A stretch of 64,000 nt of DNA from positions 28,706,001 through 28,770,000 of the forward strand of contig NC_092674.1 in assembly GCF_964355755.1 (NCBI RefSeq), in the 5' to 3' direction. Under the pieces are notes generated by a model that was not told the DNA's origin, searched no databases, and saw only the letters and a program-made list of their open reading frames with translations. Positions 1 to 64,000 of this stretch are shown here, piece after piece (positions within the stretch are counted from its first letter, which is position 1; every line of letters starts with the position of its first letter). The translations under genes and the position numbers were made by a program. Origin of the DNA: Antedon mediterranea (Eukaryota; Animalia; Echinodermata).

Positions 1-1512
1 TAGAAATATGTAATCGCAGTAGGTGGTCAATGGATCGTTTGCAATTTTATCGTCCGTTCGTTCAAGCCATGACGTCATCGTTATGTCAAGTCTTGAATAA
101 ATTCATCCAAAAACGAACTTTATTGACAGAAAGAACAACCAACCAATTTCCATAGAGGTGACAGTGCTATAGTATATTTAAATTTCAAATATTAATATTA
201 CAGTTAAAATTGTTGAAATTATTTAAATTGGGAACTTTTCCTAACATTAATGCCAAATTAAAATATCACCTATTTCTATATTTATTTTGCTCAATGGTAA
301 AGTGAAAGCGCCCTGTTGCATTTTGAGGACATAATTTATTTGTTAACAGAGCGCCCTCAATTTATCATAAGTTTTTTTTTTATTTAAAAGCCTGATACAA
401 ATTTACCTTATACAAATATACTTTCTTTCTACGTGTAATGTTGTTTACATGCAACCTCGCTGTATTATACATGTCACAAGCAAGTTACTAATATATGTTC
501 AAGGTCGAGAGTAATTTAAACTAAAGAGCGCTTTGAAATTTATCATGGACTTTATTCTTGCTCTTGTTTGGAAATAATTCAAGAATTAACATCGAAACGG
601 ATTGTGCCTTACGTATTAATACGCCATGACAAATGTAGGTTATAATAGCTTTTGTGTATCTATAAGCTATTATTCCATGTTACATAGTTTAAATAGTTTT
701 AGTTATAAAGCCGATTTTCAGTTACCATGGTTGTGGCAGTAAAATGATTACCATTTACTATTTTTTGAATCCTCCATTAAGAAGTGGGGTTGACGGCATC
801 GCACATGCAGCGTGGTGTATTTTAGCCGGGTTAAGTCTGCCACTACTTCGTCACATCAGTCCCTTGAAATACGAATGGTTTTACAACAAAGTTTTCACCA
901 CCTCCTATTAACGACAAAATAGAAGGTGATATCGTGGAGATATTCCAGTGGAGGAGTGAGTGCAGGTTTTGTCTATTTGTGATTGCCGAATGATGAATAC
1001 TATTATTATCTAATATATTATTATGTTTTTATATGTTATATTATAACATTATCCCAGATTGTTTAACCCATGTTTAATATATTCAACAAACTGTCATGGC
1101 ATAGTAGTACGAAAGGCAACAACTAAAACCTAGCTAGCACACAATATTTATTATTTTAACTAAATGAACATTCTCCATAATTTTTGGTATCTTTAAAACG
1201 TGTTTCTTGCATATTGTATGCATAGAAAGAAAATATTAAAGATAGACACAAAACATTCATTGCAGTTTAACTTTACGGTTCATATTAAAAATTTATATTA
1301 ATAAAATTTATGAATTTAAACATTACATTTATTTAGATTATGATTTCCAACCCATTACTGTAGTGTAAACTTGTTAATTGCACATTAAATGTCAATTGAT
1401 ATATATCAATAAATCTATTAATATATTAAGAGTTATAATATCATTTAAATATAGGGAGATATAGTGATATATAGGTATGTGTACCTAAATGAGTCCAGTA
1501 TTATAATCAACA

Positions 1513-3819
1513 CTATTCTGTACCTTCGGGTTTACCCTCTTGGTATTCGGCAAATTGTGCTTTTAGTTCCTTCACTTCAGCCTCCAGATCTCTTACTTTC
1601 TTGTGAAGATCAACTTTGGCTTTCAGTTTGTTCCTCTCAGATTCCAACTCTTTAGCTCTCTTGTGTAAATCTGCTTCGATTTCGGCTTCTGTTGGCCCCG
1701 TCTTTTCTCCAGAAGCACTTGCTTCTTCTGAACCACCTGAAATGACCACAAATTAAAATTAATATCAGCAGCAATGTTGTATTTTCCCCTTATTACTTCC
1801 TTCAAGAAAATGGAAAAGGCTGAAAATTACTCTGCAAACAGTAATATGTGAGCATTATGAGACCCTTATTTTGTCAAATTTAAGTTCAAACTGGTACACT
1901 TATAACATTTTACAAAAACCAGATGTTTTGAAACATATAGTTCTATCACAAAAGAACTAGAGACGAATTTGTGTTATGTTAATGGCTCGTTTAAAAGTGG
2001 AAATTGTATTTTTGTTAATTTTTTATTCAAGTTTGCTTCAAAACACACTCTTACTGTTTGATTTTGCAGCAGCACCCTTTCCTTTTGAAAATGGCCATTT
2101 TCTACGACTCCGTTTATTTGCAGATTTTGCGTCCGCTGATCCTTCTTCTTCTTTCTTTTCTTCTCCACCTTCTTCTCCTTCAGTAGATGTTGGTGTTTCC
2201 TCCTTTTTGGCCTCCTCTTTAGCTCTGAAATTAGATTATGAGTTGTGTTATTATAGAACCGTGTATAAACCTGTAGAAAATGTGTGGATTACAACGTGTC
2301 CTTGCTAATTTCAACTTTCCCAACATATTTTTAATGTCATAAAAAAATATTATCCATTTCACAACGTTCGCACTTTAACAATTTTGTTGGACAGCTATTG
2401 AACCAACGTGTATTATATTTAAAAAGCACCATTAGTCTAGTTCAATTCTGCACGTAGGCTTCGTTCATGGAGGAAATATTTATCCATGCTTCATCCAACT
2501 TGGCATTCATTTGCTATGTTTTGATATGTGTCTGTGTCATACAAGTGTGAAGGATGGGTGGGTGTGGTAGAAGAGGTTCAGTGGTTGCAAGCGTTATTTG
2601 GACAACGTCTCATTAATATGAGTACAGTTTTAAATCGAACAGTGTGTCTATACATAACAAGTTGTACAAGATGGCTACTGCTAAAAGAGATTAAGCTAAA
2701 TTATAATATACATTAGGTGATCGTGTTATGAAAGGTGTTCTTATCATTTTTTATCTATTGAACGAACAGAGGAAAGTGAGTTCAGAATAGTTTACATATT
2801 TCACAATTAAGTAATATAATCACTGTACAAATATTAACAATATCATTATTAATCCATGAAGATTTGTGGTCTAAAATTCTTACACAAATTCATTTATACC
2901 ATTTATATTAGTAATATTCATTGAGTTACAGTTTGAAAGAAATCAAAATACTGAGCATAAAGCTAAGCTCTCTATAACAAAGGAAATTGTTTTACTAAAA
3001 TTCTTATGAAATGAATTGAATAATATCCTGAAAAAACACATACACATTTGACTTCCATGGCCATTGTGTAAATGTTTATAAGACTGATTTCTATCACCTG
3101 TTTGGCACATACCCAGCACGGGTTCCTGTATACTCAGATACAGCAAAATAGTAGGCTACACATGTTCTAGATATTGCCGTTTTAATGTGAAGACCTTTTC
3201 ATGGTAGGTAACCAAGAATATAGGATCTGTCTACATAGTTTGACACAAAAGTGTGATGTGCCCAAATATGGTAGTGATATACCCAAATAGGGTAGTGATA
3301 TGACATCATTATGTCCATATATGGGCACATCACATCTTGTTGTCACATAAAGTTTGATAGTTTAGACAGATTTTTAGCAACAGTTGAGCAGGACGCACAT
3401 CTGCGCATACTCATGATACTGTTTTATTTCCAGTACTCGATTACCATAATTCACGTGACGTCTCAATTGGCGTTTTCATATAAACTGCATTATTCGGACA
3501 CGGCAGATTTTTCCAAATTACCAAAATGCACATAGTTGGTTCTGATGTTGTTTGTTTGTTTTTGTCTTGTTGCCACAGCCGGTGGCGCGTTGTGTTTTTG
3601 GAAATGAAATAATAAGAAAAAAAAGAAAAAAAGGTGTTCTGTTGCTTTGTTACATGGAGGAATTTCCTTCGTGGTTGCATAGTGTTCCTAGCCCCCACTT
3701 ATTGAAACATTGCCTGATATAACCACTTGAAGCACTTACGGAGTGTCTGTAGTTTCTGTTTTGCTTTCTGTTTTGATTTCTTCGGTCGTTGTTGCTGCTG
3801 TAGCTTCTTCCTTAGTCAT
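1513..3819 (-). CDS. Uncharacterised 157-aa Glu/Lys-rich protein with C-terminal coiled coil (3 coding exons)
   Basis: Exons 3819-3740 (MTKEEATAATTTEEIK...), 2224-2055 (AKEEAKKEE...KRSRRKWPFSKGK) and 1736-1513 (SGSEEAS...ELESERNKLKAKVDLHKKVRDLEAEVKELKAQF..TE*). GTAAG donors, TTTCAG acceptors and intron phases 2 and 1 join into one open frame of 474 nt. No family recognised. Confidence 0.75.
3223..3375. mobile_element. Family-A Harbinger/Tourist-like MITE (degenerate copy)
   Basis: TCTGTCTACA...GTTTGATAGTTTAGACAGA ends and the internal AAATATGGTAGTGAT unit shared with the other copies. Confidence 0.75.
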
Positions 3820-5599
3820 TTTGATTGTTTGTTAGACACAGCAACTGGAAAGAAATATTTAAAAATGATTATGACAATAACATTAAAAGAAATAATGATG
3901 GTAAAAATCACGTTGTAAGCATGCAATTTGTATCCATTATTTATTGTTGATGCACATGGACCAGTGTATGATGCAGGACATTGCTGAAGTTTTAATAATC
4001 TGATCACATGACCATAAATGTAGAAATAGTCAACGAAACCAAAGTGAGCTTAAGTATTATAAAATGAGAAGTTGAAGTGCATAGAGAACTTCCGAATACT
4101 TCCAAACTTGTATCAGAATCGCAACAAAATATATTGAATTTCAATTATAGGTCCCAGGCAAGTGTAATGTTCTTTTTTTAGATCAGCTCAATCACAAAGT
4201 AAACCCTAGATCAGGTCTATAGCTCCACAGTCGCTGAGTGAATCTCGTCTACAGTTGATAGAATCAAAATCTTAGTAGGACAAGGTCGTATTCACGAATA
4301 CTGATACAAAAAAATAATGGAATTGAATTAATACAAGACAACTGTATTGAATAATAAGAGGCGACCTAGACAAGTCAATATTCACAAAGTCAGCTAAAAA
4401 TAACTGTAAACATTCTAAATACTAAAATCTCTTCTTTCGCATGTTCACTTTATAGTGTACAAATCCAGAAAGTAAAGAAATGGAAAATACTACAAAGTCT
4501 CTTTTTCGCAGACCACTTTTTTGGCTAATTTACAAATCAAGAAACTATAAAAACAAGGCCATATACATGGCTACAGTCGCGTGCTCAAGTTAGTGTTTAC
4601 CGACCAAACGAACGACCAAACAACCGACATATTGAGCTGTAGAGTCACATTGCACGCACGCGACTAAAAATGAGGAATACTAGTACTACTTTTTGAAGAA
4701 TTTATAAATCAGGATATGCTTTTTTATTGCATGTACAGATAATTCTACACCCTACATTATTTTGCTATTCAGAACGTCGAACCAAGGAATCATTCCTACG
4801 TGATCGAACTGTATGTGCATCTAAGCGTTTATTGGAAAGGAACAACGTGAATTATTCTCTCTCCTTTGATTTGTTTGTTGTCGCGAGATGATGTTTATAT
4901 AGTGGTACCTGCTGGCCTTTACTCCCCTGACATATCTTTTATTAAAGCAAAGAGAAAAACAACCGAGTTGTTATCGAATTAGCTTGTTTTTAAAAACGTG
5001 TGTCCATCTGCGATATGATCTTTGTTTCACGTTGGCAGATATGTCCTCGCGGAAGTCAGAGATATTATGTGAATCGCAGGAAAAAGGAAGTCGAATTAAG
5101 TGTGCTAATTTATTTCTTCCTTGAGAAAGAAAAAAAATGATGTAACTAGTAATAAACAAGAGTATAGTGAGGTTTCAAATATTACACTTCAGTGTCTTAT
5201 TTCCGTTGAAAGGCTTTCACTTATTTTCAATAACAAAGTATTCCTATCACATCCTGAAAAGAAAAAAAAAGCCTCACATCTTTTCAATAATATCTAACGT
5301 AGATTACCAGAGTTTGTAGATTATTTGTGCTTTATTTACCGTGTTTTTGTTGACCCAATTAATATTTGTGTATTTTCTAATAAGTTCGTTAAGTTTAACG
5401 TGACAACAAGGTCGTCATTCCAGCTTTTATATATTTCGAATAAAATGTGTGCAGGTCTGTATATTAGCGTGTAGATACCGTTATGCATATTTTGAGCTGA
5501 TCAAAGATTTACGTATCATTAGTCGCTGCATATTGTTACAGTATAATATGTTTGATCCAGTAGCTGGTGAGGTATTCACCATTCACACTAGGCTAAGGG

Positions 5600-5638
5600 C
5601 ATGGAGTTATGAAATTAAACTAATTCTATAACTCCATG
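5600..5638. mobile_element. 39-bp micro-MITE with 11-bp TIRs and 8-bp TSD (hAT-like)
   Basis: GCTAAGGG-[CATGGAGTTAT...ATAACTCCATG]-GCTAAGGG. Confidence 0.65.
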
Positions 5639-7146
5639 GCTAAGGGTATATATCATTCAAAATTAAGAATTCTAAAAAATGAATAATCACTTAAGTGAAA
5701 TATCTCACTTAATGACGTGTTTGGTTGAGACTGGTCCTAAACCTAACATTCGTAATTGGTAATACTAATTTTCTTTACGCGTTCATCATAAGCTGAATGA
5801 CCACTTTGGTACCCGTCTTGCGTTCAACCCAAGTGTTTCCGACGATGTCTTCCAAGCATCGCGCATAACAAGTTACTGTGATAATTTAATTACGTAAGCA
5901 CTAAAGTTTTTTCAAACCCGCAGAAGTACAAATTGCGGTCATTGAATAGATGCTGCTGCATAGGGAATTTAAACAGATATCCGTTTCCATCTTCCAAATT
6001 AAGTATAAATATGGATCGAAGAATACACAAGAAGGTCTCATGGGAAATCCCAACCTTGGAAGAGCACTAAAGACAATGCTTTGAATCGAGTGCAATGTCA
6101 CAAATAAACGCCTTAAATTATATTTGGTAAAGTTTAAAGGAAAAATTCAATTCTTTTCATTCCATACGACATTTCATCCCGTAACTAAAGACATTTCGTT
6201 AACCAATTTGTGGATGTTAAAAAACACGATAAACGCAGATTATGCGGTGTTTATTCAGTATCACCTTAAATCTGTCGGACGTAACTTAAAAAGTGAGGTT
6301 GTACGAAGTGATGTTACGCCAAACGTAGGCCTATATTGAGCAAATATATGCTAACAGTTTCTGAATGGACAAGACAGTATAATGCAATCAAGTAATCCTA
6401 AAGATAATTATAAACAGTTAGGCTAAATCTGTTTTTAAAAAAATGGAAAAAAAGTGTCCGTAACCCGTCAAACGCAATAGATAAATGCTATTGATTGAAA
6501 AAGAATTGTAGAAAATTAAAATTCCTCTCACCTAAAGAAAAATTATAAAATTCTGCGGAGCTCCTTTGAAAGTCCGTCTGTAAGGTCAATCCAAAAAGAA
6601 TGAAGGCTTCACTTACACAATATACAACTCCTTTGAGTTGAGAATAACTTTCACGTTGAAGATTTTATACTCACAACCTAAACCACACCCAAAGGAAATA
6701 GCTTTAAGATATAAAGCGACTCGTGATTGGCTGCCTGATCATGAGTCACAGACCGGGTTATCAATGTCTGTTAAAACTTTATTTGCTAGTGAAATAAAGA
6801 ATAATTTGAAGTTCTCGGGTCATCATGTTTTTTAGAAACTAAAAATAGGTTTTTAACATGTGTCATTGAAAAGGTCAGTTGAAAGTTATGATATCACAAT
6901 TAAATAAAGATGTTTTGACGGCACAATTAACATTATTATGGAAGTAATTAGAATATTTCTGTTCATAATCATAATATTATTATTCATAATTAATCTGACC
7001 TTTCTCTGACACTGATATTTGTTTTATATCTCATGATTGCAAATACTAAAACTGTTAACTTAAATGTCTTAGTTACATGTTCATATATTGATACAGTAGT
7101 TGATATGTTGATCATCCCTTCAAATCATTTCGTATGTGCATGTAGA

Positions 7147-7460
7147 GGTCTTGCGGAAATACTCAACGTAACAGAAATAACATTGTTTGTACGCGCGCGT
7201 AAAGGTTTCTGAACGCAATTTAAAGTAGGTCTTGCGGAAATACTCAACGTAACAGAAATAACATTGTTTGTACGCGCGCGTAAAGGTTTCTGAACGCAAT
7301 TTGAAGTAGGTCGATCTTGCGGAAATACTCAACGTAACAGAAATAAAATTGTTTGTACGCGCGTGTAAAGGTTTCTGGACGCAAGTTGAAGAAGGTCTTG
7401 CGGAAATCTCAACGTAACAAAATTAACATTGTTTGTACGCGCGTAAACGCAATTTTGAAG
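7147..7460 (+). repeat. Tandem repeat, ~81-bp unit, ~4 copies
   Basis: Unit GGTCTTGCGGAAATACTCAACGTAACAGAAATAACATTGTTTGTACGCGCGCGTAAAGG... starts at ~7147, 7228, 7309 and 7394, decaying to the right. Confidence 0.9.
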
Positions 7461-8072
7461 AAGAAAATAAGAACTTTGTCAAATCGAATAAATACTTTTG
7501 ACTGACAGTATTTAGAAATTAAATTCGACAACACGATTTGAAATATATTCGCGTTAATAATTTTGTAGGTCTATATTTGCAAAATATTTAAATGCTCGAT
7601 TCCTTTGTCATGTGAATAAGACCAAGGCTATGCCTAGTAGAGGAAATGTATATATAGGCCTAGATAGTTTGTCACATATCAAATCTTATCGATTTTGGAC
7701 ACAATACATCACAAGACAACCATTCAATATAATTAATCACATGATGAAAATACATAAATATAATGTTGTTTGGGATTTCAACGTCGTGCCAAATTGTTCA
7801 GTATAAGAAAAAGTTCAAATATCTGTGGCTAATGACGTACCGGTAGTTTTTGTAGTGGGCGTTAACAATTGTTTTCCTGTTGTCCGAAGCCGCATTCGAT
7901 ATTAAATCATTAAATTAAGTAAAGATTTACACTTTAATTATTAGACCTACACTTAAGTAGGCCGGGGTGGTATAAACTTCGTGGCATTTTACACTCTCAC
8001 TCTACCCTGATCAGAATCATATTCCTGTATGCAATATTATGCACATTATGCATATTTGCTGTTTGACTGTTA

Positions 8073-8221
8073 AGCTCTGTCTACACTATCAAACTAGTTT
8101 GACAAAGAAAGTGTGATGTGCCTAAATATGGTAGTGATATGCCCAAATATGGTAGTGATAGTCCATATATGAGCACATCACATTTTCTTGTCACATGAAT
8201 GATGATAGTGTAGATAGAGCT
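8073..8221. mobile_element. Family-A MITE
   Basis: AGCTCTGTCTACACTATCAAACT ... GATAGTGTAGATAGAGCT TIRs. Confidence 0.85.
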
Positions 8222-9436
8222 TTCATTTCCTGTTTCATTTGGCGGAATGGCTAGTAATATTAGTACAAACAACAGAATTGTGTTTGTTTACTTTAGTACT
8301 GTTTATTGTATATCTACTATACAGAGGATATAGTAAATGAATAAAATATCATGCATAGTAGTGGATTAAATTAGATTAAATTAAATTAAATTAAATATTT
8401 TTGACGCCCTAACTACAGTACAAACATTGATAAAGCCTAACTGATCAACCTCTTTGTTCTGTTCTCCACGTCAATATCCTATTGTATAATATAATTCATT
8501 TTTTCAGTATTTTTGCAGAAAAATGTGAATTTTGTTATAGAATCCTTGCGTAGGCTTAACCTAAACATGTCACAGCAACAGCTAATTTAATTAGGAAATC
8601 GTGGCAATCCATTAACTTCCGTTGTATTTGAATGAATTTAAGTGTTTTGACAAGAAGCCAGCGCGGTCTGTTCGAACAAAATACCGGCAAATGTTATGAT
8701 TAAAAAAAAGAAAATTATGCTATTAAGTTTTATTGATATTATTGACTTTAATGACTGAAAGCTGCTGCTGTGGGTATTGCTATTGCTTTAGTTTTTACTA
8801 GCGTTTGTAGCCATATTGTAACTAAACCAAGATTTAAACAGATAGGCCTATAGGCACGGTAAAGAGGCCCATCTCGAAGTCCCTCTCTGTGGCAAAAGTA
8901 ACAGTGATATGTGTTATAATACTTAATATATTAACGTACCATCACTATGATTTTACAATTTTAACCATAATTCTAAGATTTAACCTAACCAAAAATAATT
9001 TTGTGGCTGGAAACGTTTAAGTCGATCGCGTGGTTTAAGGGCATATCAATTGGATGTTCCGCCAACTTCTACTCTCCTCTCCCCCGCATGACCCTGGTTC
9101 AAATTACACACAAATGACGTCATGGTTACATCGGTAATTATAGGTCCTCCGGTCCAAGTTTTTTTTTTAGATAATTCGATAATTAGCCTATAATATTTAA
9201 GTAACCAACATTGACTGTAAAATTATTTCTGCTCTCTTAACTAGTAGTTAGTCATCAGTTAGTTTGAGCCTGCCTAATTATTATTCAAAATAAAGGAATG
9301 GTATAAACATGCTACACATGAGAGATGACACTTCATATATCTTAAATATGCCCATTTCATGCTTCGTTATTTGATTGCCATAGTAAGTTGTTTTTCAAAT
9401 GTCTTACAGCGCGAACTTCGGTGCTAGATACTACCC

Positions 9437-9635
9437 GTGGTTCCCAACTAGAACGCAACGCAGCGACTAATTGACGCAAAGTGCTGTATTGCGTAATCAC
9501 AAGTGGGGACCGACGATGCAATAGTGCTGCAAACATCGTAGGTTTGATTTCACGCAGGCGGGGGCAAACACAATTGGAAGTGCATTTCCTTGCGTATTTT
9601 GCGTTACGTTGCGTCGCTAGTGGGAACCATGCTTT
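9437..9635. mobile_element. Family-B MITE (TGGTTCCCACTAG-type TIR)
   Basis: GTGGTTCCCAACTAG...CTAGTGGGAACCATGCTTTA; internal sequence shared with copies at 18868, 60789 and 61307. Confidence 0.85.
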
Positions 9636-9747
9636 AGTTAAAAAGTTAACGTCCAGTAAAATCCAATAACAAGACGGAGATATGAGATAACCGACCGAGA
9701 TCATCCTCACAAACCACCAAAAGGAGTCGCCTAAGCTTAAATAAATA

Positions 9748-9863
9748 GGCCTGTTCACACGACCGCGTTCCGCACAGTATACGTGTGTGATCGAAAAATG
9801 TAAAATAGCCCGGAGTTTTCACTTTCCACCGGACAGAATCCGGGCACAGTGTAAACATACCTT
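9748..9863. mobile_element. Short Harbinger-like MITE remnant
   Basis: AGGCCTGTTCACAC ... GTGTAAACATACCT imperfect TIRs. Confidence 0.45.
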
Positions 9864-10316
9864 TAACGATGGCAAATTGGATAATTACAATAGGCCTATA
9901 ATACATGGGAAATATTACCATTAGGATCGTTCAAATACTGTTGGCACGAAGGGTAACCGGCTTTAGGGCCAAACGGTTGAGTCAATCTTTTTCCGGCGTT
10001 TCTGCTTACTCATAGCAAAGCCATAGTTTTGCTATGATTTTAAATTATTTGAATCCATGGTGTACAATTTAAAATGCGGTTTTTCTCGGACATTGCATTT
10101 GATTCTCTAACGATGATGGAAATTAGATCGATAAATTAAAATACTATATACATTATGTGTAAAGGGCCTTCACACTATAAACTTCATATTCTTTTTGTCT
10201 GAGTGTAAAGCAATGTTTTCGTGGAGAATTTATGGAGCTATAAATTAGATTTAATTTATAGGTACATGCTTTAACTACAGATACGTTACGTTTTGGTGGA
10301 GACTAGCGTTCACGAA

Positions 10317-10478
10317 TGTTTGGTTTCCACTAGGACGCAACGCAAGGACGCAACGCAACGCAAGCGTGTTGACAAATGACAAGCGACAGTTCGAATAACC
10401 CATCGCTTGTGATTGGTCAACTCACTTACGTTGCGTTTACGTCCTTGTGTTGCGTCCCTAGTACAAACCAAACATTTT
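10317..10478. mobile_element. Family-C MITE (same TIR as family B, palindromic core)
   Basis: TGGTTTCCACTAGGACGCAACGCAAGG...CAATGACAAGCG...GTGATTGGTCAA...CCTAGTACAAACCAA. Confidence 0.8.
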
Positions 10479-11636
10479 AGATGTGTACGTTTTGTAAAAA
10501 ACGAGGCATTTGGCAGGAATTACCGGGGTTCAATAGATAGAAATCACGACAGACAGTCATACATTATTTTCAAACTAAATTGGAAAATCCTGTAAACGTT
10601 TAAAGATATAACTTAATAAGACCCTGGATATTTTGACTCATTTTGTTCATTTGGGATATTTGTATTATCCAAAAGTTTGGTTCTGTTTCTAAGATATGAT
10701 AACACTAATGGTAAATTATTCCTTTATTTTGTGATGTCGGTAGTGGTCGCTTCGACTTAACCGACGTCGAAGAGGAATCAAATGAGGATGGACACCACAG
10801 TGTCCCCCGATGCGCACCGTGAATTAACATGACGTTAGTAGTTCATTAATTGGTCCTATGACGTCACAAATCCCTAATGAGGAAAAAACAAACTTTTGCT
10901 GATTGAAAGGTCTTATTTAAAATGAATTGACATCGTTATAAATTCAGAAATTATCAAGTCAATGGAGAATGAAACAACGCAACATTGCATATTATGCATC
11001 GTATGTGATTGTAAGATGTTATGCACAATGAAATATATAAGCGAATCCTTTTTCTTGTAGTCTAAATTATCGGAAATTTAATTTATACTTAAGTGGGCAG
11101 TAAATAAGACAGCTGCCTACTATATTAAATTAGTATTTCAGTTTGATCCTCTTTTCTCTTCCACAAGTGTCATGGCTTTGATCATCAAATATCCACATCC
11201 GTCGTTCACCTATAAATAGAGTGACACTAACATACAACTCAGTATGCCTTTAGTGATTTAAATTTTTATTCATAAAAAAGTTCGAACTCCGCCGACTCCA
11301 ATCTCAGGTCTGCTCAAGTCTCCGATCGGTCGGCCTATATTTTTGTCGTAGGCATGCGATGAAGAAATCATGAATTATTCATTTAATATGAATGACGCGC
11401 GCGTACGCGTATGCCGGCGTTTGCCCGCGCGTAGATACCTCAACTTTGTCGTTTGTACGCCGACACATCGATTTAACTCAGCCTTTCCTGGCCAAATGAG
11501 AGGTTCTGATTGTTTTTTGTTGTAATTTATTTTAAGAACCTACGATAGGGGTTTTCACTACGAGTTTTTTTTCTATATAATAGGCCTAAAAGCTTTATTT
11601 ATATAGGTATTTATTTTTTAAACCTTCAGTTATTTA

Positions 11637-11750
11637 AGCTATGTCTACAATATCACATTTTATGTGACAACAAAATGTGTTGTGCCTACTACCATATTTG
11701 GGCACATCACACTTTTTTTGTCAAACTAGTTTGATAGTGTAGACAGAGCT
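11637..11750. mobile_element. Family-A MITE (internally deleted)
   Basis: AGCTATGTCTACA...TGATAGTGTAGACAGAGCT with TTA flanks. Confidence 0.8.
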
Positions 11751-13424
11751 TTAGAAGATTGCCCGATATATTATTATAAATTTACTAGAATTGCGTCATT
11801 TACATGACACAATACAAAGAACATTTCAACATACTCGTAGGCTACAGGAAGAATTAATAACGACGACGTTTAAAGGAAATCCCCAAAGTTCCGATTTAGT
11901 TATTTTGTTGTTGTGCAAGTGACAATAATAGGGCTAAACAAGATAAAAGACACAGCCTAACTCGGTTTTATCGCCGCAATGGTTGTAACACAAAGAAAGG
12001 AAAAAGGTCCTTGATATCATCATTCACTTGATGAGTTATTATTCTGGCCCCAGGAACTCTCGAGTGAGCCTTAATAGACAGACGGATGCATATCCTTCCA
12101 AACATAATAAGCCTTATAGAATAAACCACTTTACTTAAAGCAGTTACACTTGGTGTATAACAACATTGTTTTGTTCTTTTTCTCCTGTTTCGTTTTTTTT
12201 TAGGTCTAAACTATCAAATGGAAGAAACATCAGCCTTTGTGTGGAATTTCAACTTTCTCCAGTAACATAGGAATACTCGTTAATACAGAATTACATGTGT
12301 TGCCTGTATCATAGATCATAACCTAACCGGCCCTATTACCGAATAATGATACCGGGCAAATATTGTGGAAATGATGCAGCATTGTGAATCGGATACTCTT
12401 GAGCCCCTTAAACCTGTTATATATTCAATACACTCTCAGAATTTTATCCCACCTCTCCTACTCAGCACACATGACAGCGATATTTTTTAAATCTGGGAAA
12501 GGAAAACAGGGAGAAAAAACGTAACAAAAAATAGGGAAAATCAGGACGATCCCTTACTCACATCCTTTTCTAATAAATATTTGATTCAACGTTGCGTGTC
12601 ATGATAATTCAATTTAGCATCGTAGAGCTTACAACACGTGTGCGCCCTTTTTTGACATCGAAATATACTGAATAATAGTTTGTAGTTGGGGACAATGTGT
12701 ATGTCATACTTCTAGAAATGTCATTATTTGTCCTGTTAAAGTGACATTATAAACTGCGTGATTTTACAAATGGCAGGGACTAACCTATTTTTTTTCGTTT
12801 CAGAAATCGTCCCAGTGCGAGAAATTGAATTCATTGTACGCAATATTTGCGAATTAAAAGTTAAAAGTTTTACTAATCTAGTCATACCATACACCAATGT
12901 TTTTTCTTGATTATTGCTTCACTGTTGACGATATACAAACAAAGTATACTATTTATCATCTTTAAAGAATTTAATTTCATAACTATTGCTTCAAAAATTA
13001 TAAAAGGTATAATAATAGGTCCAATTTAGTAGGACTAAACATACATAACATACAGAACAATTCAGCTGACCCTAAAAACAATATACTGCAACTACTATGA
13101 CACGCCAATAGAGCTAAACTGTAATTATAAGGGCCATCACTGATAGCGTTCTTTTGCCTTTTAACTCCAGCGTAAGACCTCCTTCCCGGATGCCAATGAA
13201 CTCTGTTTCTAACAATGAATTAATGGTATTCTTCTCTATGGTTCCAATTACGTAACCAGGAATTTGGAAGAAATCCCCAAAATGACGTTTCCCTGATTTT
13301 GACTTCATAGTACACGATATCTGGTTGTTGGACGAATCATAGAGATATAATAGTAAGACATATAGATATATTCACTATAATATTTCTATAGACATATACA
13401 CCTTAACGTCTAAATTGGCCTTTA

Positions 13425-13636
13425 AGCTTGGTCTCCACTACAGACGCAACGCAAGGACGTAACGCAACGTAGGCGATCTGACCAATCACAAGCGATGGAT
13501 TATTCAAACTGTCGCTTGTCATTGGTCATCTCGCATGCGTTGCGTTTACATCCTTGCGTTGCGTCTGCAAGCAAGTTGACTAATCACGACGCGTTGCCCT
13601 TACTTCCTTACATTGTGTTCTAGTGTGAACCAAGCT
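13425..13636. mobile_element. Family-C MITE
   Basis: AGCTTGGTCTCCACTA...TAGTGTGAACCAAGCT, TTA flanks, ACGCAACGCAAGG core. Confidence 0.8.
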
Positions 13637-15348
13637 TTAGTAAAAGCAAGAGCATTACTGTATATTAGTATATAATTTAAAACTGTAGGTGAAACCCCGA
13701 TAATATTTTGATATGCACACCATAAACTAATATTTATATATATAGAGCAACCAACTTCTTAAAATCAATTTACACTTATAATAAACTTAAGCTATCTTAT
13801 AATATTGCGAATAATAAACATTAAGTCAATTTCATGGCGATTATTTAAAACAAAATCTCTTAGAAATACAGTAAACTGTCAATGATATCTTAAATTTCCT
13901 TGACTACAAATATTTGTTAAAAAGGGTAAAAGTAAACCTGACACTAAGAGGTGGTGGGTTCGAATCCAAGATTCGCTTGGACAAAAAATGGACTTTTATA
14001 AAGAGCTAGGTTCTACAATCTTATTAGCCTCTTTACATCAACAGGGTTTATTATTAATTAATAAAAACTCTCGCTCGTCCTCTTTAATAAACTGGAAGAG
14101 CCCTCTATAATCCACCATACTATGATTTATATTTCTATTAATGGGTTTTTTAGAATGTCATATTTAGATGTGCTTTAAAAAGTGATTTTTAATATAAAAA
14201 AAATTAGTAAATATCGAAATTAGTGAAATCTTAATAATCATGGAATGAAACAGAATAAAAGGTATTAATTATAAAAATATTAATAATATTAAAGGCTAGG
14301 TGCGGGCCAAAAATTTCTATTGATCATACATTCCAATAATTATCGATCTATAGTTTCCCCTATGTTTCATAATTTTTGGGATTTTATTTGTGTTACACAA
14401 GCTTGTTGAAAATAAGCACTTTCTTATCAGTGGGGGGATAGTTCAAATTACACAGTAAAATCTCAGCTATTCTTTTGTACACAAATTTTGTAAATAGAGA
14501 GGCATGAAAAAGCTATGAAAAATAAACAGTGTGGTAAAAAATGTTATCAAATGACTAAATATAGGTAATATAACTTGAATTTTACATTTCTGGTATTTTT
14601 ATTCAACTTCAGATTTTTATTTTCATGCTATAGCAAAAATTATCCACCGTATATCCACCATCTTTTTTCACCTTCTAGGGAGTCACCAAACATGTTATTA
14701 CATTAGGTTAACCACCCAACTACTGAAAAAAAGTCTTCCTGGTTTTTATGGAAGAATTTTGCCAAATTTTGTATTTGACGATATATTAAGGGATATTCAT
14801 GTTTTTTCGTCTTGATTTCTGTTTAAAATATTTGATTTATGTACAATTAACCAAAATTTTTATTAAAATTTCATGCCTGTACCTGAGCTTTAAAGTCCAG
14901 TAATAGACCAACAACTGGTATAATTGTTAGTGATATACTGGTTTCTATAACTGCAAATATGATATGATCAAAAAAGAATGCTAAAACAATTATATTTTCA
15001 GTTAATAAATAAATGTTATCAACAACATTCTGTTTTAAAAAATATTTGTTTAAACACAAAATAATAAAACTAAAATAAACATAGTTAATTAACTTTGCTC
15101 CAATACAGAATGTTTTTCCCATAAACAAAGCATATTACATCATTTTCAGTAAATCAGTCAATAATGTGACTGGTTGAAATCTGCTTTGTAGTTTTTCAGC
15201 CCAGCACCTCACAATTGTAAACAACCAATCAAATATGGCACACCTGGTCATATGATTGTCCATTCATGGAGCAATTAGTTTCTCCAAGTGATACTTTTGC
15301 CTGTTGAGGGCGCTATCTTGCTTATCAGTGGAGGAACTGATTGTGTCA

Positions 15349-18300
15349 TCAAAATGAGACCCCTCCACGTTCAGTTAGCATTTGGTGTAATTTATCCTCT
15401 TTAACTTTCCTTAAATGAACTTTCTAAATGAAACAAAAAGTTTACAAATTGAGATCAATGTATGACTATCAGTGAGGTATCCTCCCTGCTGCATTTAATT
15501 TTTCTGATTGCCTCAAATAGAGGGCGCTATGACACTAGTACCATTAAACACATGTTTCTGTCATGTTGTAGCCATGTCCTTGTCAGAACTTTGCGAGATC
15601 CTATCCCTGGCATCAACATGCACAAATTATGTGAAACATTTATAGTTTCATCATAGTTTATCAAGTCCAGTTAATACTGTTTTAACCTTTTAATACTGTT
15701 TACATATCTTAATATTTTATTGTTTTTTGTATGTATTTTAATCGTGTTTTTGAACCTTTGAATGCAAATTTCAATTACTATGTATTTAACAATAAATTTG
15801 AACTTGAACTTGAACTATGACAAAAACAAATCCATGTTTCAGTCCGTAAAGATTTTAAAATCTATAGTGATAGTTCTTCTATTTAAAATACATCAGACAT
15901 GAGAATAAAGCTTGGTTCACACTTGGATGCAACGCAAGGTCAGAGGTCAAAGGTCAGATGATAATGTTTTGATGGGTCTTTGCATCCAAGTAGGAACCAG
16001 GCTTAAATGTTTCCATGGTACTTACTATTCTAGAGTCCATAAATGATTTTAGGAATTCATCTGTCTCTATTTTATTGTCTAGATATGATTCAGCCAATTC
16101 CTCCGATTCAGTGTCAGCATCTGCGACTGATACTTTTAAATTATATAAAATACTTTCAGGCGATAATTGCTGTGCATAAAATAAAGGAAAGACGACTTAT
16201 TATGCATGATTATATCACTTACAGCAGCAGTGCTTACAACGATTTTTAATTTGTTGCAAGTCTTATCCCATTGATTGTACATCATACATTATACAATCCA
16301 TTTGTGATTTTAAAATTGTCCTAGTCTCATCCCATTGAAATTGTATTTGTTTGTTGTAGGAATGATTTTATATAGATTCAAAAAAAGTATTATTATTTTA
16401 GAAGAGTTGGCAATAATTTACTTAAGTACTCTATCATAACCTATCACAAAGCCCCCTTCCCGGAAGTTAACATGAAACAAAAATAGAGGACAAAATGAAA
16501 ACATTTCAAATGAGCAGTTTCATTTACATTGAAATTCATTACCTCATTAATACTTTGCTGATGCAAACATTTCATATCAAAGCTGTTCCTAGCTTCCAGC
16601 ATTTTGTTATACGCTTCTTTTAATTTCTCTTTCCTACTTTCTAATTCAGGTTTATAACTCATATTTGTTTCTGAAAAACAATAATAAATAATAATAACAA
16701 TAATAAATAATAATAATAATAATTGACAAAGTGGGTTATGAAATAGATTTTGTTTGTTTCCATATTCTGTGTTTATAAGTATTTTGTATAATAACCATAT
16801 CAGTGGTATAATTCCCTCATATAACAAAGCTGTAATGCTGAAAGTATATAGATAATGTTTATCCTTAATTGATACAAATTTGGATAGGTCCTCTACGGAC
16901 CCATAGTGAATGATAGGGCTAAGATGGACCAGTACACCAGGGTAACCCACTATTCTTTGAAAGCATGCACACAAGCCAGATGTGTACACTGGACGTCCAG
17001 TTTTATCCTAGAAGACTTGTTCTACCACCCGAAAAATGTTCTAGAAGAGCCTTGAACCTGAGCTGGCTATGGTTTGCGGTGCCTATGCTGCCTTAACCAC
17101 TCAGCCACTTGACTCAAACACTTATGATGATTTTTAAAGCTCTGTCTACACTATCAAACTTTATGCGACAACAAAATGTGATGTGCTCATATATGGACAT
17201 GAAGTTATGTCATATCACTACCATATTTTGGTATATCACTACCATATTTGGGTATATCACTACCACATTTGGGCACATCACACTAGGTTGATAGTGTAGA
17301 CAGAGCTTAACACTCACTTGATAATTCTTCACAGGATTCATTTAATTTGTTCCTTTCATCTTTTAATCTTTCCATTTGCTCTGAATATAGAACCATGTTT
17401 AATAGTTTTTCTTCATCCTCCATTAATATTTTGAGTTCATCTATTGATTTGTTTTGTAATTCAGGAAACTCTGTTTGTACTTGGAAATTGTGGGCACCCT
17501 GTGTGGAAACATGAAACAAGTGTTTAATAAGGAAATTAGGAGTGGCCAAACTAGCTATTTCAAAGGTCATATGTGTACTAGTTCACACATAGCCACTATC
17601 GTGGACAGACGATAAGGTGCCTTAAAGTGGCTGCATAGTAGAAAAGTGTAACAAACATCAACATTAAAAAAAACTCATTGCCTCTTAACTTTACTAAAGG
17701 TAAGAATCCGAGTCCACAGCGCCATGAGCAATGATTCATTTGTTAGAATTCGGCGCTATACAAAAACTCATATATTATTATTATTATTGATAATTATATT
17801 TAGTCCTAGTTTGTACTGTGACTTGGAAAAGTGCTAGTTCAACATGTGACTGAATAATCAATGCATAAACAAAGTACGAACGAAGAATAATTGTTTGTTA
17901 CTTTCTGCTAAAAGAATTTCATAAAAACTTACTAAGACATCATTCCCTTGTGTGTTACTGGTTGTGGGGTACATAGATGAACCGTTTACAGGTGGCATAG
18001 TGTGACCTGGCATAGGATACATACCTACGTTGCCAGCCACCGTGGATGGTTGTCCATACGGCGGTGGCATACTTTGAGGAAATGCTGGCATGCCTTGGGG
18101 ATATGGCAATGCAGGCATGTGACTAGGTCTAAAAAAAAAATGTAAAGCTTTATATCAACAGTGTACTGTATTATTCTGATTGGCTAAACTATATGTACCA
18201 TATATGGTATTTTTAAAATGTAGAAAATTTATGACAGTCTCAGATTCAAGACAAAGGTTAAAGGTCACTTACGGTTGATTGGTACTTTCAGCAAATACTA

Positions 18301-20567
18301 CAGGAGGTGACTTTTCAAATTCTGTAACTATATCCCTTATGACACGACCTAGTACTGAATTTACTACAAACTGAATTAAGAAGCAAATATAAATAAAAAA
18401 GGATTTAATAAAGCTTGGTTCCCACTAGGACGCAACTAAAAAGCGAATTGACCAATCACAAGTGACAATATAATCCATTGGCTTTGATTGGTGATTTCAC
18501 TTACTAGTGGGAACAAAGTTTTATACAATAGTGTTAAGAATTATATTTCCAAGGGGAAAAAACAATTTAGTGTGAACACTGCTTTGATTGGCTTGTTCAC
18601 ACCTCCACTTCCTGGTCTATTGTCAAGTGAGCACTAATTGCTTTTACATTTTGTCTGTACTAATTCATCCATGGTGGTTAGTGATTTTCATTGGGTTTGA
18701 GTTCAAATCAGCTTTTCTTTTGTCTGGTATATTATTGTAAAAGACCATATTCTAATAGCCATAGTAGATTCAATTCATACAAAATATTTAATATTATTTA
18801 CAGTGGTGTAAGACAGAGGCCTGAGGCCCCTGGTCCAACCCTTAAGGCCTCAGACGTTTTAGCCTTAAAGCGTGGTTCCCACTTGAACGCAACGTAATGC
18901 AGCGAAGTATCGACGCAAAGTGCTGTATTGCATAATCACAAGTGAGAACCGACGACACAATAGTGCTGCAAACATTGAAGGTTTGATTTCACGCAGGCGG
19001 GGGCAAACGCAATGATTGGAAGGGCATTTTCGTACGTTGCGTAGATTGCGTCGCTAGTGGGAACCAAGCTTTAACAACATATTTTAATGTCTTTTTTCCT
19101 CTGGGCACTGTTCAGGCTCCTGGGTTTAGCCAGTGAGCGATCATAGCCGTTACGCCACTGATTATTTAAACTAATACCGGTATCGATGAAGACAGTCTTA
19201 CATTATTCAAACTTCTACAACCAATAACAAGCATATGTTTGCTGACCCACGGATGCCGTAGAGGGGGCGATACTTTCACAATTGGTTTATCTTCTGGAAA
19301 CTTTGGCGGAAGTGTTCTGAAGTCAAACAAAAATAGAATGAAGTGTATTCTTACTTTTGACTTTTATAGTGATAAGAAGGTTAATTTTAAATTGTATGGG
19401 GTTTTATGTCGGACCACCGATCAAGAGTCATGGAATTGATTTATACGTAACTTATAGTCAACTCTCCCAAACCAAAAGGTTCCATATTTTTATTACCATT
19501 AAAAACACATACGGAATACCAGATTCTCTGAAAAAACCAGGAATATTAGGCCATCCTAAGGCTTTCTAGTATTGGAAGGGTTGACTGTATACAAACTCTA
19601 GTGTGAGCGGATAAATTGCTAGGAAAATTTTATAATTACATTAAATTCAATTCACTTATGGTTTCTGAAAAAAAAAAGGAATTTGCAGTGTCATTACTTA
19701 ATGCACTTGTCAATTGAATGACCTCACTATAGGACCCCCGGGAGAGGTGCGTCATTTACAAATAATTACTGACGTAGGGGTGCGTCAAAAAACCTAGATG
19801 GTACGTCACATCAATGAACAAGGTGTGTCAATGTCCGTCACTTTACCACCCACCATATCATAAACAACATGGTCACAGTGCGTCAAAATGGGTGCGTCAT
19901 GGTCACCTAAAGGTAAGTCACATTTTTGACGCACGGGTGCGTCATGGTATTCAATGGTATGACGTACATCGGACAAATGACGCACCTCTCCCAGGGTCGT
20001 ATAGTGGGTCATACAAATGACAAGTGCATAAACATAACTCATAGAAATAACTACAGCGATCTTACATGTTTAATGCAACGGTATGCCCACTGACAGTAAA
20101 TGATACTCTATATTCTTCATCACGCTTTATTTCAGCAACACTTTGAAAAATAAAAAAAATTATTTTTAAAATATGATTTTCAATATTTTAGTATTATTGA
20201 TGTTTTTAAATACAATTTGTACAAATCATGACACTATATAAATAATGTATTAAAATGGTCAGGATACTACTTTCTGTGAGTGAGTACATAAAAAACAAAT
20301 TTAGGCCTAATGTCCACACGTTCCCTCCTCATTCTTATCTAGTTTGAGTTATTTAATTACACACGTCCACGTCCTCCCCACCTACCACCACCTCCTGTGG
20401 ATTCCTATCCTTTCCTAGCTAGCCTAGCATTTTTCTCTTAAAAAAATAAAGGATTTTATAACTTACTTATGGTTATATGTCTTCAAAGAATCGATTTGTT
20501 GAGTTCTCTTTTGTTGGAGGTGAGTTACTGCAGGTAATTCACTTTTACTCTTGAAAAACCAATCCAT
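15349..20567 (-). CDS. VPS37A: Vacuolar protein sorting 37A (ESCRT-I subunit; UEV-like N-terminus, Pro-rich linker, mod(r)/VPS37 C-terminal domain), 9 coding exons
   Basis: Exons 20567-20467 (MDWFFKSK..LQQKRTQQIDSL), 20140-20066 (VAEIKRDEEYRVSF), 19316-19202 (LPPKFPEDKPIVKVSPPLRHPWV), 18370-18273 (LGRVIRDIVTEFEKSPPV), 18128-17933 (Pro-rich), 17499-17317 (FPELQNKSIDEL), 16670-16542, 16169-16026 (ESEELAESYLDNKIETDEFLKSF) and 15423-15349 (HLRKVKEDKL..*). Matches remembered VPS37A motifs along the whole length. Confidence 0.93.
16930..17110 (-). mobile_element. tRNA-derived SINE fragment
   Basis: Minus strand AGTGGCTGAGTGGTTAAG (A box) ... GGTTCAAGG (B-box-like), then GGTGGTAGAACAAGTCTTCT shared with the copy at 56430-56710. 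Confidence 0.6.
17138..17307. mobile_element. Family-A MITE with three internal 21-bp units
   Basis: TAA-AGCTCTGTCTACACTATCAAAC...TGATAGTGTAGACAGAGCT-TAA; ATCACTACCATATTTGGG unit x3. Confidence 0.9.
18801..19160. mobile_element. hAT-like MITE with a nested family-B MITE (18868-19070)
   Basis: CAGTGGTGTAA...TTACGCCACTG termini with perfect 8-bp TSD ATTATTTA (18793-18800 and 19161-19168). Confidence 0.85.
19453..19589. mobile_element. Tc1/pogo-like MITE
   Basis: TA-TAGTCAACTCTCCC...GGGTTGACTG-TA; related copy at 24648-24778. Confidence 0.55.
19702..20028. mobile_element. MITE with ~55-bp TIRs and many internal TGCGTCA/TGACG motifs
   Basis: TAA-TGCACTTGTCA..ATGACC.CACTATAGGACCCCCGGGAGAGGTGCGTCATTT / AAATGACGCACCTCTCCCAGGGTCGTATAGTGGGTCAT..TGACAAGTGCA-TAA. 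Confidence 0.8.
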
Positions 20568-21724
20568 AATATCATGGGACTAAAAATCATTGATTGATTG
20601 GGAATCGAAACACAATTTTGTCATTTTTTGTTTTGCTTATTTAACATGGATATCTTCACGGCAGCCGGGTACCCTAAACCTGCAACACACTTAAAATTAA
20701 TATTATAATTTGTAAATACGCAATGTACACGACGGCTGTGTAAATAGGTATGATGTCAAATTCGGAAAGGGTTAACTTCTTTCTGTGTAAAATCCGTCGA
20801 CACTGTTCTGTGGGGATATTATGTGTAAATAATAATCAAAGGTGTCTAATAATTATAAATTATTGTGTACTTGTATAGCTGTAACTTGACAATTATTTTA
20901 AATAATTGCTGTGTTATTTAAAAATGCTCGTTGCTATTTATAACTTAGTTTTTTTACAATAATGTAAAATGTCTGTCCCCATAAAGTAAAATGGTACAAG
21001 CAAGATTCCTTCCCATCATGCTGAATTTGACCTTTTTGTGCTTTGGAATAATGATGTAAACGTAAAAGGCATCGTTTTTGCAGCATTTTTTTGTTTTTCG
21101 GAGAGGGGAGGTAAACGATAAACATAATATTGAATATTACAAAGTATTGTGTACTGCAATGGCAAACTAAGAACCATTCTATGCTGTGCTAATGACACTT
21201 TAGGCTCTTCAATCCCCATGGCTACTTTATTTAAAATGCGTTGGCCGCCTTCTTCTTTCCTGAATGAATCCTTGGGTCCTACCTTTTGTGAGTGTGGACG
21301 TGTGTGTGTGAGCGGTTCGGGTCGATGTCTTCTTGAAGCAGGCCGGTGCGATAGAGTGGATGCCTAGCACTACACATGCTTAATTTCCATTTTTTTAAGC
21401 AAAAAGTTTCACTGGGTTAGGTTGACAATCAATCAAAAGTGTCTTTATTTTATGCATCGGATCATCCAACAAATGAATAAAGTTTATCAAAAAAAGTTTA
21501 AAACATAAAAGATCACTTGTTGAATTTGATGGTGGCTGTTTGATTTTAGAATGAACTTTTTAATGATAATGTAAATATTTTGTGTTTAGTACTATTTGTA
21601 GTCTGTCATTGCCAATAAAGTAAAATAAAAGTGCTTATTTTATAACAACTTCTTTACACAGCTTTTGATATTGGAATAACTTGTTTGAAAATAGACGAAA
21701 TAAGAAGAAAGCAAACGTAACATT
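20568..21724. promoter_or_regulatory. Putative bidirectional promoter and 5' UTR region shared by VPS37A and CNOT7/8
   Basis: Divergent start codons 1.16 kb apart; CpG-containing patches at ~20655-20800 and ~21240-21365. TSS positions cannot be determined from sequence. Confidence 0.55.
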
Positions 21725-24700
21725 ATGCCATCACAAACAAATGAGGCTGTGATTATAGATGTGTGGGCTTCAAATCTTGAAGAAGTGTTTAGGAAAATTA
21801 GGCTCCTTGTTCAGAAATACCCATTTGTCGCAATGGTAGGTTTTCGTGATGTTTGTCAATTGTTTCGACAAATTGGCACACTGAGCCCTTCCCTTCCTTC
21901 CTTTTCTCTTCCTTCCTTTTCTCTTCCTTCCTTTTCTCTTCCTTCCTTTTCTCTTCCTTCCTTTTCTCTTCCTTCCTTTTCCTTTCCCCTTCCTTCCTTT
22001 TTCTTTCCCTTGTTTCCAAACAACAAACAAAAAAGTGTAAACATTTGGCAGAACACCATGATTAAAGCCTTGTCTACACTATCAAACTTTATGTGACAAA
22101 AAATGCCCATATATAGACATGATGATGGCATATAACTATCATATTTTTTTGTCAAACTAGTTTGATAGTTCATCTAAAGTCTTTATAAATACTTTAAATT
22201 AATATTACTTACCTTATTCTGTTGATTTTGTTTTTAGGATACAGAATTTCCTGGTGTAGTTGCCAGGCCAATCGGAGAGTTCAAAAGCCCTGCAGAGTTC
22301 CACTATCAACTCCACCGGTGCAATGTAGACCTGCTGAAAATTATTCAACTTGGATTAACGTTTTCAGATGAAAAGGGCTTACTGCCAATTGGAACACCAT
22401 CTACCTATCAATTTAATTTTAAATTTAACTTAGTGTAAGTACTGCAGAACACTTCACTATCTATTTGAAATATATTATTTGATTTAAAATAATGATAGTG
22501 AGGCATTTAATATATAGGCAAACTGCCTAAAGGCCCATTTACACTAGGACGATAACGATCGACGATAAATAGATAAGCATGCATTTTTCTTATATAAAAC
22601 AATAATTTAGAAAGGTTTTTATTCTAGAATTATAGAATACTTATTTATGCTGTCTTTGATAAAATAATATTTTTTTTAAATCCAATCAAATGACGTCATG
22701 ATCAATAAACAAAAAATATCGTTGTATTGTCACGATATTATTGCTCTTACTAATCATGACGTCATTTGATTGGACGTCTGAAAATATCATTTTCATCAAA
22801 GGAAGCATAGATGGTTCCTAAATAGTCCTAGAATAAAAACTTTTTAGATTTCTTTTGTTTTATGTATGAGCAATGCATATTTGTTTATTTATCGTCGATC
22901 GTTATCGTCCTAGTGTAAATGGGCCTTTAGGCTGTTTGCCTATTTATTAAATGCCTCACTATCGTTATTTTAACTCGAAAGTTCGGTGGAATCATTCATG
23001 ATTTTGTTTGATAATTTGCAGTAAAATTGTTGATTGATTGATCTATTCATATTATTATTTCAATTTGTCTAAACCAACAGTGAAGATATGTATGCTCAAG
23101 ACTCTATTCAGTTACTGACATCTTCAGGAATTCAATTTAAAAAACACGAGGAGGAAGGAATAGATGCAGATTATTTTGCGGAGTTACTGATGACATCTGG
23201 TATTGTCTTGAATGAAGAAGTAAAATGGATTACATTTCACAGGTACACTAGCTGATTCAGTGTGTCTAGGCAAATGTCATAACGTGATTTGCTGTATTCG
23301 TAAATACAGTGTCACATGTCATTTGTATCCTAAGATGCTAGGCAACCATAAAAACTTTTGCTATGATACAATACAACATGTGATAAACATGTGATGCTGT
23401 ATCAAAGAACGTTCCTACTCAACAATTTTAAGATACAGCACAGAGAATTTGGTGGAGGATGTGAAGTGATGAATTAGTAACAATGCCAAGATGATCCATG
23501 TTTTATCAATTGTTGTAGTTTTACTGCTTAAAATAAATTAATATGTTTTTTTTTTAACTTTCTTATTAGTGGTTATGACTTTGCATATTTGTTAAAGTCG
23601 CTGACAGGGCTTAATTTACCGTCAGAAGAAAGTGAATTTTTTGAACTCTTACGGATTTACTTTCCTGGAATTTATGACGTAAAATATTTGATGAAAAGCT
23701 GCAAAGACCTTAAAGGAGGATTACAAGAAGTTGCCGACGATCTTGAAGTAAGTTTGACAGTTCAGGTTTTTGAAAATTATACGACCACTTTTGGAAATTA
23801 TGTGACCACTTTTAAAATAAAATATATCTACAGGCCTTGTCTTTTTGAAAATTATAGGGGTGCTAAAAATTTCACTCCTCAATACATTCAGGGGTGCTGT
23901 ACTGTACTGTTGGGTGTGCTGTTTGTATTTTGGTGTGTAGAAGTTTTTCAAATTTAAGCGTGTTGTAAATCGCATACCTCAAGGGCATTTTAGGAGTGTG
24001 TTAAGTGAGTGATTGCACTCGCTCACCTCACAGGACAAGGCCTGTATCTAGTATTTAATTTTAAAGGCTCATCTGTCACTGGACATATCATTCCATTATT
24101 GTTAAATTTGGTTTGCCTATCATTATCAAACAAAAATAATATTATAACTTTCTATCTTTTAAAAGATGCTATCATGTTAAAATTTACCTTAGTCCTAGAA
24201 GCTGAGTACCCATCACCACACAGCAGATGGATTATGAGAAGTACAAACTATACTAAGAGATTGTTTTTCTTTTTTACTAAAGGTTATAAGAATAGGCCCA
24301 CAACATCAAGCAGGTAGTGATAGTCTATTGACGTTACAAACGTTTTTCAAAATGAGAGAAGTAAGTTTAAAGCATTTATTTACCTATTTTAATTATTTAT
24401 AAATTTATAAATTTATAATTTGTATTACTGATGGGTTCCAAATTAGAAAACTAAATTATTGGGAGACTTTATAAATAATAGCCAAATTATAGAGGGCGCT
24501 AACATTTTTAAAAGTGCATCCAAACATAAGGCATTATTTGAAAATATATCATTGTCTATAGTAAAAAAATTGGTATTCCAGCAGCTTTCCAATGTGTGCA
24601 ATATGCCAAATAAAAATAAATTGTTAATTCATGTACTATATTATTAGTACAGTGAATTCTCCCAAAATGGGCTAGCCTAATATGTCCGATTTTCTGGAAA

Positions 24701-25547
24701 GTCTGGTATTCTGAATGTGTTTTTAATGGTGAGAATGAATTTGGACCTTGTGTCTGGTTTTCGGAGAGTTGACTGTATATCCAAAAACATTAAAGATGTA
24801 TTGTCCCTTGAAACACAAAAAAATGAAGGTCAAAATATTCTAAATTGAGAAGGTGTTTTCAAACAGATCGCGAGGAAGTTTTATAATTATGCATACAGAG
24901 TAGCCAAACAGGCGCGTTGCATTATGAGATATGTTTTGATCGAAAACTTATTTTTTGAACAAAAAAATGACTATTTCAGTTAAATGATATTTTTTTTGAC
25001 TAATTTTTGGTGAAAGTTAATAACTATTATGATACTTCAAAATGACCCACTTTTTATCGAAATCTTTTTTAAAAATTTTTTTGGGAATTAGTCAAAGGGA
25101 CAATACATCTTTAAGACAAGTTTCATCCTAAATGATCTCGAGAGATGAGAGATCCTTGAAATATTGGGAAATTTCTGAAATTATCATGCTAATGATCATG
25201 CCAATTGAAGCTTTTCATTAAAACAAACAATACATCAGACATATAAAGGAATGACCGACTCATTGAGTCATAGGGGCCTAGGTCGCTTTTGTTTTTCCTG
25301 ACCGGTTTTTATTAAGTTTTTTTTTGGTCAAATAAATAAATGTAATGCCAACCTGGTATATTGCAGCCTTCAAACTTAATTCTGTGTTAAAAAGCACACT
25401 TATGGTAAATTACATCTTTACATTTTACAGAATTATTTCGAAGATAATATTGATGATGATAAATACTTAGGTCATTTGTATGGTCTTGGATCGTCGTACA
25501 TACAGAATGGCAATGCGTTTGTCGAGGAAAATAACTTATCATCGTAA
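21725..25547 (+). CDS. CNOT7: CCR4-NOT deadenylase subunit CAF1 (CNOT7/CNOT8 co-ortholog), 6 coding exons
   Basis: Exons 21725-21835, 22238-22434, 23081-23242, 23570-23747, 24283-24360 and 25431-25547. Motifs [70 protein letters not shown] (DEDD nuclease residues intact). Confidence 0.96.
21887..22010 (+). repeat. Pure-pyrimidine 15-bp minisatellite (CTTCCTTCCTTTTCT)n
   Basis: About 6 perfect units plus degenerate ones in the CNOT7 intron; it generates the spurious KRKGR/EKEGR ORFs. Confidence 0.95.
22484..22973. mobile_element. ~490-bp fully palindromic foldback element flanked by TTAA
   Basis: AATAATGATAGTGAGGCATTTAA..GGCCCATTTACACTAGGACGATAACGATCGACGATAAAT mirrored at the right end; symmetry continues to a centre at ~22730. 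Confidence 0.85.
24790..25114. mobile_element. Kolobok-like non-autonomous element
   Basis: TTAA-AGATGTATTGTCCCTT...AAGGGACAATACATCT-TTAA (TTAA TSD, AG..CT termini). Confidence 0.8.
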
Positions 25548-26079
25548 CCTTGACAGAAACCAGAGAAATTTGAGTATGAAAAATAACAAGTCCTCCGTAA
25601 ATGAATATGAAACTCGAAATGGAACAACATTACTTTTTTCTCTCAATATTTGTATATTCTAGTAGAATTTTTAACCTTTGTCCTCTGAATGTTGTGCTAT
25701 ATTGTGTATGTTTATACTTTGTGTACGTATTTGTTATGTCGCCCTGTTCTTACTTGCATTCCTTCTTGTTGCCAAATTTCTAAGCATATGGTCCTTGCGC
25801 CTCGGATGCATGTTCAAATTTTTAATAATATTATGATATATATTGTATTTTTGGTACGTTTCAATGATGACCTCCCACATGACATAAAATTTAATAATTC
25901 CCTGATTGCAATATTTGTAGAAAATGGTTTTAATGTAGATAACTAAATTTATTATTTAGGTAACACTTTGCAATCTGATTCATCGTTTGCCACTCAACAA
26001 CTATCAATCTTTAGAAAATCCTTTTTTATCCCTTTTTCCACAAACATCTGATAAAACTTTTGACATTCATCTGGTCTTA

Positions 26080-26180
26080 AGCTTTGTCCACACTATCAAA
26101 CCTTATGTGACAAAAAAATAATGATGATGTCATATCACTACCATATTTTGGCATATCACACTAGTTTGAAAGTGTAGACT
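26080..26180. mobile_element. Family-A MITE (degenerate)
   Basis: AGCTTTGTCCACACTATCAAA...AGTTTGAAAGTGTAGAC. Confidence 0.7.
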
Positions 26181-27157
26181 AATTTGACACAGACTTCCTA
26201 AAATAGCCCTTTATATTTACATTCAAACTTTGACCTTTACCACATCAAATGGTGTCACCTCTGACAAAAACTGTAACAATAATACAATCTTTTGACCTTT
26301 TCAATTGATTGACATTTCACAGATATTGATCATTTAATTCCAACGAAAATGAATTGCCTTAATGCAAGTCTTGCCAAGAATCAGAAATCCAAAAAATGAA
26401 AAAATAAAAAATATGAAAAAAAAACTGAACTCAACTTACAAAATTTGTAAATTAAATAGTTTTAAAAATTATGATTGGTAAATGATCTTTTTGCTAATTT
26501 TGCCATATTCAAAATTTACAAACTTTATATCTGTTTTATTTAACATTTTATCGCCTTCGTCTTAGTGTCAAGCCTATATATTATCTTATGAAAATATATA
26601 AATATAGTTATTAAAACCATAAATAATGGAAAATTAATGGTTCTTTTAATACCAAGCAAGAAACTAACTACAAAATATAATTCAAACCATAATTTTGAAC
26701 AATTTAATTAACTATACCTAACAGTTACAGGACCAAACTAAATTCAAAGCTGAAGCTAATTGTGCAATATGTGTTTGCTAGTCTGTTATGGGATCAAGCC
26801 ATTCCGCATACAATTCATTCTTTATTACTTTCACAGTAATATTTCTTTTTGAGCGTATGATGACGATGCATTGCGATATATTTTAAAAAGGGGCATTTTT
26901 TTTCTATTTTAATGTTAATTTATTCTTTTTATGGAATATTTTATTGTTTTAATTTTACATGATTTTGGTTTACCCCTATGATATTATTACTCTAAATTGT
27001 TTTACATGTTTTTAGATTACTGTGTACATGAACTGTTGTTCAGATGTAGTCCTATCAAATACTGTAATAGTCCCATCCATTTTCATTCAATACCTACAGT
27101 ACAATAGGTTGTCTGGAAAAAGCAAAAACATATACTACATTTATTTCTGATATTTTA

Positions 27158-27299
27158 AGCTCTGTTTACACTATCAAATTTTCAACAAATGTGATGTGCC
27201 CATATATGGACATGATGATGTCATATCACTACCATACTTGGGCACATCACTACCATATTTGGGTACATCACACTAGTAATTGATAGTGTAGACAGAGCT
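27158..27299. mobile_element. Family-A MITE
   Basis: TTA TSD on both sides, both TIRs present, two 21-bp units. Confidence 0.88.
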
Positions 27300-28212
27300 T
27301 TACAAATTTTCAACTACCGCACATAAGTAAAGAAAATATACCAATATATTTTTATTATGACTATGTTGAAATACTATTATATTATTGTCATTTAATTGAA
27401 TAATCCACTAACACTAACAGTATAATTATTTTATTAAATTAAATGTAAAACTCAACAGTACTGAACTATTGTGTAAAATAAGATAAACTGTTTTGACTTT
27501 TATATGACTACAAATTGTATACGTTATTTCAATACTGAAATGCTTTACAATGTGTTTGATGTTTATTATATTAACAAAATTGAAGTCTGTGGTGTGGTTA
27601 ATTAGCCTAAAACATAGTCTTTCTTGTGTAATGTTTTACAATATATCTCATATAATGATGCTCTCTAGCCCTGGGCCCGATTTGACTCAATATTCCCTAC
27701 CCGAACATGACTACGGTCACCCCTGACAACCATTGGGAATTTAATTAATTCAAATCTTATTGTGTCACTTACCAATATACAATCTCTAATCTTGGCACAC
27801 ATGTTTTGTAGCAATCTAAATAGTGCAGTAAACAAATAGAATTACTACAGTAAATATACATAATTACTGCAGTAATTTGTTTCCAAATGCAATTGCATAA
27901 TATTTTTAACATTAAAATTCTGTCCCTCTAAAAAGTTTAGTTGCATTTTACCAAATTTGGATTGTTTATAGAGACCAGATCTGTTCTGGCCTCAAATAAT
28001 AGAATTGTCATTTTAAAATTACTGTACTTTTTTTATATAAACTTTGAAGGTTTTGTTGTTTTATACCAAAATATGGTTGCATTTACTGTTTACAGGTTAA
28101 TTCCGTTATCTACAGTACCATGCCTCTTATATTGCATTGTTAATTTACCATAATTAGTATATTTTATGTAAACACTATTTTTAACATGTGAATGTGTTAT
28201 TGCTCTATCTTA

Positions 28213-28371
28213 AGCACTGTCTACACTATCAAACTGTATGTGACAAAAAATGTGATGTGCCCATATATGGACATGATGATGTCTTATCACTACCATATTT
28301 GGCATTATCACTACCATATTTGGGCACATCAAACTTTTTTGTCAAACTAGTTTTATAGTGTAGACAGATCT
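28213..28371. mobile_element. Family-A MITE
   Basis: AGCACTGTCTACACTATCAAACT...ATAGTGTAGACAGATCT. Confidence 0.85.
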
Positions 28372-29027
28372 TAATACCTATTACGTTTTATTGGTTGTTT
28401 ACAAAGTTCTTGTTCTTTATTAACAATCTTCTCTCAAGTTTCTGTGGTTTGTGTTGACTGTAGAATAATAATTTAATGTTTGCATTCCTATGCTTGTAAT
28501 TAGGCAACAACAATGATATGACCTGTTTATTGTTTTTTATTATAAAAATCGACATATTTTGATTGTTTTACATCATGTAAATAAATGAGGGATACATAAA
28601 CTTGGTTATTTAATTGTCTTTTTTGGCTGATGATTCGCATTTTACTCATTTAAGTATAAATCAAAATTACTGACAAAATTCTTAAACAGCCAGAAATAAT
28701 TGTCAAGCTATTGCAAAACACTATTGGAGTCCCGATAATTACGGTACTTACAAATTTTATCCGTAAGTTTTCTCAATGTACAACTTGGTATAAAGTACAA
28801 ATTACCTCAGAGTAGAGGGCAAAATATCTGAACAATGTACCAAGAATACAGAATTTTAAAAAATAATAATGTAGTCCAGAAAAGTGAGGACAAGAGCAAT
28901 TTCAGAGCCCATTAACCCCCAACCCCCACGATGTACTTTTGCTGAGGTGAGCACAACCTACAGATAGTCTAAATATTCTTTTCAAACTTTTTCCCAAATT
29001 TCAACACTAGTTACATCTTGCATTATC

Positions 29028-32000
29028 TCAACTGACGGTGTTCCCTTTTCTTTCGTACAATTTGAGCATTTCAATGCAGAAACGATGTAAAGGAAACCCA
29101 ACAACATTGTAGTAGTCACCATGGATACCTTCAACTAACGTTCCTCCCAATGCTTGGATACCGTATCCGCCTGCTTTGTCCCTGAAAGAATATACAAATT
29201 GTGTTAATAAATGGCGATAAAATCTAGACAATGACTGCTCCCGCAACATTAAAGAAAGTTTGTATTGTTTGTATCAATTTAAGGGCACTATTTTCTCAAT
29301 AGTTTCTTAGCAAAATCATACTAAAGTTGTTGCTTATTTGGCTGTAGTATTATTACCTAGTAAACTCACCAAACAAAACATAAACACCATAGTGTGCATA
29401 CTGTAAACATCAGAGTTTTGTGATATGAAAGGGTCTAAAGCTCTGTCTACACTATCAAACTCAATGTCACAACAAAATGTGATGTGCCCATATATAGACA
29501 CGATGATGTCATATCACTACCATATTTAGGCATATCGCTACCATATTTGGGCACATTATTAAATAACTTACATTGGTTCACCAGTGTTGACATAACTCTT
29601 AATCACATCAGCTGGCAAGTTGCCAAATTTAACATCTGTTGCTTCATGGAAGATCACCTGTTGATGGGTGCCATCTTGAAATGCTGCCAAATAAAACATG
29701 ATTAAAGAGATTGTGTTATAACACACCTGAGTAGATTCATGAGATAAGGGATTGTCTTCTTGTGTTATTGTTATTTAGAGAGTTCTAATTACTGTACTTC
29801 ATAATATAATCATTACAGTGTAAAGCTCTGTCTACACTATCAAACTTTATGTGACAAAAAAAGTGATGTGCCCATATTTGGACATAATGATGTCATATCA
29901 CTACCATATTTGGGCACATCACACTTTTTTGGTCAAACTACTGTAGTTTGATAGTGTAGAAAGAGCTTAAAGGTTTTACCTTTGTTTAATACAACACCAG
30001 TGTACACGCTGTGTGTCCGTCCGCTAAGTTTTGTCAGCATATCTATTGCATCTGATTTGTCTGCCGGTTTTTCCATTATCTTCTTATCTAAAGCCTGCGG
30101 TAATACATTTGATAAATTTTAATTTTCTTTACATCATGATGTTGCCTTCTCTGTTTTTGTTCTATGACATTTTTTTAGTCATTTTATTCTTGTTATTTTA
30201 AATAGTAAATAAGGTTAGGTTTGGTATTAAACAGACAGTAACATTCCCTTCCCAGCTTACAGTACTATTAGGCTCTTCATACAAACAGTCAGTAACCACC
30301 ACACTATTTTTTTAATAGCCTCTAATACTTTGATCTAAAAAGAATCCTGCTTTACACAGTACCTCTTTGTTTTAACTGAATCATTACTTACCACTACGGT
30401 GTCGGCCCCTATTATAAGAGATGGTGGACTACCCTGTGAACAAAATAGTGACATTATTATTTATTTATACTACAGTACCTATATATACAGTATAGACTAG
30501 GCTATGAATGAGGTAGGTGCCACCCGGAGAGGTAGAAATTCTCATATAACTTTTCTAGACCAGTTTTTTCTGGGGAATCCAAATATATTGGGTAAACGGG
30601 CTGTAACCTGAGAACTTTTGCGTGAGGGCGCTTTTTTCAAAATGGCTGCCAGTTACAGTAGACTATGATATCTTGGCAACCACTGGTCATAGAGAGTTGA
30701 TTTTGGTGTCAAATTGTTTGGAATGTACATGTTCCTATTTGATGTAATAGAACATTTTGTCAGAAAATGGCCGGAAATACCTCTATTGACCTTTGACCCA
30801 ATATCTAACAGATATCAGACCTCCGTAACTACTCGACACAGAAAGTTGTAATTGGTGTCAAACTCTCCAGAATATAGATGTTTATATTCAAACTAATAGA
30901 ACATTATCTGTAAAAATGACCGGAAATAACGTTACTGATCTTTTACCCAAAATGCAAGACATTTCTCCTATCTGATCACGTTAATCCTGTCAATTAATTC
31001 ATTTTGTGCCAATTGGAGGTTGACATTCTCATATTGTTTTCTGGACCAGTTTTTCATGTGCAATTTGAATATATGAGATAAATAAGCCATAACAAGGCCA
31101 AGAATTTAATTCTTTTACTACATACATGCTTCCCTTTAGTGTTTCAGTCTGTATGTCGTGTATTAATCTTCAAGATCGCTCACATCACTGCAATCTGAAA
31201 TGTCTTCATATTCATTATGTGTAAACAGTTCCTGGACATCAGTGGGCAGTCTCAATCCATTTAGGCTCCATTTGTTCGTTCCATCCATTGTGTGTACTGT
31301 TGTTGACAAAATCATTGACGTCTGCTGATTGCCATTCTTTAGTAATGAAGTTTGCTCTAAGTATATGAAACTCAAGGGTCTGCTGACATAGTGGCAGTAA
31401 TGATATATCTGTAATCTTGTTGTGTCTGGAAAACTTTCTGTTGAAGATATCATATCTTGCTTGATTTACACTTTTCCCCTTCACTCCATACAATGGTGAA
31501 ACATACTCTTCAACTTCCTCATACAACTCTTTTGATGGAACATCTGACACTCCAAGGTTGCAGAATGTGTCAACAAATGTTGCTTTTGATTCCAGAAGCT
31601 TCCAGCAGGTACGTTTTCCTTTCCGAACGAAAGCGGAGTTATACTCGTTACCTGTGAAAGCATGGAATCCAATAAGGGATGATTTCTGCGCTTTTGTTAA
31701 ATCAATGTCACTCAATTTCAGTACATTTCGGTATTTCCCAGTGTTTGTATCAATAATTACCCTCCGCCCATCATCTATGAAATGAGATAGTGAAATGACT
31801 GGAATGTCAATGTCTCCAGAATGGGAACGAATTATTGCTACGCCTTGATTGTTATTTGTTAAAGCATGCTTTGCATGCAGGATGACTTTCGTGTCGGCTT
31901 CTTCTTGGCTACTATTAAGCTCCGGAACAAATACAACATCTCAGTTTAGTAACGTAGATGCATTCTTTGTACGATGAAAAGTAAATAACATCACCCCTCA

Positions 32001-35000
32001 TATCTGTTAGAATGCTTTCTTTCTTTGACACTAGTACACAGCGAATAAGCTCAATCAATCTGGTCTTGTTCTCGCCGTTGGCAAGGAAATTGTTGAAATC
32101 ACGGGGCAACTTTGATATTTTTGAGCTTACAATTACTTTTGGTGCAATACCGCGTCTGTTTCCCGCAGTGCTCGACCAGGATCCATAACATCATCTCACT
32201 TTATTTTCGAATAGTGGGAAGAAACTAGAAATCAAGGCAAATGGGAAAGTAAAAGTAATATAAGCTAATCGGGATGTTTTAGGAAAGCTTCTTGCCACCT
32301 CAACAAAGCATGGTAGAATAATTGACTTTAAGAAAGCCTTTGAGTATCCACTTACCCCTGTCCCGCTAAGCCTTGCTAATGCAGATGGGACAAGACGAAC
32401 AACTCAGAAAAGTGTCCTAATGGAAATTCTCATCGAAAGTTCAACAGATGTTATAGATCCTGGTCGGGCACTGCCAGCAAAGGCTACTGTCATTGCCTAT
32501 GTTGTTGACTTGATGGCATTAATCAGAACATTTACATCTTACCCTGATACGTACGAGGATCTTGTAGCAAAGGTTTTCAACAGCATCCCTAAAGGATACA
32601 AGCGTGTTGATATTGTTACCGATGCATACCTGCCAAAAAGCATTAAGTCTGTTGAGAGAAACATACGCGATATTGCACCAAAAGTAATTGTAAGCTCAAC
32701 AATATCAAAGTTGGCCGTGATTTCAACAATTTCCTTGCCAACGGCGAGAACAAGACCAGATTGATTGAGCTTATTCGCTGTGTACTAGTGTCAAAGAAAG
32801 AAAGCATTCTAACAGATATGAGGATTGATGTTACCTACTTTTCATCGTACAAAGAATGCATCTACGTTACTAACTGAGATGTTGTATTGGTTCCGGAGCT
32901 TAATAGTAGCCGGAAGAAGAAGCCTACACGAAAGTCATCCTGCATGCAAAGCATGCTTTAACAAATAACAATCAAGGCGTAGCAATAATTCGTTCCCATT
33001 CTGGAGACATTGATATTCCAGTCATTGCACTATCTCATTTCATAGATGATGGGCAGAGGGTAATTATTGATACAAACACTGGGAAATACCGAAAGGTACT
33101 GAAATTGAGTGACATTGATTTAACAAAAGCGCAGAAATCATCCCTTATTGGATTCCATGCTTTCACAGGTAACGATTATAACTCCGCTTTCTTTCGGAAA
33201 GGAAAACGTACCTGCTGGAAGCTTCTGGAATCAAAAGCAAAATTTGTTGACGCATTCTGCAACCTTGGAGTGTCAGATGTTCCATCAAAAGAGTTGTATG
33301 AGGAATTTGAAGAGTATGTTTCACTATTGTATGGAGTGAAGGGGAAAAGTGTAAATCAAGCAAGATATGATACCTTCAACAGAAAGTTTTCCAGACACAA
33401 CAAGATTACAGATATATCATTACTGCCACTATGTCAGCAGACCCTTGAGTTTCATATACTTAGAGCAAACTTCATTACTAAAGAATGGCAATCAGCAGAC
33501 GTCAATGATTTTGTCAACAACAGTACACACAATGGATGGAACGAACAAATGGAGCCTAAATGGATTGAGACAGTGATTCCCACTGATGTCCAGGAACTGT
33601 TTACACATAATGAATATGAAGACTTTTCAGATTGCAGTGATGTGAGCGATCTTGAAGATTAATACACGACATACAGTCTGAAACACTAAAGGGAAGCATG
33701 TATGTAGTAAAAGAGAATTAAATTCTTGGCCTTGTTATGGCTTATTTATCTCATATATTCGGATTGCACATGAAAAACTGGTCCAGAAAATAATATGAGA
33801 ATGTCAACCTCCAATTGGCACAAAATGAATTAATTGACAAGATTAACGTGATCAGATGGGAGAAATGTCTTGCATTTTGGGTCAAAGGTCAGTAACGTTA
33901 TTTCCGGTCATTTTTACAGATAATGTTCTATTAGTTTGAATATAAACATCTATATTCTGGAGAGTTTGACACCAATTACAACTTTCTGTGTCGAGTAGTT
34001 ACAAAGATATGATATCTGTTAGATATTGGGTCAAAGGTCAATAGAAGTATTTCCGGCCATTTTCTGACAAAATGTTCTATTACATTAAATAGGAACATGT
34101 ACATTCCGAACAATTTGACACCAAAATCAACTCTCTATGACCAGTGGTTGCCAAGATATCATAGTCTACTGTGACTGGCAGCCATTTTGAAAAAAGCGCC
34201 CTCACGCGAAAGTTCTCAGGTTACAGCCCGTTTACCCAATATATTTGGATTCCCCAGAAAAAACTGGTCTAGAAAAGTCATATGAGAATTTCTACCTCTC
34301 CGGGTGGCACCTACCTCATTCATAGCCTAGTCTAGTAGTAGGTGTACCTATTTGTTGTACCTTGATCCTGGCATCAGCACTGCTGCTTAATAATAATAAT
34401 TTACAAACTTAAAATGAAATGTTATTACTTACTGAATTTGATAATCGTTCTGCAACTTCTTGGGTCTTTCTCCTTGCTGTTTCTTTGACATATTCAGCTG
34501 GTGATGAAAATTGACTTTTATCAAGATTCTCGTCGAAATTTGACGGTGTAATGTTAAAAATTAAACCCTGCAAAATTTAAATTTCATATTTTAAAAGGAG
34601 TACTAACTAGTCCTCATTACTATTTTACTAAAAGAAATAGTAACAACATTTATTCACCTTGTGTATGCACTATCAACAATTAATTCATAATATGGGCCTC
34701 ATCTATAATCGATAATATAATATAGTATTAATTTTATACAATAATGTAACGTATAAAACGAACATGTACGAAACGACTCGGCCATGAGGCAGCAAACACG
34801 CATCTGAATAATTCCCCACAAACCAGATACTGGCAGCACCTAACGAGGGGCCTAACTTACTGGGCCTAGAGTTCTAAGGTGCAAATTCATTATTAATCTT
34901 GCTTTAGAAATGTAAGTATTTATTTATCTACCGTTGACTTTAAAATCTCCTTTCTTCTCGGCGAGCCACTAGCTAAAACGATTTTTGATAGCGACAATTC

Positions 35001-35021
35001 TGAAATTATTGGTTGCAACAT
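29028..35021 (-). CDS. Stand-alone Maf/YhdE-family dTTP/UTP pyrophosphatase (homologous to the N-terminal domain of ASMTL), 212 aa, 6 exons
   Basis: Exons 35021-34932 ([14 protein letters not shown]), 34567-34433 ([11 protein letters not shown]), 30433-30392 (IIGADTVV), 30094-29980 ([18 protein letters not shown]), 29674-29572 ([16 protein letters not shown]) and 29181-29028 ([24 protein letters not shown]); 639 nt in frame. Confidence 0.93.
29824..29967. mobile_element. Family-A MITE (one internal unit); a truncated copy lies at ~29439-29555
   Basis: TAA-AGCTCTGTCTACACTATC...GATAGTGTAGAAAGAGCT-TAA. Confidence 0.88.
31163..32190 (-). pseudogene. Decayed Academ-like transposase C-terminal region (left arm)
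   Basis: Fragments [31 protein letters not shown] and [18 protein letters not shown]; frameshifts and a ~180-bp deletion relative to the right arm. Confidence 0.8.
32205..33662 (+). pseudogene. Decayed, 5'-truncated Academ-like transposase C-terminal region (spacer plus right arm)
   Basis: [40 protein letters not shown], then the 33105-33662 ORF with [13 protein letters not shown]; frameshifts near 32713 and 32912 and an in-frame TGA near 32875. Confidence 0.85.
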
Positions 35022-35743
35022 GATGCTGAAAAAGTTTATACACATTAAAAATGAGGGCGCTATAGAGATTTTTAATCAGAGTTAGTTGAACCTATTATTT
35101 TTGGTACAAAACTTTTTAAAGAAATGCATGCAAATATATAATACAACGATAATAATGTTAAGACATTTCATTCATTTGACATAAAATCTTTATTTGCTTT
35201 ACGATAGAACGTTTTAAAATGTTTTACCAGAAATAAATAAATAGAAATAAAATAGTACACACATTCGTATACCAAAGATAAATAGCAATGATATAATTAT
35301 TACTGTATGTAATATTAAAATAAAAATGTTTTCTTTTTTTTAAATACATCAATCTGTCTGTAATGTACCATACCAAACCATACTTATTTGGTTTATTATT
35401 TTCAGTCAGCAAGTAGTCTTTTGTCTCATTTATGTTACTTAATGAAATTGCATTATATGTGCTTAATAAAAATAAAATCTCGGGCTGCTTACTTATACAT
35501 TTTTTAATTTTTAAAAACTATTATATTGTGGTCATTTTTAACTCAATTGAAATTGAATCATTTTCTATTAATTACATACTGCACTGTAAGAAGCTCCAAA
35601 ATTTGGTATACATTTCTAATAATGGAACTGAAAACTAAAAAGCGATATTTTTTTCAGCATATTTGGTTTACTGTACTTTACTTTTTTTTAATCTATTATT
35701 TTATCTATCCATCTCGAACAAAAATAACACAGCAAATCGTTTA

Positions 35744-38700
35744 TTATTCGTCGAATTGTTTACAAGGGCTGTTACACAGCTTTGGATCATCAGGGAAACT
35801 TTCCGTGATCGGAGAAATACCAAAGAGAAAAATGTGTCGTTGGAATTGCTTTGTCTCTCTGAACAGGTTGTCGGTGTTGTGCAATCGATCCAAAAAACCT
35901 AACACACCATAGTTGTTGGTGAACCTGGGGAAACATAATGCAGACAATTTATGTAAAGCATGACGTCATTTGCAATGTTAGTTAATTGAAAGTCTGAAAA
36001 GACAGGTAGAGACGGATATACAAACATTAAAAGCTCTGTCTAAACTATCAAACTAGTTTGACAATAAAAGTGTGATGTGCCTAAATATGGTAGTGGTATG
36101 ACATCATCATGTCCATATTTGGGCACATCAGATTTTTTTTTTGTCAAACTATGATAGTGTAGACAGAACTTACGAAACATTTGGAATATCTGTGTCTTTA
36201 TTGGCTGTGGTTGCTATTCATCAAGTTCATATATTCAGCAACAAACACTTACTTCAAATGGTGGAAGTCATGGGCTTCTGGTGAGGGCATCAACGGAAGA
36301 TGGTAACCAGAATGGACAATGACAGTTGTAAAAATAGCCAGGAGGAACCACAGCCAAGTGGTCATCATGTGACTGCCCATGATCATTGGTCCGAGTGCCA
36401 CTGGAAGGAAATTTGAGAGGACATGCTCAATGGGGTGTGCGTACAATGAGATGATGCCGACAGGAGCTGTCCATTGGTGATGCTTCTTGTGGATCCATTT
36501 GTATACAGAAGGATGATGTAAGAATCTACAAAAAAATAAATTAAAAAATTTAACATATCCCACAATGATTTCTTATGCTATTTAATATAAATTCTCTCTG
36601 TATACCTCATTGTTTCATTGTTAGTGATCTTTAAGGCTCTGTCTACACTATCAAATTGTATTTGACAAAATAAATGTGATGGGCCCATATATGGACTTGA
36701 TGATGTCACTCCCATATTTGGGATTATCACTACCATATTTGGGCACATAAAACTTTTATTGTCCAACTAGTTTAATAGTGTAGACAGAGCTTAACACAAT
36801 ACTAAAGTATTATCTATAGAGTAACTAATTTATTAACACTATATGGACTTCATACTGTGTAACTTTACTGAAATATGTATTGTTTATCACATGTGCATGG
36901 GCCCAGAGAAGAGAACAAAAAATCCCACAATGCACTAAAAAAGTCAATGTATTCAATAAAGGCGTACTGACTGTAAAACAAGAGAATGCTTTACCTGTGG
37001 GAATAATAAAAGGCAAATTCAACAGCGATGACGGACACCACAAGATCGAGAAGTACACGCTGAAAGGTTGGAAGTTGGGATGAGAAGATGTTTGCCCTTT
37101 TAACCATCAACGGGTACAAGACTGCTGTGATAGGTATACTGAACACCTGGTTAAATAACACCACAAGACACGCCTCTTTTAGTCGAGCTTTGTCCACCTG
37201 TATGATGCAAAAAAAAAGAAATGATTATTGTTAAAAAAACAATAATAAAGGTACCAATGTTAATAGGCGAACAAATTAATCTAAAACACTCACTGGAACA
37301 TTCTTGTCTGCTTGAACTTTGAACTTGTAAAGAACGCTATCTTTTCCTCTAAGATCTGTGTACATCAAAAATGCATTGAGAGGCCAAAAAAGCAGTACAG
37401 CAGTGATAACTTGAGAACCTAGAAAACAAAGAAATTATTGCATCATTTAATTAAACATAAATAATTGTCAAAAGGTAAAGAGTACATATTTTGTCTTCTA
37501 AAGCTAAAGCTCTGTCTACACTATCAAACTAGTTTCATATGGTAGTGATATGACATCATCATGTCCATATATGTGTACATCACATTTTTTTTTTTTTGTC
37601 ACATAAAGTCTGATAGTGTAGAGAGAGCTTAACACATAATATTATTAGCCTTGATAAAAATAGATATCAAAAAGTAGTTCTAGTTGTCAGAGAGTGCAAC
37701 ACACAACCTAACACCCTTAATCAACATGCATGACTTTCTAAAATATCTTACCAAATACGAAAGTGACAAAGTTGTTCCTGCCACACAACCATTGACATGT
37801 GTACCAGACCGTTTCCCAGAAGTTCTTAGAAGACCCCCAAAACTGCTGCAAGTGCCATGTGAAAGAGTTATGCATACACGCCAAGATGATCAAAGATGAA
37901 CCAATCATAATCGCTGCACTTCGAACAGAGTCCAATGAACGGGCAATTCTGCCAGCCTGTCAGGATATCAAATATTAACATAACACAGTAGTATAAAAAA
38001 TGCTTATGCATTAAAGATGTATTGTCCCCCAAAATCATGAAAAATAAAGATTTATAAAATCAGACTTTGAATAGGCCATTTTTTAGTTTTTATGAAGTTA
38101 TTCACTTCCATAGGAAAAAAGCCAACAAAAACAATGATTCCACTTATAAAAAGACAAAACAACCAGCAGTTAAATTTAACCAAAAGGTCATTGACAGCCA
38201 ATTTGACTGTTTTGCTTTAAATTACAGTTTTTTTTAGATAAATATTTTTTTGGTGATCCAATTTTTGGTCAAAGTGAACAACATTAAAATGGAATAATCA
38301 ACAATATAAAATATTTTTTTCAGGGGGACAAAATATCTTTAAGTAATTTTAACCTATATTTTATATTCTTTAATATTAATATCAAGGATGAACTTTTTTC
38401 TCTTTCTTTCCCTCAGGTGATTGGCTAAAATTTGGTCTCCCAATAGCTATTTTATAAAGAAAAGTTTTCATTCAAGACCAACCTATCTTTTCTATGGGGA
38501 TTGTGGAGATGGGCTTACTATCACTCTTATCTCTCAATACACGTTTTAGTATACTTACTCCATGCAGGGAGTTGCTGCTCCATGAATGGTTATTCCAACT
38601 ATTTTACTCCTAAACTAATTCTTACCATAAACATTTTACTAAACGATAATGCTAGTCCTATATGAGGAAATTAAAAATCAATTAACAGCTGTCAAATTCG

Positions 38701-38845
38701 GATGCACTACTGATGTCCAAATAAAAATTGGGTACGTTCTTAAACAAAGCAACAACACATATATACCCATCATGTCATGATATTTATGAATTACTGTCAC
38801 TAATTACTAACTAACAATACTATTGACTATAAACAACCTTACCAT
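35744..38845 (-). CDS. FAXDC2: Fatty acid hydroxylase domain-containing protein 2 (sterol desaturase/C4-methyl oxidase-like), paralog 1
   Basis: Exons 37956-37752 (TWHLQQFWGSSKNFW), 37418-37294, 37197-36995 (FYYSHR), 36525-36253 (FLHHP..HKKHHQWTAP..YAHPIEH..HSGYHLP..PEAHDFHHLK) and 35924-35744 (GVLGFLDRLHNTD). The start is tentatively ATG|GTAAG at 38845-38843. Confidence 0.9.
36031..36170. mobile_element. Family-A MITE; further copies in the same gene at ~36634-36791 and ~37508-37629
   Basis: Family TIRs and internal unit, in three separate introns of FAXDC2 paralog 1. Confidence 0.85.
38011..38342. mobile_element. Kolobok-like non-autonomous element
   Basis: TTAA-AGATGTATTGTCCCC...GGGGACAAAATATCT-TTAA; internal sequence matches the decayed copy at ~62244-62540. 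Confidence 0.8.
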
Positions 38846-41800
38846 GATAAGTTTACTAACGATTATCACTATGAGAAATAAAAGAAAACGAGTTTAAACC
38901 AATATGAACTGACAAATTCGGGGGATTTTTTAATATGGACGTCAAAATAAAAACAACAACAATAAAGTGCCCCCTCTATTGTCATCAGGCAGATAAGTTT
39001 TGTTGCATTTTTTTTTCTGATCCTGTACTGAACCTAACATACAAAACGCTTGTATTGTAGTGTAGTATTAGAAGATTTACGTATTATTATACGTCTTAAT
39101 AAGGCAACGTATTTTACGTATTTATTTTTCAAGCATTTGAGTTTTTTAACCGATCGCAACCTAACATAATCTTGTGTCTAAAAAATAAATTAGGCGGCAC
39201 TGACTTAACTGGCTAGTTAAGCAAAGGAAATGAAATACAAATTAATTAAAATACCTTTTCAATTAACCGTGGTATCATTTCTACTACTGTCTTGTGTCCA
39301 GTGCCCGGATGTTGTCATGTGAATGTTCCTGTAGATGATGATGTCGATCACATGAAACTAAACAATGTGACGATGCGCTATATCGCATAATTAATTGTAT
39401 TGGAATCTAGATATACAGCAGACAGTGCTATGTTTATACGGCCTTGCAGTAAGTATCTTGGTTGCGCATACATTTCCATTTTGCTGGTAGTGCTATAATT
39501 TGCAATCAGATTAAATATAAAGTGAATATTAATGACAACGAATTCACCGGACACAGTAAACCTAAAAACCACGTGGTATACTATACATACGTCACACGCT
39601 TGTACGAATTCTTGAACTTGATTGGTTGAAAGTTATATGACGCGTGCGTGGTTAATTATAGGAGGCGTATTTGTAGTACGTCGTAGCAAAACGAGACCCG
39701 CATCCTAGTATAGCCTCCATTATATTCGTATTTTCATTTTTATTTCATTTCATTTATTTCAAATATCGTCATCGCAGCCAAAGCTGAATTACAAGGATAT
39801 TTACATATTCTAAATATAAAAATTTGTATAAAAGTATAAAATAAAAGTATTTGTAGGCCTACTGTTTGTAGAACACTATAATATTAAACAGCTATTCGCT
39901 ATATCTTATAATAAGTTATATACTATTAAATTATTTATATATTATATAGTAGGGTACCGGTACATTTTTTCTTTATCGTTTCAAATCATCAAATCGTTTT
40001 AAATTGTTATTATATCACCGGGCGGTTTAGTATCCATGTTCTGTGCCTGTTGTGTTTATATTAGAAGGGAATATGTATTTTAATGTTTGTAATTTCAGGA
40101 ATTGCGGGGTTATGAAATAAGAAATACTCCGGTGTCATTAGTAAAAACAACGTTACTGTGAATTAAAATACAATAAAACAATTTATAAAAAATGCCATAA
40201 AAATCACGATTATTGTTCCGATCGGGCTGAAACTTGAGTAAAGTAATCCTGTTATGAGATACATTTTGAAACCCGCTTTGTACTCGCTATAGTCATTAGA
40301 ATTTGGAATTTGGTACACACTTGTATAACGTACTTGTAATTGAATTCTAAGCCAATCAAAATGCTTATACACAGAATGCCAACATTTAAATATCAAATGC
40401 ACCTGCGCATTCACAGGGATTCTCCAATTCACATTATTTTATTCCGAAGAGGGGAAACTTGGTGGAAAAAATAGCGACAAAAGTAGGCCTATAAGGTGAG
40501 TGATATATGAACACTGGCTTAACTAAAATAAAGAGTAGGCCTGCCTATAGTTAAAATGTTATCAGTGTGAATTAAGATATGTTCATATCTTTTGTCTTGC
40601 AATATTACGTAATTGTGAGTCTAAAACTGTATAGGCCTATCATACTCCAGAGGTATCATATCCTGGTACTGTTTTTTTATATTCGGCAATTAGTGTTGTG
40701 GTATACCGTAGTGTTTTTGTGTCTGTACGTTAGATGTTGCCCTATTACGTCATCATTGTTTATACTACAGATTAGATTTTTCTTCGTTTTTTGTTTTTCC
40801 AGATATTTGGTTTTTTCTCAACTCAACAATAAATTTCTTATTTTTTTCAACGACATTCTTCGTTCGCGCTTTACTTTTTAAATGTTTTGGCTATAGGCCT
40901 AAAAACATTTTATTTGGATTTCGCTACAACAAACAGTAACAACAATCTTCGATTTTGAGACGCGTTTTTAGACCATGAATTTTGGAAACAATTTTCTTCA
41001 ACTTCCAACGTAGCAACAGTACAACATTGTAACAACGAAGATCATCATATTGAACGCGGGTGCATTATTTTGGCCCTGCACAACCGGTCTGAGTGACCGT
41101 TTTACGTCATGGAATATAACATCGACGTTTTTCGATCAATCAAATCTTCGTGTCTCATTTTGTTTTCTACGCACTTTGTTGTTCTTTTTTTTGGTACGAC
41201 GGTAAAGTTATTTAATTTGTCATCTGGTAAGTTTTTGAGTAGAAATGATTGTGTCGGTGATGACACCGGGTAGAAGTATGCTACTAGTAGTTCTACTTCT
41301 GTCAGTTGGCCGATGTTTTTAGTTTGGATGGGGGTTTTCCTCCCAGAACTTCGGTTTTCCCTACTATACTTAAATTTATGCGTTAAAAAAGAGGAGGATA
41401 AACGTGGCCTTCACGCGGCCTTTCTTGTAAGTACCAGCTTCAACTGGGAAACCAACACCTTTACATTTCTTGAAAGGGCTATTTTGTCAGGGCAGTGCCA
41501 CAGAAGGTGTACAACTAAACAACGTTTTAATGGTTAAATGGTTTTAAATTTGTATAGCGCAAAATAAATCTCAATGCTTTTATATATCTGTTTTCAAATC
41601 GATACGATTTATTCTACTTACAATCACAGATAACATTCTAAGTGACATTATATACATATTAGTAATATCGTCTATGTTATGCGTAGCTTCAACTATCAAC
41701 TGCTTATCTATCCGTCCATAATTCACTAGGCTATAATTATGTATCGTCTTGTTTGGCGTCTGTTTATACATGAACAACATAAAAGGGTAAATAACGTATT

Positions 41801-42670
41801 TATATTTGCATAAAATATGAGAATGTTAATATTTTGCATTGACGGCATAATAATATTATTACACAGCAATTATTATTATAATATAATCATTTAAAATAAT
41901 ATCTACAAAATAGTTTCTAATGCGAATGTTTATATATAATGAAGTTTGTGAAGAATAGGCAAAAGCTTGGTTTCCACAAGACGCAAAGCAATGACGTAGG
42001 CGCACCGCAAGTGAGTGGACCAATCACAAGTGATGGATCATCCGAACTGTCGCTTGCGATTGGTCAACTCATTGCAAGCTATATTTCTTAAACATTAAGT
42101 CAAAATGGAGACACTAATAGCATTGAGATCCATAATAAATAATCTTCCCAAATAAGGGCAGGGTGAACAGAGGAGATTATATTTTGTCAACATTTATGTT
42201 AAAAACCGAGAAAATATATAATTGGCGCCTTATTTATGTGGTTATTTTAGTATTTTATTTATTATATTTAATTGTAATTTAAATAAATATATAAATAAAT
42301 ATTTTATAGCTTAAATACTTATATATGTACTTAACTATCTTATTGAATGCCCTTCAATAGATGAAATAAATGAAAAATAAATTATACAATTATGATCTAA
42401 ATCATGGCAGTGTGTCAATTTTGGACTAAATTCAACCCTTGTCGATGGTTTGAATCCCTACAACACTCTTTTAAAGCAAAGCATTTTGTAATTTCATTGC
42501 TCATACTGTATACAATATGCCAGTATGATGTGAGTTAGTAATGAATTAAACACATTTAGTTATTAGAATAAGAATTACAAGGGTACCAGTAAATTATCAC
42601 GACTACAAATTGACACCAATACATAAACATTAGAATATTAAACAACCGCAAACAATTTCACTAAACTTAA

Positions 42671-42823
42671 AGCTCTGTCACACAAACTTTGTGACAAAAA
42701 ATGTGATGTGCCCATATATGGACATGATTATATCATAGGAGTGCCATATTTAGGTACATCACTACCATATTTGGGCACATAACATTTTTTTGGTCAAACT
42801 AGTTTGATAGTGTAGACAGAGCT
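42671..42823. mobile_element. Family-A MITE
   Basis: AGCTCTGTCA...TGATAGTGTAGACAGAGCT. Confidence 0.8.
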
Positions 42824-42925
42824 TTAAGCTCTTTGTATAATTAACTGTATTTTGAACTCTCCACATTAAAAATATAAATATATTGACTATGATATTTAGT
42901 AAGAATAGAGCTATTCTGACTGATA

Positions 42926-43162
42926 CAGTAGAACCTCTATTAAGGGACACCTTCTGAACCAAAGAAACGTTCCCCTTTAATACTAATAGAGGAGTCTCCT
43001 AAATATGGGTTGACCCTAGTGTTATATTGTTGATTTCACGGGAAAATGTTCCCTAAATAGGAGGTCCACTAAATATGGGTTGACCATAGTGTTGTGTTTC
43101 CTCTAGTTGATTTCACAGGAAAATGTCCCCTTAATAAGGGTGCCAAAAGAGGAGCTCTACTG
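42926..43162. mobile_element. Tc1/pogo (Tigger-like) MITE with internal duplication
   Basis: TA-CAGTAGAACCTCT...AGGAGCTCTACTG-TA; CTAAATATGGGTTGACC.TAGTGTT occurs twice inside. Confidence 0.7.
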
Positions 43163-43327
43163 TATAGGAGCATTAGTAAGAATTTCAAAGATTTAGATGG
43201 TGGACTTAAACCTTAATCAGTTTCTATAAACCTTAATTAACACACAAATTATTACCCAACACGCACTTAATCTATGTTTGGTTTATTTAACATAATTTAA
43301 CATTTTGAGTATCTTTCTTATAGCACA

Positions 43328-46300
43328 TTATTTTGATTTTTTAGGGCTGTCAGGGAAGGTAGCAGCAACGGGTGTTAGATTGGTCAGAAGGATGTGGCGA
43401 TCGTATTGCTTACTCTTGCGGAACAAAACGTCAGTGCCGTGTAGACGATCCAAGATTCCTAGCGTGCCAAAGCAATTGGTGAATCTGTAAATAACATAAT
43501 ATTCAAATAAATGTACGCATTCAACACGAGAAACTTGACAATTACAGGAATCGATAAACTGTAAATAAATAATTTTATCATGCTTATTGATGATTGGGGA
43601 ATGGAGTAGAAAGAACACTAGGGATTGAACCCTGACACTAGGCCAGGATTGAACCCTGACACTAGGCCAGGATTGAACTCTGACACTAGGCCGGGATTGA
43701 ACTCTGACACTAGGCCGGGATTGAACCCTGGACATTGGAATTGGAAGGCAAGCACCAAGATACATTAATGTATACATAATATGTAGAATGGAAATGCATG
43801 TCTTTTTGTGGCAAACACTTTAAACCAATCAATTAAAATAAATATTAGTAGGATGCCTTCAGGTTTTTAACCAAGTATTTCACTCATAATCATCTTTATT
43901 ATTAAAGTAGTGTATTAGTGCAATTATTATTTTTCATTATAAAAAACTTTACTTATCGCTACCAGAACATACTTTAAATGATGGAAGTCGTGAGCTTCTG
44001 GCGATGGGAAAAACGGCAAATGGTATCCACAGTGAGCATTGACCGCTGACGAGATGACCATAATAAACCACATCCATATAGTAGCAATGTGGGATCCCAT
44101 GATGATAGGTCCAAGAGATGATGGAAGAAGGCTTGATACAATATGCTCAACGGGATGAGCATAGATAGCGGTCAGTCCAATTGGTGATGTCCATTCATGG
44201 TGGAGTTTGTGTACATGCTTGTAGATTAAGGGATGGTGCAAAAGTCTGTAATACAATTTTAGATTTTTATAATGTTGATAATATAATACTGTCTCATATT
44301 CATTACTAAAGCTCTGTCAAACTTTGTGACAAAAAAAATGTGATGTCCATATATGGACATTATGATGTCATATCACTACCATATTTGGGCACATCGCACT
44401 TTTCTTGTCAAATTAGTTTGATAGTGTAGAAAAATTTGTAGGGATCTTGTCAAAATTATTCTCGTGCAGTTACTGCACTGCAAAATTTTTTACTGCAATA
44501 AAATATTAATTTAGTAGTTTTGAGGCATATGATAAAACTCCTAAAAATTGCTTAAACAGGTTAACCAAAAATGTAGTTACTGAACTGCATTGGAATAATT
44601 TTGATCCCTTCAATTTATATATGTATGATAAAATGGCCTGGTTGTATAAATATTTATAATACAGTAGGCAACACTGTATTGTCCATTATCCAGTTGCAAA
44701 TAAATGTTTGTGAGCTGTAAAATTATTTATGACTTTTGGCTTTACCTGTGCGAGTAATAAAACCCTATCTCTTCAACAATGAGAAACACAGCCAATTCCA
44801 CAAGCACCCATGAGAATGTTGGTAGCTCTCTGACAACACTATTGCACCTCCACTCCATCAACGGCATGCAAGCGAGTGTGAAAAGAGTACTGACTACAAG
44901 TTGGTTAAACAGCACTACTTTCAATGCTTTTATTAGTTGTGGCTTTTTTACCTAAAAAGTATAAAATACAATTAAGATATTATAGTTGATTAAGAAAGTA
45001 TAAAAAATAATCATACTCCTGAACATCATAACAAATTTTTTTTGTACGTGTATCAAAATCGAGCGACTCTGCCATTTGCTAAATATTGCTACAACAAGCG
45101 ACAATCATTGCAGCAATATTTTAACCCAGAGAACCCATAACACCTATTTTAAAATATCTGCATTTGCTCACAATTTTAACAGGGTTTTTAAAAAACAAAA
45201 TATTTTTTTTTGTATACCGGGATATTGTGAGACTCCTGCAATTACTGAGAGAATTCGGAGGTCTGAAACTGTTACTTACTGGAACATTTTTGTCGGCTTG
45301 GATTTTGTAAGATCTCAGGAAGGATGGCCTGCCTGTTATATCCACAAACAGAAAGAAGGCGTTCAGGTACCAAAAGATTACACAAGCTACCACATTAGTT
45401 CCTAAAAAATAATTTAGTGAAAATCAAGAAAAACTTGGTGGATTTAAATTTAGATCTAGATTTAAACAATCATTTTATGGGAAAGCAATACAAATTACAT
45501 TATATGCAATGACAAAATATAAAAACAGTGATTTGGCAAGAAGCCAACAATTGATAAAATTACATCATCATATTTATATAGAAAAACGGATTACACTATT
45601 ATATTGCCCAGCAGATGAATTCCTGTATAGTTTGGCTGCTTGCCAATGTTGTAACTAGCAATTATATAATTGTGACCTTGATGTTGAAAGGTCAATTTGT
45701 AAGAGTTGACTGTAGTTATTTGAGAATCCTATAAACAGAATGATAATATTATGTATTGTACACACTTCAGAGAAACAATTTTGTTTGTGTGAAATGAAAT
45801 ACTCTGTCTACATTATCAAACTTTATGTGACAAAAATGTGATGTGCCCATATATGGGCATGATGATATCACTACCATATTTGAGCATATCACACTTGAAT
45901 ATGGCATTGTTTTTAAGATTAAGGTTTGATGTTCAATTTTTAATTTTTTAAAGACACAAGTTTGTTTCATACCCCAAAAACCTATAATCCATTTATCTCC
46001 TTCAAAGTAATCATACACTTGGGCCCAGAGAGCTTGCCAGAAGTCACCAGATGCTCCCCAGCACCTCTGTAGATGCCATGTCAGTGTGTTTCTGATGGCA
46101 ACAAAGATTATGATAACTCCACCTAAGATAAAAAATGACTTGTGGATGGACTGCTTCACACGACTTTTCTGAAAATGAAAAAAAAACAATTAATAATATG
46201 CAAGTTTTGCTCTGTTATGGTGTCAATTGAATGAAAACATTTATGGTAAAATTGCTAAATATTTTGTGTAATAATACTGTAATAATAAATAAAAACAGTT

Positions 46301-46536
46301 TTAAGTACAAACTATTGAACATAATATTTTTATTTATTCATTTCCTCATTGAAATTAGTGGCAGGAGTATTCATAATTTATATTATTTAATATTTTAGGT
46401 TTCTCATCTGGGTGTCATTCCTTACCTTTGGTTCCTTGGGTTCAAACTCAATATTTTCATCATCCTCTTCTACTGGATGACAACAAGGCTCATTTTCAAC
46501 AAAATGGCACGAATCCTCACTTAGAAGAGATGCCAT
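43328..46536 (-). CDS. FAXDC2: FAXDC2 paralog 2 (acidic N-terminal extension), 6 coding exons
   Basis: Exons 46536-46426, 46168-45973 (TWHLQRCWGASGDFWQ), ~45401-45280, ~44951-44746 (FYYSHR), ~44246-43973 (LLHHP..HKLHHEWTSP..HCGYHLPFFPSPEAHDFHHLK) and ~43484-43328 (GTLGILDRLHGTD); same intron positions as paralog 1. Confidence 0.92.
43617..43757 (-). repeat. 24-bp tandem repeat (x~5) derived from the B box of a tRNA-SINE head
   Basis: Unit CTAGGCC(A/G)GGATTGAAC(C/T)CTGACA; the minus strand reads GGTGCTTGCCTTCCAA...CCAGGGTTCAATCCCGGCC into the array. Confidence 0.8.
44309..44430. mobile_element. Family-A MITE (partial); another partial copy at ~45802-45896
   Basis: Family internal sequence CCATATATGGACAT..ATCACTACCATATTTGGGCACATC. 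Confidence 0.75.
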
Positions 46537-47754
46537 ATCAAAACAGCTGAACAAGAAAACATTGTTGTTTGTACTTTGTAGTTAGGATATAAATTTAATT
46601 TAACTTCCTTATATTTAATTAAATAGGCCTACAATGTATTTAATATAATATAAATAGTAGGCCTATACCTTTATAATATAATATGCCTACAGTAATAATA
46701 TTCACAATTGTATTATTTGGGTGTTTTAAGCACTGATGATACAGGCAATAATTAACATGTTAACATAATCTGTCTTCCATGCCTCCTCCTTCCTTGCTTG
46801 ATTCTCCCTCGGTCGATCGGGCTTGGCATAATTTTAGGCTTGGCTACCTAGAGCCTGGGCCCTATAAGACTACACACAGGCAGGAATTTCAGATAAATAT
46901 ATAGATCCTATACATTAAAACGTTTTCCTATATCACAGTTTATTATTCTTACCTTCACAATCGTCCTAGGCCCAGTATTTTTTTTAAATGTAGACCCCCC
47001 AGTTACGACGAAAACGAAATCGCAATTGTATCTCGTGAGTCACTGACGCATGAAAAATAAACAATGAATTGCTAGCTGTTATATAAAATTGGATAGCGCC
47101 ACCTACAATTATAAGTAGCTTTAAAACGTAATCAAGAGTTGATTACAGAAAAGCTATTATAAATTGCCTATTGGTTTCTGTTCACGTCATTGTCACCATG
47201 GCATCATCTGCGTCTTGTGGAATTTGCACGTGAATTCATTAAAATAAAATAATCGTGTACATTATGTTAAAATAAATTATGGTTTAGTTGATGGTTTGAT
47301 CAAATTTGTAGAGTAAATTAGATGATATTAGGATCAAAGTTTTTTTCTTTTTCCCTTTACTCCATCTTAAAAAATAAAACTACATAAATAATTTTTATAA
47401 TTTAATAAATCTAAATAAAAAGTAGGCCTAATCTCGAAAAACCAAGCCTGGGCTTCTTTTGATGATTATTATATGATTAGCTTACATTTGGCAAAACAGT
47501 GATCCGATTGTATTCACGATAGTATATGGGCTGCTTCATTTCGAGATATAGTGTGAATGCCAATTAAGAATTCGCTTGAATATTGTCGTGTTATATCAAT
47601 AATCATGACCTCCTAACTCAAACCAAGCCTAGGCCTAATTTATTCTACAATGTATTGTTTTTCATGGTACCTTGATTGCATGTTGTTGTTCTACCTATTT
47701 CAGTGTGACTGTCTCAAATCATGGTATTTCAATGTAGCGGCAGCATTGTCTATA

Positions 47755-47999
47755 AAAGTGTCTTGGTGGTTATGATGCTTGGCTACCACTCCAAGGATCC
47801 TGGGTTCAAGTCCTGTCACATGTTAGGATTTTGTCTATAGACAAAATTACAACTCCATTCCCAAAGACTTGTAATAAGACTTTCATGTAGAGCATCTTGT
47901 GTATATGTTTGTCTTGTGAACCTCTTTGAGGGTCCCTAATGATCAGCAATCAGCTGGATGGATCACCCTCATTCAATATAGTAAAAAAAAAAAAAAAAA
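47755..47999 (+). mobile_element. tRNA-derived SINE with poly(A) tail
   Basis: TGTCTTGGTGGTTATG (A-box-like), CTGGGTTCAAGTCC (B box), 3' end AATATAGT followed by a run of A at 47983-47999. Confidence 0.7.
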
Positions 48000-48108
48000 G
48001 CCCATGCGGGCTACGATTCGATGTTTGGTAAATGTGTAACCAGTTTTTTTGCCTTTTAGATTATTATATTTATAATTTAGACCCGGTCCCCATATCTTTT
48101 ATCTCGAG

Positions 48109-48161
48109 GAGAGAGAGAGAGAGAGAGAGAGGGGAGGGGGGGGGGGAGAGAGAGAGAGAGA
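48109..48161 (+). repeat. (GA)n / G-run microsatellite
   Basis: Directly visible. Confidence 0.95.
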
Positions 48162-49457
48162 GCAACCGGGCTTTGATTAAGAGGCAAACCAAATTTTACA
48201 AAACTTATAAGTTACATTGGACCTCCAGTTCACTGGTCTAAAACTATGGGATAATGTACTACCAGTTCCCCCGTCGTCAAAAGAAGAGTTTAAACGACAC
48301 CTCTAATGTTAATTTGCTTTAACAGTTTTTTGGTACTCTAAAAACTAGTGAGTCATTACATTTTTGTCCTGTTTCCGGTTACCGTGTTGTCCTGTTTTCT
48401 TTTTTAGTTTTATGGGTTGCCCCACACACATGGAGGTATACCTTCATGCCTCACTCACACAAGCTTTTGCTTTTGGGATTTTTTCCCCACTTAGTTTAAT
48501 CAATGATTATGCCTAAACCTTATAAATAGAAATAATGTTACTTTAATTGATTGAGAGTTTGAGACTGATTTTACTGTTCTTAGCTCTCCCACATAACTAA
48601 TTGCTGTGGACGTAAAGTGAATTGCAGTTTCAATCGGTTTCCAAAAAATGTTCTAACATACATTTTAGATGGAGTCGAGATTTGGAAACAAGGGGAGGAG
48701 GTGGAAAAGGGAGAGAATGATAAGAAGAGGAGAGATCGGAGAATAAATAGATCGGAGATTATAGATCTATAGAGGGCGACATTTCTGCATCATGAAAATT
48801 TACAAAGATGGTGATTTGATCGCTAGAAGTTAAGAGGAAGCAAAGCAAATACACAAGGTAAATTGTCATCTTTAACTGACCTTATATGTAATTAAGTATA
48901 TTTGTAGTATTACAGTGACAATATAAAAGAGTATATGCTTCGAAAAGATCAATTTCGTTGTTATTTGAAAGAAAAATACTAACATTAATGTGAGACACCA
49001 TGTTGTTTTCCATTCCGGCCGATTTGGGCAGCCAATGTTGTCGCGCTGGAAAGGCCTGGGGGTTGGCAGCCTAGCTTACCTTCCTGCACATCATGAGCCG
49101 TAAGCGGCTGGCCTACTACAGTAGTACTTAGCCTAAGCCTGAATGATAGTGTTATTTTAGCCTATTTATTTTCAAGGAACGTATCGCATACATTATTTCC
49201 AACTTTTTAACTGTACTAATACTAAAACAGGTTTTAAACAAAATAATTTATGAATATGATGGGCCTCAATCAACTCAGTCAGGGATAGCCTACTACTACA
49301 GTACAATAATCTACAGACAGCAGAGAGACAGTGGTACAGTGTACTACTACTAGGCCTAGGCCTCCTACTTACACTACTATCTAGCCTATGCCTAATGATT
49401 AATAGTAACTAAAAAATATGCCTACTATATTGTACATTAATGAAGGCCTAGTTAGGT

Positions 49458-49677
49458 CTAGCCTAGGCTTGTTGTATTGAAAACCTAGCTAGACCTAGGC
49501 CTAGTCTGATTTTATACAGTATGTTTTGTAGTAATGTTAAGTTTTGACTACAAATTGTGAATGCAACTAGCCTAGGCTTGTTGTATTGAAAACCTAGCTA
49601 GACCTAGGCCTAGTCTGATTTTTATACAGTATGTTTTGTAGTTATGTTAAGTTTTGACTACAAATTGTGAATGCAAC
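49458..49677 (+). repeat. Recent direct tandem duplication of ~110 bp
   Basis: CTAGCCTAGGCTTGTTGTATTGAAAACC...TTGTGAATGCAA occurs twice, nearly identical. Confidence 0.92.
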
Positions 49678-50365
49678 ATGTTGGAGCATTATATACCATT
49701 ATTATTATTATTATTTTATAAGTGGATCAATTGGATCTACACTCAAGATAATATTTTTGTAAATCTTTTGTAAATCAAGTCTTTTAGAAACCCATTTTAA
49801 AATATTATAAAAATGTTTTTCTCCAGTCATTTTTTAAATCATTCCTGTACATTTCTTATTGTTAAGATTAGAATTAAGAATCCAAATAACCATTGACAGC
49901 GAATATCTTTAAAGATACAGCAACTGTTTGATTAAACTCATTCAACAGTAACTTTATTCACTGCTCTAAATATAGATGTAACACAATACCAAAGTTTTAC
50001 AGTTACTTAACAAAGGCCTTCGTTTAACCTTACTGTAGCTGCTATCTACTGTTATTCTTCAGTCAACCAAGTCATTAAATGATGTTTTGTTTTTGTATTT
50101 CTTGCTTAGAAAGACCACATACTTTTTTGCTTTTATGTGACATAAAAATGCAACTTTATTGTTTAATATTTCAAATTATGTTCTGGTAAACACATTGTAG
50201 GTTCAAATCATATGTTGGACAATTAGGTATACACAACGCGCTGAATAAGGTTATGTTTTAAGCACTAACACTGTACTAAGCAGAGGATGGGGAGATGCTC
50301 TCCCCACACACCTTTTTTAAACTGCCTGAATTAAGAGTAAAAGTAATTTTTTTTCATTTACAGAA

Positions 50366-53300
50366 ATGGGTCAAACTTTGTCAGAGCCGGTAACGGTTAA
50401 GGAAACATCGTCTTGTGAAAATAGTTTTTTTAAAGTTGGATCATCCTGTATGCAGGGATGGCGTATCAGTATCCTTGTTGTTTGAATGAAATTAATATTT
50501 GTTATTATATTATTAAATTATATTACTTACGGTTAGAATCCCAAGAGTAAACATTCGGGATCAATCAAAATGTCCCTTGATGCTTGGTTCACACTAGAGA
50601 ACAAAATGCAAGCGTGTTGACCAATGACAAGTGACAGTTAGAATAATCTATCGCTTGTGATTGGTCAAATTACTTGCATTGCACTTACATTCTTGCATGG
50701 TGTCTTAGTGGGAACCAAGCATTAATATGTTATGGACAGGGTTGGCCTTAGTTTTAAAAACTTATTCTGTATTTCCCCTTGTTCAGTTCATAAGAAATGT
50801 CCTCCCCCCCCCCCTCCCTGGGTGTCCCCACACCCTGAATATAAGTGCCCCACAGTGTTTATCATGATATGTTTGTATAACTTATAACAATTCATTTATT
50901 TTTCTTTTATTTTGCTATATTGTCCATAAAATAAAAGGCCATAGATTTGAAAATATAGCAAATCTAAATTTTTAAATTTAAGATAGTAAATAATATATTC
51001 TAACCTTGAAAAAAAAAAAATCAATTTAATATTGTTTTGACATACCAATCAAGATGTCGGCAACAACTGTGATAATGAAACCCACTGTCATTGATGGCAT
51101 CTTAAAAAGCTATTTATAGACACTCATATTTCAACAGATAATTAAATATTGCCTGTGCACAGTTCTGGGGATGCCTCTTATACAGTAGGTCAAAGGCCAA
51201 TTCATTTGTTGTTGATCAAGTACAGTATTGTGTTTTCATTGATGATTTTTCTTGCGTGTATGTTTGATGGCTCAGCTGTGGCTGCTAGCTAATTTAATTT
51301 GTTTGATATATTTTGACCTAATGTTCATTTTAAATTTTGATGCCTTCCTAAAATAAACATATCATCAACGTAATTACCATTAATGTTGGAATTTTATTTG
51401 AAAACAAACCATAATCATCTCGTTTAAACTCCTTTAATTAAATATTTTATCAAAATTGAATGAAAACTTTTTTATTTTACAACTTTATTAATAGACAAAT
51501 TAATGTTATATTAGCGCTTATTATTAGAAAATCGGATTATTTTTTAATAAATTAGTGTTTGGAAATTTATGCAAATATTTATTTCATTTTTCAAGGAAAA
51601 TTGGCTTTGGTTTCTGGAAAAATGTTTCTGACATAAATGGTTTTTTAAAAGGGGTCTGCATTTTGTTAACTTGTATGCAAAATTGTTTTTTAGAAATTTA
51701 CAGTTATGCCTCTTGTGGTGGTTGTTTAAATTGTTTTCACTCAAAGTGTATGAAATAAATATTTCCTTTACTGAGCTAATTTCACTAGATATGGAAGATG
51801 CCCACACACAGCTACTCTCTCTTGGTGACTCAGAAGGCACCGCGTTCTTTGCAGTGTACGATGGCCACGGGGGTAAGTAGAAACAAGGTGGTGGGGTATG
51901 ACCAAAAAAGGTATTGTACAACTGGAGGCTTAACTCCTAGTCAAAAAGCATCAGAGAGAGACATTTGGATGGCTCCATCTTCAATTGACCCATCAGAAGT
52001 TGTGCCATGGAACTACTCACTACTCAACCTTGCACTGTTGCCACCAAATAATTATCCATTATTTGATACAATTTAATTATATAAATTTTACAACAAAAAT
52101 ATGTTTTATATTGTAAATTGTAGTAATATTTTGGCCAATAAAAATTGAGTATCACCATGGGTGAATAATTCCTTCATGGTATGACTAAGTCATGATGTGA
52201 ACCCAAGACCCTATAATTAGTAAGCAAGTCCATCACTAAGCAAAACAATGGATAGATGTTTTAAATCCCTGAACAGTAGAAACTTACTGGATATTAAATG
52301 TTCAAATCGAAGCAAATTATTTTATGTAAGTTTACATTTATTTAGCAAAAGCATGGATCTTACAAAAGAAAAAGTATTTTCTGTAATTGTAAAACCCTTT
52401 ATAAAGAAGACAAAAGTGCAAGGTGTTGGGTATTGCTAAAAGAAACCTTTTCGAGAACCAGGCAAGAAAAACAAAAGTAAAAAAAAGGTTATTCAGTCAC
52501 GACAAATCACGTAGTAGTTTTCTATTTCACCTCCATTTTGGAAAATCAGACGAAAAAAATAAAAATCCCTACATTAGTAGCGACTAATATAGTTCCTTCA
52601 TGATTTTAATGCACCTTCTCAACCACATACAGTATACCGGTGTTGCAGGGGGTGTGTTTGTATCTCTATGATCAACTGTTTATCTTGTCTAACAAAAGAA
52701 TATTATACAATTGATGATTAATTGTAAAGTAAGCGAGGTCAAAGGTTAAATCTATTGTCAACTTTGTAGTTGATAATAGACGGTACCAATATATTCAATG
52801 TTAGGTTTTATTGATAATAATCTGGGTCGTTGGTCAAGAATTGTCAATTTAGACGGGAGATGTGGGAGATTGCTTTCTTGCCTTTGTAGAATAATCCTCA
52901 AAATATTGTATGAAGAACTGATATTGATATTACTACCGTCTCTCACCTCCCCCAGCGCCTAATGTTATGAAACCTCGCTGAACATTATTACCCCAGTCAT
53001 TTTTGGATCAAACACGTATGGAAACATACTCCCATAATGCAGCTAGTAATCAGCGCAAAGTTGTGTCTTGATCTAACCGGGTACCCACTTATACACCTGC
53101 GTGGAGAGAGGCAAACGTAAGTCAAGTATCTTGCCTAAGGATACAAGCAATGCAGCGACAGTTGAATTCGAACCTCGATCTCGCGATCAGCAGTCGAACG
53201 TCCAACACACTTCGTCACATGCCCTTACAAATAAAAAAATATAAACAGAAATTTCAATAGTGCACTTTGGTTTGGTAAAATACCCACTTAAATGGGCATA

Positions 53301-56300
53301 CATCATTTGGGGTGCTTCACAAAGATTGACCTAGATATGAATTTTGCTCATTCCTTTTTCATTGTCAACAAAAGTGAGTTCAGTTACCTGTAGGGTAGAT
53401 TACCATAGTATGATGAGTTCAATGCATTCAAATACATTTGAGTGATGTGTGCACATTTATCCACCACCTCCTTGATGATGTTGTTACTAGCGATGGTGTT
53501 GCTGCTAGCAACACATATTAATGACCTCTTGACCTTTCCATATCCTATCTTTTAAAGTCAGGTGTCATTCAGATATTAATTACATGATTTGTTGTCATAG
53601 TGACAAGCATCCTCACGATATGTGATTCTTCTACTGTATAGTACTACTAGTCTTAATATGTTATTAACATATATTATTAATATTATTAATATGGTATATA
53701 ATTTTAACAAGAAACAACAGCGAAACACTGAGTTGAATGGATCAAATAATACCTATCGATTTTCGTTTTAACAAGTTCGCAATATAGCGCAATGTGTCTG
53801 TGACACAAATATACCCCTGAAATGGTTTTGGAAGATAAAGTTTAAGTTAAGCAACCAATTTAACAGAATATGTGTGTGTTAAGCCTACTCTCTATCTGAA
53901 TTGTATATGTCATTGCTTGACTACTACTACTGTACAGTGAGCTAGTCAATTTATCTTCATTTCCCAAGCATGGGCTATTAGTAGTAAAACTATGGCTAAC
54001 TAGAGCCCTTAAAATGATGTTGACAAACCTGTATATAGTTGACAATGACAATTATTAAATGATTACATTTGTGTATTTGCTTTTTATAAGATACTGTACT
54101 GTATACATGTATTGTCTTTTTGCGATCCCATCAAATTGAAATTCTTTTATCCAAATTATACTTTCGTGTTATTTTTTCCCGCAACCATATTCATTCCATC
54201 AGCAAATGCCATTAAAAAATGCATTTTATCTTAATAATACCTACGATTCTACTTTAGTATTGTCTTACATACATGATACTGTTTTCTTAGATCAGATCTG
54301 ATCACAAGACACTAATAATATTAAAGTTCTGTTTAATACTTTTGATTCTAGCTATAATTTAAAAAGTATTGTCTTTCAGAAGTGATATTTATGTGTTTAT
54401 GTATCGGATAATGTTAAGATTGTTGTAATGAGTTTGTGTTTAGATAAATTTTACTGATAACGTTTTAATTCTCGGTACAGATGACCTTTCACTGAAATTT
54501 ACGTGGATGTTTAAAAATGCACTTGTTTTTTGTGTGCAACATTTCATTCAGAAGTAGTATACTATTTCAAATCAGTAACTGACCTTTCTGTGTGTAGGTG
54601 GCGTTGGCCACGCTTTTTATTAATGTACTGTACATCTGTGACAATCATTCTTGAATATTTCATGTCTACAAAACATTGCCACCCACTTGTCATAACTTAT
54701 GTTATCTGTTTGTGGTCCTGCAGCTTGGCACATGCTTGTTGTTCATACAACCTGGGATCGATTCCAGAAGTGATCAACTTTAATGTCGATTGGTTTTCAA
54801 CATATATTTTTTTGTATATAATTTTTTTTTTCAAACTTTTATAATACAATACATGAACAAAAAAGGCAACAAAAGACAACTTGCTTACCAATCATAAGAT
54901 CTTGGGTTCTAGTCCACTAATTGCCAAATCAGTGAACTGACATTAACTTTCTCATTGTAAGCACCCCATCAGAACATCCTCAAATCTAGTCAGCAGTTCA
55001 TGAAAACTATACGATGTCGGATAACAGTTACAATTTTTGCGCGGAAAGGATCTGAAAGGTGTCCCAAAGGACTGATGCGGACCGTGTAAATTTACCGGTT
55101 TTAAAAGCCTGGCTAAATCCATACGGACAATCAATCGACCGCAACGTCTTGTAGTCTACGCCCTTGTCTACACTATCAAAATTTATGTGACAAAATATGT
55201 GATGTGCCCATATATGGACATGATGATGTAATATCACTGCCATATTTAGGTTTCACTACCGTATTTGGGTACATCACGCTTTTTTAGTCGAACTAGTTCG
55301 AAAGTGTTGACAGAGCTTTACAAGAAATGGTCTAGAAAACATTGGTTGTCAATTAGCGTGGAAGTATGTCAAAACTAAGTATTAGGTAATTTTATATTTG
55401 TTCTTTATCTTTGTTATCAGGTGCTAAGGTAGCTCAATACGCTGGTGAACACCTACACAACAAGATAGCTAACCAACCCGCATTTAAACGAGGTGATATC
55501 AAAGAAGCGGTCAATACAGCGTTCCTTGCACTCGATGAAGACATGCTTAACGGTGAGACGATTACATGCACAAAGAATCCGAAGCAATAGACCGGAACCA
55601 ACGTATACATTACAAACCTTATGTTTGTTATTGTGTTCTTTGTAGGGTGCCATATAAAAACTTTTATAGAATTAAATAGAATACTATATTAATTTGAACA
55701 CTAAGAAACAATAGTGTTGTGACAACTTGTGTGTGCCACACCAAATTCTGAATTTTATGTAGAAAGTTTGCTGCCATCTAAACTTTATAATATAATATTG
55801 TATGAGTTAGTTGTCATAGTTAATACGGTGTTACCACTACCTTTGTATTAAAATTATTTGAAAATAAATATTATTTTTTAAGATGAAAATATGAAGGATG
55901 AGCTGGCAGGTACGACAGCAATTGTAGTTATACATAAAGATAATAAATTGTATTGTGTAAGTAACATTACTTTATTTTGGAATAATATTATTTATTGTTG
56001 GTATTCCAATGAAAAAGAATGTAGATTTCTGCACTCACTCGCTCCATATTACAAAAAAATTAAATAAAGTGTATGGTTATTAGAAAGATCTGTAATTTTA
56101 ACAGTTTACTTTTTTTATTCATAAAAATTGCATTACTTTCTAAAAAATACAGTCTCATTGTAAGTACTGAAACGTGTACTTACTTTAAAAGTGATTAGGT
56201 TTTGATTCATTTGCTAACTTTTTTTGCAGGCAAATGTAGGCGATTCAAGGGCTTTATCCAGCGTTTGTGGTAGGGTTCAGAATCTATCTTACGATCACAA

Positions 56301-57815
56301 ACCTGGTAACGAAGAAGAATGCAAAAGGATCACAGCAGCTGGGGGATGGGTTGAATTTAACAGAGTTAATGGTATGTCATTGTACAGAATCTTTAAATTA
56401 TAATGTAAATGTGGGGGGGGGGGGGGGGGTGGGAATAACCGGCAACTTGCAGCCTACTGGGCTGAATTGCGCACAGGTGTGGACAACACATACCACAACT
56501 TTCTACTCTGCTAAAGGTCCCTTCGTGTCGAGTGCTGCCACTAAACGGTGCCTTTTCGTCTGTCCACAATGACAGCTGCATGGACCAGTTTCAAGTCCTT
56601 ATCTGAGAAGACTTGTTCTACCACCAGAACAATGGTCGAGGAATGCCTTGAACCTGTGCTGATTGTATAGCTATGGTTTGCGCCCCAGCCTAACCATTCG
56701 ACGACTCAAAACGACTAATACGTATTCATTTAGGATTTGTAAGGAAATGTATGGATATGTATAATGTCTTTGACCCCAACACGTGTCACTGACCAAATTC
56801 CACGATTGCATCATTCGGCCTGATGATACACACTGGATAGGTCACGAAACGTCGCTTTTTATTTCTTTCTAAACGTTGCTTTTTATCTCTCTCTAAACGC
56901 CGCTTTTTATCTCTTCTAAACGTAAGGAAATGTAGTTGTGAATATTGATCTGTTTATGTTTTTTTTTTGTACAGGAAATCTTGCATTATCAAGAGCACTT
57001 GGTGATTTTGTGTTTAAGAAAAATGAAAACAAAAAAGCAGATGAACAGATAGTCATAGGTAACAAACAAACATTTTGTTTATTAAAGGACAACTCTTTCG
57101 TTTTGATATGTTTTCTATCTCTCAAATTTCCTGTCGGTCCGCTTTCGCATTGTTTCTTTTTTTTTTAGCGGTACCAGATGTAATAGAAGCGGAAGTAACA
57201 CAAGACCACGAATTTGTAATATTAGCATGTGACGGAATCTGGGACGTATTGACCAATGAGGAAGTGGTAGAGTTTGTCCGATCACGGATAGCAATGAAAA
57301 TTGAACCAGACAAAGTAAGCTCCCTTTTTATTACAAAATCTTGATTCAAATAAATAAAAAAACAAGATACTATTGCTTTATAGGGTCTTTCACACCAGTT
57401 ACGGCACGGTTCCGGTCCAGCGCCGGAAAATCAAATCAAACGTCAATGTTTCGTTTCCATGACGCTCCACGTAACTATTCACCAAGTTGATTTGCGGTGG
57501 CCGGACCGGAACCGTGCCAGACCAGGTGTGAAAGACCATTTACAGTACCATCCAAAAAACATCCACCCTTGCATGTGTACTGTGTCAATATTCTGCAAGG
57601 TTTCAATTATATAATACTTCTGATTTTGTCTACAGATATGTGAAGATTTAATGACCAGATGTCTAGCTCCAGATTGTCAAATGGGCGGCCTAGGCTGTGA
57701 TAATATGACTGTAGTTCTTGCATGCTTCCTACAGGGGAAATCTTACGAAGACTTAGCATTACGCTGTTCAACACCGGTGCAACAAGCTACGTCAGATGGT
57801 AGTGCTAATCTCTGA
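50366..57815 (+). CDS. PPM/PP2C protein phosphatase of the yeast Ptc2/3, C. elegans T23F11.1 type, 8 coding exons
   Basis: Exons 50366-50468, 51789-51872, 55421-55552, 55883-55956, 56230-56371, 56975-57058, 57169-57314 and 57636-57815. Motifs MGQTLSEPVT (Gly2 myristoylation-type), MQGWRINMEDAH, VYDGHGG, ANVGDSR, DHKP, RVNGNLALSRALGD, ACDGIWD, GCDNMT. Probable non-coding first exon ends at 48857. Confidence 0.95.
50469..51788 (+). other. U12-type (minor spliceosome) GT-AG intron
   Basis: Donor GTATCCTTG; branch site TTTCCTTTAC at 51762-51771, ~18 nt before TAG; no polypyrimidine tract; the phase-1 join gives WRI-N-MEDAH. Confidence 0.85.
50581..50721. mobile_element. Family-C MITE; other decayed copies at ~15909-16003, ~18412-18520 and ~41964-42075
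   Basis: GCTTGGTTCACACTAG...TAGTGGGAACCAAGC. Confidence 0.75.
52950..53225 (-). mobile_element. tRNA-derived SINE with conserved central domain (Nin/Deu-like)
   Basis: Minus strand: B box GGTTCGAATTC, then TGTATCCTTAGGCAAGATACTT...CTCTCCACGCAGGTGTATAAGTGGGTACCCGG, ending in an L2-like AGCG...GGCGCT tail. Confidence 0.65.
55160..55317. mobile_element. Family-A MITE; further copies at ~22066-22170, ~58490-58514 and ~59600-59711
   Basis: TGTCTACACTATCAAA...AGTGTTGACAGAGCT-TTA. Confidence 0.8.
56430..56710 (-). mobile_element. tRNA-derived SINE (same family as 16930-17110)
   Basis: GTCGTCGAATGGTTAGG...GCAAACCATAGC...CAGGTTCAAGGC...GGTGGTAGAACAAGTCTTCT. Confidence 0.6.
57382..57539. mobile_element. 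Harbinger-like MITE; truncated relative at 58092-58162
   Basis: GGTCTTTCACACC...GGCACGGTTCCGGTCC / GGACCGGAACCGTGCC...GGTGTGAAAGACC. Confidence 0.75.
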
Positions 57816-60439
57816 GTACCAAAATGGAATGTGGTAGGTTGTCTTCTTCTGGTGTATGTGTCTTTGAATGTTAACTTGTTATCATCTCCAGTGGCCGTAT
57901 TCACCAATCACACAGTGAGATATTTGCCCTTAAATATTAAGTATTTCATATTACTCAATAAATATATAAGTATTTCCCTTAAGTTTTAAGTGTTTCGCTT
58001 TAATCAATAGATATTTAAGTATTTCCATTAAATTGTATTCACTTAGATAGGAGATTTTTCTTAATTTTAAGGGTTTAAAGTGCTTCCCTAAAGGGTCTTT
58101 CACACCTCTTCCGGTCCGGCGCCAGCAAATCCAATCGAACGTCAATGTTTTGTTTTTACGTGGCTAGGTGCATATTGGCAATTTCAGACTTTAAAGCCCA
58201 ACTCACATTTGATCTCAAAATATTAAGTTGTAATTGTTTATATTGTTTATTCAATGCAGCTTATTTTTAATTGGTGTATCTCATTATAACTTTTGTTTTG
58301 TTTTTACTTAATTTGTGTTACTTAGTTTTGTTATTTTAGTATTTTATAAGTAATGATGGAGTAAGAGGTCAGTTTTCTGTTTGGGCTCATGCCTATTACT
58401 TGCTCCTGGCAAGATGAATTGTGAAATGTACTTTTATAAACTTTTTGCCGAATAAATATTATTATTATTATTATATGTGGGCACACCATACATTTTTATA
58501 GTGTAGACAGAGCTTTTGATGCAGAAAGTTGTATTTGATCAATAAAAATTAACAACTTTACTGTAAATATGTTTTTGCTTGCAGTACGACCTTGATCTGT
58601 GGCTTCCTAAAATGGCTTCTTCAGACCAAAGATAAACTCTCATCAGAACATCAATCATCAAGGAGCTACAACCACAAAACACCAGTGCTGACATCTACAA
58701 ACATCAACAACAGACTCAAACCTTAGTTATTTTGTTTATACTAGGACGACAAGCATCCTTGATTTTAATTACACTAACGAAATACAGTAACAATCAGCAC
58801 TAGAATTAAAAACCTCGTCAAATTGTATATTAAGATATGTCTATATTCTGATAAAGTTAGTGTAATTTTTGCAAAGAATTTTGTATGGAGTATATTACTC
58901 TCTCATATCACCACATACTTCATCAATATTGTTTAACCATTCTTAAATGTGCGATCGTGTTATTAATTGGGAAGCAAAAGTTGTTTCAAATAATTGTAAA
59001 TTTACATGTCTTTATTCCTAAGTATTTAGTGTACAGATATTTTGTCTTTCCCCATCCCCGCTACCCCCTTTGTCGTGTGATATATATTAGTTGACATTTA
59101 TTGGTTTTTCCTGGTCGGATGGTTGTACAGTTAAGTGTATTTGTTGTTTATTTACCTGTTTTTGAAATCTTTTTGGTCCTCAACCAGAAAGGCCATCAAT
59201 CCAAAAATATCGAAATGAGTGAAATCCGATCAAATCCAATCAAAGTGGTGTCCATTACTGTAGATTTGACGTAATATTTTGACCCAACACAACTTGTTTG
59301 TGACGCATCCATTACAAAATTGGAGTTATTATACGATTTTTTAAACAATATTTTATATTAGAGAAATTGTACAACAAATTGTACAAACTATAATGTGTAT
59401 CTTAAAGCTTTGTTGAATATTCATTTAATTAAGTTTAAATTGTTGAGTATATTGTTTTGACAGGGAAGACATTTTTTTCTGCTTGGTACAATAATATTAC
59501 TGACAAAGTATTTGTGGAAATTCTATAAACAAAATTGATTGGAAAAAAAAAATTGTGGACATGTTCAAACTGCAACTAATACAAAAACATCTCATTTGAT
59601 AATAGATGTGCCCATATATATGGACATGATGATGTCATAGCACTACCATATATGGGCATATCACTACCATATTTAGGCACATCGCACTAGTTTGATAGTG
59701 TAGACAGAGCTTAATACATATATTTTGTGGACTAGTACAAATTAAGTTAAGGGTTCAAATCCAGAGTACTAGGATTTTCTTTAAAATAGGAAAAGTAAAA
59801 TTGACAGTTGGACGTGGTTAAGATAATCTTAAAAATGTTGAGCCAACTTCCAAAACTGTGCGTGTTACCATTTAGGATTCAGTGTCCTATGAAATATGGT
59901 GCTGGGTTCCGACTTGCCCAAATGTCTTCTGGGGGGTCAGTTTGTGACAAATCCCTGCCCTTTCTGTTATTCTATATGACCAGATGTTGGTGTTCTCAAC
60001 ACGTTCGATTAGAAGAAGCTATCTAAAAAATAGTTTAATTACAATATCTAGTGAAGGGACATGTTCATACATCATTTAGGGAGGGTATGTAGATACTGGG
60101 ATCTAGAGTACATGAATATTTAATATGTTTCGTACCTTCCATAATATCCTGCTACTCTCGTACGAAAACAAACAAAAGTTGGGGGAGGAGTACATGTGTG
60201 AATCCATATCAATATGAAGTTTTAATTTTATCTTTGGTTTTTTTTTCATACGCATCCAACAGCGAGCACACACTCGTCAATTACAGGATGTATAATTGAT
60301 TGTGCTTATAATTTATTTCTGAAAATGTTTTAATTTATGCCAAGGGAAGTTCATTTGATTTCAAATTGAAAACAAAAGTAATAATTGTGAGTTTTATTAT
60401 GAAGATGAAAATATGTAAAATAATAAAGTATAGAGATAT

Positions 60440-60498
60440 GGGTATTCCCATCAGTCTGGGTATTCCCCATCAGTCTGGGTATTCCCATCAGTCCGGGT
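60440..60498 (+). repeat. Short tandem repeat GGGTATTCCC(C)ATCAGTCT x3
   Basis: Directly visible. Confidence 0.85.
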
Positions 60499-60699
60499 TT
60501 GTTTTTCCTCAGCAGCCCCCCCCCCCTTCTTCCCTCATTTCGTCACTCTATACTCTGTAATTCCGTCCTTTTAAAATTACTTTTTGTGTGGTGTTCGCAT
60601 TGTAAAAAAATGACACAAATTTATGAAATATTATTATGTAAACAAAAATGTTAATTTTACGGTAACACAATCGGAGTTTAAAACGCATATACATATATA

Positions 60700-62017
60700 A
60701 GCAGCACTATTGCGTCGTCGGTTCCCACTAGTGATTACGCAATTCAACACTTTGCGTCAATATGTCGCTACGTTGAGTTGCGTCGTAAAGCTTGGGTTCC
60801 ACTAGCGACGCAACCTACGCAACGTAAGAAAATTCCCTTCCAATAATTGTGTTTTCCCCCCGCCTCGGTGACATCAAACCTGCGATGTTCGCAGCACAGT
60901 TGCGTCGTCGGTTCCCACTTGTGATTACGCAATACAGCACTGCGTTGCTGCGTTCTAGTGGGAACCAAGCTTAAGTGGGAACTAAAGCTTTGTGTTTTTA
61001 CATTCTACAAACTTTTCATCTTTTCAATTTCTCTCGATTTTCACGATGTTTCGGTATCTAAGTAATAATTGTTATTCCTCCTCTAGTGATCATTAATCAG
61101 TTTAATATATCATTTAAAACTGAAATTAAATATAAATAATAATTATGTTTTGTTTACAGGGTATTTATTATTGTTTCAATATGAAGATATTTTTTTATTT
61201 ATTTTGTCAACAATTTGAAGTAGACCTATTTGTGAATATAGTAATTTATAGTGACGTAACACAACGTAAGGGATTTGACCAATCACAAGCGATGAATTAT
61301 TATTATTGGATTCCCACTAGAACGCAACGCAGCGACGTATTAACGCAATGTGCTGTATTGCATATTCACAAGATGGAACCGATGACGCAAAAATGCTGCA
61401 AACTTAGCAGGTTTGATTTCACGCAGGCGGGGGCAAACACAATTATAAAGCTTGGTTCCCACTAGAACGTAACGCAAGGACGTAAACGCAACGCAAGCGT
61501 TTTAACCAATGACAAGCGAAGTTATAGACAGTTAGCAATCACAAGCGAATAAGCCATCGCTTATGATTGGTCAATTCACTTGCGTTGCGTTACGTCCTTG
61601 CGTTGCGTCGCTAGTGGGAACCACGCTTTAGGAAGGGCATTTGCTTTCGTTGCGTTACGTTGCGTCGCTAGTGGGAACCAAGCTTAAAGCGTGGTTCCCA
61701 CTAGCGACGCAACACAAGGACGTAACGCAACGCAAGTGAATTGACCAATCACAAGCGATGGCTTATTCGCTTGTGATTGCTAACTGTCTATAACTTCGCT
61801 TGTCATAAGTTAAAACGCTTGCGTTGCGTTTACGTCCTTGCGTTACGTTCTAGTGGGAACCAAGCTTAAAGCTTGATTCCGACTAGGACGCAACGCAAAG
61901 AGGAGGTAGACGCAACGCAAAGACGTAGACGCAACGCTAAGACGTAGCAATCACAAGCAATCAACACGCTTGCGTTGCATTTACGTCCCTGCGTTGCGTC
62001 CTAGTGGAAACCAAGCT
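60700..62017. mobile_element. Cluster of nested and abutting family-B and family-C MITEs
   Basis: Partial B 60700-60787, B 60789-60971, partial C ~61250-61295, B 61307-61684 interrupted by C 61449-61627, then C 61688-61866 and a C-like copy 61870-62017, joined through single TAA triplets. Confidence 0.88.
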
Positions 62018-63506
62018 TATAACTTTTAATTTACGTTGTCTCAGATAAAGATATCATTTACACTAAATAATGACAAATTATTGACGAACCATCACGATCA
62101 AATACTGTAGGCCTACTTCAATTGAATTTAGAAATGAAGAAACGATTTTATTGATTCGTCAGTTTTCCCTTCGTCGTTTCGAAAGCATCTGATTCCGATC
62201 ATATAGAGATATTATATGGTGAACTATAATATCTCTATGATCGGATGTATTGCTCATAATGAAAAATGAAAGATTATAAAATCAGACTATGAATAGGCCA
62301 TTTTGCAGTTTTAATAGTTATTCACTTCCGCAGAAAAAAAAAATGATTTCACCAAAAAAAGACAAAATAAATAGTTAAATTTAACCAAAACCATTTAATT
62401 GATTTAATTTGACGATTTTACCCTTTAAATTACAGTTTTTCAGGTATATAATATTGGTCGATCTAATTTTTTTTAAAGTGACATTATAATAGCATATTCA
62501 ACAATTTTTTGAATTTTTCAGGAGGGGTCATAAAATCTTTCAATATAATTTTCGCTGAAATTTAAAATATTTCGTCAAAACGTTGATCCACAACTTGTTT
62601 GTCATTCATTTTTATTAATTATTTAATTAAGAAATTCATATTTGTATAGCATTGGGATAGCTATACAGGTATTATGTGGCGTAGGATGTGCACGTACGAG
62701 AACTTTGCCGCATGCAATTTTGGGGTCTGATTACAATCTGCAGCAGACAACAAGCGAACAACATACAGTATATCAAAAATACAATAATTAATGAAATACT
62801 GTAATATTGTTTATTTTTATTATTAAAAATCACAAAAAAATATATTATACATAACCATATATTTATTACTTGAATTAAGTTGAATACAAAACATTTTGAA
62901 TTAATTTATGAACATGTTATGTATAACCTTAGCAGCAGACGACCAAATTGACCTTGTGTGACCCCAGCCATGCAGTACAACGTGGAATAAACCGGAACAA
63001 CATAAACATATGGAACTCCTCTTGCTGAGTTAGTACACTTAATTTTATTTACTGTTTATTGTGTTTAGCCTATACATATCTCAGTGTAATAATAGTATAT
63101 AAAATTTAGTTGTTTAGGTCAGTTGCTGATATCCATATTATGGTTTAGAGATACGTTAAAATTCATACATGAAAGGCTAGGCTAGGCCATGGAGTACTTT
63201 ACTCCATATGGCTAGGCTTACCTAAAATAGCTTATCATCAGTGTGGGCCTGTGCTGTGTGTGGTGTGCCATACCTCCGGAGTCGGGACTGGGCCAGCAGC
63301 AGCTAGGAGAAGGCTTAGCTTCCAGGAAATCAGTGACTAGTCTCTACTAATACGATTCAGTTTATGGTGGTGTGTAAAAAACTATAAAATAAAAAGGAAG
63401 GTATTTCCACAACATACCTCCTGCCTATAAAAACTAAAAAAATGTAAAGTATATATACGGACCCTATATATATTATATTATAAAGTATGTTATCATGTTC
63501 ATAGTT

Positions 63507-63851
63507 ATGGAAAACGATGAAATTAAAGATGCCACTACAAAACGGATAAGAAAGTTTCAGGAAATCAGAGGTTTGTTTTTTGGTGGAACATGTCGTTTTA
63601 ATGTAAATCACTACTAATGTCTTAAATGAATAGATCTGCAAGTTCGCTATATAATCCATACCTTCAAAATGATTAAATTGCAGGGAAAGATATTGGCAAT
63701 GTTCAGTTTTGGGATATTGTTGTAATAACTGCAAGAGATGAGAATCAAAGAAGAGCTTACGATCTCCAGCTAAAGGAAAAACTGGAGAATAAACAGCTCC
63801 CTCTTGGGGTGAAATATCTTTCTATTGCAGATCCACCTGAAGCAAAAGTTG
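63507..63851 (+). CDS. FPGT: Fucose-1-phosphate guanylyltransferase, 5' part (gene continues beyond the window)
   Basis: Exons 63507-63570 (MENDEIKDATTKRIRKFQEIRG) and 63684-63851 (KDIGNVQFWDIVVITARDENQRRAYDLQLKEKLENKQLPLGVKYLSIADPPEAKV), matching the remembered FPGT N-terminus FWDIVAITAADEKQ..LPLGVQY..DP.GAKIG. Confidence 0.9.
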
Positions 63852-64000
63852 GTAAGTTTACTGAAATTAAAAATACTGTATAAACATATAAATAATTATT
63901 TAGATTTTAAAATGTTTTATTTTAAAATATTGTATTTCAAATTCAAACTATAGCTATTTTTGTAATTTATGTAAATTAAAAACAAGCTAAACTAAAAACC

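Follow-up and report, generated by a model that had tools for sequence, protein, structure and literature searches.

Does the 3.8-kb foldback transposon in a Maf gene of Antedon mediterranea act as a single suppressor locus for its family, in the manner of maize Mu killer as a preliminary description had proposed, or is it one copy among many? We analyzed the element within a window of 64,000 nucleotides (contig NC_092674.1, positions 28,706,001 to 28,770,000) and compared it with assembled contigs from two related organisms, here called A and B. The element is probably one recent and still unfixed insertion of a non-autonomous family of about 20 copies, which a helper would move and whose hairpin RNA is likely hyper-edited by ADAR.

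Table 1. Features of the foldback element and of the surrounding Maf gene (window coordinates).
Feature	Position	Strand	Remark
Foldback element, whole	30493..34334	no strand	3,842 bp; termini TAG…CTA
GTA target duplication, left copy	30490..30492	+	
GTA target duplication, right copy	34335..34337	+	
Left arm, inverted copy of element 3' end	30493..32192	-	181-nt deletion between 32164 and 32165
Left-arm coding remnant	~32181-31163	-	frameshifted
Loop, 254 nt	32193..32446	+	single-dose coding sequence, from ~residue 1000 of relative P0002
Right arm, 3' part of Academ-type gene and non-coding end	32447..34334	+	
Right-arm-only 181 nt	32475..32655	+	predicted bulge, without arm-to-arm pairing
C-terminal third of Academ-type protein, XRN/FEN1/XPG-like 5'-nuclease region	32195..33662	+	tblastn, fold searches
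Non-coding end, 672 nt	33663..34334	+	
Maf exon 1, coding part	34932..35021	-	
Maf exon 2	34433..34567	-	also in spliced contigs
Maf exon 3	30392..30433	-	splice joints in X5 and X10
Maf exon 4	29980..30094	-	
Maf exon 5	29572..29683	-	
Maf exon 6, coding part	29028..29181	-	

The arms pair from 30493-32162 to 34334-32658 with 1,628 matches and 40 mismatches, i.e., 97.6% identity over 1,668 nt, and are further separated by a few small indels. Another 28 nt of inner arm (32165-32192 with 32474-32447) belong to the duplication; once they are counted, the loop limits given earlier hold. The arms are of unequal length, the left one lacking the 181 nt found only on the right. The coding sequence of the loop runs on into the right arm without a break, and its frame contains two frameshifts, near 32713 and 32912, and no start codon. 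That two transposon 3' ends face each other as inverted arms, each with about 1 kb of coding sequence, was correctly described; this sequence had been called transposase, however, and is instead the C-terminal 5'-nuclease third, with the DDE core missing. The non-coding end holds a direct repeat of 149-nt period (33874-34014 and 34023-34163), a 68-nt direct repeat (33745-33811 and 34231-34298) and an ATTAAA motif 55 nt past the stop codon. In the predicted fold, the element forms 1,667 arm-to-arm pairs, and the stem comprises 23 helices of at least 20 bp, the longest of 246 bp.

Judged from its sequence, the element is a non-autonomous AcademX-type transposon that appears to have lost its 5' end and DDE region. 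AcademX transposons end in TAG…CTA, and their nuclease is labelled XPG/FEN1-like. The element shares these termini with a full-length relative, L031. A target duplication of 3-4 bp and a nuclease in place of a helicase are described for the group (PMC10045372); GTA flanks the element on both sides, and fold matches of structure models suggest the nuclease. In a tblastn alignment, the coding part covers positions ~1000-1476 of a relative's 1,492 aa, which leaves the element without the ~1,000 N-terminal residues. The model of the window ORF gave modest whole-domain matches to XRN1 (Z 7.3, rmsd 9.9, 197 aligned), Exo1 (Z 5.7, rmsd 3.8, 140 aligned) and XPG (Z 4.1, rmsd 4.3, 136 aligned). Foldseek returned no match at E<=0.001 for this 250-aa model; for the model of relative P0001 (46% identical) it returned eight, all XRN/Rat1, with FEN1, Exo1 and Rad2 next. 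Pfam gave nothing meaningful for the three ORFs of the element (EF-P matches fell under the cut-off), the PDB sequence search had its sole match at E 0.87, and the ESM Atlas pointed to unnamed clusters, one of them with DUF6589 in 13% of its members. At threshold, none of seven relatives matched any Pfam family, in line with the missing Pfam profile reported for Academ (PMC5751038). A blastn comparison of the non-coding end with 80 metagenome loci gave no match, so that the parent family was not recovered.

As described before, the element lies within intron 2 of an intact Maf gene, at distances of 98 nt (exon 2) and 59 nt (exon 3). The gene runs on the minus strand; its six exons form an open frame of 215 aa, all five introns show AG/GT, and the last exon matches Pfam Maf (E 1.1e-11). 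Contigs with an empty site were found in both organisms, i.e., a joint 30488>34337 in run X1 (organism A) and a joint 30458>34423 in run X6 (organism B). The empty allele is shorter by 3,848 nt, whereas a clean 3-bp duplication predicts 3,845, i.e., 3 nt fewer; a 4-bp target duplication with 2 extra nt accounts for it equally well. None of the listed contigs bridges an outer junction between element and Maf, and the filled allele is therefore known from the window sequence. Exon-to-exon joints over Maf introns 2 and 3 occur in runs X5 and X10. Over intron 3 (30133-30290), X5 has no cover. We dropped the idea that the splice sites lie free in the folded intron, since the predicted fold has the 5' splice hexamer in local pairing and the 3' splice site 71% paired, both of them outside the long stem. 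With the stem folded, 3.8 kb would be looped out and the ends of an intron of ~150 nt brought together; the insertion is hence likely to be tolerated by Maf.

All runs consist of assembled contigs, in which depth does not equal copy number, and two MITEs were excluded from the tables of joints and loose ends. In X1, both inner junctions are contained in one contig (32126-32426) with a depth of 991. Three flank contigs with no differences have depths of 43.4, 45.3 and 48.8, which places the junction at 20-23 times flank depth, a figure to be halved if each flank contig represents a single haplotype and to be raised if k-mers were lost. Four arm contigs reach 1.7-2.3 times the junction depth. 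From the junction excess and the roughly 2:1 ratio of arms to junction, we conclude that the element likely belongs to an amplified non-autonomous family of roughly 20 copies. Organism B carries the same inversion: an X10 contig joins 32172 to 32468 on opposite strands, with 76 letters on the shorter side, and an X6 contig spans 32165-32256 at depth 339.5, its short side of 28 nt being under the 31-nt bridging rule. The same breakpoint junction is present in X5 as well. Tandem or segmental amplification may also lie behind the multi-copy junction. The one filled site observed, in Maf, has a target duplication and also occurs as an empty allele; a further insertion with a duplication of its own did not turn up in the contigs, so that transposition as one unit is an inference. 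No helper element was found, and no loose end at 32193 is among those listed. The X6 depths (junction 339.5, loop 491.6) might have pointed to full-length helpers, a reading that we set aside; their split may reflect a sequence variant, because two contigs totalling a depth of 510 carry the 32227 variant. In run X8, the match of a loop contig ends at 32195, with 43 letters unplaced.

No run is recorded as RNA; X5 (organism A) and X10 (organism B) were taken as such solely from their splice joints, X1 and X6 being unspliced, DNA-type runs. A>G and T>C together make up 198 of 248 variable places in X5 (80%) and 172 of 255 in X10 (67%), compared with 18 of 60 in X1 and 26 of 84 in X6 (30-31%). 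Fisher tests of A>G and T>C against C>T and G>A gave p values of 5e-9 and 2e-5. The differences are concentrated in the arms: among the listed pieces, a selection of the longest, arm and loop differ from the window at 79 of 777 versus 0 of 505 letters in X5 and at 165 of 2019 versus 8 of 339 in X10, and inside a single X10 contig at 43 of 238 versus 8 of 336. The editing strand cannot be read because the contigs fit both arms. The animals behind the RNA runs are not those behind the DNA-type runs, and allelic differences can therefore mimic editing; the A>G/T>C skew and the contrast between arm and loop argue otherwise. The hairpin RNA of the family is thus likely edited by ADAR as an intramolecular hairpin. 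The proposal that the element yields an ADAR-substrate dsRNA, for which clusters of A-to-I changes had been suggested as a sign, is hence borne out at the level of the family.

We propose the following course. A single rearrangement would have put an inverted copy of the 3' end in place of the 5' two-thirds of an AcademX gene, whether through a template switch, through repair of the gap that excision leaves, or through a deletion between two neighbouring copies. As this left two intact ends, the product would have stayed mobile and multiplied, a helper transposase moving it as one unit; sub-variants arising later would differ in the left-arm deletion. Transcription across any copy would give an RNA that folds back on itself, and ADAR would deaminate its arms and spare loop and bulge. 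The Maf copy would then be one possible source of family dsRNA among many and no dedicated suppressor.

Two readings concern the structure itself. A repeat collapsed or misplaced into the Maf intron by the assembly seems hardly credible. The unbridged outer junctions would suit such an artefact, as would the empty allele in X1, which is possibly the source sample; however, assembly into contigs discards infrequent branches that lead into repeats of high depth, and heterozygosity of the animal would look no different. The inner junctions are moreover bridged in X1 and X10, the arms differ from each other, and the termini are exact, with a target duplication. That the arms are native long TIRs of the family, without any rearrangement, we regard as practically negligible. 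Relatives do have TIRs of 100-500 bp, and part of the non-coding end may therefore be native TIR, but the arms reach far into coding sequence, and the N-terminal part of the protein is gone. Native coding-containing TIRs, which the preliminary description had named as a finding that would speak against it, were not seen in relatives: the TIRs of L031 are ~500 bp long, non-coding and flanked by a 3-bp target duplication, no credible TIR in 14 loci examined overlaps coding sequence, and the nuclease region lies on both strands in 0 of 80 loci (52 of them under 4.5 kb). Coding-overlapping TIR calls in L010, L019, L020 and L038, with scores of 27-39, were dismissed as chance.

The remaining readings concern function. 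The original proposal, i.e., that read-through of the Maf copy as a single Mu-killer-like locus silences the family, now appears very unlikely. The element is indeed a long inverted duplication inside a transcription unit, as in Mu killer and Hoppel killer, the host gene is intact and expressed, the geometry agrees with the two same-side ends of Mu killer (PMC3440606), and the dominant loop contig of X5 is identical to the window over 505 nt. A single locus as dsRNA source nevertheless conflicts with the multi-copy junction and with the empty Maf site in both organisms. Organism B makes hyper-edited hairpin RNA, and its DNA-type run, from another sample, has an empty Maf intron. X5 moreover lacks the alleles of this copy at 30818, 30820, 32163 and 34003. 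The organism-A RNA does agree with this copy at 32227, 32253 and 33677 and in indel state at 32714, 32912 and 33712, so that a diverged Maf-linked allele in that animal may be a source of it. More plausible than a single locus, though still improbable, is that the whole family supplies the Dicer or piRNA pathways, its autonomous helper having been silenced in trans, with ADAR only tuning the outcome; this can coexist with an ADAR-edited mobile family. Each copy holds ~1 kb of helper coding sequence in a near-perfect predicted stem, hairpin RNA exists, an edited intronic foldback yields silencing siRNAs in Drosophila (PMC5558901), and the arm-to-junction depth leaves scant room for many full-length helpers. 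Few helpers for many non-autonomous copies are, however, ordinary, and editing is heavy (~8-10% of letters in the listed arm pieces), which in the Drosophila precedent competes with Dicer, hyper-editing antagonising RNAi (PMC5558901). The family also reached many copies and is still polymorphic, which suggests that the helper stayed active while hairpins built up. To a mobile killer we give similarly little credence: each copy would direct 1.7 kb of dsRNA against the mRNA of its own transposase, as the family spreads through host introns, the silencing dose would rise to the point where the helper falls silent, and before that, hyper-editing of the stem by ADAR would have allowed amplification and passage between related species.

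We therefore return to the edited non-autonomous family, for which precedents exist as far as the cited excerpts go. In the mariner elements Rpmar49 and Rpmar17 of Rhodnius prolixus, an inverted 3' part replaces the 5' part, and one progenitor was amplified (PMC4678618); rearranged, non-autonomous Drosophila mariner MITEs likewise have an inverted 3' part in the 5' place (PMC4161770). Like Rpmar49, the element has long TIRs with coding homology and was probably amplified after the same rearrangement, and the later deletions of Rpmar17 cluster by breakpoint (PMC4678618). The element differs in being Academ-type, in its arms (~1.7 kb with ~1 kb coding versus 221 bp in Rpmar49), in its length (mostly under 1 kb in the mariner families) and in a junction common to two organisms; RNA editing is not mentioned in those mariner excerpts. 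Non-autonomous Galileo copies with two extended TIRs also lengthen these from internal sequence, but recruit spacer regions of ~100-450 bp (PMC3573991). Drosophila FB4 foldbacks (PMC5502491) and Xenopus palindromic Harbinger elements (PMC5625713) are multi-copy and self-complementary, and their transcribed copies are ADAR-hyper-edited without a neighbouring copy; here, the stem holds long coding sequence of the parent gene and in principle might act against the mRNA of the helper.

For the killer mechanism that had been proposed, animals already offer a precedent in Hoppel killer (Hok), a ~2-kb intronic transposon foldback in a Drosophila host pre-mRNA that is edited by ADAR (PMC5558901, PMC5502491). 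A signature of stem editing as in Hok was found here at the family level, with DNA and RNA from different animals. Hok is a single locus built from separate insertions lying side by side, and its deletion showed that it silences through siRNAs, whereas the element is one multi-copy unit. Mu killer is a single dominant locus that duplicates the mudrA-side end and acts through plant small RNAs (PMC3440606), whereas the element occurs in many copies, carries an editing signature and has its 3' nuclease end duplicated. An Academ case of such a foldback was, as the preliminary description had supposed, not found in our literature searches. Both architecture and editing thus have precedents, and the kind of system is not new; new is the extension of double-3'-end non-autonomous families to Academ-type transposons, with far longer, coding-containing arms. 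The family offers a test bed of many near-identical long hairpins with loop and bulge as built-in unpaired controls, with a presence/absence polymorphism in an expressed gene, and with two related organisms to compare. On it one may examine whether ADAR shields such a family against Dicer or does no more than remove its dsRNA.

We compared the foldback in the Maf intron with its own two halves, with relatives and with public sequencing runs. The two 3' ends, long inverted arms and loop of the preliminary description are borne out by arm alignment and termini: 1,668 nt align between the arms at 97.6% identity, the 40 mismatches (24 transitions, 16 transversions) being joined by a handful of short indels. 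An extra inner arm fixes the loop bounds and reveals that 181 nt of the right arm are absent from the left one. When the pre-mRNA is folded in silico, 1,667 pairs form between the arms; 23 helices measure at least 20 bp, the longest 246 bp. The host gene is encoded on the minus strand in six exons with canonical splice sites and a 215-aa frame, and its last exon matches Pfam Maf. As described before, the gene is intact and the element lies close to exons 2 and 3, at 98 nt and 59 nt; the empty intron 2 thus measures ~150 nt.

Features of the window and their positions
Feature	Position	Strand	Remark
Foldback element	30493-34334		ends TAG…CTA, GTA on either flank
Inner arm pair	32165-32192 with 32474-32447		28 nt
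Loop	32193-32446		
Right-arm segment lacking in left arm	32475-32655		181 nt
ATTAAA	~31110	minus	51 nt past element stop, in second arm read by Maf transcription
Palindromic MITE (~140 bp)	29823-29968		one of 18 places in the window
Smaller foldback	61448-61867		183-nt arms at 98%, inside array of related palindromic units
Second smaller foldback	22478-22979		nested inverted repeat, ~500 bp
Fatty-acid-hydroxylase-like exon	36249-36572		Pfam FA_hydroxylase
Similar exon	43927-44316		both within span 36249-46189

The ATTAAA motif could trigger intronic polyadenylation of Maf and so yield a poly(A)+ hairpin RNA. The palindromic MITE, with two places within Maf introns and a summed depth of up to ~2 million in run X1, is a possible dsRNA source far larger than the Academ foldback. 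The two hydroxylase-like exons suggest, by their sequence similarity, tandem paralogues.

For the element's coding part, a search of longer proteins turned up 19 relatives among 996 candidates. On the plus strand the element corresponds to residues ~1000-1476 of the 1,492-aa relative P0002, with two frameshifts, and on the minus strand to residues ~1149-1461; the loop is therefore also coding, and nothing is left of the first ~1,000 residues. Foldseek matches of the window ORF model (pLDDT 82.6) were weak, and in a wide fold search XRN1, Rat1, Exo1, T5 exonuclease, XPG and GEN1 matched over the whole domain, their Z of 4-7.3 being modest. For the model of another relative, P0001 (pLDDT 76), the eight matches at E<=0.001 were to XRN/Rat1 throughout; FEN1, Exo1 and Rad2 came next. 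TAG…CTA termini and an XPG nuclease are labels of AcademX. On features of this kind the Academ assignment is probable and well supported. AcademX elements are reported to encode a nuclease and to make 3-4-bp duplications (PMC10045372). In P0006, annotated at source as a Ral GTPase-activating protein, the last ~380 residues match the Academ-like nuclease region; the gene model has probably been fused with a transposon. Majority contigs of runs X1, X6 and X8 carry indels relative to the window at ~32713 and ~32912, the right arm's two frameshift sites, and at 33712; the nuclease region may thus be open over a greater length in other copies, with the start still absent.

Long coding-containing TIRs might have been the normal state of full-length relatives, an alternative raised in the preliminary description. 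In a metagenome scan 80 of 268 confirmed loci were kept; 28 of at least 4.5 kb were screened and 14 with long coding cover examined closely. The Academ-like element at locus L031 (123-6799) is 6.7 kb long and complete, though frameshifted; it ends in TAG…CTA, is flanked by a 3-bp duplication and has TIRs of ~500 bp that are non-coding. In four others (L026, L045, L052, L077) the TIRs measure ~100-360 bp and lie clear of the coding sequence. The nuclease region was present on both strands in none of the 80 loci, most of them short and all distant relatives (~28-50% identity). Coding-containing TIRs were thus not seen in these loci, and on sequence comparison the coding-containing arms are a rearrangement. 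The element is real, and its architecture belongs to a known kind. It is built like Rhodnius Rpmar49, in which 221 bp of the 3' part replaced the 5' part and transposase homology stays in long TIRs (13 copies; PMC4678618). Seven sublineages of Drosophila mariner MITEs show the reverse replacement (PMC4161770), and Galileo TIRs were lengthened with internal sequence (PMC3573991). Among the papers listed by literature searches, none had an Academ foldback in its title or abstract start; non-autonomous families of this sort may be on record in Repbase Reports or in the AcademH paper.

Five public runs (from 15 runs, 7 studies) were compared with the window, all as contigs. In X1, a DNA-type run of organism A and possibly the source sample, three flank pieces without differences had depths of 43.4, 45.3 and 48.8. 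A contig at 32126-32426 ran unbroken over the left-arm deletion and inversion junction at depth 991, and four arm contigs reached 1,713-2,235. Junction depth at 20-23x the flanks and arm depth at 1.7-2.3x the junction are expected of a family consisting mostly of foldbacks, for which ~10-30 copies is a fair range, depth not being equal to copy number. In organism B, RNA run X10 has the same inversion, with a strand-switch joint 32172/32468; the left arm of that contig carries another deletion (32543>33073). The DNA-type run X6 has a contig at 32165-32256 with depth 339.5 vs 33-48 in its flanks, the short side of the junction being only 28 nt. Contigs of X8 (organism C) end at 32543 and restart at 33073, with depth higher beyond (24.2 vs 13.5); organism C may carry the X10 sub-variant.

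The Maf site itself is empty in a contig of X1 joining 30488 to 34337 at depth 43.4, and in one of X6, where 87 letters of other sequence separate 30458 from 34423. The insertion is hence missing from one or more haplotypes of organism A and from the organism B sample. The empty allele is shorter by 3,848 nt, which exceeds by 3 nt what a clean GTA duplication would give. Among the contigs listed none bridges a filled element-Maf junction; as rare branches get lost in contigs, a filled allele is neither confirmed nor denied by this. Duplication and empty allele suggest movement of the element as a unit, and no second insertion site was seen in the contigs of the five runs. Element contigs (32165-34334) differ from the window by 1.3% in X6 (27/2009) and 1.4% in X8 (29/2032), vs 6.2% (55/889) and 5.6% (11/195) for host DNA (28922-30458, 34423-34595). 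In a non-coding passenger, such low divergence would suggest that the element introgressed, was transferred horizontally or multiplied in a burst shortly before the species diverged.

In X5, from an organism A sample and study other than those of X1, exon 2 occupies record positions 32-166 of a 1,297-nt contig and exon 6 starts at 436. The 269 nt between them equal exons 3-5, and joints across introns 2 and 3 in X5 and X10 identify both runs as RNA with Maf spliced, in animals that may or may not carry the insertion. Between 29975 and 34700, A>G plus T>C made up 198/248 variable places in X5 and 172/255 in X10, vs 18/60 in X1 and 26/84 in X6. Against C>T plus G>A the excess gave p 5e-9 (X5) and 2e-5 (X10; Fisher test), with places not independent and animals differing. 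In the listed pieces, i.e., the longest ones selected, an X5 loop-plus-bulge contig had 0 differences in 505 nt vs 79/777 in six arm pieces, and a single X10 contig had 43 in 238 nt of arm vs 8 in 336 nt that are mainly loop. If sense and antisense RNA of different copies annealed, the loop would be edited too; the observed pattern points to intramolecular fold-back. The A-to-I editing predicted earlier thus holds for the family, as an excess of A>G/T>C confined to the arms in X5 and X10 RNA, and a single-locus silencer is unsupported. In this editing the element works like FB4 foldbacks, hyper-edited when transcribed (PMC5502491), as are palindromic Harbingers of Xenopus (PMC5625713).

Did this RNA come from the Maf copy? 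X5 equals the window at 32227, 32253 and 33677, where the X1 majority path differs, and this agreement favours the Maf copy or a close sister. X5 differs from the window at 30818 (426/442 depth), 30820, 32163 (437/437) and 34003 (207/207), so its RNA is not this exact sequence. Moreover, organism B has edited hairpin RNA, although the Maf intron is empty in the DNA-type run of this organism, made from a different sample. Mu killer is one dominant locus (PMC3440606), and Hoppel killer an intronic foldback of ~2 kb that undergoes editing and gives rise to siRNAs with a silencing effect, antagonised by ADAR (PMC5558901). Unlike these loci, the element fails the single-locus test: the high-depth shared junction, the empty alleles and the edited RNA of organism B do not bear out the Maf copy as a unique suppressor locus. 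The family as a whole may nonetheless exert silencing. On the observed basis of double-3'-end geometry, shared junction, empty allele and arm-restricted changes in RNA, we propose that the element would have originated in a single template-switch or deletion event and be mobilised by a helper. ADAR would be the enzyme behind the arm changes, and the Maf insertion may be tolerated with the stem looping it out. The dsRNA of this family is likely independent of Maf.
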